Shown here: positions 1-64,000 of the stretch, one piece after another
Layout of the letters: every line of letters starts with the position of its first letter
How positions within the stretch are numbered: the stretch's first letter is position 1
Assembly: GCF_003918875.1 (NCBI RefSeq)
Contig: NW_025767179.1
Span: 434,001-498,000, forward strand
Direction of reading: 5' to 3'
Length of the DNA: 64,000 nt
Source of the DNA: Haliotis rubra
Taxonomy: Eukaryota
Notes under the pieces: model-generated
What the model was told of the DNA's origin: nothing
What the model saw: the letters and a program-made list of their open reading frames with translations, nothing else
Database searches by the model: none
Made by a program: the position numbers and the translations under genes

Positions 1-77
1 GGAAATTCTACCACATTCTCTCAAAGCACCATTGATTGATGTACTGAATTTAACAGTTAAAAACGATTCAATAGCAT

Positions 78-1242
78 TAAATGCTTGATTGGCATTTTAG
101 AAGATGATATTTGATGAACATAGAGATTTTTCTGGGTTACATCTTCTTTTTATTCTCGAGTACAACGTTTCAGGGCTTGTTCTGGCCCCATCACATCACT
201 TGCGAGACGCGCGAAAAAGATTTGTAGCCCTGACCTACTGCAACAAGAAACAGACCACCTGATGACAACATTCATCACATACAATGGTTATCCAAAGAAC
301 CTTGGATATATATAAAGAAAACACTACAAGATCAAGTTCAGCCTCCTCCGAAACCTGAACCATCTCCCATCCGCATCAACATCCCGTATGTTGGGCCCAT
401 CAGCCACCAAGTCAGCAGACTCCTAAAGAAAATGGCCAGCATTGACACCACTTTCTCGTCTGGCAAAACCCTTAAAACTTTGCTACGTGCAAATGGTAAG
501 GGGTGCAATCACGCTATATCCAACCCTAAAGGCTGTGTGTATAAACTGAAATGTGACTGTGCTGACATCTACATTGGTGAGACAGGCAGACCAGTAGCTA
601 CACGTGTGAAAGAACACAAAACTTCAGCGGACAAATCAGATCTGAAATCTGCAGTTTCTGAACACATTGTGAATAATCCCGATCATGAAATTGACTGGGA
701 AACTGAAGTTCTCTCAAAAAACGTCAGTGACTGGCGTAAACGCAAGTTGATTGAAGCTATCTTCATCAAACGCACAAAACCAGCAATAAACAGGGATCAG
801 GGTGTCTACCTCCCAAATGCATGGTACATAAAACAATAAGACAATACCCTACCCTCGTCACTGTTCCCATGTATAAAGAATAAGTTCTATGTATACACTG
901 TTATTACTTTACATTCTATACATTTATAAATACGTCTCTGTACATTTCTAATTCAATCAACAATTTTGTATAAGTATCTGCACAGTTCTAAATTGATCCA
1001 TTAATTTTGCAGTAAATGACATCTTATATATTCATAATAACATGTATTCTATTAGCCATGTCATCTGTATCTATTGACCACCACATGTATTGCGTCGTCA
1101 TAGCATTGTGACGTCATAAGCATTGTGATGTCACGGCCAGAGTTAACAGTTACTGTTCAGTTTACCTGATGATGGGGCCAGAACAAGCCCTGAAACGTTG
1201 TACTCGAGAATAAAAAGAAGATGCAACCCAGAAAAATCTCTA
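78..1242 (+). mobile_element. 5'-truncated Penelope-like element (GIY-YIG endonuclease) with inverted pseudo-LTR
   Basis: ORF 432-839 has GCVYKLKCDCADIYIGETGR...RVKEH...SAVSEH...RKLIEAIFI...AINRDQG. About 121-193 is an inverted copy of about 1170-1242. A 13-bp TSD gattcaatagcat lies at 65-77 and 1243-1255. Confidence 0.9.
1163..1202 (+). ncRNA. Minimal type I hammerhead ribozyme in PLE pseudo-LTR
   Basis: uac-CUGAUGA-u-GGGGC-cagaacaa-GCCCU-GAAAC-GUU/gua. Stem III is the palindrome ACGU, as in PLE minimal hammerheads. Confidence 0.8.
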
Positions 1243-1298
1243 GATTCAATAGCATATACATAATTTTCTCGACATATTCGATTTTATGAACCTCTAAG

Positions 1299-1301
<3 letters not shown>

Positions 1302-1365
<64 letters not shown>
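1302..1365. repeat. Compound (TA)n(CA)n microsatellite
   Basis: Directly visible. Other CA/GT microsatellites lie at 12761-12804 and 44560-44582. Confidence 0.95.
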
Positions 1366-1370
<5 letters not shown>

Positions 1371-4300
1371 TCATGCAAAAGTTTTCAAAGCATGTTTCAA
1401 AGATAATCTGTTGCTAAAATGTAAGCCCTGGTATTATTGTGTAAGGTGCGCAGGTTGTTTATTAAAACCATTTCTCACCATTGTTAGTATATCAGACCAA
1501 TAATATAGTTGCAAGTAGCGATATCTCGATCCATGGGCTGTATGTAGTGGACATACTTGTAGTGGTTTGTAGAGAACCGTTAGTGATACAAACCATAGTG
1601 AGCAATATGACTCCTTGGCTTCCAGATCATGTATTCTTTTACCTCTTTAGTCGTAGGAGCTACGGGGCTGCAGTTGAATTATAAATCGACAATCATTGTC
1701 TACATTACATGCACATACAACATTTTTATCTGATGTCCGAGGTACAGATTTAACCAGACGCAGTGGTACACTATAGTTTTCAGTCACGCATCTCACGATA
1801 TGGCTGAAATATTGCCGATGTGACTTTAAATCTTAACTCACTCACTCATAGCACTTTGCCGATGTACAGTTATGTGTAACCTACCCCATCGTGCTCAATA
1901 TCTTACTGAGCATGAAATTAACAGACCACGATTCTAAACAGAATGCGGGGCTATAAAAACAACTCAGGTTGGGGTCTGTATCAAATTCCTCGCAGACAAA
2001 AACAAAAACGAGGAATGTTGCACTTATATATGACTCAGCTGGTAGTCTTGAATTCACAGAGAGGTACTCGAAAACATACTAATGGGAATATTATCTGCTT
2101 CGTTTTATAAATGTGAGTGGCTGATAGACCAGGTCCTGGCAACCCCAGACCACTAATTCGTTTCACTGTAGAGTTCATTATACACGGCCAGATACCTAAC
2201 GACTGCATTTCAGCGATTCTCTGTCGTGTCTGAAACGAAAACGTGGCTCTTCCAAAGATTCATTCCATCGAATCCGGATCTGAGTGAGCCAGTGAATGAG
2301 TGAGAACATTTGAGTGAGTGAGTACGGTTTTACCCCGCTTTTAGCAATAGTCCAGCAATATCACGTCACGGTACACCAGAAATGGGCTTCACACATTGTG
2401 CCCATGTGGGGAATCGAATTCGGGTCTTCGGCGTGACGAGCCAACGCTTTAACCATTAGGCTACCCCACCGCCCCGAGAGTCAAATATGAAGTCACATCG
2501 GTAATATATTAACCATATCGTGACTATGAAATCTATATAGTACAAGAAATAAACAAGAAAGGTATTAATATCCGTCAACAAAAATAATTAAAATATTACA
2601 AATTTACATTTTTAACTGGCAAGTGGACATACAACGTAATTTCTGTATACGACACGTTATAAAAACGGGCTTTAGATCGCCAGCATATGAAGGTAGATCA
2701 TCATACTAGGGACCTTGGGGACTTGCAGTACTTGTGTTACCTCTATGGCCTCCAGCTGGATTTACACCATTCCTGCTAGCGATTGTCGCCACATCTAGTC
2801 ATGACGTACATACCATCTTTGGGGGACAATGATTGTCGTAAGAGGCGACTAACCAGATCGGGTCATGTCATCGTATCCCAACTGTGTACATCGATGCCCA
2901 TGCTGTTGATCACTGGATTATCTGGTCCAGGCTTGGTTATTTACAGACCGCCGCCATATAGCTGGAATGTTGCTGAGTGCGGCGTAAAACTGAACTCACT
3001 TATTCACTTTGGGGGGACAATCATTATCTGGGTATGAAATATACATGAAGGTGTTATTCAACAGTTTATTCAACGACTGTATTTACAAATCAATATAATC
3101 ACCACAGAGGAATGACAATAGTGGAGAGGCGGTACACATTGAATGGGAGTGATGGGGTGAGTGAGTAAGCAAAAACTTGTACACTGGCATCGGCGATGTG
3201 TAAGGTAGTTTAATCATAAAACAAACTACATCAATATCAAAACAAATAATTATTCATCAGATTATTATGAGATAAAAGTAGGCTATACACCAATAGCAAG
3301 CAAAGCAAGAGCGTCGTACTGGGAGTCAAGGGAACATACAGTGCTTCTGCTTCCTGCGTGATTTCCCAACATCGTTTACGCCATCACGTTGGTTACTAAT
3401 GGTTGTGTGTAATGGTACCACAATATTCTCAGATGGTAATAACACCACACATGCTAAAACATACTATTCAAAATGTATAAAATAAGTCTATAACAACACG
3501 AATTGTACAAATGAGTACTTGAAATTTGGTCCTTAAAAGTTGCATTATAATGACTATCCCTTGTAAGATAATATTTCCAGTCAAGCCAAACGTGTTTGAT
3601 TGTGATTTTCTCATCACAAGGGACACAGATTGGAGAAATGTCAATTTACTTCCAAGTGTAAAACATCGTTCACCGTGTCTACAATGACATTACAAATGGA
3701 TGTAACCTAATTTAGGTTTAAATTCCTTCTTGGTTGTCCCATCGTTTTTGCATTAAACTACGAACATGTTCCTTTTTGGCTTGTTTTAAACCTCTGTAGG
3801 GAAAACAACAAGGTGAGAAACTGATTTAGCACGAAATGCTTTATCTGAACATCAGCTCTGGTTTTACACGACACGACCAGATAACCAACAAGGTACCACG
3901 CCGTATTGGCCAGTGGCTGGAGTACTGTATCCTTCCAAAGGATCGTTAATCGACACTGTTCTTTAAGAAGGCTTGTCAGCTTCTGCATACAGACCGTCAA
4001 CAGTGGACCGAAAACTGTTAAATATTGTGATATAAAATGAGGCAACGTGTCTATCAAGCCAAAATCATATGAATCCTTTAAAGTGCCATGCTTCTAGGTT
4101 GCATGGTAGGATTTTTCTCAAAATAGAAGAAAACTGATACTACGTACTGTAAATGGTTTTACAAAGGATTCTAGTACTCAGTAGTACTGTAAAAATATTA
4201 AATATTTTTCATTACTTTGGCATTTGAAAACCAATAATCTTATCTATATTTTACCAGTATGTTACACGTAATGGGCGATAATTTGAGGGACTTGTATGAT

Positions 4301-5905
4301 CCCGACCAGGCTTTGGAATACGAACGACAATGGCACTATGCAAGGTGAAGGTAAATTTATGAAAATCAAGATATGGATACGCGTTCTTTGCTTTATGTGA
4401 AACACACATTAACTGCGAAGTTCTGATACAATGGTTTTGATACAATGGTTTCTGATACAATGGTTCTTATCAATGGTTTCATAAGCTAGACTGCGATCTC
4501 GTATTAGGCCTTCACTGAACTTATAAGGCATGTGTGCCGGACAGCTAATTTCAAATTCATCAAATTTTAAGCTTGGACTCTCTTGGTATATTGCATCAGA
4601 ACAACTCCGGATAATATCATTTAACATCCTTTACTTCACCAGCTTTACCTTTAAGTCCGTTTTCCTGTACCAATGGTGAAAACGAAGCTGGAGTGCATTT
4701 ACCCTTAGCTTCATTGACAAGGACCCGAGAACAAGTATACCTTCCCTTTAGGAATATAGTAGTCTTGTCACTCTTCACCACCAGATGAATCTAGTCCAGA
4801 ATCCGATTCTAAGGGGTACCGACTTGATGTTTTTGTTTCCTATTCCTATGGTTAAATAAAAGGAGGTTCTGTACTATGGAGCGTTTCAGGAGATTCATTA
4901 ATAAAAGCTAAAGCATACGAGCGTAAACCTACCTCAACCAGTTTCACTGACCATGGCGATGAAAGAGGAGGACTGATTACAAGACGACTTACAATTTCTT
5001 TCATGCCATGAGGTAGAATGAAGATACAACGATTGTGGCGTCGTGCGAAAGGTAAAATGGTTATGGCGTCCTTAATAACAAGCGGTGATGTAAGTCTACT
5101 GGACATTTACGTAGCAACGCTTTTGATGTAATATTTATGTTATATTTTCTGTGACCTTGTACAGACATTTTACGAAAAGGAAACACATTGCCATTTTCTG
5201 GTGACTTGTGTAGTTCTGATTAGATGCTGCAGTTGCTGCTGATGTTATGAGTGCAATGGCTTTTCAATTTTCATTTCGTTGATATGTGTGTGTGGAAGTT
5301 GTAAGACATGTTTTGATTTTTTTAGTTACATGAAGATTGATTTCATTAGTTGGATACTAAAGCAATATGTCTATTGTCTCTTAATCAATTTGTTTCATCT
5401 TTAAGTAGACATATGTTCCCATTTTCTCTGTTCAGTTTCTAAAATATATGTTTTTGTGGTGCAATTGAGATTTTACAGTGTGTGGTTCTGCTAAGTTTCT
5501 AAGTATAGAAAACATCAATGTCAACTTTGATGCCCTCTCCATAATGCTTACTCGTAGTATTAAGAAATACTATACGGGATCCGTTTCCATGTGCAAGTTC
5601 TTATTGGTTTTCATCACAGCACTATTCCAGGTTTAACGTAGTGGCCAATGAATAATGGAACATGAGGCTTTCAATGCAATGCAACGATCCACGCTGTCGG
5701 ATAGGTGAAAACACACTATCATGTTTAGTGGTTCTTAGGATCAGCATGGGGAGAACCTACTCACCTCTTGCTTCTCTAGTGTTGAATTCAAAACAGAAAA
5801 TAAAAAGCCATTTTTATGACTGAATATACATAAATATGTAAGAAAAAGGTGTATGTCAGTGAGTGAGTGAGTTAATGAAGAAATTAAAACCTTTCTTTCG
5901 TGGCA

Positions 5906-8681
5906 TCAGTTATTGCGTTTCCTTTTCCATTTATCGTAAGACATAAAGATAAACAACCCACACTGAAGTAAACCTGCACCGGAAACCATGTATACAAAGG
6001 CATCGGCACCAATCATACTCATCATCAGGCCACATATGGCGGGACTGATCAAAAAAGGCAATGTAGTCGGAAAATAGAACCACATTCAGAAATCGGGGTG
6101 ATCCATCCGTGTTCTCCTGTACCCATGCCAGACATCCAGGGAATAGGGGACCTATTCCGACAGCAAACAGAAGACTGTTTGTCCACATCATGATGATACT
6201 TGTGTCCTTAAATATGAGGAACAGAACAGATGTTACTCCGGAAAGCAAAACGAAGAGTACCATCACCATGTCAAGACTTAACCTAGCTGAGAGGACGACA
6301 CTGCCTAATCTGCTGAGGAGGGCGGTGGCAGAAAACACAGAATACATCATGGACATGTCGCTGAGACCCAGGTTCAGTTGAGTGCAAATTCCAAAGGTTA
6401 CGAAGAGCTCTTGAAAGGATACATTACAAGTAGAGCAGGTGAAGGTAAAGCACATTGTTAAACACATAAACATGGGACTTGTGCTTCTGTTGACTGCTGG
6501 TTTCCTTTTTATTGATGGGGGTACTTCCATAACGTCGCCTTCCTTCAAGATAGTATTGTAACAACCCATTAGGCCTGAGGACACAAGGAGACTTAATCCT
6601 GACATGATTATGAAGGGGTATTGTATCGTATTAAAACCGTTGCACCTCTGTTCTGAGTTAGGATGAGTTGTTGTCGTGTTGCAGAACGCTTCGTCCGCAC
6701 CAATGCCCTGTCGACTGTGCCTGAAGAGATTAGACACAATGGGGACACTTATTGTGTTAAGGGACGCTCCTGATTGTACTAAGGACACGACAAAAGCGTT
6801 GTCTGGCCATATGACGAAGCAGTGTAAAGTTCGAACTGAAAGAAAAGAGCAAAAGTGAATAAATTCAAGTAAGTCCAGCAACTGCAGGGTCACGGAAGGT
6901 ATGATGAAGTCTGAAATCTTAAAACATGTATGGTTACACAGCTGATTGAAGAAAAACTGATATGTATCGACCGATAATGTGCCAGCTCCAGTTGTCTATT
7001 ATGTGCATAACGAATCTCGATTTATCCTGGACCAAACAGAGACACAAGTGCCTGATGCTGTACGCTTTTCCCATTCCTGAAACGTTTATGGCAGGGATGT
7101 CTATCACTGAGTTCCAGCGTTGAATCCGTCTTGCAAGCTTTATGCTGCATATTGCATATATTGCATTTGTTTTCGTTCAAACTTACAAATCATGACTAAT
7201 CATCTGGTGTTCGATCTAATAATCCCAGGATACAGTGATGAAAAATACTACCAATCGGCGTCGGTGCCAGTATATCAGGAAAGGAATAGGATGATACATT
7301 AAAATTGCTACTTACTAAATATACACATTCCTGTACACCAGCCAGCAATGAGGAGCAAGAAGATGGTCAGCCACAAGAACGGAGACGTGGGTACAGCAGC
7401 AATAACCACAGCGTTCAATACCAATATTGTCGCCAGGAACAGACAAGTATCCATCTTGTCCTTGATGAAATGTACAGTCAGGCTACTACAGCACAGACCT
7501 AAACCATAGGCAAACAGGAGGGAGCTGGATGTCTTCAGGTCCACGCCCAGCAAACATTGGATGTCGGGTAAGGTTACTCCGATCAACGTTGTTGTCATCT
7601 GTCATGAAATATTTGATATCAATTAAAAGAAGAAGGCATGTTTCACTTCTCGGCAGGTGAGAGAGTTAAAATGTAATGTAGTATCGGCATGGTTTCACCC
7701 ACACAGTGAAAAGATCACATTTATGTGTACACAGTAATAAATCATAACTGCAAAGTCATGTCCAAATACAAACCTGTTTTACACATTTGAGAGAGTGAAT
7801 TAAAATTGCACGTCGGCATCATCAACACACTTGACTGACTGACTATATGAATTGCAACAGATAAAAGCACGGTCTTTAAGCCACCAGCAGGCAAAGGTGG
7901 TAAACCTTGCTGGATACCATAGGGACTGGCGCTTAAGAGTTGAAAGGAAAATGAAATGCCACTGTACGTGTTGTTATTTTTAGATAGATAAAATGATATT
8001 TAGAACATAAAGTATATTAAGTGCATAATGTTTACAATTATTTCAACCGCCTTACCGTAGCAAAGGCTGCACCAAACAGCACTGACGTGTAGATGATGCG
8101 GTTGAGGTTGGAGATATCCCTGCAGGAAATACAGATCCAATAATAATTTTCTTATATTCCACCCATTAGCGTATAAGAATAAGAGGCAGGGCAAAAGTGA
8201 GCTATGCACGTTCCCTAACGACATGTACCCATCTATAAACATATATCAATACCTAAATAAATACAATACAGATTCATGATTCAAGGCAGAAGAGTTCTGG
8301 CACTGAATGGTGACATACAGATTTTCTGCAAGTAATATGTTTGGGGCAGACAGCGATTCATTTGATTTTAAATCGAACTTATTGAGACAAAAGCATAGTA
8401 GTGGTTTCCCCACATAGCTGTAAGCAACTTGTACAGACAACACAGACATCAACATCAATAGGTACCTACCTAAATATATGCGTTTCAAGAGAGTATATTT
8501 TGACCAATCATATAAGACACTGCTACTCGTACTCGCTATGCAATACTGTTGGCATCAAATAATCTGATAATGGGCAAGGGTGTGGATATTTTTAGTGATC
8601 CCTGCGAATTGTCCATAATAATTTTTTATCCTGCAAAACAAACTCCCACCTCAGACCTTTCAGTTCTTACCTGGCTGTCAT
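5906..8681 (-). CDS. MFS transporter paralog 1 (MFSD4/NAGLT1-like), with +1 frameshift near the C-terminus
   Basis: Coding exons 8681-8671 (ATG ACA GCC AG|gtaag), 8119-8056 (DISNLNRIIYTSVLFGAAFAT), 7598-7316 (MTTTLIGVTLPDIQCLL...) and 6835-5906, all with GT-AG sites and consistent phases. Many hydrophobic helices, including AVGIGPLFPGCLAW. An A6 run at 6051-6056 has one base more than needed to keep the paralog 2 frame; removing it restores the C-terminus to TGA at 5906-5908. Confidence 0.75.
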
Positions 8682-9454
8682 TCTTCAAATACAACCCGAG
8701 TGCTCGGCAGTGAATCACTAGGAATTATTGATATTAATCAACATTTAGATGAATCCGTCTGTTCACCAGACTGCGTGCTATGTGGTGCATGATATATTAA
8801 AATGACAATACACAAGCCAGTAGGAGGGAGTGAGTTTAGTTATATGCCGCTTTTTTTTAGCAATATTCCAGCAATATCACGGCGGGAGACACCAGAAATG
8901 GGCTTCACACATTGTGTCCATGTGGGGAATCGAACCCGGGTCATCGGCGTGACGAGCGAACGCTTTAACAACTAGGCTACCCCATCGCCCCCAAACTAGT
9001 TGTATCAGACTATATCGTTCACTGAAACTGAATCAGTAGGAAAGGGATTTACTTTTCACATTTAGCTATTTTACAGTTATATCACGGCTATTATAACATA
9101 ATACTTTGGCTTTACTCCATGGTCCATAGTATGGTCATCTACCTTCAGTTGTTGGCGATCTATAGCTCGTGTTTTATACTGTATTGTCTTCTTTAATTGT
9201 AATGTTTTAGCTTTGCTCGCTAGTTTCATATTCATATCTGTGATTCTCTAGTATTTTTACTGTCCATCGTCGACAGGTTTTAATCTTCTAAATGTTTTCA
9301 CTTTTTATTGTATAATTTGTTTTCGTCACGATATGGCTAAGATATTGCCGATGTGACGTTAAATATTAACTCACTCACTCATTAGCTTTACTCATTTAAA
9401 CATTTGTTAGGAAGGATAACAATATATGGACGTACAACTTCTTTATTGCTGCGA

Positions 9455-9498
9455 GAGCGACGTTTCGGTGCAGGGTTCTAACACCGTTATCAAGCAAG
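9455..9498 (-). ncRNA. Minimal hammerhead ribozyme, U3-A8 variant core
   Basis: gc-UUGAUAA-c-GGUGU-uagaacccu-GCACC-GAAAC-GUC/gc on the minus strand. Confidence 0.7.
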
Positions 9499-11114
9499 TG
9501 ATGAACAGCATAAGGATGAAGGAGCATATATACAAGTTAGAGCAGATGTTTGTACAGTACAATGGGGATTAGGAAGCCAGACACAATAACAACACAAGGG
9601 CTGGAAGCCAGACACAATAACAACACAAGGGCTAGATGTGCTCTTTTTGTAGTGTGTTGGTGGGGTCCTTCTTTAGTCTCTTGTAGGTCGTCTTGTCTTG
9701 GAGGATGGTGTCAGTCAGGCTGTTGAAATGGGCTGTGTCCATGATGACCGTTGCCTTGCCTTTGCCTGCTGGGGCTATGGTGATAGTTTTGTCAGTTTTT
9801 AGGCTGTGGAGGGATTCCTTTTCCTGATGGATGAGGTTGGGTTTCTGGGGTCTGTCTTTGGAGAGGATGGTTATCTGGTGTCGGAGGAAGTCAACGTTGC
9901 CGCCGGGGGCCAGTTGCTGCAGGCCCTTCTCAATATTAGTGATGAAATCATCGTTGTTGCCCGGATGTTTGTGGGTGAGTACTTGAGGCCATTGGCTAAG
10001 ACTGCAATATGTTGCTGGTTGAGCTTCTTGCTGCTTAGGTTGACGACAGTTTTTCTCTGGTAGTCCGCAATGGAGGAAGGTTTTCATGGTTGATGGGTAT
10101 CCATCTTTCATTTGTTGAACTTTGCAATGTGGGTCTTTTTCCTGGCAGAGTCTAGGTTGCAGTTACTTGTGGTCTGCATGTTTTTGAGTGAAGCGTAGGT
10201 GTCCTCTGAGAGAATTGATTGAAGGTACTTTTGTTTTTCGGCGATGGTGTGTAGGGTGAGGTCCCTGGTCTTACGGTGGTGGCGTATCCTTTCTATGACG
10301 AGATGTTGGGAAGCTTTATGGAGGATGTAATGAGCTGCTGGCGAGTTGACTGGGCTTCTTAGCTGTAGTATGACCCTTTGGGTATGAGTTTGTTGTCTCT
10401 GCATCGCGTTAGGAATTGTCAGCCACAAAGTCCAGAGACCCCTAAAAAAACAGGTCAATATAGATGTTATTTTCAAAAGAAGTAACATCATCCTCAACAC
10501 CATCAAAGCGTCTGGCAAGCCACCTACCAGCCAGAAACAACCACCATGGGGAACAGTTTAACACGACTGTGGACAGACCTACTTAGGTGAAACATCAAAA
10601 CCCCTCAAAATCCGAATCAAAGAACATCAGACCTCAGTATCCAAACTAGACTCAAAATCAGCCCTTTCAGATCACTTCAAAGACAATCCCCACCACAATA
10701 TCCAGTTGGACAAAACCCAAACCCTAACAACCAACCTCAAAAACTATAAACTCAGGAAACTCCAAGAAGCCATCTACATCAAAAGACTCCAGCCATCAAT
10801 CAACCGTGACCAAGGTTACTACATACCTCCTGCGTACTACCAGCTCATTAAAGATCCTCATCATCAATAATCCCCCATTTATGTATACAACGCATCATCC
10901 TCATAATCACCTATTTATGTATACAGGCTTCACTTCCCATTGTGTACTTTGCAGGCTTCAATTGTTAACGCGTTCATCTAGCCCTTGTGTTGTTATTGTG
11001 TCTGGCTTCCAGCCCTTGTGTTGTTATTGTGTCTGGCTTCCTAATCCCCATTGTACTGTACAAACATCTGCTCTAACTTGTATATATGCTCCTCCATCCT
11101 TATGCTGTTCATCA

Positions 11115-11157
11115 CTTGCTTGATAACGGTGTTAGAACCTACACCGAAGCGTCGCTC
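11115..11157 (+). ncRNA. Second copy of the U3-A8 hammerhead, with GAAAC>GAAGC substitution
   Basis: gc-UUGAUAA-c-GGUGU-uagaaccu-ACACC-GAAGC-GUC/gc. Confidence 0.6.
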
Positions 11158-11499
11158 TCGCAGCAATAAAGAAGTTGTACATCCATATATTGTTATCCTT
11201 CCTTACTGCTCCAACTTCTAAATGCCTCTCAAAGAAGTTAAACATTTGGTTTTTAAAGAGTTATACATTATACCTGGAAATATGTCTAAACTCCTATAGC
11301 TAGTCTATTTGCCAAGTTTATCTCTTCCTGAAAACGTGATGCAAGGTCCATATCTAACGTCCATGTCAAACACAATCCAAATATTACACGCCCACCAAAC
11401 ATGTATCTGGAATAATAATCATTAGTTATTCATATAGCACCTGTTTCCAGTCCACTATGCAACACCAGATGTTACACTTAACACAAATACTAATGTTAT

Positions 11500-11970
11500 A
11501 ACCATCGTTGTAGAAATGCTACCATTTGTGGCCCATACGAAATTGTCGCAAACTGACCTCGCCCTTTCTTGACTAACAATCCAAGTAGCATGGCCGATTG
11601 TTCGTTTATATCTGACTGTTGAATAGCCTGTTGCAAAGCATCTGGCATGACATGTAATGGCCCAGTTGCAGGTAACAAAAAACCCTATCGTGAACGATGA
11701 GCACGATGAAGGTGCACCTGGGATAGGTCAAGTGTATAGTCGTGTTAGGTTGGATACCTGCTGTGCAGAATCGATCCCTGATGGTCCGTGCTGACACTCT
11801 ACTCTACGGCTAGTGGAGGTTGCAGTCACACATCTGTGGCGGCGAACCCGTAACCTGATTTGTAAGTAATCTTGGGGAGACGTCACATACTTCCTTGGCT
11901 ATCTGCAGCAGTACTTGCCCGATGCCCGCGGGTCCTCAGACGGTGTATTGTCTGATGACTGTCGAATGTC
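11500..11970 (-). mobile_element. Tc1 transposase fragment
   Basis: Degenerate segments such as SARTIRDRF and a C-terminal GHK*HF-like end; many disruptions. Confidence 0.5.
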
Positions 11971-12479
11971 TCTGTGCTTGCATTCCAGTAAGTGAGTGAG
12001 TTGAAACTTAAAGTCACATGTGCAGTAGTTCATATCGTGACTAGAGCATTTTTACACACATAATATAAGCCAGTTATCAGAGGACAGTAAAATAACTAGG
12101 CTATCACATATGTTGTTTAAAACTGGTATGTAACCATAACATATATGGTCGTGAAAAACAACAAAACATAAACAGGGCTTCAAATTGCCAGCAACTAGAG
12201 ACCATGAGGACTTACAGTAACTTTGCTACCTTCATGGCCCCAAGCAACATCTACATCATCCGTGCAGCAACTGGCGATTATCAGCAAACACGTAGCCACA
12301 CGTAAAATAACGAAAACAAAAACAAAACAAAACACACTCAATGATAGACATACCTCTTACGTACCTCTTTCAGGAGGATAGTTATTGTACACTTCTTCAA
12401 TCCGCGTTAGGTACAGGCACTAATTATCACAACTAATTATTCATTCGACGAAATATATAATTAACTTACAAATAACAAT

Positions 12480-12750
12480 ACATGATTAAAAGTTATCAGC
12501 TAAATCAATTTCTGTTAAAGAACCCATAATTGTATGGGAACTTGACTTAGAAGATCCTTAAGAATGAAGCTAAATTAGTTATCCCTTCAAACGGAAGAAA
12601 AACATATCTCAATACAGTCGACAAAGACATGCTTGCCGGGGATTCTTTCATCACAATGTATGCAAAACGGAGGATCTTCTTCTTTCTTGTGTATGTGGCC
12701 GGTACATCGACGATGATGGATCTTCTCAACTGGACTGAAAACCCAAGTAA
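12480..12750 (-). mobile_element. I-group LINE 3' end fragment
   Basis: EDPPFCIHCDERIPGKHVFVDC resembles the C-terminal CCHC motif of I-group ORF2. Confidence 0.55.
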
Positions 12751-13221
12751 GTGCGCGCATGCACACACACGCACACGCACACGCACACACACACACACAC
12801 ACACAAATACTTGTATGCCCCAATGTCCGTAAACCGCTCAAAGGCGCTTCATGGCTCTGAGATGGTAATGATATCCCATACAGTTCAAATGCTTCAGTAA
12901 AGAGACAAGTCTTTAGATTTAATTGAAAAACAGCTAAATGTGGTTGTGTTCTGAGGTGAGATGGAAGACTGCTTGGGAGATGAGGGCCAGTCGCCTCGAG
13001 TGACCTGTCACTCTATGTTTTTGTCCTCATCACAGGAATTGTCAAAAGATACTGATCATTTGATCTGAGGGGACGTGCAGGAATATAACGGTGGAACAGA
13101 TCACTGAGGTACTCATGGGCTAGACCGTAGATACTTTTGAAAACAAGTAGCAGAGTTTTATATTTGATCCGGTACTACACACGAAGCCAATGAAGTGAGT
13201 GACAACGGGAGCAATATTGTA

Positions 13222-14561
13222 TACTGAGTCAAAAAAGAAACATTCTTTCCTAAGGGCACTATAAAAGAACAATAGATGGTAAGATGGTTAAATTGTTATT
13301 ATTGTATTGCTGAGATCTGTGTGATGTACTCGATACACTGACAGTGCCATAATCAGTTCCATTAGGCTACACCGCCGTTCCAAAACATGGGTAAACAGAA
13401 CGTCAAGTCACAAGAATAAAAATGCGAAATTTTCAGTTCAATATCGTGTATGGCCGCCCCGCACATTCACCACTGCCAAACACTGTCTCCTCATCGACTG
13501 CCTGATGCTTGTGAACACGTGGTTGGGGATTCTGCGCCATTGCTCTTGCAAGGCAGCGCCAAGTTCCTGCAAATTCTGAGGTTGGTTCCTAAGACCACGA
13601 AGCCTTCTCCCAAGTGCATCCCAAACGTGCTCTATTGGATTAAGGTCAGGGGACCTCGATGGCCAGTCCATGACGTTGATTCCAGCGTTTTGAAGGAAAT
13701 TTCGTGTCAACATCGCGGTATGCGGCCTGAATCTGTCGACTTCCTGTACACAACATTGGGCATACCGTTCACGACGTCGTCTCCAGACTCTATGCCTGCC
13801 GTCCTCGAATCTGAGGGTAAACCTGGATTCATCGCTAAAGACGACTCGATTCCAGTCTCTCTGGGTCCATCGGAGGTGACGTTGGGCCCACAGCAGACGT
13901 TGACGTTGATGAAACGGCGTCAGTATTGGCCCACGATATGGACGTCGAGAATGGAGATTGGCAGCCCGCAACCGATTTTGAATGGTCTGTGAGGACAGTC
14001 GACCTCTAAACATCTCAGCCCTGGTTCGTGTAGCCGGCAGAAATCTGTCACGTAGGTGACGTAGGACGATTTGACGGTCTTCTGCTCGTGACGTCACACG
14101 TGGACGACCCGACCTTGGGCGATCAGACGTGGTGCCAGTTTGTTGTAGACGACCTCGCAAGTCATACACAGTACGACGGCTGCATCCCATTACTCTTGCG
14201 ACGTCAATAACTGATCTTCCCGCTTGCAACATGCCACGTTGCCCATTTGACAATCGTGGCATTTCAAGTACCGTTAGAACTGTGGTTTAAAAGTGTTTTT
14301 TCAATTCTTGAGGCCAATGCAAACACGTGCATATGAAGAAAACTTCGATGCGAAGATCACGTGATCGACTGCACGTGCAAAACCTGATTTGGCACTAACG
14401 TCATTTGCACGACGAATTGATGGGTTTGAGTGGGTTTTGCTAACGTTTTTCTAGAGTCGAAAGATAGGGATCCCATTTCGGATACATAGATGTATCATCA
14501 GAGAAAAATTATTCATTATTTTTCAAATTACATTTTGTGAAGTTTCTTTTTTGACTCAGTA
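13222..14561 (-). mobile_element. Tc1/mariner transposon with internally deleted transposase
   Basis: Perfect 20-bp TIRs tactgagtcaaaaaagaaac at 13222-13241 and 14542-14561, flanked by TA. ORF 13438-14262 has the HTH region, VVFSDESRF and WPSRSPDLNPIEHVW, but the segment carrying the second catalytic D is missing. Confidence 0.93.
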
Positions 14562-16160
14562 TATATTGATGTACGGGTGTAACTAATAGTCCAGTCTCTA
14601 CTTTATCACGGATGTAGGATGTGAACACGGGTTGATAAGTATGGAATGAGAAGTGGTGTCACAGATTGGTTGAGAGCTCCTTTTGCAGCTACATCGGCCA
14701 TTGTATCACTAGTGATTCCAACATGGCTGGGTAATCAACTAAAGACGATGCCATATTGACCAGCAGCAAGATCATTGTATGATTCAGTTCATTCGAATAA
14801 AAGTCTATCTGTAAAAGTGATCGTCAATTATATGAAGATTAACGACCTCTCAAACCAAGATCATGTGTTTTGACCAGATAACAATAAACCGATATATAAT
14901 ACGTGTTGTTTAGTTACAATAACATTTTAACATGTGTCACATTTGATGAATTGTAAGCAGCCAGTATTCTCATGGTTGTCAGCAGAGCCTTAGTAAAGAG
15001 TGGTTGATGGTGTTGGAACCATGGGCAACTTTTGAAATCTAAAGCATCGGAGTGGATTGGGAACATGCACAAAAACATGTACTTACAAGAGCTGGTACAT
15101 TTCTTTTCATTACCACGCAGCTAAATGCAAATACTGCAACGCACTCATTTGTGCATCTTAATTCAATGGAAATTTGTGCTAATTGGAATAACTCTAACAA
15201 CACACTGCCTGGGGATAACACAATTATGCATAACACAATCCACAAGTTAAAACCTTACAGCAGTATATTTGTATGCTTGATTGCAAATACCACGACTCTG
15301 CTGACGAAATCATATTGATGGTATAATAATACTAAGCATGACAATAAACATGCGTAACAGCTGCAAGTAGCTGTACCTACATCCATTCAAGTGGAGATAA
15401 TTATTTACAGTGGCAGGTACTTTTTGTATTTTAAAGCAACAATATCATGTTGATCATGTTAGTTCGATTACTCGCATGACGTGAAGTACTCGCAAAGTTA
15501 GAGAGGCGCCGCCTGTTATACCTCGTTGGTGAGTGGGGGAGCAGTATTTAATATTATTGTTTAACGCAGTATTGAACAGATATATGTTTACCAGTACGTG
15601 TCAAATTAATATCATTTAGGCAAAAAGAGAAATCTATAAAAAGACGCCAAAGTCAGAGCAATGACTATGTTCAGGAATTGTGGTCTGGTTCATTGAAAAG
15701 TTTATTTTACATTCTGAATAAAAGTATATACTCCTTATTAAATTTTAAAACTAATCCATGTCTCAGATAATTGCAAGTAGCTGCGCAACTTCGTTTTACC
15801 TATTTTAATGTCATGTACTAGTAAATTCGAAACCTAAAAGCCAGAGAACATTCAGTCTCGACCGTCCGGGTGTAAAAGGCAAAACATTCTTTTGAAAACA
15901 CATCACCGTTAGTCCGGGGACACAAGTGCTATAATCACAGACGGTACTGAGGTGTTCAGCTTTGAGAAAATACTTGCAGTCAGCACGTGGTCATCTCTTC
16001 ACATCAACGACTTCACCACATCTATACATGGATAAGGCGTCATTCCCCTAACAAGGATCTGCGACCACTAGTTAAAAGAATGTTATTAATCCAGCTGCAA
16101 TGTCATGCGAACAGCAGATGTACTGAACGAAATAAGGGCAACACTTAGTAGGGGCAGCAT

Positions 16161-17261
16161 GTGAGTGGAGAAGAGTGTCTATACTTACCCGCAAGATCAC
16201 CCGATTTGATGCACACTGAACGCGTCTGGGATGAAATGGAACGACGTCTACGACGTCATCCGAATCCTCCAACAAAGCTGCAGGAACTACGACAAATTCT
16301 TCTTCTATATGGAAAGATCTTCCCCAGGATTTCCGTTGACAATTAGTGGCCTTGAGTGGCCTTAGGCGAATGTACCTGATATTCTTGAATACAGTTTGAC
16401 CTTAGCCGTTCCCCTTCTTGCCAGTACACTCGTGCTCTACCATCAGCATACATCAGGGAAAACCTGCTTTTATCCGAAAAGAAGACTCGCTGCCAGTTTC
16501 GTAGTTGCCAACGTTGAACACTTTGTGCCCACGTCAGTCTGTCACGTCGATGTTGCGGCCTCAGAACAATTCCACGGTAGGGTCGATAGGCTTGGACACT
16601 AGGCCCGTAGATGTCTGTACACTGTCTGCCTGCTGATGCGATGTCCCAGTGCCGTCGCTGCCGTAGATGGTGCAGTAGCGAAGCAGTCGAGATGAATAAT
16701 GTGGTTACGACGGTCTTCGATGGGCGTGGTCACTCGGTGTCGGCCTCTGCGAGGGCTGGCTGACGTCGTACCTGTCTGTCTAAAACGTGCCATTAGTTGT
16801 AGACCACGACTGTTGCAGACTGTTAACGGCTGCAATGGAAGTTTGTAGCAATGGCAGCGTAACTTGCTCGTTGATGGGCAATTCCTATGGCTCGCTCCTG
16901 TCGTAAGAGGCGACTAACGGGATCGGGTGGTCAGGCTCACTGGCTTGGGTGACACATGTTATCGGTCCCCAATTGCGCGGATCGATGCTCATGCTGTTGA
17001 TCACTGGGTTGTCTGGTCCAGACTCGCTTATTTACAGACCGCCGCCATATAGCTGGAATATTACTGAGTGCGGCGTAAAACTAAACTCACTCACTCACTC
17101 ACTCACTCTACAAACGATATTGAATAAAGTGTGTTTTGTCGAATGTTTTCGTTTTCTGGATGCTCGTAATATGTAAGAAGTACCAGTTTATCTGTCAGAA
17201 ATACTCCCATTTAAAATAAGCAAAATAAATTGCAATTAACTATCTTTTGGACATCAGTATA
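16161..17261. mobile_element. Tc1 fragments in both orientations, interrupted by a SINE
   Basis: Plus strand 16161-16346 PARSPDLMHTERVWDEM. Minus strand 16599-16835 RFRQTGTT...RISRQTVYRHL. A Tc1-like terminus ...catcagtata lies near 17261. Confidence 0.65.
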
Positions 17262-18419
17262 GGCGTACACGGAAAATTGAAATTTGGGCTGAACTGAACA
17301 TGGACGTTTCGTATTCAATTTACCCGCATCGAATGTGCTGTCGGCATGCTTATCTTTATGTCCTCTGTGCTATCCGCTCTTCTTGAAAATAGTTTAGGCA
17401 ATCAATAGCTAAACGAAAGACAAAAGTTGCCAATGCTGAAAACGTAACGAGCGACCAATGGGATCGGGTGATCAGGCTCACTGACTAGGTTTGACACATG
17501 TCATTGTATTCCATTGCGTAAATCGATGGTCATGATGATCATCACTGGATTGTCTTGTCCAGGCATGATTGTTTACATACAGCCTCCATATATGTTGAAT
17601 ATTGCCGATGCGGCGTTAAGCAAGACACTAAACAAACAAACATATAGGAAACCCATTTGTTCGTCGCTGTGATCGCTGAAGAAGTACAGTTATTTCCGAG
17701 TTATTTCTGTCTTAATTACCGGAAATGATTGGTTTTTAAAAACACCCAGAGGCCCTTAAATCTAAAGACAAGACCTCGGGACATTGTCTCAGCTGACATA
17801 CCAATAAGCTGTGGTCATATTGTCAGTTTAGATCTAAGGTCAGGATCACTTCCTCTGTTTTCGATAATGTTATGTGCCAGGAGAGATTGTTGCAAATATA
17901 CTTCATGTCAAAAGTTTAGACTCACTTGTGTAAATATAGCCACTTACTTCAGGAAACTCTTCTAAACTTAATGTTGCAACATATTCCATGCTGTTTAAAG
18001 GTACTGTTTACACATGAGCTGATGTATTGTAAAACAAATTCGTAAAGTTGAAAAGAATATTGTCATGAGTTCAATAAATAATAAACATCAGTGAAAATTG
18101 GCGAATTCTTAACAAAACTTTACACCAAAACGCAGCTGTTCGCGTGCACTATATTTGCACAATGCTTTTCAGCAATTCGATGCATGATCCTCGTGCAATT
18201 CATCTGCATAAGGTTTGCAGTTGGTTCCCCTAAGTTAGTGGAAATTACCATCTTCGATGTAACACATATCATATAGTGAGTGTTTTAAGTGAGTCTAAAC
18301 TTTTGAAAGGAAGTATATGTATATATTTGTAGTGATGGTCAATTGAAACAAATGACTGAAACGCTCGTAAAATAATGGATGTTGATGACAGGTTTCGTGA
18401 CTTGACAGTTTCTTGAAGT

Positions 18420-19560
18420 GCCTGTTTTCCTCTAATAACATAAACACATGACACTTTTATGGATAAAAACTTCGTTTTATTCTTTACACGACGTTTCAGA
18501 GCTAATTCTTGCTCCTTCATCAGGTGAATACTGAGTCAGTACAAAGAGTGAATATATATAGATAAAACATGTTTCCACAATGCAAGGAGGGAGACTGTAC
18601 AAAGATAACAATATAATTACGTAGCCAATAAGATTACGAAGCCATTAAGATTGGATTAATGCATAAAGAAAATCCAAGAGTGGGTGTGGAGTGATGTACA
18701 AGAATAACAACATATTAGGAAACCAATTGGATAGGATTAATGTACAAAGATAACAATGAACGGATGAAGCCAAGAGATTATAGGACAACAGAGTATACAC
18801 TCGGAAGGTAAATGCCTTGGTCCCGGTTAATGGCTGGCTTCTTTCTCTGGATCTCGATACTTTCTTGAAGTTTCCGCTTCTTCCAGTGGTTGATGTTTGT
18901 GTGTAGATTCTGGGTTTGTTGTCAGGAAATATGATGGTTGGGATTTTTTATGAGGTGTTCCGAAAGGGCAGATTTCATGTCAGCTATTTCTACAGAGGTC
19001 TTGTGTTCTTTTATCCTGGTAGATATGGGGCGTGATGTCTCTCCTATGCATTTGTCTCCGCAGTTGCATGCTATTTCGTATACACATCCTCTAGGATTTG
19101 GGGTGGACTCAATGGGGCCTTTCCCATTAGCATGTAGCATATTCTTTAGTGTTCTGTCTGATGTGAAAGTGACATCTGTTTTGGCTGTACTGCTGATCTG
19201 GTGACTTATGGGACCTAGGTATGGGATACTGACGAGGATAGGTGATGGGGCTGGTTTGGACTTGGGATTAGGGTCTTTTTGCTGGCAGGCCAGGGTTTTG
19301 CATATGGCCTTCTCTACTAGCTGTTTAGGGTATCCGTTGAGGGCACTGAAGGTGTGCGTTTAGGTGATGGATTTCTTGGCCGAGGCAGTCTGAATTGCAG
19401 ATGGCTATGGCTCGTCGGGTGAGGGTGGCAATGATGGCTTGTTTGATCTGAGGGTGGTGATTTGACAGGTAGTGAATGTACTGGTCCGTGTGGGTCGGTT
19501 TGCGGTAGACGGCAGTGTGGATGTTGTCTTGACTGTTGTCGAGTTGTACATCATGAACGC
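18420..19560 (-). mobile_element. 5'-truncated, frameshifted Penelope-like element
   Basis: RT C-terminal motif AVYRKPTHTDQYIHYLSNHHPQIK (19325-19530) and GIY-YIG GCVYEIACNCGDKCIGETSR...RIKEH (18922-19140), followed by a pseudo-LTR with a hammerhead and AATAAA. Boundaries are approximate. Confidence 0.88.
18486..18527 (-). ncRNA. Minimal type I hammerhead ribozyme (canonical core, GUC site)
   Basis: cac-CUGAUGA-a-GGAGC-aagaauua-GCUCU-GAAAC-GUC/gug. Confidence 0.85.
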
Positions 19561-20809
19561 ATTTAGCACAATTTCTATATCTCCCAATTTCAGTCAGAAG
19601 CTCAACCTGATACACATAAATATAGAAAAAGACAACTTTAATAAATATGGAGAACTCGCAATACAAGGATGCGTTCGCTTATGGTCAATACTAATATTGC
19701 TGAAAATTGTGTGAGAGTCAGATAAGGAAACACACCCGAAATGTTTGGACTGTCACTCGAAAAGCTTGGGAACCAGATCCGTCCTTGCAAATAAGCACTT
19801 CGCTAAGTAACCATTTTGCTTGGAAACATATTCAAAATTGGATCCGTTGAGACAAATCCTCCATTTAAGCCACATATCTTTCGTACCGTACAACCTGTTG
19901 GCATCAATAATCATGGCCCATTATGAAATTTGTCGCAGAAAACAAAACATATTAAATCACCACACGGCATTCATACGTTATGTTTGGACTCAGTAGGCTA
20001 TTTATGTAATGTCAGGCGAATTTCAGTGCGAACAAATGATGAGTAATAACTGAAGTAGTGAACTATCTCCCGTGTAGTACAATATATGTGAAACCAATGT
20101 AAGACAGTTAGCTTCTGACCATTGTATTTGTTTGGTATCTCCTGAGCGTGATACGAATTTTCCAGGTAGCTATTCGCTTTTACTCACTAATTTACTCACA
20201 CGAGGCAACATCTTCATCAGGCAATGACCGTCAGCTTCATTCCACAAATGGTGATATTTATGTTTATGACAAAGAAGAAGATTTGGGATGTCGACTTTAT
20301 TACACTTCGTAAATTCCAGTGCTTACACTTAGATCAGATTTACTGCTTGATAATGTGAATTCCTTGCAATTAACAGTGCATTAGTTGAATTTACGTCAGA
20401 TCGGCAACTTCGTAACGACAGGAAGTAATACACTGAAGATTCATTCATGTACTCATTATTAAAAGCTGTCATCGATCTTCACACTATTATATCAAACCAA
20501 TCTGTGATAATTTGAAAATGCTAAAACATTATTCAACAATATAACATCTGGCATAGAACGCCACCATACTAGGGACCGTGGGGACATACAATGCTTCAGT
20601 ATATAACCGAAACAAACTATGTGCATCAAGACTTATCAATAAGTTAAATTTCTTTTAAAACCAATGAGTACATGAGAACTTGTAGGATGAAAAATCCTCG
20701 TTGTGGAAAATCAGTACAGTCAATCATGACATCAAAAGGGATACGAAATGGAGGATCATCACTTTTTTTATGAATATTCATGTGTGTACATGTATCTGAT
20801 GAGGCCAAC

Positions 20810-21020
20810 CGCCTCCGTGGTGTAGTGGTTAGAGCGTCCGCCCGGAGAGCGGAAGGTCGCAGGTTCGATCCCCGACCGCGTTATACCAAAAGACGTTAAA
20901 ATATGGTACTTGTTGGTCCCTGCCTGGCGCTCGGCATTAATGGGTACAACAAGGACTGGTCGGCTCGGAGTCAGTATAATGTGTCTGAGTGGGGTATTCA
21001 TGCTTCACTGCGGCATGGTA
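20810..21020 (+). mobile_element. tRNA-headed SINE, possibly Meta-domain type
   Basis: A box GTGGTGTAGTGG and B box GGTTCGATCCC, followed by ataccaaaagacgttaaaatatggtac...cctgcctggcgctcggcatta. Confidence 0.65.
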
Positions 21021-22370
21021 TCTAGAATAAATTTTGAATTATCTCCCCTTTGCTATTGGGCCTAGAGCCTAGAGACTTATAAGGGGGATATCTACACATC
21101 AGTGCACATCTGTGTGATTATTTGTAAGCGATTCGGAGCATTGGTTTAGGAGTTATGTTTGGTACAAATATCGGCGGAATGATAAATAATAATAATACGA
21201 ACGATTATGATAGTTCTCCTGCCTACAGGCAAGGAGCCCTAAATATATCCATTACTGATCATCATTAGATGGGGTTTTTTGGCAAACGGAATGATCACAT
21301 CCAGCGCCCAGGGGAGAACAAAAATGATATGCATTAAATAGACGTAAGTTAAAGTATCTGTATAAAATCCTGGATTATCAGATGTAGTTCATTAAGACTA
21401 GTCTGTAGACCTCGACAATCCCACGGTATAATATGACAGGAAACAATTCCTTTGGAGATTGTATTATTGATCTTCACCTTGCCTTCCTTAAGGGCGACCA
21501 GCTGCGTGCCCTATTTTAGATGTTTTCGAACACATCCATATCCTCTAAGAATCCAAACTTGGACTTTGTTATTGGACCTTTGAGCTCTGTCATTTTGACA
21601 TGTTTGTAACGATTCACACAAACGATTTGATTTTGGTTGTCTTGTCTAATTGCTCAACATTCAGGATTTGATGTTGACTGGGATGATTTCGCCTGGGAAG
21701 AGGAATCATGACCACAAGTTGACACCGGAAGTTGACACCATTTAAATAGATCTTTCAGGTGACAAATCTGAGGAGAATGAGTTCAGACCCATGGCAAGGT
21801 CGTTAGACTGCTTGCAAATGATTTAGCTGCTTTAATTAGTGGTTGTATGGAAGCATGGGTCTCTCATAATCGACATGATATTCTTCTGGATCCAAACAAC
21901 AGTGACACAAACAACTGTGCCATCATCTTTGGATCATCAGTAAATAAAGAGAGATACTGTATACTCTAATTCTTTGGTGGAAAAATAAAACAAAATCATT
22001 ATACAGATCCTGATAGAGAGGATTAAAAACACAGTTGTATGCAGGAGTGGACGCATTAGAATATGGTTTGAGACATACTGCAAAGATTTGATTTGAAAAT
22101 GTTCAGCAAAGGCTGTGAAAGGAGAAGTTCGTAAGGAACCACGACAAAGTCTTCGACCTTGATGCTGGACAGAATCAAGTACTTTAAGGCTGTTTTTACA
22201 GGCTCCACCGCAGACGATGCAGTCGTAATCAAGTTATGAACGGACCCGTGATCTATATAAATAGACCTGACACAACCCTTAAGTTCCATATCCACAAGGA
22301 ATCTCTGTCAAGAACAGAGTCGATTTTACAGCTGTGACTATATCGTGAGCAGAGATTTGTTTCAGCAGTA

Positions 22371-22637
22371 TTACAGGTGTAGGATATTGGAGACAGATAA
22401 CGGCATGTTGACACACAATTCAGTAGTCATCAGGTTTGTTGCTTTCTGACTGTTACTAGCAATGTACCAACGTATGCATTTGACGTTATTGGCATCACCT
22501 GCAGTTCTTTGTATGCCCTCAGACACGACAAAAGGGTTGACATTTATCTGTGCCTTATCTAGAGTCTTAATCACTATGAAACGTAGCCAGTAATCCAATG
22601 AATTAGTCAGGCTATGTTCATTATCATTAAGAGTCAA
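22371..22637 (-). mobile_element. I-group LINE ORF1 fragment
   Basis: WLRFIVIKTLD...NPFVVSEGI is homologous to WVRFLVIEALD...NPFAISKAV in ORF1 at 36589. Confidence 0.55.
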
Positions 22638-22827
22638 AATATAGGCGAATTATTGCCGATGTAACTATAAATCATCGCCTGCTACCGTATTTGTTTCAAT
22701 ATATTCAATAGAAACACGACTTCAAAATGGGTTCAACAATAATATTATTATTCAATATACATAAATTAACTACGAAAATTGTGTGTCTTGCTGCTTTGAT
22801 TTCGATGATCTTCGGTCTTCGGTGGCA

Positions 22828-25800
22828 TCACATGTTATTGCGTTTCCTTTTCCATTTATCGTAAGACATAAACATAAACAACCCACACTGAAGTAAACCT
22901 GCACCGGAAACCATGTATACAAAGGCATTGGCACCAATCATACTCATCATCAGGCCACAAATAGCTGGGCTGACCAAAACCCCTATATAGTTGTAAAATA
23001 AAATCGCATTCAGAAACCAGAGTGACCCGTCCGAATACGCCTTCATCCATGCAAGAAACCCTGGGTATATGGGACCTATTCCGATAGCAAACAGAAGACT
23101 GTTTGTCCACATCATGATGATACTGGTGTCCTTAAATATCAGGAACAGAACAGATGTTATACTGGATAGCAAAACGAAGAGTACCATGATCATGTCAAGA
23201 CTTATCCTAGCTGAGAGGACGACACTGCTTAATCTGCTGAGTAAGATGGTGACAGAAAACACAGAATACATCATGGACATGTCGCTGAGACTCAGGTTCA
23301 AATGCGTGCGAATTCCAAAGGTTACGAAGAGCTCCTGAAAGAATATAAGAAGGGTAGAACAGGTGAAACTAAAACATATCGTTGAACACATAAACAGGGT
23401 GCTTCTGTTTGCTGCTGTTGTCTTATTCCTTAGTGGGGGTACTTCCATGACGTCACCTTCTTTTAGGATAGTATGGTAACAAAACATTAGGCCTGTGGCC
23501 ACAAGAAGACATAATCCTGACATGATTATGAAGGGGTATCGTATGTTGGTATTGAAACCGTTGCATCTCTTCTCTGAATTAGGAGGAGTTGTTGTCGTGT
23601 TGCAGAACGCTTCTTCTGAACCAGTGCTCTGTCGATTGTGCCTGAAGAGATTACCCACAAGTGGAACACTTATCGTGTTTAATGATGCTCCTGACTGTAC
23701 TAAGGCCACAATAAAAGCGTTGTTTGGCCATATGACGAAGCAGTGTAAAGTTCGAACTGAAATAAATAAATAAAGGTGTATCAATTTAAGTGATACCAGC
23801 AGATGTAGTGTCACGGGAGGTATTTATGAAATCTTACAATATGTATGGTAACACAACTGCATGAAAAAATACTGATGTGTATCGACCGATAATGCCAGCA
23901 CCACAGATGTCTAAAACCAGCGAGAGCCAATCTCGATTTCTCTTTGACTATAGATGTGATTCCAGCATATGAAACGTCACAGAACGAATTAATAATATCT
24001 AAAAAAGAAAGGGACATGATTGTATGTGTGGCAAGGGGTAACACTGCACCAAAGAGGCGTACATCAGACCGTTTTACCCGATGGAGAAGCATGCAACGTA
24101 TTTATCTTACCATGTTAAATGTACAAAATATCATTTTATTTTGTTTTGAAGATCGTTACCGACTAAATGACAGGTAAACAAAATGGCGTCTGCCTCTCGA
24201 CTGGATTTTTCAAATCAGTGAAACATTCCGACAAGCTTAAAACTGCTATAAAAATTGTTAACGATGTTTAAGTTGAGTGTGCAAACGATTCAATGTATAA
24301 AATAGTTTAAATAAAGCAGTGAAAGTCGGTAAAATAAATGCGTACATAGTGAACTCAAAAACAGCTAATCGAACGGTTTTCGAACTCCGGGCATTGCATG
24401 CGTCATATTATGACGTCATGCGATTGTGAGCGATACAGTTCCTCGGCGGAGAGTTTGGCGGTTACCGTGGCAGCGGGTAATATTTTTGACAAGTTGTCAT
24501 CCTCCTGGGAGGTGTGACACGGAGACTTGTTAAAGCGTCATTTACCAATGAAATTTACATGAAGGTAAGATAATGACATGTGTATCGACGAATAATGAAC
24601 CAGCACCGCCCTCCAGTTGTTTGTAATGATAAGAGCGAATCCAGGTTTATCCTTTGGGATGCAAATGCCCCATGATGTGACGCTTTGCCCACTCCTTAAA
24701 CGTTTCTGGCAGGCACTTATATTCGTGACTATCACTCATGACTATCATTCGTGAATCTCTCTTGCATGCTTTATGTTGCATATTGCATTAGTTCCCTTTC
24801 GTTGCTTTGAAACTTCCAATCATGACAAATCAGCTGGTATTCGAACTTATGATTCTTGAGACGACACTGATAAAAATTAGCACCAATCGATGTTGACAGC
24901 AACATTTCAGAAACATAAGTAGGGCTGCAGAACATGCTGATACATTAAATTGTATGCTTACCAAATACACAAATCCCTGTACACCAACCAGCAATGAGGA
25001 GCAAGAAGATGGTCAGCCACAAGAACGGAGACGTGGGTACAGCAGCAATAACCACAGCGTTTAATACCAATATTGTCGCCAGGAACAGACAAGTATCCAC
25101 CTTGTCCTTGATGAAATGTACAGTCAGGCTACTACAGCACAGACCTAAACCATAGGCACACAGGAGGGAGCTGGATGTCTTCAGGTCCACGCCCAGCAAA
25201 CACTGGATGTCGGGTAAGGTTACTCCGATCAAAGTTAACGTCATCTGTCATGAGATATTTAACATCAATAATACGTATACACGACATGAGAGTAAAACTG
25301 TTACGTCGCATCGACAGTTTAGGTATGCATAAAAAGAGTCATAACTGTAAAGTCAGAGGCAAAGGAAACCATCTTACATATGATTTAGCTGAAATCGTGC
25401 ATCATCATTGTTCCGAATCATATTTTGAATCATATACTCATTAGAACATTACAATAATATTTACAGCAGATTAGTGGGCGGACTATAAGCCACCATCAGC
25501 CAAGGAAGGTTACCTTGCTGGATATCTTGAGGACTTTTTTTTTGTTGACAGCACTGTGTGTTTTTAGATGAATGAAATATACTAAACGTATAATGTAACA
25601 GTTATATTTGGGATTACACTTTCTCAGTATAGTACAGATTCTAGTACTTTTTTGGGGTTGAGTCCCATCCGGGATTCGAACCCACACCCTCAGAGTCAGG
25701 CACCTAATCGCCAGCACACAAAGTCAGACGCCTAGACCGCTCAGCCACCGCGGCTCCCACAAAAATGGAAGTCGGACAACTGGTAGTCTAGACTGCAGAC

Positions 25801-26358
25801 TTTGTGTACCCCTCTGATAAGCGTTAATTGGCACGGCTCCCACGGCCGAAAGCTATGAAATACACAATGCCATTTTAGAAAGTGGTCAAATGTAACATAT
25901 GTTATATTTGGGATGACACTTTCTCAGTAAAGTGTGTGTGCTGGCGATTAGGTGCCTGACTCTGAGGGTGTGGGTTCGAATTCCGGCTCTGAGGGTGTGG
26001 GTTCGAATCCCGGATGGGACTCAACCCAAAAAAGTACTAGAATCTGTACTTTACTGAGAAAGTGTAACCCCAAATATAACATATGTTACATTTGACCACT
26101 TTCTAAAATGGCATTGTGTATTTCATAAAGGTATAATGTTTCCAATTATTTCAACTGCCTTACCGTAACATAGGCTGCACCAAACAACACCGCCGTGTAG
26201 ATGATGCGGTTAAGGTTGGAGATATCACGCCTTCATGAAATAGAGATCCAATAATAGCTGTAATACATTCCACAAATTATCATACATGAAGGATATCAGG
26301 TAGGGCAAAATATTTACATATGTGCTCTCTCCACCCTCAGCTCTTACCTGGCTCCCAT
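22828..26358 (-). CDS. MFS transporter paralog 2 (MFSD4/NAGLT1-like), apparently intact
   Basis: Exons 26358-26348 (ATG GGA GCC AG), 26230-26164, 25244-24962 and 23756-22828. GT-AG sites and phases match paralog 1, and the frame is open to ...YDKWKRKRNNM*. Highly similar to paralog 1, including intronic blocks. Confidence 0.8.
25597..26125. mobile_element. tRNA-containing non-autonomous retroelement with Penelope-type tail and inverted arm
   Basis: 300-bp periodicity (gttatatttggg at 25601 and 25901). Pol III A box TGGCTGAGCGG and B box GGTTCGAATCC on the minus strand. Inverted partial copy at 25932-26125. A 14-bp TSD taaa(c/g)gtataatgt lies at 25583-25596 and 26126-26139. The element is absent from the homologous intron of paralog 1. 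Confidence 0.8.
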
Positions 26359-27356
26359 TCTTCAAATACAACCTGAGCTACCGATAGTCATCAGCATGTA
26401 GATAAATCCATCTGAGCACCTGCAAGCCACAAAATGAATAAAATCTATATAATATAAACTGCGTGTTTTGTGGGAATTACATATTACAATGACAGTGCAC
26501 AAGCCCACTAAAACTGAATCAGCAGGAAAGCGGAATCGCTTTTCACATTTTTCTACAGTTATAGGACGGCTGCATCGAGCTATTGTTTATCACCTTTGTG
26601 GAAAGGGACATGATGAAAATGTGCAAATTACAAACGTCTGCATCTGGCTTCGTTCATAAATCTGGATTTGTACAACCACTTCGTCGTCGTGTTCGAGAGC
26701 GGTCACCTACTGAGACACCATGATTCAATCGTTCAACATAATCCAATGGAATTTCAGTTAGTTGGCTGGTTTGTTGTTTAACGCCACACTCAGCAATATT
26801 CCATCTATATGGCGGTCTATAAATAATCCAGACAATCCAGTGATCAACAGCATGAGCATCAATCTACGCAGTTGGAATATGACGACATGTGTCAACCTAG
26901 TCAGCAAGCCTGACCATCCGATCCCATTAGTCGCTTCTTGTGACAAGCATGGGTTACTGAAGATCAATTCTAGCCCAGTACGAATTGAATCATTTCCTCG
27001 CGATGCCCCGTAAATATACAACATGCGGTTTCTATATGATTCCATACAGAGAAGGCCTATAACACCTTATGAAAATATGGCATATTAAATTAACTTTATA
27101 CCATGGGATTCCGTGGACGCATGCCCGATTATATTTCACAATTTCTTGACAATGAACAAAGGTTTAGTCAGAGTAGAGGAGTTATCTCCAAATATTATAA
27201 CAAACAATGAATAATCACTAGATCCCTGATACGCTTCTAATACGATTCAAATACGGGTAGTCCCCCTAATAGGTTTATTTCAAACAGTAGACAAGCTGGG
27301 AGTAATCAACTGTACAGTTACAATACATTATGAAGTGTTAGGGTGCTCGGATTATA

Positions 27357-28235
27357 TACTACAAACAAAAAATATGGGAACACTCTAAAATTTGATAGTC
27401 ATACATAAACTGAAACGTGGTGAGGTCTTTTATACTCTAAGGTAAATGCAACTTTTTGTGTGCTTATTGGGCACTTTAAACGACATGTTGGAACATGCAG
27501 TGAAGCAACTGATTCAATATTCGTTGAGTTTGAGTGAAACATTTGTTAAATACAGCCAAAAACAAGGATGCTGAAACACACCAGAACCATGTTTGATTCA
27601 AACGCCCAAACACAACTGCCTAGTGCATGTGGAAGACAGACTTCCCATGCAGCTTGTGGCAACGTTTCCATTAAAATAAGCTACAGACAGTATTGAAGCC
27701 TCACACCTTCTTCACCATGCCACAGCGCACTCCGTTAAGCGCCCGCAACAGTAGCAGGACCATTGCATGGTTACAGGATGTTGAATCCATAAGAAGTGCT
27801 GCTCTCTGTCTTCAGGTGTCTCCCTCTGTCATTCATAGACTGAGGGACACGTTCCAGGCCACTGGTAGAGTATAGGACAGACCTCGCTCTGGAATACCCA
27901 GAAAAGCATCAAGGGCAGATGACCTATATGTTATGGTCCAAGCCCTTCGGAACCGAATCGCAACTGCCTGTGCCCAGTTGCCACAAGATAATAACAGACG
28001 TACACGATAGTCAGTATGTGTCATCGTCATCCTCCTATATTATGTGAGGTTAGGACATTAGTTTTGGTGACTGTATTCTGCCATAAGTGCTCCATGTAAA
28101 GACTTATGATTTCGTTTTTAGATAATATTATATACATAGGTTTTTGACGGAGGTATCGGTCCATACACGACGCCCCTATTCATCCCAGATGTGTTCAGTG
28201 GGTGGCGAATCAGTGGTCCTTGTTGGCCAAGCGTA
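27357..28235. mobile_element. Tc1 fragments
   Basis: Plus-strand N-terminus from 27717 (MPQRTPLS...FQATGRV*DRPRSG). Minus strand 28150-28230 (DSPPTEHIWDE). Confidence 0.6.
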
Positions 28236-29243
28236 ACTCATAAACATCTTTCTGATCAGGATACCGTTGAACAACTCGAGCAACAGGTGGTCTGGAGTTT
28301 TCGGGTTGACATGGATTGTTTTGATGAAAGTTTATACAGAAATATACAACCGACTGTGCAGGTTGTAGGAACAGTTAGAGGGATGGAGGAAGACTCAGAT
28401 CTGGGACAATACCTGGATGCTGTGGGAGGCTAGTGAAACTGGGTTATATTGACAATAGCAAAGCATATCATCATGGGTTGACCTTTAGTGCGTATAAATA
28501 CAATATTTCATAAAATAATAACATATATATCGTTAATGCTAAATACAAGTTATGTTATATTCAGTCATGTTCAGCATTGTTAAACCAGGCATGTATGAGT
28601 GTCTTGTATGGTGGCCTAGTGGTTAACACATTAGCCTTGTGATCCAAAGTGCTAGGGTTCAAATCCAGCGTAATGGCAAAAACTTTTGTAAATTTAATTA
28701 GTAAATATATAGCCTCACTTTCATTATTGATGGTCACATGACCTAACCCTTGCACAAAATCTTCATGCAAAGGCTGATTCACTGTGCTATCCACATGGTC
28801 ACTTGGCTGTCTTCAACCTCTCTGTATGGCAACACAAATGTGAGTACTTCTTATCATACATTGTATAACTTTATATGACATTTGAATAGTATGTTGTTGG
28901 AGTTATCATTTGGAATATTTTGACCATTATTATTGTATATTTTGATAGAAAGCTGCTATTGAAGCACGTTACTCAAATGCATTGTCTGACAATCTTAAAA
29001 CGTTTTACCTAACAATTTTGAATAGCTATATTTGATAATCATGAAATTCTATATTTGAAAATTCAGAAAGGTTATATTTAAATGCTGTAATTAATGTATT
29101 AGCTAAAATAATCATTTTGTTTCTTTTAGTTTCTTAAACCTCATCGATGGACCGAGTCATGTCAACGATAATTAGCCAATGTCTTGTCAACGACCACCGA
29201 AAATCGTAACCTCAATAAATCCCTGTCGATGCCAGTTTTGGAG

Positions 29244-29510
29244 NNNNNNNNNNNNNNNNNNNNNNNNNNNNNNNNNNNNNNNNNNNNNNNNNNNNNNNNN
29301 NNNNNNNNNNNNNNNNNNNNNNNNNNNNNNNNNNNNNNNNNNNNNNNNNNNNNNNNNNNNNNNNNNNNNNNNNNNNNNNNNNNNNNNNNNNNNNNNNNNN
29401 NNNNNNNNNNNNNNNNNNNNNNNNNNNNNNNNNNNNNNNNNNNNNNNNNNNNNNNNNNNNNNNNNNNNNNNNNNNNNNNNNNNNNNNNNNNNNNNNNNNN
29501 NNNNNNNNNN
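29244..29510. other. Assembly gap
   Basis: Run of N. Confidence 1.
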
Positions 29511-29939
29511 CTGTTACCATCACTGAAAACCACAAACGCATGCTGACGATACAGTCGGAGTCATTACGTTTGAATTTTATTACTCCATTACTGTTGAATG
29601 TACATCAGTATGAAACCTTACTGATCCAAATTGAAAATATTCAGTATGAGTGAGTATCAGATTCCAGTAACAGTTGTTCATAACATATAATATGTTATTC
29701 ATAACTTACAGCAGGACACTAAAGTAAACCCATTTCTACAGGCGGTAAAGCAATTAAGTGTGTAGTGTGATGATGATTAGTTATAAATAAAATAATAAAA
29801 TCGGTTACAATTCAGAAAAGTGTTTCCATTACTGCCATGTCTTTCTATTTTGAAATGCTACCAAACACTCTTTCTCAATGAATTCAATATGCATTGTTGT
29901 ATATTCTTCATCACAGAAAAAAGACATGTCATACTTATA

Positions 29940-31549
29940 TACACCTGGAACTTAATTAAGCACCCCTGATATATTTCATGATAGTAGAGCAACTGTTAAC
30001 CATCGTTAAACATGAATGATATCTCTGTATTACAACACATCTCTAGTAGTCTAAAAGGTGTTTCAGTTCCTTTGCACTCGTCACAACGCATCCCTTTGTG
30101 CACGTGAAGCATACAACCCACACTTTTCCCAAAATTCAGTTTCTCTGATATGCAATTTATGGGTATAAAAGCAGACAAATTTGTAACTGTCTCCATTAAT
30201 GAATACTGAAATGGCGAGGAGATGACTTTCTGAAGCACTAAGGTGGCAAATTGTAGGCATACATGCAACAGGCATGTCCTTCAAAGCTATTGGACGACAA
30301 CTGGGCTACAGTCACTCGGTCATCAGCCGACTTGTCCGAAAACATCAGATGACAGGAGATGTGAGAGATCGTTCAAGGCCTGGACAACCCAGGAAGACAA
30401 CGGCCCGTGATGATCGCAGCCTGGCACGTCTGGTAAGGCGAGAACCCTTTGCCACAAGTTCGGGTTTGAAGCGCCTGTGGTTACCCTACAGACAATTATC
30501 CACCAGAACCGTCAGAAATCGCCTTAGGGCACTTGGTATGAGGTTCAGAAGAGTCATCAAACGTCCTGCTCTGTCTGATCTCCTTAAGAGACGACGTCTG
30601 GAGTGGTGTATGGCCCGTCGGCAGTGGAACCTGAGGACATGGAGGAGGGTCCACTGGTCAGATGAGAGCAGGTTCCTCCTCCACGTTACAGATGGTCGAA
30701 TGAGAGTGTGGGGGCATAAAACACTGCTTACGTGCCCAGGAATATCCACCCTACTGTTCCTTATGGTGGAGGATCGGTTATGATCTGGGTTTGTCTTTCA
30801 CACGACTGTAAACTTCAAATGGTGACTGTCCGAGGACATCTTAATGGTCAGCAGTACATCCGGGATATTCTCCATCCAGTTGTCGTGCCTCACTTTGACA
30901 ACCATCCGTTGGCTACTCACCCGATATTCATGGACGACAACGCCAGGCCGCATCGTTCACGTGCTGTGACCGCACATCTCCAGAATGAGGCTATCATGGC
31001 ATTACCTTGGCCAGCAATGAGCCCCGATTTGAATCCTTTGGAGCACATCTGGGACTTTCTTGGACGCCGTGTGAGGTTGAGAGAACCCCCCTCTCCAGAA
31101 TCTTGCACAGCTGGAAGCTGCTTTGCATGAAGAATGGCGGCAATTGCCACTTGATCGTATCAGAAGGTTTACCAGTAGCATGAGGAGAAGGATTCAAGCT
31201 GTCATCCAAGCACGTGGGGGGATACACCCGATACTGATGCCAGACCCATCAGATGTTAGCATGTGACATTCCTTGTGCATCATTTCTTGTAATAGTCAGC
31301 CATTGACAATGCTACGACCATACTTGTTCAGTGACTATTTTCATCAAAAATCAATAGTGACCAAATCACATTGGTTACGCTATTAAAACAACACGAATTG
31401 GAATCATTGTCTTGTTTTTCATTTGCCAATAGATCGTATGTTTCACAATAGCTAAGGTTCCACTATCTTTGGAATAGTGAGAAAGTTACAGCAAGTTTTG
31501 TTTCTCATCATCCAGAAAATAGGGGGTGCTTAATTAAGTTCCAGGTGTA
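29940..31549 (+). mobile_element. Full-length defective Tc1 (DD34E) transposon
   Basis: TIRs tacacctggaacttaattaagcacccc at both ends with TA flanks. Transposase about 30211-31237 has an early TGA and frameshifts. Motifs WSDESRF, GGGSVMIW and MDDNARPH-SPDLNPLEH, with 34 residues between D and E. Confidence 0.93.
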
Positions 31550-32099
31550 TATTTCAGGTGCTTGCGATTGTACGCATTTTGCGATTAAATACGGTAGTGG
31601 ATATATAAACTAAGAAGCACAAGAAAGTATAGGTTGGCAAAAGTCATTTTTCTTAAAAAATATGATCCATAGTGAAGAGTGGGTATACTTACAGTCATTA
31701 CCCGCGTACAGGGAGGAACAAATACCATCTCCGAAACGCAACACAACTGACGGTGCCATGAAGAATGCGGACTATTTTTATGGTCTACAACTTCTTTATT
31801 CTTTATAGGCGAAGTTTCGACATAGATTCTAATGTCGTTGTCAAGCAAGAGGTGTGTGTTGATATTTCACCACTTGCTTGACAACGACATAAGAATCTAT
31901 TTCCGCATTATTCATCTACCCAACTTCTAGTATGCCAATCGAAAAAGTCATGACGGTGCCATTTTGCACGAGAAATAGATAAAACATTTGGAGTCTGCAG
32001 AACGAGCCGAAGTGGTATATAAATTCGATCACCACAAAGCATGGTATTACAGTGGATACAAACACACCAATTTATGCATGCGAGATGAACTCGTGACGA

Positions 32100-32275
32100 A
32101 AGAGACAGACCATCGATATGGCCGAAATGGGGGCTACACAAGTCGAAATTGCTTTAAGGTTCGGGTATACGCTATTGACGGTATCCAGGCTTCTACAAAG
32201 ATACCGGCAGACAGGAAGACCTGAGGACAGGCCCAGTACGGGAAGACCACCAGTCACAACCCCACGGGAAGAACG
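32100..32275 (+). mobile_element. Tc1 transposase N-terminal fragment
   Basis: VSRLLQRYRQTGRPEDRPSTGRPPVTTPREER. Confidence 0.6.
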
Positions 32276-33159
32276 GCCAAAACAGGATCATCCACCAACC
32301 AAACAGATTCGAGATTACGATGGGCAAGGTGAGTTCATTCAAGATGGCGGAGGGTGTGGACGGGCATCCTCCCGTTCAAGCATCTCCAAAGCTTTAGGTC
32401 CAGCCAACAGTTACATCCTTTGTGCAAGTGGAACGTCCAGCAGTTACCTTCCCTGTTAAAGAAGTACATCCAACAGTTACCTCCCCTGTCACCAGATGTA
32501 GAGATAGATCCTCGCATTCCGTCTACAGATTGCACATTGCCTATAGTTCCAGCAAACACTGCTTGAGAAGAATCATCAGCGAACACTCGACAGAATCAGG
32601 TCATAAGGGAAGCAGAGTTGACGTCAATGGCAGCAAGCTCAAGCATTAAAGTCCAAGTTGAAAAAGACAACCATGTTGCAACCAGAAATATGTCAACAAA
32701 CTTCACTGCAGCCTCTCCAAGATATAAGACAGCAATATACTACTACTGGACGAATAAATAAGGAGTGCTCTGAACAGACAATACGAGTGAGTGGGAGAGG
32801 TGTTACTGTTACTCAATTAAGAATTTTCAACAGATATGAGAAATACTTACAATACATGTTGAAAATGTTGATTTATGGCCCCGGGATGTTGTCAAACCGT
32901 GGTTGAGCAGAAGGCTCTGCTAGGAAACCATCATCCAAAGATAGACAGTGGATAGACAACGATGAGGCTAAAGGCAACCACACAGATTAACAATGTTGAC
33001 AATGTTACAAAATCTGATGAACTTGTTGTGCTCGAACCGCCAAGCGTTCCATACTTAAATAAGTGTTTCTCTGAAAATAAAGTTGACTTACAGATCACCA
33101 TCTTAGTGATAATAACCTCAGCTTTCTTGACTCTGTGAACCACGACTTCTGTCATAGCA

Positions 33160-33700
33160 AACATGTGGCAAGTTAAAACTCTATCGCACAGAGTTATTCG
33201 GTCAGGCGGAACTGCAATTCTTGTTCATAAAAGATGGAGCACCTACGTAAGTAAGATGAACATTGATGTGGATCGAATGACCTGTATTGAGCTGTCAGTT
33301 GGAGACAATTTGACAATGTTCCTCCCAGCAATCTACTTGCTCCCTTCAAATATATCTTTACGACTGTTATGTACACACATTAAATGAGATGGTCTTTCAA
33401 AGGACACCCTATTGTGTTTGGAGATGTAAATGCCAAGCGGAGCGGATCACCTGAAGAAAATATCACAAAATATAGATGAAACACACTTTGATAACACTCC
33501 ATAGAAACACAAGTTGCCAATCTTAAAGATCTTGTGTCCAACAGTGATATCGAGACAGATTATATCCCAATATGCACAGATGAAATTGCAGCTCTGTGCA
33601 GACATCTTAAGAACAACAAGGCTCCTGGAATAGACGGAATATGTCATGAACGCTTAGAACACGGAGATACTTATCTTTACAGATGTATTGCACAACTACT
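33160..33700 (+). mobile_element. Decayed LINE ORF2 fragments
   Basis: SGGTAILV, IYLLP and LKNNKAPGIDGICHERL. Confidence 0.55.
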
Positions 33701-33819
33701 CAGTTGCAGCACGAACATAGGGAGACGATATTGCAATCTTAAGTCCAGTGACAGCCGATCTTTGAGCATGGTAAAGGAATGTGAAAAGGTTTGTACACTC
33801 TGGCATTTCAAATTCGCAC

Positions 33820-34098
33820 CTATAGTTTGGCATGAAATGCATGTGGACCCGGTTTTTTGTAAATATCTCTTCATCCAATGACCCAATCGATCTCAAACTA
33901 TGCAAGTGGATGTTTTGTCAGACAACCTAATCACATTGTAAATCACCGATTTTATGCATTTGTATTAAAGAATCTGTCTATGTAACTGTCAACAAAATAA
34001 ACAGCAGAACGCAGAATTCGTGCAAAGGGAGGGAGCCAATGACCTGTAACAGCGTCAGTGTTGGGTCATAAAGGTAAATGCACGTGCAGTTCATGATA
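33820..34098. mobile_element. Second, one-ended copy of the same MITE (opposite orientation)
   Basis: Near-identical to the reverse complement of about 53680-53957. The second TIR is absent. Confidence 0.85.
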
Positions 34099-34199
34099 GT
34101 TACCCGTGCACTGCACAGTGATAGACCGTTTGGATCATTCACATTCACTACTTCTATAATATTTCATTATAGTCTTCGCCATTGTCTGAGTCAAAATTT

Positions 34200-37100
34200 A
34201 TTCTCTTCTTCTCCTGTTGTTTCTGGTATTGTTGAAATTCTTGGACGTAATTTAACGAAGAAGAATGTTTGGCGAGTGTTTCACCAAGCTTATTGGCAAT
34301 GTTAGACTTACCAGTTAATATATTGTCACCATCCTTCAGATGGTGTAGATTTGGAACCTTTGCCTTTAATTCATTGGATCATGTTCCATACCTTCGAAAT
34401 TGGTGTACGGGAATTTATCTTGGAAACATACTTCCTCCAAGACTGACGCTTATTCTGCTTAAATGCGCGTCGAGCCTTGGATGTAAAATTTTAACTTTAT
34501 CTAAATTATGGACTATAGGATGTCTACTTCTTCCTACTGGCCAGTTTACATTCATTATTAAACCATGGTTTACGAATATGTGGAATTGCAGAGGACTTGG
34601 GTATACTTTGATCAGCAATGTCATTGAGCATATCTGAAAATGACTGTATAGGATCTGTGTTATATAATGACCAATCAGCCCTGGCGAAGTTCCTTCTGGA
34701 TAAAGGTGGATCATCTCCAGGGCTTATTGTTTTGAGAATGGTGGGGAAGTGATCACTCCCACATAGGTCATCATGGACCATCCATTCAAATTCATTATAT
34801 AAAATAGAGTCAACAAGTGATAGATCCAGGGAAGAATATGTTCCCGTAGCTGGATGTAAATAAGTGTCTGAATCGTAATTGCAGATACATAAATTATTAC
34901 AAGAAATGAATCCATCTATGATTTTACCTTTATTATTTGTATGGACACTTCCCCAAAGCGGGTTGTGTCCGTTCAGATCACCCATGATAATACATGGTTT
35001 CTGGAATCTGGTCATACAGTTTTTGCAGATCTGACAGTCGGATATCAGAAGACGGTGGGATATACAAGCTGCACAGCGTCAACGTAATGTGTAAAGTCAG
35101 ACGAACAGCTACAGCTTGGAGATTAGTATAACGAGGGGCAGGGATATGTATAATACCCTGCCGGACCAAAATAGAAACACCTCCAGTTGCTCTATCTCCT
35201 GGAGGGGAAAAGAAATGAAAAACACTGTATTGTCTTAAGTTGAACGTATTTGTATTTTTAAGAAATGTTTCTTAAAGAAAAAATGTTGATGGATGAAAGT
35301 CCTGTGTCAATAATTGAATTTCATTAAAGTTATTTTAAGACCTCTGCAATTCCACTGAATTAGATTGGGCAATTGAGTCATGGTGCCTCAATTGGTGATC
35401 GCCCTCGTGAATGTGAGGAGGAGCTATTTCTCTGCCTGTCCTGTGAAGATAGGGTAACCTCCATGTCTAGAGGTCCAAATGGGTTCTCTAGAGGAACCAC
35501 TAAAGGTGAAGGGAGGGTTGGTGTCTGTTCCTTATTCTTTTTTTCCCTTTCGTTTTCGACAGGTAAAGTGTGTCGGGCTGTTTGTCAGACGTTTTCGATT
35601 GTGTCTCAGTCTGAGATCCAGATGATGCTGTAGTGACTGTGGAAGTCGATGGTGTGACTGGGGGGGAAGTCGATGATTTGATTGAAGCTGAATTCACGGG
35701 GTTTTCTGATTTGACCCACGTCAGGTCAGTCTGGCATGTCACAGAGGCTTTTGCGACAGAGCGAGATACTGCAGCAGAGTAGGTGATGTTTGATCGAGTT
35801 GGGCGCTCAGTTAATAATCTTTTGGCGCTTTAGTTTCATTATTTGTGACTCCTTTTGCCACACTGGACAGTATTTAGAGGAAGCACCATGTGGGCCATGA
35901 CAATTTGTACACTTAAATTCTTTATCGCAGTCTGTGGTTTCGTGACTGTCATCACAGCGATAACAGATCACAGATCCGCGACAAGAATTCGAGCCATGCC
36001 CAAATTTCTGGCATTTGTAGCATCGGAGTGGACTTGGCATATATGTTTCCACTCCGATATTGGAATACCCTGCTTTAATTGATTGCGGAAGTGATGTTCG
36101 CGCAAAAGTCAAGAGATAAGTGTTAGTGTTTGTGAAGATGACATCTTTTTTAATTTTGAATTGTTTAACATCTGTCATACTCTGATCTTGTAGCTCTGCT
36201 GCAATTTCCTCCCCTGACATGTCGGACAGACAACGAGTCCTGTCACGTATGATGCCTCGACACGTGTTTAATGTTCTGTGTACGGACACAGTAACGTCAA
36301 TATTTGCAAATGTTCGGATTGACAAAAGATTGAGTGACTGCTGTCTCCGTGCACACTCTACTAGAAGCGAGCCACTACGGAGACGGGTAACGTTTTTAAC
36401 ATCCCCACACATCCCAGATACAGCTTTGGAAATAGCAAAAGGATTGAGTTTTATGGGGAGATAATCCAATGCTTCTATCACCAGGAAACGAACCCAGGAA
36501 TCATCATTTGTAGACATATTTCGTAGATCGACAGTTTCAATTCTTCGTTTCTTTTCATTTCGAGTTGAACCAGGCATTTGTTGTGTCATGATGAAAGGAC
36601 AAATGTTTCAGCACCCATGCTCCCCACCAACCACGGAGTGTGAACAAGGATAATGTCATGTAGTACCGGATCTCCGACATGCTGACACCAGGGATACAGG
36701 GGTGTAATACTCCAGAGAATATGACACAAAAAGCAGTATTTGTATACCTGATTAAATGTCAGGGTGGTTCTGCCCATGGCAAGAATTAGGATACATGCTG
36801 AATTTGGAGGTCAAAATCACTAGATTGGCCCATGAGCCACCACCTTCTGGCATAGGACTCTAGGCAATTTAATATAGCAATAGTTTTTATATTACAAACA
36901 TAAATTACCAAGACCCAGTAATAGGTTAAATGTGCAAGAATAGTCACCATGCACAGGGCCTGGCGTGACCAGCCGATTGATAGAACCGGGCCAATTCTAC
37001 CATCCGTCTAGGTGAAGTAAGGGCCAAAGTGGTGTGTTGGGCAAAAGGAACACGGTTCCAGGCTCCCAGTGCCCTCAACCACCAGAATCCCGTCCTCCAC

Positions 37101-37230
37101 CGACACAGGGGCGCAACCCACGGCCAACGGTTTGGTGGACCAAATATACCCCCGGGTCCACAACGGGGGGTTGAAGAGCTTTTAGCGTTACCCAGCACCC
37201 ACCACGAGTAGGTGGCTCTTCACGGGTGCC
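34200..37230 (-). mobile_element. I-group (I/Nimb-like) LINE: complete 5' end, ORF1 and endonuclease, RT missing
   Basis: ORF1 36589-35378 (frameshift near 35810) with CYKCQKFGH, CYRC..H and CTNCHGPH zinc knuckles. ORF2 from ATG 35381 (MTQLPNLIQWNCRGL) with GDLNGHNPLWG, SLDLSL and SDHFP APE motifs, frameshifted. Confidence 0.9.
37172..37230 (-). ncRNA. HDV-like self-cleaving ribozyme at the LINE 5' end
   Basis: P1 GGCACCC/GGGUGCU (G1-U wobble), P2 UGAAGAGC/GCUCUUCA, P3 ACC/GGU, L3 UACUCGU, GG after P1, very short P4 and J4/2 GCUAA. Confidence 0.8.
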
Positions 37231-39210
37231 TATTATACTTGTAATCAACAATTTGTGTTGTGTCGTTTTTATGGATCGTCAAACTCGACCTATACTTTCT
37301 TTTGCTTCTTAGATTATTCTGTATCTGCTCTCGGGGGTTATTTTGTCAGGTTGCGTGCATTCGGGATGAAAAGGTTTTGCGATGACGGCATTTCCAGATT
37401 TTACGTACCAGCTACAGACATGTTGTCCCGTGCAATGTCCCCTTGTGAGTTGAATTTAGTGTCCTCTTGGATATTTCTTCGGGTACACAATTTGCTTGCA
37501 ATTGAGTGAGTTTGTTGAGTGTCCAACGGTGGAACGGGGTGTCACAACTGTTTGCTCGTGATTCATTCCTGAGAGGTTAAACGCGTGCAGGCTGGGAGAT
37601 ATATAATATGAGTATGGACAAGAATGTGTCGTCTTTGTTAATTGATGTGTATGAGAGATAATTTCATTATAATTATAGTCATAAGACACCAAATCCCTCT
37701 TACTCCTTCCTTGCCATATCATGTTCAACCGTGTTCAACCAACCAATGAACGTTTAGTGGACGTACAATAGTCACGCTACATGATCATCTGGTTCATACA
37801 CTTCCAATATTTTATTTAAGAGAGAAGCGATAGGGACACACTGTTGAGCTCAGGAACATTTAGAAAATTCTGAAGAAAAATGTTTACCACGGATAGATAG
37901 TTTGCACACATACAAATCATGATTATAGGATAAAAAGTGAGTGAGTGTGTTTTACGCCGCGTTTAGCAATATTCCAGCAATATAACGGCGGAAGACACAA
38001 GAAATAAGCTTCACATATTGTGCCCATGTGGGGAATCGAATCCGGTGTAACAGGCCAGAGTATACCCCTGTCCCAGACTATACCCGGGGTTAAACTGGGC
38101 TAGCCCAGACTATACCCCAGGTATAATCTGGGCTAGCCTAGTTTATCCCCCGGGGTATATTCTGAACTAAGCCATAGTATACCCCCCTAGCCCAGATTAT
38201 ACCCCTACATAAAACAAGTGATTAAGGATACTACTATAATTTTATTGTACTTCTCACACAATCTAACACTGGTTACAACATTGAAATGGTCCGATACATT
38301 TTCGTTTTCGGCGTGACGAAAGATTAAAAAAATGAATTGATGATATTACATGAGTAGCAAATGTGATTATAGAGTAACCGAAATACACCTACTGTCGCAC
38401 AGACAATATAACATACATGTACATGAATACGTAACGTGAGTGAGTGAGTTTAGTTTTACGCCGCACTCAGCAATGTTCCTGCTATATGGCGGTGGTCATA
38501 TGTACAGTAAAACGCTAGTAAGCTAGTGCTGGTCATCGGCTGTTTCCGACATTTGGTTCGGAAATATTCTGTTGATAAACGGGAACAGCTAACTTGCTTT
38601 GTACTTGCTGTAGCATTGTGCATTCCATGCTCTGTACTGTTTAGAAACACCAAACTACAAACTACATGATGTTAACATTGAAGCTGTAGCTCTGTTGAAA
38701 TAGTAGCAATATTTATGTATTTTAGTGTCAGAAGACCAGTCAAAACATTCAGCATGCAGAAACGTTGAAGTTATTGTATCCACTGTAATGCAGCATGTTC
38801 ATCACGATTAAAATGGTTGGTTTCTAGTTTAATGCCGCACTCAGCAATATTCCAGTTGTATGACGGCGGTCTATAAATAATCTAGTCTGGACCAGACAAT
38901 CCAGTGATCAGCATAATGAGCAGATCAGCATAATGAGCATCGATCTTCGCAACTGGGAACCGATGACCTGTGTCAACCAAGTCAGCCCCATACCATAAGT
39001 ATAAGTCTGACCAAAAGATAATCCATCCCGTTAGTCCTCTTACTGGCAAAATGGGAGCGAACGTTCACAGTTTCATGTCACGCTAGCCTAATACGATGGT
39101 CATCAAGGCGTATTACCTTACCAATGATGTGATCCTTACTTGAGTTTCTAAACATAGAATACAGAGAATCTCTTTTAAGTAAAATAGAAGCATAACTGAA
39201 GGCATATATA

Positions 39211-40863
39211 TACTCGAATTCAAAATTAGATAGGCACTGTAATCAATTCATTACAGAAATGGACATAATAAGCGGATCAAAAACACTTTTCGTATACAAT
39301 ATCTTGACACATCAGTGAATAACTCAGCACAATTCCAAGACATGACGTGAACGTTTGCAGTCCATTCAGACTCTTGACTTCAGTATCTAGTGTGACCATC
39401 ACGAGCGGCAATAACTGCAGCACAGCGTCTATGCATGGAGTGTTAACTAGCGTAATATATCCCCAAACCGGAAGTTTACATGCTTCGAATGGAACAGCGC
39501 ATGACCGGATGCCTCAGAGTGGATATTATGGACTGTCGAGCACAAGCACATGGCGTGCAATGTTGTATCTGGTATTCATGAACTGAATAAAGCCAATTTA
39601 ACATGGAGTGCACAAATCAATTGATGAAGACCATTGGCACCTTGAACCACACTCTGAGAAAAGCCTGGCGCAATAAGTCGGCTGTGTTCGGCCTTGGTGT
39701 GACATTATTCAGTCTCCTCTGAATTTCATCCCAAAGATGTTCAACTCGGTTTAAATCAGGACTATGCATAATGTTGACACAGTTCTGCTTTAGGAAGTCC
39801 CGTGTAGCTCTGGCAGTATGGGCCCGGGCGTTATCATGCTGGAAATTGTTGTTCCGGTGACGTGCGAAATGTGGTATGACGTGGGGTCTGAGAGCTTGGT
39901 CGATGTAGCGCTGTGGTGCCGCCTCCTCTCCCTGGACCAAGGTTCTGGAACACCACAGGACCCACTCTTTGGTTCAGGCCTATTCCACCCCATACCATGA
40001 TGTTTGCACCTCCCCATGAGTCTCTTTCCATAACAGATTGGTCTGACTTACGCTGACCACGTCGTCGCCATATTCTTGTTCTGCCATCTGCAGTTGATAC
40101 GCAGTACCGACTCTCATCTATGAACAGAACAGTTCTCCACTGCCTGTATCGCCAGTTTTGGTGTTGTAGGGCAAACTGTAGACGTTCACGCCGATGACGA
40201 GGGGTGTGGATAGGTCCGCGGTAAGGTCTACGGCAATGGAGGTTCCCGCTGTTAAGACGTCGGCGTACTGTATCAGTGCTGATTGGTCTTCCCTGTGTTC
40301 CCACTGTCTGGCGTGCTGCTTTGGATGCCTGCATGAAGGGATTCTGTACATAGTGTCGCACAAAATGGCGGTCTTGTCGTCTTGTGGTCACCCGTTGTCT
40401 GCCAGTACGGGGGCGATCATTTGTGGTTTTGGTGGCCCGGAAACGTTGCTACAGCCTGTTGATGGTCCGAATGTTGACCTGGAAGTGATTGGCAACGGCT
40501 TGTGCAGTGTGGCCAGCTTCAAGTCTTTCTAGCGCCTGGTTCCTCTGGGCTGTCGTGAGAAGGGGCATTCTGCTGACGTTGTAATGTGAATGTTTCAATC
40601 AGGTTTGGGGGTGCATGTTATAGGGCTGATCCTTGTGAACAGCACGTGCTGCATGAGTTGCATGAAAAACATGGAGAACACCGTACCGAGATCAGGTTGC
40701 GTTTTTGAGACCATTTCCTGGGTTCCATTCTGAGTTTGGGAAGGAATGGCTTTGCTCAGGTTGGAGATTTGTCAAAAATATACAATCAAAACATTAAATG
40801 AGTTTACAGTTATCTGTTTCTGCGAAGGAAAAGCCCAAACTGACGTTTCTTTTGCTACTCAGT
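39211..40863 (-). mobile_element. Degraded Tc1 transposon
   Basis: Transposase from ATG 40568 through FIDESRY, GGANIMVWGGI, FQHDNARAH and SPDLNRVEHLW, ending ...DGHTRY* near 39380. It is frameshifted and interrupted by a small insertion. The termini are uncertain. Confidence 0.85.
39443..39601. mobile_element. Small MITE-like insertion with 9-bp TSD inside the Tc1 transposase
   Basis: catggagtg at 39434-39442 and 39602-39610. Imperfect inverted termini ttaactagc / gccaatttaa. Removing the insert rejoins the transposase C-terminus. Confidence 0.7.
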
Positions 40864-41684
40864 TTTCTTGCTTAACTATTTTAGACTTGCACTATAGGTA
40901 TTATTTTCGACGTTATTTTTCTTGGTTTCCATATCAGGCAATTCAGGTCGGGTTATCGGGGACTACTCAGTGGTTAATAGCAATAACAAACAGGAGCCAG
41001 GAATTAATCCAGATATAAATAGTAGGTGATACGCACGATGACACGGTAGCCAGAACAGATAATTATATGGTGTCTGTAAACCAATAATATACCTGCCTAG
41101 CGCTTAGGACTTTTTAATTGTTTTAACTGTGCTCGCTTTCATGTCATTGTGCTTAACCATTGGCCTGTCTTGTTAAGTTCCACTACTGTAATCTCATTAT
41201 TGACGCCTGGATTAATCCCTAGCTTCTCTTTGCCCCTTGTTGTGATCTTATCACTGTTGTTGTTTCACGTATACTTATACTATTCACACTTTTCTAAGGA
41301 TCGAATCCTTGATTCAACAGAAAACTATGATGTGTGGTCAAATACCTAAGCCTATTGTAAGCATGGATCCAAGTTTTCAGTATGTCATTGCATCTGGTGG
41401 ATCCCATACCTGCTATTGACAGGTGTTGTGTACCTGTCAATGACCCATGCCATCATTTGCAAAATAGTTGATTGGTGCCATGAAAACCATTTTTATGGTT
41501 ACTCATGTATCAAGTGCATACGGTTAGCTTAAAGTGGCTGTTTTCCTAAAGATATGTTACCATATAATTATTTATCCAGTTTTAAATGGATACAATCACA
41601 CATTATAAATCTATGTTTAAGTCAATTTGCGAGTTTTTGTGATCCTTAACAAAGTGTTTCCATCTGTTTCCTCATTGTTTCATT

Positions 41685-41760
41685 CACCTGATGAAGGGGT
41701 AAGAATATACTCCGAAACCTCCTGTTCCTCAAAATAAAGACGTTAGATCCATAAATTCTC
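41685..41760 (+). mobile_element. Solo PLE pseudo-LTR remnant with degenerate hammerhead
   Basis: cac-CUGAUGA-a-GGGGU-aagaauau-ACUCC-GAAAC-CUC-cug followed by AATAAAGA...ATCCATA. The cleavage-site region is mutated, and no PLE ORF is seen nearby. Confidence 0.65.
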
Positions 41761-41993
41761 GCCTTTAAAAACATCTTGATTCTGTTCAATAAACGACATT
41801 TCGCCATAGGACCGACAAATAAGCACCAAGAAATATGTTGCTAGTTCCAACTTTGAAATGCCCCTCTTATGAAAGACGAATGTAATAATAACTGAAAACT
41901 TACCTAAACCTCGAAACAAGTGTAGGTTTTCCTTCCCAGAAGTGTGGCTGTTCACTGATATCAGTTCTTTGTTACCCTGGCATGGGTATTGAC

Positions 41994-42881
41994 TAGTGGT
42001 GTAACGATTCATCGATAGTATCGATGTTTGCATCGTCAACTACGCGATACGAGTGCATCGATACAAAACATGTTTAGGCAATATATCAGGATATTTATAT
42101 CGCGAGGGTCCATGATACATCGATGTATCGCCACAAGAGACGATATATCCCGATACTACTTAAATATTACTTAAAGTTGTAGGGAGTATTGCATAAGTAA
42201 TAGGAAGGGAGTCTCTTTGAAATTTTTCTGAATTTTAAAAACAAACTGAACCTAAAAGGCATTTGTTTGTGTCTGCCATCGTTGTTACATGAACAAAGGA
42301 GTAAGTGTATCAGTGAAAGCATGTGAACAATCTCTGTGAACTGTAAAGACTTGTCTTTAAGTAATTGAAACATGTTTTAGTTGTTTGACAAACACCATTT
42401 ATTAACAACTATGAACGATGTCTTAGCTTTGTTAAGAAAGAAGATAAAATTTAGAAAGCATACTTATGAGTTTTTGCAGTGATTCTGGTATAAATTACTG
42501 TATAAATTGCCTGTGCAAGCATTGGTGCAGAAACACAACTTTCAAGGGAAACCTAGAGCAAGGTGTACTGAATATGTTTGATTGTACTTTCTTAAGCATT
42601 AAATGCTGAAACTTTATTACATGAACAGCCTTTTAAGTGTGTGTGAATGTAACACATGTTGTGCTGAATAACAAATGAAGATTCAGTCATTTTATCTATC
42701 ATATATGTCCTGTTTTTAGGATTGTAAAGTATCGGGATAAGTATCGTATCGCCATCACTGTATCGTGATGATAATCGTCTCGCAGGTTCCTTGCCAATAC
42801 TTTCATGATATATCGTCTCGCCTCATTAAACTACTATCGGGATATATCGTCTCGCCACTTAGGCCACGATACACAGCTCTA
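41994..42881. mobile_element. Non-autonomous hAT-type DNA element
   Basis: An 8-bp TSD gtattgac lies at 41986-41993 and 42882-42889. Termini are TAG.../...CTA, with clustered CGATA/TATCG subterminal motifs at both ends. Confidence 0.8.
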
Positions 42882-44021
42882 GTATTGACACAACAAACTG
42901 TAGTAAAGTCAAAAGTGACCTACATATATACCTGTGTAGGTGACGACACGTGACGGTGATTCACTCTACAAAGGCTCCAGTTGTCCTCGCAATGCCTGTG
43001 GAAAATACTCATGTACTGTTTGAATGTAAAATAAAATATACGTTCAGTCTGCTGGCAGGTTGACTCGAGCTGGAGATGTAATTATTTCGAATTTGTATTG
43101 TTTACTACTAGGGTCGTTGATAACAACACAATAAGACACATTTAAATAGATAGTATGATGCAGATAATAAAATAAATAAGATTCCATGATTTGGAAATAA
43201 TGTATTACCGTTCATTTTTGAGAATTAAAATTAGAAGAATCATCGTCTGGGATTCAGAAAGGAGTGAAGAATTCCATTCCTTTCAATTGTTTAGAGAATA
43301 ACTTGACATGAAACCTCATTCTCGGAAAGTGGATTTTGTTAGAGAGTCCGAGCACTTGAGGGTCCGTTACCTGAAGTAAAACAAAAAGAACGATGAGGAA
43401 AATTAGTGTTCCTGAATTAAAGTTAAAAGGTAATTCAGCCCAGTATAAATTCACGATTGTTTGGATTCTCTAGAGGACATCAAGTCTGCTGCAAACAGAA
43501 ATGATATGTCTTCTTTGGGGAAAATACACAATTCTGCTGTCATCAGAAGGAGGGGAAAATCACTTAGGTGACGAATCTCCAGCTGCCTTGGCAGTGGTCA
43601 ATGAGCTAGAAGGGTATGACATCGACTCTCATTGTGAAGAGAAACGCAAATTTCAGAGGGCGGAACCAAGGCTCTCAGGAAGCATAATCGAATACGTGGC
43701 AGCAGGTTCAATCCTATATCGTACCAAGTCCCTTCGGATCAGGTCAGTTTTCTACATGAATATACGCCTGATGGGATAAGGACACTAGCGAGCGTCCTGT
43801 TCAGTTGCTGCAGGTCGTCAAGGTACTAGAGGGCTGTATGTCAAGCCGGCCGAGACAAAGCCAAGAGGTGACGTAGAGCCAGTTGGCGACTGTATTTCAA
43901 GGGGCTCCGGCAGTGGTAAAGTTTACAGAGCTTATCCATGGTTGCTCAGATATAGTTGGTACTTGCAATAGTGAAAACAATTCCATATCAATGAAAGACT
44001 TTTTTTCCATCTTTTATTCCA

Positions 44022-44150
44022 NNNNNNNNNNNNNNNNNNNNNNNNNNNNNNNNNNNNNNNNNNNNNNNNNNNNNNNNNNNNNNNNNNNNNNNNNNNNNNN
44101 NNNNNNNNNNNNNNNNNNNNNNNNNNNNNNNNNNNNNNNNNNNNNNNNNC
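44022..44150. other. Assembly gap
   Basis: Run of N. Confidence 1.
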
Positions 44151-44617
44151 ACATCAATACACATTCTCAAATCTCCATTCCTACAATCGATACATATCTT
44201 TGAATATATTCAGTATACTTAATCTATGTATATCAAAAAGAGATAACGGCGATTAAATAAACTACAGTATGTTTATCTGACATAATGTCTTCATTTAATA
44301 GATTATGGAGAGATGCTCAGAAGGTACAGAACATGTTGCTGCATGTAGAGTTAGCAATATATTGTGTAGTTTCATAGTATCTTGATATCTCCCTTGCTAC
44401 ATGCTTGAAATTTGGAACTTTTTCTTTTATCTTCTGTGTATATATTACAAGCTTCACGACAAGGCATATTGAATTTACGGAATAGTTATTTTCCCTTCAA
44501 ATCCATGTAAGATGTTTTCTGATTTAAAATGGCTTAGTATTCATGATGATGAAAGAGGGGTGTGTGTGTGTGTGTGTGTGTGAGGGGTTGCATGACCTGA
44601 ATCACCTACCTCGCTTA

Positions 44618-47600
44618 CTTCAATCTTTAATTCAATCTTTATTTCGTACTGAAGAGGCCACAGGCCTTTAGTACATATACATATATAATGGGGAATTACA
44701 TAAATAAATATATTTACATTACAGTGATAAAACTTTTGTTCTATACAACATTGCAGTGTGGATGAACATGGCAAGATTTTGTAATATATTTTGATTTTTA
44801 CTGCTTATAAGGGTAGAGAATTTTATGATGCTTGGATGGATATAGTAATATCTTTTAATGTATTTACAACGTATTGAATTATATGATGGACAGATGAGGA
44901 GAAAGTGATATTCATCTTCAATTTCATTTAAACGACAAAGTGTACATATTCTCTCTTCTCTTTTAACATTTTTATATCTGCCGCTTTCAATCAACAAATC
45001 TTGCGATGAGGATGAACATCGGAATCTTGCTTCTAGTGATCGCCGTAAAATTTAGCGGCAAAAGATCGCAACAAATTATATTAACAGAACACCATTAAGT
45101 ATTCAACTTCATTGACATACATCTTTTTAACTTTTGAATAGTAAAATGGCATTTGTCCGTTGTCAACGAGATGGAGACGCCACTGATTTTCTCACAACCA
45201 TTCTGTTTGAAGATATATGTCTTTAAGTCTTATGGTTAACGACTGAATGATCACTGACGTTGTGATTCTACATGATTGTGCATTCACGAAACGTCTCACC
45301 ATGAAGCCAATTAGTAGAAGATATAAGAAGTTCTGTAACATGGTGATGTCCTAAATTTCTTTATCCATTTAAGTATACTTCATCATACAATAACAAACAT
45401 CATATTATAAAAAGATTTCGTCTTATGGTTAACGACTGATGAATGACGTATGAAGGCATATTTAACAGTTTTAACCAATATTTGATAAAAAATTCGGTAA
45501 CCGATATGAAGGCATTTATGCTTGTAAACAAGTGCATTGGATATCTGCCACATTCACCGTAAACTACTGCATTAACTGTATTCAATTTAACACCAAGATA
45601 TTTTTGCATGCATACAAGTGTATTCTTTCTATTTGATGAAAGTCTGCTAATCCCCAGATTTCTGCTCCGTACGTCAAAATTGGGTTTATCTTTGCATCAA
45701 AAATCTTAAAAAAGGTTTTGTAACTAATATCTCCAAGTGTACTTACTGTCTTCATAATACCAATAAGTGCCTTTTGCGCTTGGAGCGAAGCATATTTGAC
45801 ATGCATGTTCCAAGACAAACCATTGGTAAAATACAATCCCAAATATTTATAATAGCTAACACAGTCTAGATGTATACCATTAAACAACCACTTTTCTTTT
45901 TTAGAAAGTTTACCTCCCTTTTTAAAGACTATGATTTTTGTTTTCTCTCTGTTTACTGTTAATTTCCATTTATCGCAGTAATGTTCGAGTTCATTTATTT
46001 GATTTTGGAGGCCACTAACGGTGCTTGAAAACAACACAATGTCGTCTGCAAACAACAGAAGGAAGATTTTAAATATTTCTGGGTGAAGTTGTATGCCACT
46101 TAAGCAATTAGTTTCGATTTGAACAGCAAGCTCATTGATGAAAAATGAAAACAGGAAAGGAATAAGTATACATCCTTGCCTTACACCAAGTTTTAATTCG
46201 AACGTTTCCGAAAATTCTTGATTATTTTTAACACATGCCTTCACGATCATACATATTAGTCAAAAGTTTACTCATTTTATTACTGAGACCATGATATTGA
46301 AATAGAGACCAAAGCTTGTTGCGTTGGACAGAGTCAAAGGCTTTCGCAAAATCTACAAATAGGGCATATACTTTTCCTCCTTTTAAATTCAAATATCTCT
46401 GTATTATACTTTGTAAAATAAACATGTTATCAACAGTGGTATATCCATGTCTAAATCCAGCTTGCGATTCATTTATCTTATCCATTGTATCTCCCCAGCT
46501 TACAAGTCTCTTATTAACTATAAAAGTGAAAATTTTACTAAATATACTAAGTAATGTTATTCCTCTATAGTTATTTGGGTTATTTGCATCACCATGTTTA
46601 TGGATCGGAACAATGATACCAATCGTCCAACATTTTGGGAAAGTACCATTTTCCAATATGATATTAAATAGTAGTTCTAGGTATGGAGCGATAAGGTCGG
46701 ACGAGTGTTTAAAGAATTCTGATATCATGCCATCAAATCCTGGTGATTTGTTTGATTTAAGATTGTCAATACTTTCAAAAATCTCTTCTCTAGTGATTGG
46801 TGAATCAAGTATATCTGCCGTAAGTTCTGAATTTTGCCGGCTCAGGTTGGTTTGCTCTGTATTGTCATGATAATTATGGTCATTTTTATTATCTACTCTA
46901 TGAACACCACAAAAGAGTTGCCCAAAGTGTGCCTACCAATCGTGTATCTGAATATTGTTTTGCCTTACTTGATGGTTATTTAAAGTTCAGACAAGAAATG
47001 TTTGGAATTAGATATGCTATTTTCTATTGTTATTCGTTTTTCTCTAAAATAGTCAATACGGTTTTTTTTGCAAAGTGCATTATATTGGTTTCTTACGATG
47101 CAATATTGATCAAATGAATGCTTGTCTTTACATTTCCGGAACTTATTGAGAAATTTGCATCTTTCGGTTTTTAGTTTTTCGCAATCTGAGTCAAACCAAC
47201 TTTTCAAGTATGCTTTTGATTGACCAACTTTTTTCTCATACAAGAAGCCGCTGAGCAGATCGCATCTGTCATATATCGTATACTTTCATCTATACTAGTG
47301 AAAGCACAATCAACAGATTTATCTAGCAATTCCTGAACGTTTTCAGATAACAAATTTTCCTGAACTGTCCTGACTTATCATTATCCCAAGTAAACCTGTA
47401 CGTAATTTCAGATCTTTTATCATGTGTATCAGCTTTTCTATTATGATTTGATTTTATTCGTAATATAATGGGAAGATGGTCTGATTCTATGCGTGATTGT
47501 ATACTGAAATCATTTACATAGTCAAATAATGCTGCTGACGAAATAACATAATCAATAACACTGGTACCATTCAGACCTATGTAAGTAAAATCTCCGAGTT

Positions 47601-49697
47601 GTGCATCACTGCCACAACGACCATTCATAATATGAATATTAAAAACGGAGCACATGTCAAGAAGAGTTTTACCAAACCTGTTTATAACTTTGTCGGCGGA
47701 GAACCGTTTAAGATGGAAATAGTCTATAAGAAAGTCCCAGTACGAATGGTTTTGAGTTTCAGTGTATTCCAGCAGATCATCCTCGATAAAATCGGGGTCT
47801 ATTCCCGTACGCGCATTGAAATCTCCGCCACAGAAGATATAGCAGTCTGGTACAGAAGAAACAATTAATAATAGGTTATCCTGAAATAAATTTACACCAT
47901 TATTACATAGTGGTGAGTATTTATCATACCAAGTGGATGCTTCAGGCTGTACATATACACAAGAGTACAAACTATCTTTGTCTAGGTGAAACAGTGTATG
48001 GTCAAACATGATAAATATAGCGTTTTCTGTTACTTTAGACCATTTCATGTAATCATAAAACTCTTTCTTTATCAGTACAACGATACCCCCGGAAGGTCTC
48101 CCCTTATTAGATATTTTTTGTGCATTTTTTTCAATCAACTTAAAATCACTGAAAATATTTTCTAGGTCTAAGTCAAGCGACCAAGTTTCAGTAATACCAA
48201 TTATATCAAGTGATTTGATATAATCTACGAAACAAGCGTCTGTAAGTTTTTGCACGATACCGGAAATGTTCCAGAAAATAAAATTGACTATTTCACAAAC
48301 ATTTTCACAATCGTCAGTCTCATTCACAACACTTTGATGCGTCAAAGAACGTCTCACATGATCCTGGCCCTGGCCACCTCCCTAGCGGGTGTGGTCTCTG
48401 TCAGTGGGTCGCGATGACGATCTCAGACCCTGTCTCGTGCCCCCGCGGTCTCGGTCTCCACGATTGTCCGACCTCGGTTTACTCCGTGTGTCCCCAGATC
48501 TACCTTGGTCTTCCTTAGGGTCCTGCATTATCTTGCCCCCCTTATAGTAGAAGCGGGTGTCGGGGTGTGCATCTCTCAGGCGGTTGAGTTCTTTTCGCTG
48601 ATAGGTGGTGAGATCATTGGCTATACCAACACCCTGCTCTTTAAGTACACTCCTCAATTTGACAGAATGCCACTTATCTTCCCAGTGGTTCATACGGACG
48701 ATAATCGGTCTTGTCTTATCGCTCTTTTTGCCGATCCTATGGGCTCTCTCAATGTCTCTAGGTGTAAGGGGTGGGAGATCTTTAGTCACTCTCGCTTTAT
48801 TGAGAAAAATATCGATCACTTTGTTCTTGCTTTCTGTGTAGGTCTCATTATCATCAGTTTCCTGGACATTATATAACACAATGTTATTCCTCCTGCTACG
48901 CTGTTCCTGATCCTCTAGATGTGTGTCTAGATTGTCTAATTGTGCCTCTATATCTGTTGTTTTATCATTTAAAGTGTCAATATCCATTCTAATGACATCT
49001 TGTTCTTGTTTATTGGTGTAGATTTCTTCTCTTAGTTCATTGATGTCTAATTTTATAGATTTTATGTCCTCTTTAACCGAACAAATATCTTTAGAAAGTC
49101 TATTTTCCGAGTCCTTTATCTGCCGGAGGATTACCCTCTGTACCTCGTCTAAATCGGTGGTAGGTCCCGGGTTTGTCTCGACATCTCCAGAGAGAAGAAT
49201 AATGGGTGATCTGACACTATTCGCAGGGAGGGGTGGGGGTAGGAACAGACGAGTACGATCGATACTGAGCCGGGGTGTGCTATCCGTGACGTTACTGCTT
49301 GGACACAAATGTAAACAAACAGTTTCTGGATGGCAAAACTCACTCGGGTAGTCTTTGTAGCTCGCACACTGTTCAATATATCGAATCAGGGAGAATGATA
49401 AGATGAGATGCACAGACAAGAACACAAAACATGCGTTGAGTCGGAGCGGCATGTCAGAGCCAGCCGTGAACGGTGTATACCTGTCAACATGGCTGATGTG
49501 TCGGGTACCACTAGGGTGTGAAAAAGTCCCAATCCTTGCTCTGTAGAGCACTATATTTATCATTTTTCACATGAAACTCTTCACTGATCCCTTATGGATG
49601 TATACGATATAGTTTTAGATTCTGGTGATGTGTGGATTATTATTTACCCTATATTTTCCCTGACTGCTCTTTTTCCGTGACTCGTCTCTAGGGGCGC
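44618..49697 (-). mobile_element. Near full-length CR1/L2-group LINE (ORF1 open, ORF2 frameshifted)
   Basis: ORF1 49563-48382 (coiled coil, RRNNIVLYNV, HRIG). ORF2 pieces: APE 48357-47323 (WNISG, TETW, GDFNAR, SDHLP), RT 46728-45582 (NYRGITLL, FVDFAKAFDSV, GVRQGC, LFADD) and C-terminal CTLC...HFLLIC 44997-44719. The 3' end has a stem-loop, AATAAA and attgaa repeats at 44618-44675. The 5' boundary is approximate. Confidence 0.92.
49162..49200 (-). other. 2A-like (StopGo) ribosomal skipping motif in LINE ORF1
   Basis: ILLSGDVETNPG|P matches the D(V/I)ExNPGP consensus. Confidence 0.85.
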
Positions 49698-50799
49698 ATA
49701 ACTCTTCATTTGATGGTTTGTTATTTAACGTCACACTCAACAATATTCCAGCTATATGGCGGCAGTCTGTAAATAATCGAGTCCGTATAATTAAATCCAG
49801 TGATCAACAGCATGTGCATCGATCTACGCAAATGGAATACGATGACATATGTCATCCAAGTCAGCGAGTCTAACCATCCGATCCCGATAGTCGCCACTAA
49901 CGACAAGCTTGTTTTCCAAAACAACAGTGATACATACTAAACAAATAATGCATTAAGTTGAAAATCAGTTTTTCTTCTTCTAAATGTTTTAATACAACAT
50001 TCTAAAGCCCCCCTATTTGTAACAGTTTTTTGAAAAGTCTTCGTGGGTAGGTAACTGATTAAAAGTTACGTGCATATTTCAACAGTAATTGAACTTCATA
50101 GCATGCAACATTTGGTCAAGTGGTTCTTACAATTCTACATATTGTTAGTTTTTTCAATTTTAGTATTATTCAAACTCCCAGATGGATGACATTTATTGGA
50201 TACCCTTACTCCAATAATGAGAGGGAGAAGGTGCCTACTAGACAGTTCATTGCGGTTTCGCCAGTTATTTCCCTGCACTGAGCTTACCGTGTATTCTTTA
50301 TCAACAACACTGTAAGAGAAGTTATCGCACATGACAGACAAAACATGGTTCAGGTGTAAAGCAGGACATGAATTTGAACTAATAAGGTTAATTCTGATTC
50401 AAACATGTCTTTGTATTTTAAATATGCTCGGTAAATTAACCACATTCAAGTAAGGGTGCGAACAGAGTGTCATCTGCAGTGCTTGATACATCACAATAGT
50501 TTTCAGGAGTTTTTGTGTTCGACTATTCAGCATCTCCTCAGCCAGTGTGAAAGCCGTGAACGTTAGATAAATATATTTAATTGACGCTTCTGTCGACACA
50601 AATTGGCGTAAGCAAAATATCAGAAAAACTCAGTTAACTACCTTCACGTCGACAGTGGGTTTGATTTAATTACGTAGGTGACTTGTGTGTTACTTGTAAA
50701 GGCTATTGGTGTAAACGTATGTTTAAGCAGGGATGAAAGTGTACACACATATAAGGTATATACGAACCTACAGCAAGTTACTGCAACCACCACCACTAT

Positions 50800-50938
50800 A
50801 AGGGCGGATACAGCTTTTTGAGAAAAGCGGGGTGCACAGTTCATTTTCACCCGGTTTCACGAGAGTTTCAATGGTCATTTGATAAACTTTCATGACAAAG
50901 GGGTTCGCACCCCTGCATCCACCTCTGGATCCACCTAT
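50800..50938. mobile_element. Short PIF/Harbinger-like MITE remnant
   Basis: Imperfect termini agggcggatacag / ctggatccaccta. Confidence 0.4.
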
Positions 50939-52108
50939 GCACTATCACTACTGAATCTTCTAAAGCCACAAGTCACATGATCGAAACCGAAAACAATCGC
51001 TTTGTGACGAACTAAGTAAATATTCCATCTTTAAACTTCCAAGTAAGTGAGGAAGTGTTCTTTCCGAATTCGAATGTGACATAATGCATTCTAGTAGTGG
51101 TAATCACTATTTCTTATTAACTGAGGTAGAACCAGTCCACTTTTAGATTGAAGCGTTGGACGCAGTCAGAAATATATCGGACTCCTGTTTATAACAAAAA
51201 TGTCTTTTCCCGAAATCGGAATATACCAAAAGAATGAACATAAGTAGAACTGTGGATCTTTTGCAGACAGAAATCAATATTTGCAGCAAAGAGCGTTTGG
51301 GTGGTCCTGGCACAGATAGGCTGGTTAGGCTTATCGTCAGCTCAGGGCACTTGCCCCTTCTACACGCAGCCTCGACAGCGAATGAGTGTTCTCCCATGAA
51401 GTAATGCCTTCCCGAACCCACCAACATTGTATCGGAGAATAAGAAGACTCCCCAAGTTAGTGTTTCAAAAGGACATTCTCCTGAACGATAAACAATCCTA
51501 TGATAGTTGTTAATATCTTTAATCAGAGCAATGACAAATCAGTGTCATTGGAGAATCACGTGTTTTTGCAATGACCTTGGCCTATTCAATCATTGTTTTA
51601 ATTATTGAAGCTTTCTAAAATTTTACTGTTACAGATGGTCATGATGATTGCCATCATATTTTATCGTGTTACTCACTAAACAAAACTGAATTCATTTTTC
51701 TAATTGCATTTACAAATATATATTTGTTCTGCGATCTGACCATGCAAGATTTAATGTTTAAAAGATGAAGGTCTTCCATGTATCCCCTGGGATATAAGAA
51801 TCACAGTTAAGCATGTCCTGCTTAACTGTATTAATTTTTCCATCACAAGGGATAAATATTTCAGTGTAAAACAGGGAAGAGTATTTTTTTATAATGACAA
51901 TTCTCATTTAGGTATTGCTTTCTTAAAATATATAGAATTGTTGGATAAATTTTGATATATATGTTGTAAACAGGTAATGTTTTACAATTGGTAGATTGAG
52001 TGAGTGAGTTAATATTTAACGTCACATCGGCAATATCTCAGCCATATCGTGACGAAAACAATTTATACAATACAAAATGAAAACATGCCGATGTGACTAT
52101 GAATGTTA

Positions 52109-52260
52109 GGGGCGGTTGGGTAGCCTAGTGGTTAAAGCGTTCGCTCGTCACACTGAAGACCCGGGTTCGATTCCCCACATGGGTTCAATGCGTAAAGCAC
52201 ATTTCTGGTGTCCCCCGCCGTGATATTGCTAAAAGCGGCGTACAACTAAACTCACTCACT
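52109..52260 (+). mobile_element. tRNA-headed SINE (family B), representative copy
   Basis: A box GTAGCCTAGTGG, B box GGTTCGATTCC and (ACTC)n tail. Other copies lie at about 2312-2476, 8828-8992, 37937-38045, 58497-58591 and 62626-62741. Confidence 0.85.
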
Positions 52261-53569
52261 TTAAATGTTAACTTACTCACTCACTATTCCGCCACTCGCC
52301 ATTATTACCCAGTGGACTACTTCATATTCATCGACAAACACCCCGGTACATACGTGTCGGTCAACGATTTTATATCAATATTAACACTTCTGTTAATTTT
52401 ATGTGTTTTTGTAGTACACAACTGATAATGGCTGATAAAACATGATTTCAGGACTGGTGAGCTTTGTATCGATTTTCAAATTACAGAGCGTTACGAATGC
52501 CTAAACAGTATAATTCTGACAGTATAATTTTACACTATTCATTCTGAATACATGCAAAGATCACACTACAGAAACATTACTACTGTTACGTTCCTGGTTT
52601 TCCGTCAAAATACAATCCTGCCGTTGATTGTTCATCGCTTTACAATCTGAAGGATTATGAATCCAAAAGCGTTTTATTCCCAGACCTTAAATCCAACTTG
52701 TCCCGCAATTCCAGTCTTGTCCGTCTGTTACATATAATCAATATAATGACAGTCACGTACACTAAAGTTGTCATGAAACCATCTGCATTTGCAATTGAAT
52801 ATAAATTTGAAATGATGTAATCATTCTGTTCATAAATGAACTGGTGTCGAGGGGAGATGTAAGTATGGATTATGTTGTATTTTATCTTGTCAAAGGGTTG
52901 TGTATACGTTTGTAGATTTACTAACGTATACTGAATACACTTTGTCGTAAAGTGGCTGTGTAAAAATAACGCCCTTCCTTCAAAGGATTAACCGCCATAC
53001 GTTGACTGATTGTTCATTGTCAAACTAAACTACTTCAAATAAATGTGGACATCATGCAAATAGTTGTCAGGTGTGCTATTTTGGGTGACCAATGAAACTA
53101 TCACTAGTTATGACTTCTTTGAGTGGCATTTAGAAGCTGGTATAATAGCCAGGGACGGTTTTTTGTAGATGCTAATCTACACCGAGACGTCTATTAAAAA
53201 ATACCCATTCCTGTTCATCACTAGATATAACGATTTATACATTCTTAGCATATTAGACACATGACATGGAACAGGTGTCTTTGTCATCTGCAGATGAATG
53301 GCATATCGTTCCTTTATGTGGATATTGATAGATACATTCCTCGAATAAGGTAATGGTCTGATATTATTGCTCTAACTTAAGTCGGTTTTAACTTTAATAT
53401 TTGTATTTTGTTTTTATTCATTTGTTGTCGAATCCAACAGAATCATTCCACTTCATTTTCTTTCGCCATGAAGGTGAGACAACGTACACAAGGTCGCACT
53501 TAGGGTGTGTGTGTGAAATATGATTCACGTAGGCAATCTATGAAATGTCTAGATATTACAGTCATGTTC

Positions 53570-54620
53570 GAAAACATAAACTACGCGAAGAATGTTTACA
53601 TCATTAGGTTCAGGACATGTTAGGTCTAACTGAGACGCACCTTACTATAGTTTGGCATGAAATGCATGTGGACCCGGTTATCACGAACTGCACGTGCATT
53701 TACCTTTATGACCCAACACTGCCGCTGTTACAGGTCATTGGATCCCTCCCTCTGCAAGCCTTCTGCGTCCTGCTGTTTATTTTGTTGACAGTTACATAGA
53801 CAGATTCTTTAATACAAATGCATAAAATCGGTGATTTACAATGTGATTAGGTTGTCTGACAAAACATCCACTTGCACAGTTTGAGATCGATTGGGTCATT
53901 GGATGAAGAGATATTTACAAAAAACCGGGTCCACATGCATTTCATGCCAAACTATAGTACCGATGTGTTGAACATTAATCATTATGTCAAAACAGGATAT
54001 AATTAAATAAAGATGTCAAGTGTGGTTCTGGAGGGGTGGGATTCTCAATAAAGAGAAATGTGGCTGATATGTTTAATGTGACGGTGCTTGATTATTCAAG
54101 ACATGTTTTAGTTACAGTTGAAGCCCAAAATGAACAGTGAATGTACTTATGCTATATGCGTTTGTTACTTGCCAGCGGAACATTCGACATATGTTGATGC
54201 TTCAGAAGTCTTTCACAATCTTCTATCAGAAATATTTAAATATCAAGATCTTGTTTTTGTGGTGAATTCAATAGCAGATGTGGTGGCATATGAGATTATA
54301 TTGAAGGTGTTGATTTTCTTCCAGGCAGGATTGTGACAGACACAACGGTTAACCATCATGGACGCTTGTTCATAGAATTATTAATCAACACAAATCATTG
54401 TATGTTAAATGGGAGAGTTTGTGAGACGAATGATTTTACATATGTGTCAACGAGAGGTATGTCGGTTGTCGAATACTGTATGTGCCCCTATGAACACCTG
54501 GAGCGAATAACGGACTTCTGAGTGATTCGCCCACATACCTTGTTAGAGACTGCCGGTTTGGTGGGAAGTTCTGATGCCATTACTAGGGTAGCATATACCA
54601 CTCTGTGCTAACGTGGAATC
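53570..54620 (+). mobile_element. Decayed CR1/L2-group LINE endonuclease fragment
   Basis: LGLTETHL, GSGGVG, CVCYLP and LNGRV...NDFTYVSTRGMSVVEY, with frameshifts. Confidence 0.65.
53645..53957. mobile_element. Tc1/mariner-type MITE
   Basis: Perfect TIRs of about 35 bp (ctatagtttggcatgaaatgcatgtggacccggtt) with TA flanks, inserted in a decayed LINE endonuclease. Confidence 0.9.
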
Positions 54621-57600
54621 TTTTATCAAATATAAGGATAAGAGTCCCAGCAACGGTAGTAAACTTCCACCTCCTGATGGCTCGTGAATTGCTTATGAGC
54701 TTTGACTCCAAACATGGGTGGCCTGTGTTGCCTGCGTGTCTGGGTTGCTCTGTTCTTTCAAGGAGGCTTCCGTTGGTGGGATGAACAGTTGTTAATTTTC
54801 TTGATCTGAGAATGAAGACCAATTGCAAAGAAGGATTGAAAATCACTTCAGCAGACAACTGCCTTTCTTAGATTTCAATTAGATCCTTTGAACGAGCTAT
54901 GAAAATGTCTATTGGTGATGCTTTCCATGCTTCCCAAGCTGTCTTTATGTTGCATGATATATTTGGCATAACCTATAGGCTTGGAACCTGAAGAGGTGTG
55001 TTTATACATTTTCGTGAACTGGAATATTCTACGTATTGCTTCCTACGACGTACAGTATTCACATAAATCGTTCTTATCAAATGGCCAGAGAACTAGCCCA
55101 AACTCGTTTCAAGCAACCATCCACTTCGGTAAGTGTCAGTGTCCAGAACTCCAGTTTCTCCACCAACTGTCTTCACATCTTCGTTGTTTTGCCGATGAAC
55201 CTGGTTATTCTTTCAGTTGTGTCACAAATTTGCTTTCCTCCAACTATGTTTTCTCCAGTGGTTGAGGACAGTTGGTTCCATGGACATATCTATATTATGT
55301 ATTATGTACTAAACGTGGCTAACCTGATACATACCACAAACAACAACAGATTCACAGGCATGATTGCAATACAGTCGTATCCAAACAGCACTGATTCCTA
55401 TTCCCTTTGTTATACTCTCTCTCCTTTAGAAAATATTGAGATAGTGAACACATTCTTTAGACTACAATATTAAGGAATGCTACAGAGATTTGATAACCAT
55501 ATCTTATTCGTTTTATGTGAGATGCACAAACGTAGGACGTTACTTCAGCCTTGACATCAACAATACCACTTCTTTCTTACGTTTCCAATCGGCTTAAATC
55601 TTGACATCTTGATGGGTTCTCGTCATACATATCACTGGGTTTTCAACATACCGTATATGACCGCATGATAAGCCGAACTTCGAGGACCAAAGGAAGCAGT
55701 CAATAGAAAGGAGTCGGCTTATCTATGGATTACACTTGTATTAAACTTATTTTTCTGGTAGCAAGAAAACGTCATCGTATCGCTTGAGTTAAAGAACAAG
55801 AGGAAATGACTTTTGTCGGTGAAAACGTCAAATTTGCAATCAAACATCACTAGACAAGATTATTTACCTTTTCAATTCTAATTTGTTTTTGTTGGACATT
55901 ACATGATATGCAGTGATTAAGGTTACCGCATGTATTTGTTAAACAGAGCCGGAAATAGCAGGTACAGGTCAGACAATACCTTGCTTCTGCTCCTCTGTAA
56001 TAACAACTGGTTGCTAAATTTAAGATTGCCTTTGTTGAGATATGGATCTGTATGACGCACAATGACAAAAGACTGGGTTAGACTTTTCTATAAACCGAAC
56101 AGTGTTAAGGAGCACTGTCGTTCCTTGTCTATAGACATGTGTGCTGACCATAGTAACTTCTCACCAGATATACAAATGCCTGCAAACATATATATTTTTC
56201 CATCTTGGTTATTTGATCAACCTGATCACGTGTCCGCGCACATGATAATGACAGTTGTAATGTGAACATCTACTTTTCTGGAAGGCTGGTTGGGAGTACT
56301 ACTCGGGCAAAATACCTTGATGGTGATCTGGGGGTACATTTGCTGGACCCAGCAGTATATATCTCCACCTAAGAGTGATGAGGTTAGGCATTAGAAGAAA
56401 TGCAGATACTTCTTGGGTTCCGCACAGACCAAGTTATGGCAGTTTATCATTGATATATGAATTTGTATGTGTCATCAGCTTGGAAACAGAACGGACATCA
56501 GGATTACAATAGGAACCTTGCTTAGTGACATCTAGTTCATCCAGAACTTGAGAAGTCAAATACGTCATTTCGAACAGACTGTCCTTCAGAATGTTTGGGG
56601 GAAGCTACCATGTAATAAAGAAAGGTAGCCAATATCCTCTTTTTTCATTGCTGCTTTACCTGAACTATACAATATTTCATATTTTCGAAATAATGCCTGC
56701 CTTCTGTGAAGGATGTTTCGATAGCATTGTTCCATGGAAATTAAACCTGACAAAAACGAACCTAATAGGGGTGCGTGTCCGTGTTTATCCCTGTCCTTAA
56801 TTAGCAACTGTGATTCTTAGTGGCTGTATCCTCAAAGGGGGTTAAGTATCGTAAAATTATTGTCCTCCTGAGAGGATACGTAAGTCCCAAACGCTTTCAA
56901 AGTCAACTTCGCACAACCATACTTTTAATCGTAGTATTTCTGTTATTTTAAGTTTCGGCTAAATCTTCCTACATTGCCAGCAGCTGAAGGGATGGTGTAA
57001 ATCAAGCTAGGGTCTATGCAGGTAGCAAAAGTAATGTAAGTCCCCATGGTTCCTAGTATGGTGATCTACCTTCAGTTGTTGGCGATCTACAGCCCGTGTT
57101 TTATATTGTATTGTCTTCTTTAATTAAAATCTTTTAGTTTGACATGCTAGTTTTATGTTCATATATGTGATATTCTAGTATTTTTACTGTCCATCGTCGA
57201 CAGGTTTTACTCTCCAAAATGTTTTCATTTTTTATTGTATAAATTGTTTTCGTCACGATATGGCTGAGATATTGCCGATGTGACGTTAAATATTAACTCA
57301 CTTACTCACTGTCCTTAATAAGAGTTATACATTTGGAAATTATTTACATATTTTGTCATCAAAAGTCTGTATGCAATCTTCAAAGGGCTAAGAGCATTAT
57401 AATCGTAAATTCAAAACAGTATCCATTACGATCTCTTGAATTCCCTTTGAAATAGGTAGGTTACTTGTCTCCAGATGAAAAGGGCGTGACAGGTTTAAAA
57501 ACAACAACAATTAGGATACCAAAACAATCTGACCACTTTTTGAAGCTGATCTCAAAGTCAATTCGCAGGAACAGGGTATTTCATTTATTATACGATACGG

Positions 57601-59562
57601 TGACCTCATGCATGCCAATGCCGTCATCGATTATGAACCAGTGTCTGCTTCTGCCGTGTAAGTCAGCAGTCATTACGTAAGCAGGAAAGTCAATTTTGCG
57701 GTCAATTTAACAGTTTAGTTGCTGGCAAGAAATTCCATTTATTTAAACATATTGTAAAATCACAAACAAACGTGTATGATTATTCTGAATATCAATAAAG
57801 TTATGTTGAATATAGACAATGGGATACGTGCATCAGCTGTTGCAACCTGAATGCAAATGAAGGTTTTCATCTGCATTTCACTATGCAACATGTGGAGCAT
57901 ATGTATTTTACATCTAGTCCGTGTGCAGTATCGATAGCTCAGTGACGACTCATCTTTCGGACATCCATCCATGGACGGAAGAGCAAAATGTATTGGCCTG
58001 TATTGAAAGATGAACATGTATTGTGATCTGCACAATTCTGGCATACGAGTAAACAAATTCTTCAGTTCCAAATTGTAGAGTGAGTGGGTGATTATAAATG
58101 GTTTCACGCTGCTTTAAGCAATATTCCAGCAATATCACGGCGGGCATATTGTACAAGTAATGTGTATTATGACTGTGAGGTTTATATGTCGAACCACTCT
58201 TTCCCGTGAAAGGCGAGTGCTGATCCTCCGGTTCCGTGCCTAACACAAGGAAATGTTTAATAGTAAATGGTTTTATATGGATATTAGATAATATCATGGA
58301 GGTATATCTCCAAGCATTTGAGCAAAATATTTCGCGTTGACAAGTCAGTAACAAAGAGCCTCAGGTCTCCTGAACATATGGTACTCGTGTATTTCAACTA
58401 AAGGTTAAGAATAATTATCTTCTTTATATAAGTTTAACTTTGTATTTGCTCGAATTTATTCATTCATGCCTCGACAATTCCCTTCCTGAAATTGTTGGGT
58501 GCAATGTGTGAAGCCCATTTCTGGTGTCCCCCGCCGTGATATTGCTGGAATATTGCTAAAAGCGGCGTAAAACCATATTCACTCACTCACTCCTGAAATT
58601 GTTCTCAACAAAATGGGACTGACCATAGCGTTTAGCAATATTCTAGCGTGGGACACAAGAGTGCAGAGGGGGAATAGAATCTGGGCCTTCGGTCCGTGTC
58701 CAAACTGTCTATTCTAACTGCAATATCCAATCTAATCTAGCTCACAAGCTGTATACGACACAAGCATAGAAGGCTGCTTGACAACCTGCCGAGACATATA
58801 TAAGGTGCAGATGCCTCATCAACTGAAGAAAAATACATTGTTTAATCCTGATGTAATCTTAATTAATATCTCAATTAGACAGTATAGACGCATTATTGAC
58901 GATGTTATGTGGTTGCTGTACACAACAGGCGCAACGAAGGACTCTGAAGAGTTTTTAAGTATTGATCGTTTGGGGTAAAATTTAGAGGCAAAGCTTTTGT
59001 TTGCACAATCCTCTCCAACAATCTCTTCTGGTCGCTCGTTCAACGAGAACCTATCTGTTAGGTTCGTCAATTATTTCATGTTCCATGCAATAACCACCCA
59101 ACATGTCGACTGGATGACGACTGCGACAAGACTTCGTCGATAATGTTTTCGTGACGACTAATGATATAATAGCGTCAGGCTGCGATAGTCTGATGACCTA
59201 CAGTTTTTAATTCAAATTATTAAAAGTTATAACACTATCACAAGTAGGAAGCAATACAATATATTATAAAATATAATATATGTTACATGATATATATCGT
59301 AATATACCATAAATTCCCAATTACACTGCAATATGTTACACGTTTCAAGAACAAGGATGTACTTTTTTTAATGAGATAGCTTAACAACATGAGTATACAT
59401 TCCAAACGAGTATTTATGTAGGTACTCTACCGCTTGAAAAGGTAAACGTGTCGGACATTATTCATACACAATATGGTGAAACTTCATGTGGAAACTGATT
59501 ATTGAGTCATGATTCATTAGTGCTCAGGGACTTGTGTTCAAACGACTGTAACGTCCACGTTA

Positions 59563-59907
59563 TGTGTGCATCTTTAACCGTTGTGTGTACATCTTTTAAC
59601 TGTTGTGTGTACATCTTTAACCGTTGTGTACATCTTTAACCTTTGTGTGTACATCTTTAACCGTTGTGTGTACATCTATAACAGTTGTGTGTACATATTT
59701 AACTTTTTGTGTGTACATATTTAACCTTTGTGTGTACATCTTTAACCGTTGTGTGTACATATTTAACCTTTGTGTGTGCATCTTTAACCGTTGTGTGTAC
59801 ATCTTTAACCGTTGTGTGTACATCTATAACCGTTGTGTGTACATATTTAACCTTTACGTGTACATCTTTAACCGTTGTGTGTACATCTTTAACCGTTGTG
59901 TGTACAT
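59563..59907. repeat. Minisatellite, about 21-bp unit
   Basis: About 16 tandem copies of gttgtgtgtacatctttaacc with variants. Confidence 0.95.
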
Positions 59908-60058
59908 ATGGGACGCTTTAACCGTTAACCGTATGCGTTGTCCGTGAAACGTGAAAGTGGCCCTATCTGATTGGCGTATCTGTATTTCGACAGTTAGTTC
60001 CTATCATGGAGAGATTTATCATTTGTGTGTTTTAACATTGAAATTTCCACTTCTGCAG

Positions 60059-62417
60059 GGACGACAGTATCTCCAACGCAAACCGCATCATCTACACGGT
60101 GTTGTTGTCTGGCACAGCCTACGTTACGGTAAAGTAACTGAAACATTATTGTTCTATTTCGTCGTAGCTGTTTGAACACGTGTGTTAAAGATATAACACA
60201 GCGGCAAAGCATTTACAATAATCTTGAGACATCTTTGCTGAAAGCCCTCGATTGTAGCATTTCCACTATATCGTGAGAATGTGTTGATAGGTCACTCTCA
60301 AATAGTGATAATAAACGTGTTCGTAAAATGGTGAGCGCACTTCGTTAAAAGCTGACGGCAAAGTATACAAGCAGTTACTAGTCTGGCTAGTATTTAGATA
60401 TTTGCATAACGATTCAGAGACAGAAACGTTTTGCCCGTGAAGATTCGGATTAGAATTGGTCTTCAGTAACCCATGCTTGTCGCAAGAGGCGACTAACGGG
60501 ATCGGATGGTCAGACTAGGCTGACACATGTCGTCGTATTCCAACTGCGTAGAGTGATGCTCATGCTGTTGATCACTGGATTGTCTGGTCCAGACTGGATT
60601 GTTTATAGACCGCCGTCATATAGCTGGAATATTGCTGAGTGCGACGTAAAACAACATGCTGACGAACTGTTTTCTTCTTTGCGTAGACATCTTCAGCATC
60701 ATTGATCGGCCTCTCCCTACCTGACATCCAGTGTTTGCTGGGCATCGACCTCAAGGTAGCTAGCTCCCTTCTGTTTGCCTATGGCCTAGGCATGTGCTGC
60801 AGCAGCCTTACAGGGCACTTCATCAGAGACAATGTAGATACCACTTTGTGCATGGTGGCCACGTTGGTGTTGAACGCTGTGGCTATTGCTGCAATACCAA
60901 TATCTCCGTTTGTGTGGCTCACCTTCACCCTGGTCCTCATAGCTGGATGGTGTACGGGTATAGCGTCATTAGGTAAGTTAATGAATCATTGGGAATACAC
61001 CCTCTAAATAAATTGTTGTCCTCCTCCAGTGGCTTAACATTTGTGTGCATTATTAGACGACAACATACCACTCACATTCAATGACTTTCCCAACACCAGC
61101 ACCTCTCCCTCTCCTCCATATTAAGTTTGAATGACTCAATATCATAGAAATAATCCTCAGAGCTATCTGCATATATCTATTTCAGTGCGCAAAGGTACTG
61201 TAAGTCCCCATGGTCCCTAGTATGGTGATCTACCTTCAGTTGTTGGCGATCTATAGCCTATTTTTATATTACATTGTCCTCTATAGTTAAAATGTTTTAG
61301 ATTTAATTACTAGTTTTACATTGATATCTGTGATTTTCTAGTTGTTTTACTGTCCTTTGTTGACAGCTATTTAAATTGATCACCTTGTTTTCATCGCTGT
61401 ATGGCTGTAATATTGACGATGCGATGTAAAATTTTAACTCACTCACTCACTATTTCAGTGCGTGTATTACAGTGCTACATCATATGGACAAACAACTTCT
61501 TTGGAGTATTCTGCATTGCGTTAGGAACGTCGATCAGCATGATCACAACTCCTCTGATGGCCAAACACTTCATAGAACATCGTCGGTTGGTTGCTGTAGA
61601 TGCCTTGTTAAGTAATGTGACAAGATCAATTGAAGAGAAGAGGTGTGACGGCTTAAACACCACCATACGATATCCCTTCATAATAACATCAGGGTTCGGC
61701 CTTCTTCTGGCCACAAGCCTCATGTGTAGCTACAATACGTTCTTGCAGAAAGGCGACGTGATGGAAGTAACAACAACGAATAGGAAACCAACAGTATATA
61801 GAAGCCCCAGTCTAATGTTCATAACATTCACCATGGGTACAGCCTTCATGAGCTCGGCCAGTCTGGTATCATTTCTGGAGCTCTTTGTTACTTATGGAAT
61901 TCGTTGCCAACTGCACCTGAGTGTCGGCGAAATGTCTCTTCTGGCTTCGGCCTTCTCTGTAGGAGTTTTCATTACCAGATTAGTCGGTGTCTTTTTAGCA
62001 GATAGAATTAGAATTGAGATCCTGGTACTGTCCTATGTTCTTCTCGTTAATGTAGCATCTGTTCTGTTCATTCTGTTTAAAGACACAAACATCACCATGT
62101 TGTGGACAAACTGTATAATGTATGCACTTGGGTCAGGATCGATGTTCCCCGGTCTTCTGGCGTGGGTACAGAAATATTCATATCGTTCACCACAGTTCTT
62201 GAATGTTATTATGTTTTTTGATTATTTGGGTTCGTTAGTAGTCCCAACGTTATCGGCTTTGCTTATTGGAATGTTTGGATCAGATGCCTTTATCTACACG
62301 ACGGCAGGTATCGCTTTTTCCCAACTCCCGCTTTTTATTGGATTGTGGTGCGTTAGTGTTGAAGTGAAAAATGAAGCCGATCTGGACAACGTACACCCTT
62401 TGATAAGTGATCAATAG
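60059..62417 (+). CDS. MFS transporter paralog 3 (more divergent; first coding exon not located)
   Basis: Exons 60059-60128 (DDSISNANRIIYTVLLSGTAYVT), 60687-60972 (...LIGLSLPDIQCLLGIDLK...) and 61459-62417 (VRVLQCYIIW...). Exon structure and phases are the same as in paralogs 1 and 2. Confidence 0.78.
60434..60655 (+). mobile_element. SINE-like repeat (family A), representative copy
   Basis: gtcgtaagaggcgactaacgggatcggg...gaccgccgccatatagctggaatattgctgagtgcggcgtaaa. Other copies lie at about 2835-3000, 16898-17108, 17447-17640, 26757-26975, 38815-39040 and 49715-49910. Confidence 0.8.
61190..61449 (+). mobile_element. SINE-like repeat (family C) at the last-exon acceptor of MFS paralog 3
   Basis: ccatggtccctagtatggtgatctaccttcagttgttggcgatc...(ACTC)n, with a 13-bp TSD ctatttcagtgcg. 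Other copies lie at about 2480-2780, 9117-9381, 11990-12290 and 56975-57310. Confidence 0.85.
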
Positions 62418-63127
62418 TAAAGACAAAACCTTCCCTACCTAAATCGGATTGATCCTAAGTTTCCTGCTAGAAACGTGTATCATGGATCCCCGATATAAAC
62501 CTCGTTGAACGCCTTTCGGACTATGTTAGACGCCAAGTTCGAGTTGGGCCTTACCCTTTTCAAAGTGAAGAATTAAGGAATACACTGTTATCGGGAATGG
62601 CAGAGGGATCAGATGCTAATAATAGCGAGTAAGTTTAATTTTACGCCGCTTTTAGCAATAATCTAGCAATACGACGGAGGACACAGAAACGGGGGCATCG
62701 AGGTTATTCGGTGAGAACAGCGAACGCTACCCCACCGCCCCTGCTAATAATATGATGCTTGATTGCCAGTATGAGGAGGAGACGGGTAGATGTTAAAACT
62801 CCGAGGGATGCTACACCTGATACTGTGGTGGTTAAATAACAATTGTTTAAAAACTGTTTCGAGAATCAGATTTGTGGGGTAGTTATAGTGACCATACTTC
62901 CCAGCATTGTTTATGTTCGCGATTTTTGAGTATTCTTCTCAGGTTGCAGAATTGTGTTACCATGTTTCAATTTCAGTTTGGTTTTCGTTGAAATCAGAGA
63001 AAAAATTATTACCATTTTAATCCGTGTAATTTTGGTTTTCAAAGCATATGTACCAACATGTGTTTTCGTACTCATCATAAAGAAGTGGGTTAGTGCATGA
63101 ATTATGCTCATAGATATATTTCATTAT

Positions 63128-63252
63128 GGCCTTGAGTATAAAGTCCAAATTGAATATCGTGACTTGTCATTTGTAGTATAACTGCCACGGGGCCTTGAGC
63201 ATGAAGTCCAAATTCAATATCGAAACTTGTCATTTGTAGTATAACTGCCACT
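63128..63252. repeat. Two-copy tandem duplication, 63-bp period
   Basis: ggccttgag...aagtccaaatt...cttgtcatttgtagtataactgccac occurs twice. Confidence 0.85.
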
Positions 63253-63289
63253 GGGCCCATAAGAGAAGAAAATTATTGGACAGAATAAC

Positions 63290-63445
63290 TAAAAAGGACT
63301 TAAGAAATATTGAGGATATGAAGAAAGAAGTGGTCGAATATTGGGATACGCTGTCACACGATTTCCTACAAACATTGATCGTTAGTGTACCTAGACGCAT
63401 TCAGTCGTGTATTGCAGGACAAAGAGGTCTCACAAAGTACTGAAA
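63290..63445 (+). mobile_element. Tc1 transposase C-terminal fragment
   Basis: EYWDTLSHDFLQTLIVSVPRRIQSCIAGQRGLTKY*. Confidence 0.55.
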
Positions 63446-64000
63446 AGACACATAGACTGTAAGAGAATCCTATCTCAACATATTCATTTAAGTAAAACTT
63501 ACAGATATTTGCCAAAACAAGTTTCTCAATCATTTTTCTCAATAATTTCTGGGAATACTATATATACAATTCAAAAAGGTAGGGAATATTGGATTTACAA
63601 GATAGATAAAATGCAAATGATGAAGCCAAGGAGGAAACAGATGATGAAGAGAAATTAAAGGATAATGTGACAATGTATTCCATTCCTTTGGAAGTGTTTC
63701 ATCTAGCCTTCTCATATACATTTGCAGTGGCTAGTGGTATGCTCCTACTTGTTTTGAATGGTATATTTAAAACAGCGAAGAATTGGTTCTAACATGTTTA
63801 TTCTATTAAGTAAGTAAATTAACCAATATAATTCATTGTCTATTTTACATTTAGCAATGTATTGAATTCTAGATTTGACACGAAAACAATATTTCAATCC
63901 TTCAATAAACGTATCTACGGACGTATTGAATGTCATCTGGTTTAGTGAAGAAGGAGGTATTTTGTACATACATGTCACACGTTTCTCTAAATATGTAAAT

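Follow-up and report, generated by a model that had tools for sequence, protein, structure and literature searches.

A tRNA-headed SINE in Haliotis rubra probably mobilised by Penelope-like machinery

SINEs are parasites of LINEs, and Penelope-like elements (PLEs) form a third class of retroelements. The passengers of PLEs are, to our knowledge, either hammerhead-bearing retrozymes or captured sequences. The terminal repeats of a PLE are enough for mobilisation in trans (PMC3846280), and PLE insertions have a specific signature of partial tandems, an inverted 5′-truncated copy and a one-sided tail of 30-40 bp (PMC8557442, PMC3846280). In work with a purified PLE protein, both strands were cut and extended and synthesis started at two internal sites of a stem-loop (PMC11167929), which explains the one-sided tail extension.

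The window analysed here, a 64-kb stretch of Haliotis rubra DNA, contains a SINE insertion of 529 bp (25597-26125) that forms one composite. In it a 299-nt unit, present on the minus strand as 1.1 head-to-tail copies, is joined head-to-head to a 5′-truncated copy on the plus strand. The unit comprises a 94-nt leader, a degenerate class-II tRNA-like head and a 69-nt 3′ hairpin tail. It is short and non-coding, the longest stop-to-stop frame having 60 codons and occurring only across the tandem junction. We favour as the likely origin of the composite a single retroposition event of a non-coding element of about 300 nt that has a tRNA front, a PLE-like 69-nt tail and a PLE-type mode of insertion. 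Its parts are as follows.

25583-25596, no strand: left target-site duplication, TAAACGTATAATGT, a direct repeat identical to the right copy at 13/14 positions
25597-25654, minus: short end of the minus-sense arm, with four junction bases (25597-25600), the truncated tail hairpin (minus; 5′ stem strand 25617-25624, loop cut at about 25601) and the post-tRNA hairpin
25655-25760, minus: tRNA-like head, A box 25737-25747, B box 25672-25682
25761-25854, minus: leader of 94 nt
25855-25933, minus: 79-nt 3′ part of the upstream unit with the full tail, seen by direct and inverted repeats
25934-26125, plus: inverted, 5′-truncated copy starting in the tRNA anticodon region, with B box (26000-26010), post-tRNA hairpin (26031-26052), tail hairpin stems (26057-26064 and 26097-26104) and terminal 21 nt (26105-26125)
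26126-26139, no strand: right target-site duplication, TAAAGGTATAATGT, a direct repeat

All 529 bp arrived in a single insertion at an AT-rich site, which was duplicated over 14 bp. The two AT-rich copies of the duplication flank the composite, and two paralogous sites without the insertion, at about 8021-8035 and about 60140-60150 of the window, carry the sequence once each; the initial annotation had described such a duplication with one empty site. Its partial tandem is borne out by a 33-nt direct repeat (25601-25633 and 25901-25933, 94% identical) with a spacing of 300 nt. The inverted arm with a full tail and the shortened direct end, which it had compared with a PLE in the window, are likewise present: the plus-sense arm (25934-26125) carries the full tail and the minus-sense arm stops within the tail-hairpin loop, as that PLE (PLE1) does. 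Microhomology with the target leaves up to 9 nt of uncertainty in where this loop is cut. Each outer end of the composite lies in a tail: one reaches the outer terminus, the other stops inside the loop, and a tail extension of 33-45 nt is seen at one end only. Over their shared part the two arms are identical at 121/124 positions. The plus-sense arm also has a 27-nt internal tandem duplication (25960-26013), absent from the initial annotation.

The same window provides two PLE insertions for comparison.

66-78 and 1245-1257: 13-bp duplication around PLE1
79-1244, plus: PLE1, a 5′-truncated Penelope-like element; complete tail on the inverted arm (79-193), ORF for an endonuclease domain (234-839), minimal hammerhead (1166-1196), direct end cut within the tail loop
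9403-11237, plus: second PLE, with an inverted arm cut in the tail loop (about 9403-9461), a full tail at the direct end (11151-11237) and an 11-bp duplication, TTAAACATTTG

A third insertion, L008 from Haliotis asinina, is flanked by a duplication of 14 bp; its short end lies in the loop and its extension measures 31 nt. All three combine inverted arms, a duplication of 11-14 bp and one end cut inside the tail-hairpin loop, and the one-end extension measures 43 nt in PLE1 and about 33 nt in the second element. The identity of PLE1 rests on Haliotis homologues, the hammerhead and its architecture, its ORF fragment not being recognised by Pfam. The SINE shares with PLE-type insertions the partial tandem, the adjacent inverted 5′-truncated copy and the one-end tail extension; a hammerhead motif in the repeat is the feature that it does not share. 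Its head-to-tail junction, formed by 25855-25933 and the leader, resembles a PLE pseudo-LTR. Dependence on PLE machinery is well supported for this insertion because the partial tandem, inverted truncated copy, one-sided extension, 14-bp duplication and tail hairpin make up the published PLE signature (PMC8557442, PMC3846280, PMC11167929) and because the geometry matches three real PLE insertions. The SINE probably relies on such machinery instead of the enzymes of a LINE.

The tails of the SINE and of PLE1 have the same length, 69 nt counted from the first base of the stem to the outer end. Both have a predicted 8-bp stem, and 49 of the 65 aligned bases (75%) are identical. This similarity is modest: PLE1 is the best of 3128 window pieces with a score of 37.5, the runner-up reaches 36, and the best pairwise score lies barely above AT-rich chance matches. 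A covariance model (R2) trained on PLE tails only matches both SINE tails (25.7 and 24.7 bits, E 0.009 and 0.015) with all eight pairs standard, and the higher-scoring matches are all real PLE tails; when the model is built without PLE1 the E values are 0.18 and 0.43. No alignment by covariance model extends upstream of the tail stem. The alignment with a PLE tail proposed in the initial annotation is upheld. A better match to a LINE 3′ UTR, which it named as a refutation, was not found in the window: no stretch there, LINE 3′ ends among them, is closer to the tail than PLE1. Poly-A or microsatellite ends are absent from the SINE, unlike the other tRNA SINEs of the window. Neither the 64-kb window nor 85 kb of other Haliotis DNA yielded an autonomous PLE whose tail is nearly identical. 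The latter, six loci from H. rubra and H. asinina retrieved via PLE protein fragments, also provided PLE tails.

The analysis rests on one insertion: there is no second copy of the SINE in the window and none in the six other loci. A 21-mer of the tail occurs in three metagenome contigs that have only those 21 bases in common and come from one unrelated organism, and this was set aside as a chance match. Searches for the SINE patterns in a bacterial and archaeal genome collection and in a viral collection gave nothing, its 41-codon open frame had no candidates among gene calls on abalone contigs, and an exact look-up of five ORFs of the window found 0/5 in the searched collection.

The head is tRNA-derived, as initially annotated, though below detection thresholds. 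Its A box matches at 10/11 positions and its B box at 11/11, with 54 nt between them. ARAGORN at default settings reports no tRNA in the head, and at an 80% threshold gives a 98-nt cloverleaf with a long variable arm and 5/7 acceptor pairs. The match to tRNA-Sec in Rfam (25661-25755, minus; 18.6 bits, E 0.89) is below threshold. The tRNA-Leu assignment of the initial annotation is a tentative one, based on similarity of the D arm. A perfect B box and a nearly complete A box in a degenerate cloverleaf suggest that selection has acted on the promoter rather than the fold, and it is solely the intact boxes that point to a Pol III role. The leader ends in the only run of at least four T in the unit, a T5 (within 25760-25768) just upstream of the head. 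It contains a 22-nt stretch complementary to the 5′ half of the tRNA and repeats the first 10 nt of the head. A 94-nt leader ahead of the head is not typical of Pol III SINEs and counts against the reading favoured here. The 299-nt unit has a predicted fold of -115 kcal/mol (z about -5.6 to -6.0 against shuffles), in which the tRNA 5′ half pairs with the leader. The tRNA module taken by itself gains no extra stability (z -0.39). Processing by RNase P/Z, which had been envisaged for the tRNA-like unit, is disfavoured because the cloverleaf is sub-threshold, the stability of the module is like that of shuffles and its 5′ half pairs with the leader.

The hairpin that follows the tRNA (7-bp stem, 8-nt loop; 26031-26052 and 25629-25650) is present as first described, and the core CUGAUGA...GAAA of a hammerhead is indeed absent from the SINE on both strands. 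The likeness of its loop to hammerhead stem II amounts to a shared AGAAT. Rfam finds no hammerhead or tRNA above threshold in the SINE, and its hammerhead result is uninformative because it also misses the real hammerhead of PLE1. No self-cleaving motif was found in the unit. An antisense motif (about 25813-25850, plus) with CUGAUAA for CUGAUGA and ...GAAAG lacks G8, has no stem II beside the core and folds no better than shuffles, and it was rejected. Canonical hammerheads are also missing in the Naiad and Chlamys PLEs (PMC8557442). Of the initial interpretation, a parasite of PLE machinery is well supported for this insertion; a tRNA unit in the place of the ribozyme is no more than a hypothesis.

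A mechanism can be proposed in which the source copies would be transcribed by Pol III via the A and B boxes. The tail hairpin would be recognised by the reverse transcriptase/GIY-YIG endonuclease of a PLE, which may cut both target strands with a 14-nt stagger. cDNA could then be primed from both 3′ ends and start at the two internal initiation sites known for PLEs. One cDNA would have run past the unit boundary, by a multimeric template or a template jump, to give the partial tandem, and the two cDNAs would then have been joined head-to-head at a GT microhomology. With the only T run of at least four placed immediately before the head, transcription of a tandem source copy would give a unit-length RNA of the order tRNA-hairpin-tail-leader, which the PLE enzyme could still use through internal initiation. 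A more specific version, in which the tRNA-type promoter and the T5 run before the next head cut out unit-length folded Pol III transcripts for copying by the PLE enzyme, would make the SINE a ribozyme-free counterpart of the retrozymes and is considered unlikely. If it held, the start and stop of transcription would replace the job of hammerhead self-cleavage in retrozymes.

The leader and the buried 5′ half of the tRNA are also what would be expected if the tRNA part were a captured passenger in a non-autonomous PLE derivative, transcribed by read-through or by Pol II, with no role for its A and B boxes. Such an element would be comparable to sequences caught between PLE terminal repeats or to MRC1 of Chlamydomonas; PLEs do mobilise unrelated sequences in trans (PMC3846280), and non-autonomous Chlamys elements make partial tandems and multicopy head-to-tail inserts (PMC8557442). 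The state of the two boxes, which suggests promoter selection, and the position of the T5 run exactly upstream of the head speak against a passenger, which we regard as a doubtful explanation. A ribozyme-free analogue of the retrozymes in another sense, a unit-length structured and possibly circular RNA copied by rolling-circle reverse transcription by the PLE enzyme, would fit the head-to-tail junction, the strong fold of the unit and the unit-length Pol III transcripts expected from tandems via the T5 run. It is nevertheless highly improbable, as the unit has no self-cleaving motif, its antisense CUGAUAA...GAAAG being defective, and no circularisation signal was identified in it.

The remaining explanations dispense with PLE enzymes. 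LINEs occur in the window and twin priming can produce inversions, so that a tRNA SINE of the usual LINE-dependent kind, its insertion rearranged by twin priming or by later duplication and inversion, has to be weighed. The two arms have 125 nt in common and each terminates in the 3′ tail, an arrangement that twin priming from one RNA cannot produce. The duplication encloses the whole composite, and the paralogous sites are empty. Together with the lack of an A-rich or microsatellite tail and a best tail match, within the window, in PLE1, this makes LINE dependence quite improbable. Inverted arms of 125-190 nt and a flanking duplication could also be those of a foldback or MITE-like transposon moving at the DNA level, an explanation that is scarcely credible given the asymmetric ends (one short by 33-45 nt), the tRNA-derived content, the head-to-tail junction and a 14-bp duplication that is atypical for DNA transposons.

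On the favoured reading of a single PLE-type retroposition, a tRNA-promoted SINE copying the tail of a PLE would bring PLEs under the SINE/partner rule. Such an element would supply a short natural substrate defining the minimal RNA signal for the PLE enzyme, namely the 69-nt hairpin tail and its two start sites. It would also mean that mobilisation in trans can do without a hammerhead, in line with indications from in vitro work (PMC11167929). No description of a PLE-dependent tRNA SINE was found in the literature covered, which left Repbase reports and many subscription papers outside its scope.

Among known systems, the PLEs of Haliotis (PLE1, 9403-11237 and L008) share with the SINE a 3′ hairpin tail of the form AGAAnnnG, loop, CnnnTTCT, AAA(A)TGSC and about 12-15 nt, as well as inverted arms, one-sided tail extension and a duplication of 11-14 bp. 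The SINE differs from them in having no ORF, no hammerhead, a tRNA-derived head and a tail whose identity to the nearest PLE tail examined is only 75%. Metazoan non-LTR retrozymes (PMC7761336; bioRxiv 10.64898/2026.07.22.740005) are likewise short, non-coding and head-to-tail, with a proposed dependence on the PLE enzyme. What defines a retrozyme is circular RNA together with a type I hammerhead in each unit, whereas the SINE unit lacks the hammerhead core. The SINE-like elements SM-alpha and Sj-alpha of Schistosoma are also short, tandem-prone retroposons with a Pol III promoter, but they carry an active hammerhead (PMC6765202); the accessible part of their published descriptions, on which this comparison is based, gives neither a PLE-type tail nor the insertion geometry. 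The MRC1-type Chlamys elements (PMC8557442) and the captured sequences of Adineta vaga (PMC3846280) are passengers of PLE enzymes with partial tandems, and only their 3′ end is in common with an autonomous PLE, as would probably hold for the SINE; unlike the SINE they do not carry a tRNA-derived head and its A and B boxes. Classical tRNA SINEs, as described in molluscs (PMC4758252), are also found in the window.

8840-9000 and 52108-52290: classical tRNA SINEs with ACTCACTC tails

They share with the SINE a tRNA head with A and B boxes, a short non-coding body and a flanking duplication. Classical elements are single units with simple-repeat ends, whereas the SINE described here is a tandem-plus-inverted composite with a PLE-type hairpin tail.

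The SINE insert, a composite at window positions 25597-26125, is bracketed by a 14-bp AT-rich target-site duplication in direct repeat, 13 of its 14 positions being identical, so that 25583-26139 comprises one composite insertion with its flanking duplications. The gene segment flanking the insert has two paralogs in the window, and each contains the target once and no insert sequence.

25583-25596 and 26126-26139: the two copies of the target-site duplication
about 8021-8035: empty target site in one paralog
about 60140-60150, other strand: empty target site in a second paralog
25933 down to 25597, minus strand: left part of the insert, given in the orientation of its tRNA-like module
25934-26125, plus strand: right part, an inverted copy that begins in the anticodon region and reaches the complete 3′ end
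25960-26013, plus-sense arm only: private 27-nt tandem duplication over the B-box region

Because the duplication brackets the whole insert and the paralogs are empty, the 529 bp entered in a single event that postdates the gene duplication; the target-site duplication and empty site named in the initial annotation are thus borne out. The insert sits in an apparent intron, with a GTAAG splice donor only some 27 nt upstream of it (26140-26240, minus strand). Translation of the short exon there gives a peptide with DISNLNRIIYTAVLFGAAYV, and three paralogs in the window (about 7355-8196, 25001-26720 and 60068-60926) conserve this exon. The study of the SINE covers this one insertion, and scans of other sequence collections, a protein-level search and exact look-ups found nothing for it.

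The left part consists of the final 79 nt of one unit directly abutting a full unit, in which a 94-nt leader precedes the tRNA-like head (about 105 nt); an A6 run, a hairpin (7-bp stem, 8-nt loop) and a tail hairpin that breaks off within its loop come next. It meets the right part head-to-head at a GT microhomology, and over the 125 nt that they share the arms differ at three positions and by one 1-nt indel. The insert thus has a 3′ tail at each outer end, cut in the loop on the left and complete on the right. The partial tandem of an approximately 300-bp monomer, noted earlier, is found, and so is the inverted arm with full tail opposite a shortened direct end, which had been likened to PLE1 (a 5′-truncated Penelope-like element, PLE).

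Ends of the SINE insert and of three PLE insertions
79-1244, PLE1: duplication 13 bp; direct end cut in the tail loop; extra 43 nt on the inverted arm
9403-11237, second PLE in the window: duplication 11 bp (TTAAACATTTG); inverted arm loop-cut; extra 33 nt or so, the direct end carrying the full tail
H. asinina PLE (locus L008): duplication 14 bp; short end cut in the loop; extra 31 nt
25597-26125, SINE insert: duplication 14 bp; short end cut in the loop; extra 33-45 nt, a range due to microhomology with the target

This geometry is the strongest evidence for PLE-type insertion of the SINE. The arrangement seen here, in which a partial tandem adjoins an inverted 5′-truncated copy and just one end carries a tail of 30-40 bp, is described as PLE-specific (PMC8557442, PMC3846280). 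A purified PLE protein acts on both DNA strands, cutting and extending each; reverse transcription begins at two internal stem-loop sites with the tail being the sequence between them, and hammerhead mutants retain insertion (PMC11167929). Classical twin priming by a LINE cannot yield two overlapping arms that both end at the 3′ terminus. The insert also differs from another tRNA-derived SINE family in the window (8840-9000, minus strand; 52108-52290, plus strand), whose members are single-unit inserts with 3′ ends of ACTCACTC-type repeats.

Counted from the start of the stem to the outer terminus, the tail is 69 nt long in both the SINE and PLE1 (reverse complement of 79-147). The two are identical at 49 of 65 aligned positions, and both are predicted to fold into an 8-bp stem that closes a loop of roughly 32 nt, with AAAATGSC and some 13 further bases after it. 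Among 3128 window pieces on both strands, the PLE1 tail matches the SINE 3′ region best (score 37.5; mean 17.6, sd 3.4), but since short AT-rich chance matches score up to 36, sequence alone is not decisive. Independent PLE tails were therefore gathered from the second window PLE and from DNA around Haliotis rubra and H. asinina PLE fragments matched by the PLE1 endonuclease-domain ORF; they follow the same plan as the PLE1 tail. The metagenome assembly ERZ27279858 from ENA also holds short contigs (L006, L007) whose PLE sequence resembles that of abalone and includes inverted arms bearing hammerheads; they are presumably host DNA.

A covariance model of six PLE tails, with PLE1 and the SINE both left out, scores PLE1 at 52 bits (E 1.5e-8), whereas the SINE tails reach no more than 18.9 and 17.1 bits (E 0.18 and 0.43). 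After one iteration to 12 PLE tails, the SINE still left out, its tails reach 25.7 and 24.7 bits, with rough E-values of about 0.009 and 0.015. All eight stem pairs are standard in this alignment, and the SINE tails rank just under real PLE tails, alongside two further PLE tail remnants that score about the same. Across the PLE tail set 94% of stem cells pair, and two pairs have changes on both sides. Judged by sequence and predicted fold, the SINE tail, whose likeness to a PLE tail had been noted at the outset, appears to belong to the local class of PLE tails as a divergent form, nearest to PLE1. Further model matches lie at 53109-53180 (minus strand, 24.1 bits), resembling a tail-only fragment, at 18392-18492 (minus strand, 23.6 bits), downstream of a hammerhead, and at 29780-29874 (plus strand, 21.3 bits).

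Minimal PLE-type hammerhead motifs occur at three places in the window.

1166-1196: hammerhead motif of PLE1
18493-18523, minus strand: hammerhead motif
41688-41718: hammerhead motif

The insert contains no CUGAUGA...GAAA on either strand. Rfam reports no hammerhead in it, a result without weight because the bona fide hammerhead at 1166-1196, the only one tested, also goes unreported even in permissive mode. An antisense hammerhead-like motif in the insert was rejected, as A replaces the essential G8 and stem II is missing. Of the initial proposal that a hairpin with a stem II-type loop follows the tRNA module without CUGAUGA, the hairpin and the absence stand; the likeness to stem II shrinks to AGAAT within the 8-nt loop, and upstream of the tail stem the PLE-tail model gives no alignment.

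The tRNA-like head retains a perfect B box and an A box matching at 10 of 11 positions. ARAGORN detects no tRNA in the insert at default settings; at an 80% threshold it draws a cloverleaf of 98 nt in which the variable arm is long and 5 of 7 acceptor pairs form. Rfam gives a sub-threshold tRNA-Sec match alone (18.6 bits, E 0.89). Folded alone, the module shows no more stability than its shuffles (z -0.39). With the boxes kept, the cloverleaf sub-threshold and the fold no better than chance, the head fits a promoter-bearing tRNA relic rather than a processed tRNA-like structure, so that the boxes of the earlier reading hold and its processing option is disfavoured. The putative Leu label of that reading would fit the D arm of eukaryotic tRNA-Leu.

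The whole 299-nt unit (25601-25900, minus strand) folds at -115 kcal/mol against -86 +/- 5 in shuffles (z -5.6 to -6.0), an effect of the leader's partial complementarity to the tRNA 5′ half (22-nt core, 82%, score 28; shuffles mean 15.3, maximum 25). The leader also contains a second copy of the head's first 10 nt.

25760-25768, minus strand: contains T5, the only run of at least four T in the unit sense strand, directly upstream of the tRNA-like head

In tandem copies T5 could serve as terminator for the preceding unit, and from its placement just before the head we infer that Pol III would produce from a tandem source a unit-length RNA in the order tRNA, hairpin, tail, leader. The extra 3′ leader sequence might be tolerated by the PLE enzyme through internal initiation.

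In the literature covered, which excludes Repbase reports and many journals, no SINE is described that has a tRNA head and a PLE tail but lacks a hammerhead. Pol III-promoted SINE-like elements with hammerheads occur in schistosomes (PMC6765202). Passengers of the PLE enzyme are already known, namely retrozymes, MRC1 and sequences captured between PLE terminal repeats.

What the first reader, a model, noticed from the sequence alone, without database searches (positions are those of the whole stretch)
47323..49563. Double recoding in one LINE: 2A skip plus possible readthrough gives a virus-like expression cassette
Seen: ILLSGDVETNPG|P at ORF1 codons about 122-134. Skipping would release a 133-aa leader and a 260-aa coiled-coil/RRM ORF1p starting at Pro. 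Established: 2A motifs occur in APE-type non-LTR elements. Inference: one AUG could yield leader, ORF1p and an ORF1p-APE-RT fusion in fixed ratios, paralleling gag/gag-pol control.
Basis: partly seen in the sequence, partly recalled or inferred. Interest (0 to 1): 0.75.

Follow-up and report, generated by a model that had tools for sequence, protein, structure and literature searches.

The report
Jumping gene with two translation tricks
A dead copy of an animal jumping gene belongs to an old family that keeps both a ribosome-skip peptide in its first gene and a single stop codon with a fixed short RNA signal between its two genes, so its copying enzyme is probably made when ribosomes read through that stop, which has not yet been tested.

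Summary
Both features are real and family-wide. The minus strand holds a decayed RTEX-like LINE. ORF1 (393 aa) is a hydrophobic leader, a canonical 2A motif and an L1-type coiled-coil/RRM protein. One TAG follows, then the endonuclease in the same frame, with no AUG before its catalytic residues. In 7 of 7 relatives with an intact 2A-ORF1 and a visible endonuclease (27-53% identical) the two ORFs abut in frame across one stop. The conserved signal is not UAG-G but GGC(C) ten bases after the first stop base: 15 of 16 ORF1 ends, against 0.8% of background stops, while 0 of 14 other invariant four-fold codon columns keep their third base. Programmed readthrough to an ORF1p-ORF2p fusion is the best reading (about 0.65); nothing was assayed, and fixed ratios are untested. 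The motif has a complement in the element's own 3' UTR (2 of 2 complete elements; controls weak). 2A before the ORF1p coiled coil is already published; LINE readthrough was only suggested, for Paramecium. This scan noted in-frame LINE junctions twice before on other DNA, without this motif. This copy's ORF2 is broken, so it cannot make the full fusion.

The parts
48382..49563 (-). ORF1, 393 aa, ATG to TAG, intact in this copy
49165..49563 (-). Leader peptide, 133 aa, released if the 2A skips. Starts with a family motif [WYF]RxxIGx[FHY] (49545-49522; 91 of 150 relatives) and holds a hydrophobic segment (49440-49384)
   Evidence: Kyte-Doolittle 19-mer mean 2.1 here; at least 1.6 in 97 of 114 leaders and 0 of 114 ORF1p bodies
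49162..49200 (-). 2A-like StopGo motif ILLSGDVETNPG|P; skip site between 49165 and 49164
   Evidence: last 12 residues equal those of two viral 2As listed as active
48385..49164 (-). ORF1p body, 260 aa: coiled coil (49152-48892), RRM and CTD (48891-48517), basic disordered tail
48382..48384 (-). Single TAG between ORF1 and ORF2, same frame
   Evidence: no variant among the 40 best-supported rows of contigs from three organisms, 173 rows not shown
48366..48375 (-). Conserved junction signal GGCCAGGGCC at +10 to +19 (first stop base = +1), after a 6-base spacer
47326..48381 (-). ORF2 first segment: APE endonuclease; WN motif at codon 37, ETW at 65, first Met only at codon 112
45451..47368 (-). 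ORF2 tether and reverse transcriptase in pieces (five frame changes against intact relative L003); RTEX-like
   Evidence: by-eye comparison with RTEX RT domains
44719..45030 (-). ORF2 C-terminal cysteine/histidine piece and final TAA
44656..44666 (-). 3' UTR element GGCCTGTGGCC: a local hairpin and also the complement of the junction signal
44620..44643 (-). AATAAA (44643-44638) and short ATTGA-type tail: the element's 3' end
   Evidence: same layout in L002; no target-site duplication found

Best explanation
This is a dead genomic copy of an RTEX-like LINE family that expresses both ORFs from one AUG with two recoding steps. Step 1 (inferred from motif and family conservation): the 2A motif makes ribosomes skip the Gly-Pro bond, parting a hydrophobic, probably membrane-seeking 133-aa leader from a soluble 260-aa L1-type ORF1p; it may also damp downstream output. 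Step 2 (inferred): most ribosomes stop at the UAG, but a minority insert an amino acid and go on into ORF2, helped by a GGCC-purine-purine-(G/A)GCC element placed six bases past the stop, about where mRNA enters the ribosome. The product is an ORF1p-endonuclease-RT fusion that its coiled coil can carry into ORF1p trimers on the RNA, as Gag-Pol joins Gag. Shown here: the anatomy, the kept frame, selection on the RNA letters of the signal, and the lack of an AUG before the catalytic residues. Not shown: any skipping, any readthrough, any ratio.
For: Frame: 7 of 7 relatives with ORF1 open from 2A to stop and the endonuclease start in view (L001-L005, L007, L036) have it in frame straight after one stop; chance about (1/3)^7 = 5e-4 if independent. 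They are 27-53% identical in the endonuclease and saturated at silent sites (window vs L001: 17 of 59 third bases equal). Signal: GGC at +10 to +12 in 15 of 16 2A-bearing ORF1 ends, against 34 of 4139 TAR triplets in the window; GGC is 48 of 246 Gly codons in these ORF2s; the junction Gly is GGC in 11 of 11 aligned rows while 0 of 14 other invariant four-fold columns keep one third base. No in-frame Met before the first catalytic motif (WN) in 10 of 12 junctions; first Met at codon 82, 105 and 227 in the open ORF2s of L003, L005, L036. Two database proteins carry a sense residue in the stop's register: Gln then D-N-G-R-G in a full ORF1-endonuclease fusion (P0228) and Tyr then D-N-G-R-G (P0227). 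Spacer-plus-3'-element is the layout of known stimulators (PMC3159437, passages). 2A; mollusc LINE 2As were active in reporters (PMC3708506).
Against: No functional or RNA data: no RNA run held the stretch (Tried and rejected). No stable fold 3' of the stop: z above -1.6 in 11 of 12 loci at 60 bases and in all 12 at 120 bases; the shared hairpin has only three pairs and fails or is imperfect in 4 of 13. Tca2 has an in-frame gag-UGA-pol junction whose flanks did not drive readthrough in yeast reporters (PMC2194720, abstract). Mammalian L1 and SART1 use termination-reinitiation, and caliciviral reinitiation tolerates mutated start codons (PMC5972666, passages). L001 has an in-frame ATG at codon 7 and L012 one at codon 21. 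L006 has an intact 2A-ORF1 with TAA, no GGC and no ORF2 in the next 435 bases. Many farther endonuclease relatives are called with a Met just before WN (33 of 53 hits include WN, most starting at a called Met, which may be GTG or TTG), so the arrangement is not clade-wide. 13 of the 14 relatives were found by the 2A pattern, five of them in one assembly, so co-occurrence is biased. This copy's 2A has a Pro 14 residues before the skip site, seen in 0 of 111 relatives. P0227 and P0228 were seen as proteins only; their DNA and genetic code were not seen.
Confidence: 0.62

Rival explanations
1. Terminate-and-resume: ribosomes release ORF1p at the UAG and restart in frame at or just past the stop without an AUG, giving a free ORF2p; the GGCC element holds the ribosome in place.
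For: LINE precedent for AUG-tolerant or structure-aided reinitiation (L1, SART1 with a downstream structure). Explains the missing AUG and a downstream signal. None of 223 fetched ORF1 relatives runs on into the endonuclease.
Against: Known reinitiation does not need ORF1 and ORF2 in one frame, yet 7 of 7 are. Linker length after the stop varies from 15 to 37 codons with no fixed alternative start codon. A fused ORF1-endonuclease protein exists in the same register (P0228).
Confidence: 0.17
2. Readthrough is real but the 2A is inactive or acts only as a brake on output, so there is one recoding event that splits products, not two.
For: Several canonical-looking LINE 2As were inactive in reporters; 70% of ORF1p 2As tested fell in 'reduction' classes; Pro in the upstream helix region of this copy; 80 of 114 relatives have a Met within 40 residues after the skip site, though this copy does not.
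Against: D, E, P-G-P are invariant in an 18-row alignment at 22-44% identity; the motif always sits between a hydrophobic leader and the coiled coil; identical last 12 residues are active in viruses (0.38 and 0.94); two Leu in the -19 to -10 stretch is the skip-like range of the preprint.
Confidence: 0.12
3. A-to-I editing turns UAG into a Trp codon in some transcripts, or splicing or an internal promoter yields a separate ORF2 message.
For: UAG is the stop in 14 of 15 junctions; TAG-G and CAG-G resemble splice acceptors; Tca2's junction holds a minor promoter.
Against: One junction has TAA; the conserved letters lie 3' of the stop, not around it; no pairing over the stop was predicted; AG is not at a fixed place and upstream bases are not pyrimidine-rich; edited or spliced RNA would be copied back into DNA, yet no common change at the TAG and no intron-like joint appears in the rows shown; the two sense replacements seen are Gln and Tyr, not Trp.
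Confidence: 0.06
4. Chance: the TAG is a nonsense change or an accidental abutment in a dead copy.
For: This copy is decayed elsewhere.
Against: Stop, frame and signal recur in families saturated at silent sites, including ones with open ORF2s of 1105+ and 1159 codons.
Confidence: 0.03

Closest known systems
LINE ORF1p with a 2A before the coiled coil (one limpet, five ticks; bioRxiv 10.64898/2026.06.17.732966, sections 12-13 read)
   Same: 2A ahead of coiled coil, RRM and CTD of an L1-type ORF1p.
   Different: The sections read do not treat the ORF1-ORF2 junction, the leader's hydrophobic segment or the clade. Tick junctions were not seen here.
2A in APE-type non-LTR elements (Odon et al. 2013, PMC3708506; parts 1-4 of 6 and one supplement part read)
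   Same: Same GD[V/I]ExNPGP motif near the 5' end; active in mollusc elements.
   Different: There 2A is in ORF2 of mostly single-ORF elements of Rex1, L2, L2A, Crack, CR1 and Ingi, with one inactive ORF1 case; RTEX is not listed.
Paramecium non-LTR Group 3 (Guerin et al. 2017, PMC5405496; passages)
   Same: ORF1 and ORF2 in one frame; read-through suggested.
   Different: A separate ciliate clade; suggestion from consensus only in the passages seen; no 2A or nucleotide signal mentioned there.
Type III (UAG-G) readthrough: MuLV gag-pol, tombusviruses (PMC3159437 and PMC8310308 passages, PMC3234231 abstract)
   Same: Structural gene, UAG, polymerase in frame; short spacer then a 3' element; in tombusviruses a pairing of about 3.5 kb with the genome's 3' end, close to the 3.5-3.7 kb here.
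   Different: No pseudoknot or large stem-loop found; no protease to cut the fusion; +4 G is not fixed; a LINE, not a virus; untested.
L1 and SART1 ORF2 expression (PMC5972666, passages)
   Same: Two-ORF LINE, ORF2 translation coupled to ORF1; L1-type ORF1p fold.
   Different: They have a spacer or an overlapping stop-start with AUG and give a free ORF2p.
Tca2 of Candida albicans (PMC2194720, abstract)
   Same: In-frame stop junction in a retroelement with bypass needed.
   Different: LTR element, UGA; local flanks were not enough for readthrough.

Membership tests
APE-type non-LTR retrotransposon (LINE) | APE endonuclease followed by non-LTR reverse transcriptase | tested here: met
   Pfam Exo_endo_phos above cut-off, RVT_1 E 1e-12 and 5e-18
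APE-type non-LTR retrotransposon (LINE) | ORF1p with coiled coil, RRM, CTD (L1 / type II) | tested here: met
APE-type non-LTR retrotransposon (LINE) | 3' UTR with poly(A) signal and repeat tail; target-site duplication | tested here: inconclusive
   AATAAA and short tail present; no duplication of 7 bases or more found, 5' end not fixed
RTEX clade | RT domain groups with RTEX references in a tree | tested here: inconclusive
   By-eye match to RTEX_NV/BF/SK rows rather than RTE or Proto2 rows of the RTclass1 set (one of 51 parts read); no tree with named references was built
Class A 2A / StopGo peptide | Core GD[V/I]ExNPGP | tested here: met
Class A 2A / StopGo peptide | Hydrophobic, Leu-rich stretch just upstream | tested here: met
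   IILL fits the family profile; one atypical Pro before it
Class A 2A / StopGo peptide | Measured peptide-bond skipping | not testable with these tools
   needs a reporter
Programmed stop-codon readthrough | One stop, in frame, kept across diverged lineages, with an essential ORF behind it | tested here: met
Programmed stop-codon readthrough | Downstream ORF has no usable start of its own | tested here: met
   no Met before WN in 10 of 12; non-AUG starts cannot be excluded
Programmed stop-codon readthrough | Nucleotide-level conservation 3' of the stop | tested here: met
   GGC 11 of 11 against 0 of 14 control columns
Programmed stop-codon readthrough | Fusion product with an amino acid at the stop | not testable with these tools
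   needs proteomics, ribosome profiling or a reporter
Gammaretrovirus-type (UAG-G, 8-base spacer, pseudoknot) | Compact pseudoknot or strong stem 3' of the stop | tested here: not met
   no significant nested fold; pseudoknots were not modelled, but only about 10 bases are conserved
Type I / II leaky contexts (UAG-CAR-YYA, UGA-CUA/CGG) | Context hexamer or triplet | tested here: not met
   +4 to +9 vary freely; CAA follows the stop in 2 of 15 only
Tombusvirid-type long-range stimulator | Pairing of a stop-proximal element with the 3' end, with compensatory changes | tested here: inconclusive
   complement present in 2 of 2 complete elements and own UTR pairs better in both; controls weak

The most novel reading that the evidence does not exclude
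A broad group of animal RTEX-like LINEs uses a new readthrough signal whose GGCC element pairs with a GGCC hairpin at the far 3' end of the same RNA, about 3.6 kb away. Reverse transcriptase would then be made only from full-length RNA, fused to ORF1p, and the 3' hairpin would switch between licensing readthrough and serving as the template end for reverse transcription; a 2A site first frees ORF1p from a membrane anchor.
Probability: 0.2. Interest if true: 0.88.

Novelty: new variant of a known kind. Interest (0 to 1): 0.7.

Why it matters
How LINEs make ORF2p from a two-ORF RNA is settled for very few elements, and by reinitiation. A conserved in-frame stop with a ten-base signal across many animal LINE families points to a retrovirus-like solution, a Gag-Pol-type fusion, in a group where it has only been suggested for a ciliate. 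The signal is short, matches none of the three classic readthrough contexts, and can be tested in a simple reporter. It also explains why gene callers start these ORF2 proteins inside the endonuclease, and adds a role for the ORF1 2A: removing a hydrophobic leader. The ORF1 family is large (44,345 clusters at E up to 0.001), though the junction was seen in only 15 elements.

Tried and rejected
No whole genome is held for this window, so copies could not be counted in the host, and the records behind the loci could not be searched. No RNA holder was listed: no evidence on expression either way. A search for longer, fused ORF1 proteins found none (weak by the tool's own note). Three further scans of viral contigs with endonuclease or RT queries found nothing; L027-L034 match through the 2A motif alone and were set aside. 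Of the 27 metagenome loci, 14 were used (L001-L012, L018, L024); dropped before counting: L013-L017, L019-L023, L026, L027 (no ORF1 end with a LINE junction in view, or 2A in another kind of ORF) and L025, whose TAG-N6-GGC lies inside a broken zinc knuckle and is not a junction. Of 4 genome-collection loci, L035 lacks the junction region and L037-L038 lack 2A and have overlapping ORFs. A strong local fold 3' of the stop was not found. For the long-range pairing, an unrelated GGCCTGTGGCC at window 23490 pairs with the window junction almost as well (-24.1 against -25.0 kcal/mol), shuffling the flanks around the core changes little (43% and 15% of 1000 shuffles as good), L004 and L018 junctions pair with the L002 UTR as well as L002's own, and in the window element one ORF1 stretch pairs better than the UTR. 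Endonuclease trees were poorly resolved and unrooted; no order of events is claimed. Pfam does not name ORF1p. A variant genetic code was rejected: ORFs of over 1100 codons are open in the standard code. Look-ups of earlier scan notes by sequence, by place and by the RTEX words gave nothing.
Full report
OBSERVATION. The minus strand from 49563 to about 44620 holds one LINE. ORF1 is open for 393 codons and ends in TAG at 48384-48382; the next codon begins 352 open codons in the same frame. The 2A motif is at codons 122-134, giving 133 + 260 residues. The 260-residue part is an L1-type ORF1p: a profile of 18 relatives hits human L1 ORF1p at E 1.3e-13, and the predicted model (long helix 139-225, then RRM and CTD) ranks L1 ORF1p chains first. 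The frame behind the stop is an APE endonuclease and later pieces are reverse transcriptase. Against an intact relative, ORF2 changes frame five times, so the copy is dead and the finding's lower bound is a decay product. By eye the RT fits the RTEX rows of the RTclass1 set better than RTE or Proto2; no tree with named references was made. The host is not given; named relatives are molluscs and ticks, so a marine invertebrate is inferred. Contigs of four runs from three organisms lie over the stretch at 85-99% identity, so the family is multi-copy.

THE 2A HALF. The strict motif is in 65 of 81 word-seeded hits and 116 of the best 150 profile hits; both searches favour it. D, E and PGP are invariant in an alignment at 22-44% identity. 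The last 12 residues equal those of two dicistrovirus 2As with listed activities 0.38 and 0.94 (PMC12338488, supplement rows). The leader has a hydrophobic 19-mer in 97 of 114 relatives, the body in 0 of 114, and a shared N-terminal motif in 91 of 150; I infer that the skip parts a membrane-seeking piece from ORF1p. This placement of 2A is published for a limpet and five ticks, and 70% of the ORF1p peptides tested there lowered output (bioRxiv 10.64898/2026.06.17.732966, sections 12-13; its supplements are closed and may list closer peptides). Odon et al. found LINE 2As mostly in ORF2, some inactive. This copy has a Pro 14 residues before the skip site, seen in 0 of 111 relatives.

THE JUNCTION. 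Seven relatives have ORF1 open from 2A to its stop and the endonuclease start in view (L001-L005, L007, L036); in all seven the endonuclease follows one stop in frame. L011, L018 and L024 have a broken ORF1 but the last ORF1 segment is again in frame; L012 cannot be framed; L008-L010 end or decay before the endonuclease. Counting the window, 15 of 16 ORF1 ends with a 2A-like motif have GGC at +10 to +12; L006 is the miss and has no ORF2 behind it. The stop is TAG in 14 and TAA in 1; +4 is G in 12 and C in 3; +13 is C in 14; +14 and +15 are nearly always purines; +16 to +19 are mostly GGCC or AGCC. Background is 34 of 4139 TAR triplets in the window. The constraint is on RNA letters: the junction Gly is GGC in 11 of 11 aligned rows, other invariant four-fold columns are never uniform (0 of 14), and silent sites are saturated even to the nearest relative (17 of 59). 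No Met precedes the first catalytic motif in 10 of 12 junctions, and open ORF2s of L003, L005 and L036 have their first Met at codon 82, 105 and 227. L036 matters most, since it was found through the endonuclease and still has 2A, TAG and the full signal. Within the family, the 40 best-supported variant rows include none at the stop or at GGCC, while +7 varies and is changed in all five contigs of organism C; 173 rows were not shown; for one contig of run X6 all four differences are accounted for elsewhere. Among 53 endonuclease relatives, P0228 is a full ORF1-endonuclease fusion with Gln in the stop's register and P0227 has Tyr there, each followed by D-N-G-R-G; both are single records whose DNA was not seen. 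None of 223 ORF1 relatives runs on into the endonuclease. Limits: five loci come from one assembly, 13 of 14 relatives were picked by the 2A pattern, and many farther relatives are called with a Met just before the endonuclease, so the arrangement covers part of the clade only (weak tree).

THE SIGNAL. No stable fold lies 3' of the stop. A three-pair hairpin with a C-purine loop fits 9 of 13, too weak alone. In the 5.2-kb window element GGCC-N1-4-(G/A)GCC occurs twice: at the junction and in the 3' UTR before AATAAA; L002, the only other element with a full 3' end, has it at the same two places and once in between. Each junction pairs better with its own UTR (-25.0 against -19.5; -25.7 against -19.6 kcal/mol), L002 differs from the window on both sides in a matching way, and the common +7 change turns a G-U into an A-U pair. 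But GGCC is a palindrome, an unrelated site pairs as well, and flank shuffles are not significant. The UTR element also folds on itself. This is a lead, modelled on the 3.5-kb tombusvirus pairing (PMC3234231, abstract), not a result.

MECHANISM. Kept frame, no AUG and a letter-level signal six bases past the stop fit programmed readthrough best; known stimulators start 6-12 bases after the stop (PMC3159437, passages). The fusion would join ORF1p trimers through its coiled coil (inference). In-frame resumption without an AUG is the main rival, and Tca2 warns that an in-frame stop need not leak in a reporter. Editing, splicing and chance fit poorly. Odds: readthrough with an active 2A 0.62; resumption 0.17; readthrough with a silent or braking 2A 0.12; RNA processing 0.06; chance 0.03.

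NOVELTY. Seven full-text searches for LINE readthrough or in-frame junctions listed no paper on it in RTEX or animal LINEs; listings were judged by title and abstract start, and passages were read in PMC11203168, PMC4120745, PMC5972666, PMC5009743 and PMC8310308. Repbase entries and subscription journals are not in the library and may already note the in-frame stop. Read-through was suggested for Paramecium Group 3 LINEs, a paper I reached through an earlier scan note; the scan has noted in-frame junctions in an animal LINE (UGA-CUA) and a dinoflagellate LINE, unchecked here. Each ingredient is known; their union in one LINE family and the GGCC signal were not found in print. Verdict: new variant of a known kind, interest 0.7.

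Noticed in passing
L037:4955-4975 and L038:2335-2356: More distant relatives without a 2A have overlapping ORF1 and ORF2 with an A-run at the ORF1 end (A AAA AAC TAA in L037, ORF2 in the -1 frame; two more A in L038). Possibly a sister lineage that fuses the ORFs by frameshifting; both copies are decayed.
   Followed up: partly
L024:4413-6329: A LINE with a different ORF1 (2A, cysteine-rich domain, zinc knuckles) and an endonuclease only 15-26% like the others still has TAG-N6-GGC in frame, without the rest of the motif; the signal may reach beyond the RTEX-like group.
   Followed up: partly
L006:459-1460: Intact 2A-ORF1 ending in TAA with AT-rich non-coding DNA behind it: perhaps a solo-ORF1 element.
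   Followed up: partly
window 49545-49522: The leader's first residues carry a motif [WYF]RxxIGx[FHY] in 91 of 150 relatives, though the rest of the leader varies from about 35 to 235 residues; role unexplained.
   Followed up: partly
window 48536: A one-base loss near the ORF1 3' end is the majority form in contigs of both organism A runs but absent in organisms B and C.
   Followed up: no
L021:832-3969, L025, L026:1862-4474: Long ORFs with a 2A motif in mid-frame next to gag-like zinc-knuckle sequence; look like another kind of retroelement with 2A.
   Followed up: no
window 39834-40448 (-): Tc1/mariner-type transposase fragment (Pfam HTH_Tnp_Tc3_2, E 9e-14).
   Followed up: no
window 44023-44149: Assembly gap (run of N) about 470 bases past the element's 3' end.
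   Followed up: no
window 52100-52230: Stretch that looks by eye like a tRNA-derived SINE (recalled pattern, not tested).
   Followed up: no

Follow-up and report, generated by a model that had tools for sequence, protein, structure and literature searches.

Comparison of the ORF1-ORF2 junctions in a group of related LINEs suggests that ORF2 is probably made as an ORF1-ORF2 fusion, by programmed readthrough of a UAG codon that ends ORF1 in the frame of ORF2. Readthrough would account for all of the features that recur at these junctions, namely one frame, one stop, the use of UAG or UAA and never UGA, a G-rich context, an element at a fixed distance, and open linkers that lack a start codon. 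The copy described here lies on the minus strand of the window, by which we mean the whole 64,000-nt stretch of DNA that was analysed, and is 94.9% identical over 5092 columns to another copy in genome G000. It is an APE-type non-LTR retrotransposon (LINE), as is evident from the APE endonuclease and reverse transcriptase (RT) of ORF2, the chaperone domains of ORF1 and the 3′ end. ORF2 matches Pfam Exo_endo_phos and RVT_1 above cut-off and has human L1 ORF2p as its closest solved relative (E 6e-35), and the copies are dispersed and share a conserved 3′ end that carries AAUAAA and short repeats. By motifs and size, the window LINE presumably belongs to the RTEX / Proto2 group. The source label of a related ORF1 fragment is Haliotis rubra, which makes an abalone-like gastropod the probable host. 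Its ORF1 frame (394 codons from stop to stop) and its endonuclease frame (352 codons) are one and the same frame, and several frameshifts and stops break ORF2 further downstream. The features of this copy are as follows:

44632..49709, minus strand: full-length but decayed LINE copy of family F1, about 5.1 kb, with APE endonuclease and RT (Pfam Exo_endo_phos, RVT_1)
48385..49563, minus strand: ORF1, 393 aa counted from the AUG (sequence, profile and structure matches)
49162..49185, minus strand: 2A-like (StopGo) core DVETNPGP, upstream of the coiled coil (sequence)
48382..48384, minus strand: UAG that terminates ORF1 in the ORF2 frame; predicted site of readthrough (family alignment)
48366..48381, minus strand: conserved 16-nt element 3′ of the stop (29 family representatives)
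48365..48376, minus strand: first hairpin of a first-pass annotation, UGGC-cagg-GCCA, of which only a 3-bp core can form clade-wide
48354..48359, minus strand: out-of-frame AUG-UGA (start-stop) within the linker (sequence)
48332..48347, minus strand: second hairpin of the same annotation, family-specific (sequence, older copies)
48325..48327, minus strand: codon 19 of the ORF2 frame, GTG in the window copy and ATG in most F1 copies
44719..48381, minus strand: ORF2 frame, with a 36-codon linker, endonuclease from W37-N38, RT and a C-terminal Cys/His motif (sequence, Pfam)
44646..44674, minus strand: 3′-UTR stem-loop with core AGGCC-UGU-GGCCU at 44667-44655, upstream of AAUAAA (complementary to the junction element)

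The first-pass annotation, made from the window alone, had read the junction as CGC-UAG (48384-48382), with GGA GGU GGC CAG GGC CAG GAU CAU GUG continuing the same frame, and the sequence agrees. It had also placed the first methionine downstream of both WNISG and TETW, which holds for the window copy: counted after the stop, WNISG is at codon 37, TETW at codon 64 and the first Met at codon 112 (104 from the GUG at codon 9). As a property of the family, the AUG-less ORF2 does not stand. Codon 19 is ATG in 10 of the 14 F1 copies that cover it, GTG in three (the window copy included) and AGG in one, and in the contigs of run X1 the ATG allele has a depth of 970 of 1005. Three possible RNA runs gave almost no coverage of the element. 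Initiation at the GUG of codon 9, which the annotation had offered as an alternative, finds no conserved codon there. The stop itself is well kept, being TAG in 12 of 16 F1 copies, TAA in two and deleted in two, with no sense substitution. Of the observations named beforehand as speaking against readthrough, a sense codon at the stop is absent from F1, while an AUG before WNISG is present at codon 19 in F1 and at codon 13 in its sister F3, so reinitiation at an AUG could operate in these two families. In a copy seen once (L008/L202, G000:C2091, about 890650), a 15-nt in-frame deletion removes the UAG, and ORF1 and ORF2 form one open frame of 1209 codons.

The comparison was extended to the related families of the genome. 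A protein search of G000 gave 1243 candidates, the best 150 of which were scored, and the 100 regions fetched yielded 147 distinct copies, which fall into 28 clusters when grouped at 80% nucleotide identity; the metagenome contig L191 is one more family. Another search, started from the most divergent family and with 40 regions fetched, added seven families (the N families), grouped by eye, two of whose junctions (N5, N6) were read by eye in decayed copies. The total is 36 families, 35 in G000 and one on the metagenome contig, and as they share ancestry the counts below are not counts of independent events. The families have endonuclease domains that are only about 35-67% identical to one another, and still share the stop, its reading frame and the 3′ context. 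The junction codon is TAG in 31 of the 36 families, TAA in four, TGG in one and TGA in none; the TGG is copy-specific, since a relative 87% identical to the copy that has it (L153) carries TAG. For 33 families the ORF1 stop is TAG in 28, TAA in four and TGG in one, again with no TGA (F2, F18 and L191 contribute three more TAG), whereas the ORF2 stop of the same elements (n=17) is TAA in 11, TGA in five and TAG in one. Similarly, a G follows the stop in 28 of 33 cases for ORF1 versus 1 of 17 for ORF2. One divergent G000 copy (L300) had no clear junction on inspection, and in F4, five of ten copies (L027-L030, L185) have one-base indels in or beside the G run at the stop, which may reflect assembly error or a slippage hot spot.

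To avoid circularity, the junction was also located without its own sequence, using an ORF1 protein motif and the W-N of the endonuclease as anchors. Both anchors were found in 83 of 148 copies, in frame with each other in 53 and out of frame in 30. Exactly one stop separates them in 43 of the 53 in-frame copies, none in two, and two to four in eight; we read the 30 out-of-frame copies and these eight as products of decay or assembly indels. The single stop is TAG or TAA followed by GG in 41 of 43 cases, against a background of 66 of 2997 TAA/TAG triplets (2%) in the endonuclease region. Of the 16 families with at least three junction-bearing copies, 14 most often have an in-frame, stop-free linker, of 15-49 codons, and the other two (F14, F28) are too decayed; across families, linker length ranges from 14 to 49 codons.

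Start codons are scarce in these linkers. Only F1 and F3 among the 14 in-frame families have a Met before W-N. For example, a copy of F15 (L218) has an open ORF2 of 1157 aa with its first Met at 231, and a copy of F19 (L222) one of 1146 aa with its first Met at 109, in both cases with a single stop before the frame and the Met after the catalytic W-N; a further long open ORF2 (L295) likewise has one stop ahead and is Met-free up to the catalytic W-N. The linkers of F16, F19, F20 and F24 also lack in-frame CUG, GUG, ACG and UUG. Where AUG does occur (F1, F3, F8, F28, L191), its positions are unrelated, and comparison of 22 linkers found no AUG or near-cognate codon conserved in kind or position. 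Over 23 linkers, 26 ATGs are out of frame and five in frame. Weak near-cognates are present in most linkers, with AUU, AUC and AUA occurring in AUG-free ones. The representatives used for these linker counts, and for the sequence logo, are the best copies of their families, with the junction located by motif.

Conservation 3′ of the junction is confined to the stop and positions +1 to +16, and drops beyond. The element consists of a 6-nt spacer (GGR-NGU), GGCC at +7 to +10, and then GGYC or GCCC. In 29 representatives, the conserved bases are G+1 (26), G+2 (27), G+7 (28), G+8 (28), C+9 (26), C+10 (28) and G+13 (26), and position -1 is biased to A (21 of 29). The conservation is at the nucleotide level, as glycine codon usage demonstrates: codon +1 is GGG in 19 and codon +3 is GGC in 24 of the 29 representatives, while the 176 glycine codons of the endonuclease include only 23 GGG and 22 GGC. 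The first triplet is otherwise GGA (4), CGG (2), GGT (2), GTA (1) or CAA (1). According to the accessible text of a 2026 review (PMC13517186), type III readthrough sites are UAG-GGV, UAG-GUA or UAG-GAU and generally need a downstream structure. Most of the 29 representatives have this context, and the seven deeper families often deviate. Chosen by protein similarity alone, the latter begin with CAG, GAC, GAA, GAU, CGG or GGG, and retain the stop, six nucleotides and GGYC at +7 to +10. With the first six bases altered and GGYC kept in the deeper families, the invariant part is the stop, the 6-nt spacer and GGCC. An Rfam search over the element gave no match at E 0.1.

No strong local RNA structure stands out at these junctions. 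Both hairpins of the first-pass annotation can be drawn at their positions in the window copy, but they are not borne out as family-wide structures: in four junction fragments, folding is no stronger than in shuffled sequence (z +0.38, +0.01, -0.23, +1.36), and 30, 60 and 100 nt after the stop of the 29 representatives have mean z of -0.01, +0.04 and +0.15, with no strong local fold (at 60 nt, z is below -2 in 3 of 29). The 3-bp core of the first hairpin, from +7, is possible in 28 of 33 families with a mean pairing probability of 0.22, and the second (48347-48332) shows one compensatory change and two broken pairs in older copies. By crude stem enumeration, none of 34 junctions had an H-type pseudoknot of the MLV kind, with its start 8 nt behind the UAG, that beat shuffles. 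Of the label 'MLV-like', then, the first six bases and the purine-rich spacer hold, while the pseudoknot is absent from those junctions and the hairpins are weak or family-specific.

A more distant partner is suggested by a stem-loop with core GGCC-NNN-GGCC, which is conserved at the ends of the LINEs, in the 3′-UTR of 30 families; one variant of its core has 2192 matches in G000 versus 23 for a control. In F1 the junction element can pair with this hairpin over 10 bp and one bulge at a distance of 3.5 kb. Within the whole element, the 3′-UTR hairpin is the best partner of the junction in 21 of 29 families, compared with 35 of 174 dinucleotide shuffles, or 52 of 174 when +7 to +10 were kept, where it should be borne in mind that GGCC is palindromic, so that any two such motifs cross-pair, and that the families are kin. 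Cognate junction/3′-UTR pairs beat permuted pairs (p 0.0007-0.02 by window) and flanking control windows do not (p 0.18-0.81), the windows having been picked after the complementarity was seen (six, five and six in three tests, controls included). Within clades, covariation gave p 0.04-0.23, and the cognate pair was favoured in only 4 of 12 informative sister pairs. The pairing is suggestive, and we treat it as a lead and not a result.

A missing AUG does not by itself force readthrough, because translation of mammalian L1 ORF2 is considered to be AUG-independent (PMC5009743). In the same manner, ribosomes might terminate at the UAG and then start again within the linker, at some weak or arbitrary codon, positioned by the 16-nt element and yielding a separate ORF2p, which we judge rather unlikely. 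This would follow the precedent of L1 (PMC5009743, PMC5972666) and recall the requirement of SART1 for RNA structure downstream of its stop (PMC5009743, PMC5972666, PMC10275272), insofar as these partly available sources describe them; no uncleavable fusion would be needed, and most linkers offer weak near-cognates. What L1-type reinitiation explains is the missing AUG only. The shared frame, the exactly one stop, and UAG-G with never a UGA are left unexplained, the 22 linkers conserve no start codon, and the 26 out-of-frame ATGs (five being in frame) would divert scanning ribosomes. In F1 and F3, the main route to ORF2 could instead be ordinary reinitiation, at the in-frame AUG of codon 19 or 13, with the readthrough context as an inherited remnant or second route. 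In both families this AUG predominates, at a sufficient distance before W-N for the whole endonuclease to be made, but the two positions differ and are non-homologous, F1 is polymorphic (GTG in three and AGG in one of 14), an out-of-frame AUG precedes each (nt +23 and +20), the full stop context is retained in both, and their closest relative, F4, is without the AUG. We consider this improbable.

Other explanations dispense with recoding. TAG|G would suit a splice acceptor, and GGGYGTGGC, which occurs in the junction element of most F families, resembles what we take to be a KLF/Sp GT-box, so the motif could be a 3′ splice site or a DNA element driving a subgenomic ORF2 RNA. Against splicing, there is no pyrimidine tract (38% Y and 14% T in the 25 nt upstream) and four families have TAA, hence no AG. 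The GT-box is missing from the deeper families, which yet retain the stop, six nucleotides and GGCC; the element without the preceding T-A has 2 matches in G000 versus 56 for the TAG form (a slightly wider pattern); and a subgenomic RNA would still require a start codon. These readings strike us as very improbable. Least credible of all, and to be given almost no weight, is the alternative raised in the first-pass annotation that the UAG is a nonsense mutation in the single long ORF of a dead copy. The window copy does have other lesions, and single stop-less copies exist (L008 by in-frame deletion, L153 with TGG), but 14 of 16 F1 copies retain the stop, none with a sense substitution, it is common to 35 of 36 families, and L153 has its TAG-bearing relative; the alignment of F1 led us to reject it. 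The annotation's main claim, that ORF2 is reached through UAG-G readthrough and not through a chance lesion, therefore gains strong comparative support, mostly from families other than its own, while the codon-19 AUG of F1 tells against it there.

Under readthrough, most ribosomes would stop at the UAG and release the L1-type RNA-binding protein, and a few percent, by analogy with MLV, would insert an amino acid and continue through the linker of 14-49 codons into the endonuclease and RT. This would set a high ratio of ORF1p to ORF2p, much like that of gag to gag-pol. The GGCC at +7 sits where viral stimulators begin, and its candidate partners are the 3-bp local hairpin, the 3′-UTR hairpin or a protein. 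The linker AUG of F1 and F3 may permit reinitiation in addition. Evidence against readthrough includes the linker AUGs of F1, F3 and L191 and the copies that are out of frame or have several stops. In addition, we know of no protease in LINEs that would free ORF2p from the fusion, and no structure stands out here of the downstream kind on which type III sites generally depend.

ORF1 comprises, in order, a hydrophobic N-terminal part, the 2A-like motif, a coiled coil, an L1-type RRM, a C-terminal domain and an R/G/S-rich tail. Its profile matches human L1 ORF1p (E 4e-9), and its structure model (pLDDT 93) has L1 ORF1p as all of its top 11 Foldseek matches. A 2A-like motif of this type is present in 21 of the 40 long copies examined, with the core GD(V/I)ExNPGP. 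The part of ORF1 before it (49563-49190) opens with a motif found across families, M-x(5,6)-W/Y-R-x-x-I-G-x-F/Y/H, and a hydrophobic stretch, and would become a separate released peptide if the predicted 2A were active. Many eukaryotic 2A-like peptides do not skip, according to reports available in part (PMC13405545, PMC3708506), and the first of these places a 2A upstream of the ORF1p coiled coil in limpet and ticks. A bolder proposal, that a single mRNA of the LINE undergoes two recoding events (2A skipping within ORF1, then UAG readthrough into ORF2) with readthrough gated by the 3.5-kb junction/3′-UTR pairing, seems doubtful to us. Were it true, enzyme would be made only from RNAs with an intact 3′ end. 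The pairing used for translation would also exclude the hairpin needed for retrotransposition, at which reverse transcription would start, making a tombusvirus-like switch.

Relatives outside G000 are few. The metagenome contig L191 has an ORF1 of 392 aa followed by TAG-GGA-TTG-GGC-CAG, with an AUG at codon 7. An intact two-ORF LINE with 37% RT identity (L313:240-4637, JBEVXV010000967.1) lies on a contig in a Sedimenticola MAG, presumably host DNA; its ORF1 ends in TAG-GAC in frame with an ORF2 of 1204 aa whose first Met is at 211, and this single copy is without the 3′-UTR hairpin. LINE RTs are likewise present in bacterial MAGs at L314 and L315. Nine of ten metagenome loci are distant (24-33% identity), and none of the eight of these nine that were examined has an open ORF1 in frame. 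A search of viral contigs found no relatives, and among genome contigs of other species none matched the endonuclease profile and three loci had RT. With tree alignments projected on one reference, the junction-bearing families are monophyletic in an endonuclease tree (SH-aLRT 94, a quick method, without the N families) and in a whole-ORF2 FastTree (1.0). A tree of RT alone did not recover this, as Met-starting metagenomic proteins mix with the N families.

Several other features of the window were recorded. Positions 49705-49690 and the extreme 5′ ends of F1, F3, F7, F12, F15 and F19 have in common a TTA(T/C)..GCCC-like motif, a possible internal promoter or target-related feature. The 5′ end of the LINE adjoins a very high-copy short repeat (49911-49710, depth in millions), probably a SINE. 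Open frames at 5931-6995 (minus strand), 22828-23823 (minus strand) and 61380-62417 (plus strand) are related to one another, encode 331-354 aa rich in hydrophobic segments, and resemble transporter-like paralogues. By eye, we take the regions 13438-14286, 30226-30783, 39834-40448, 34524-36607 and 234-839 to be Tc1-like transposase frames, a second LINE with a zinc-knuckle ORF1, and a GIY-YIG-like frame.

How LINE ORF2 is translated is an old open question, and the studied cases, L1 and SART1, use reinitiation. The lineage described here provides dozens of natural junction variants, in some of which a long ORF2 is open without a usable AUG; together with the defined 16-nt element, they make readthrough directly testable. 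If the proposal is right, LINEs would share the retroviral way of making gag-pol, ORF2p would remain attached to a subunit of the ORF1p trimer, and annotation of ORF2 from its first Met would truncate the endonuclease.

Readthrough is a known kind of recoding and has been proposed for LINEs, apparently without a test. Our literature search, from whose scope Repbase and subscription journals fell out and which single-sentence mentions may escape, returned no demonstration of readthrough in LINEs and no description of this signal. One sentence in a study of Paramecium tetraurelia suggests readthrough between the ORFs of Group 3 non-LTR elements (Guerin et al. 2017, PMC5405496). These form a ciliate-specific clade, for which the text available to us gives no signal analysis or experiment, whereas here the group is an animal one, with UAG-G and a 16-nt element over 36 families. 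Mammalian L1 and SART1 also have a bicistronic RNA and the L1-type ORF1p fold, and L1 ORF2 is made at low level without a strict AUG; they differ in using termination-reinitiation (a 63-nt spacer and a UAAUG overlap, respectively), with no conserved leaky-stop context described for them in the portions available (PMC5972666, PMC5009743, PMC10275272). The 2A-like peptides of other non-LTR elements share the GD(V/I)ExNPGP motif (Odon et al. 2013, PMC3708506; PMC13405545), and as far as the accessible text of those reports goes, the pairing of a 2A with a readthrough junction is not described there, both of which are predicted in the LINE group.

Further parallels are viral. Much like Moloney MLV (MoMLV), the LINEs have a structural-protein ORF followed by an in-frame polymerase ORF. 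The MoMLV signal is given as UAG GGR NGU CAG, with functional spacer bases G1, G2, G5, U6, C7 and A8, in the part of the review available (PMC13517186); UAG-GGR-NGU is common to both, with G1, G2, G5 and U6 kept in 26, 27, 22 and 20 of 29 families. C7 and A8 are replaced by G7 and G8 in the LINE group, and the window copy matches six bases and then diverges. The LINEs also differ in having no H-type pseudoknot from G9, no fusion-processing protease and, in four families, UAA. In tombusvirids, according to the partly available reports (Cimino et al. 2011, PMC3234231; PMC3159437), the readthrough stimulator for the RdRp pairs over about 3.5 kb with a 3′-terminal replication element. The tombusvirids have a large proximal stem-loop and mutational proof, while the LINE group has no large stem-loop and a covariation that is unsupported given the kinship of the families. 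In both, however, UAG is followed by GGR, and the pairing over about 3.5 kb in the viruses parallels the junction/3′-UTR complementarity of the LINEs.
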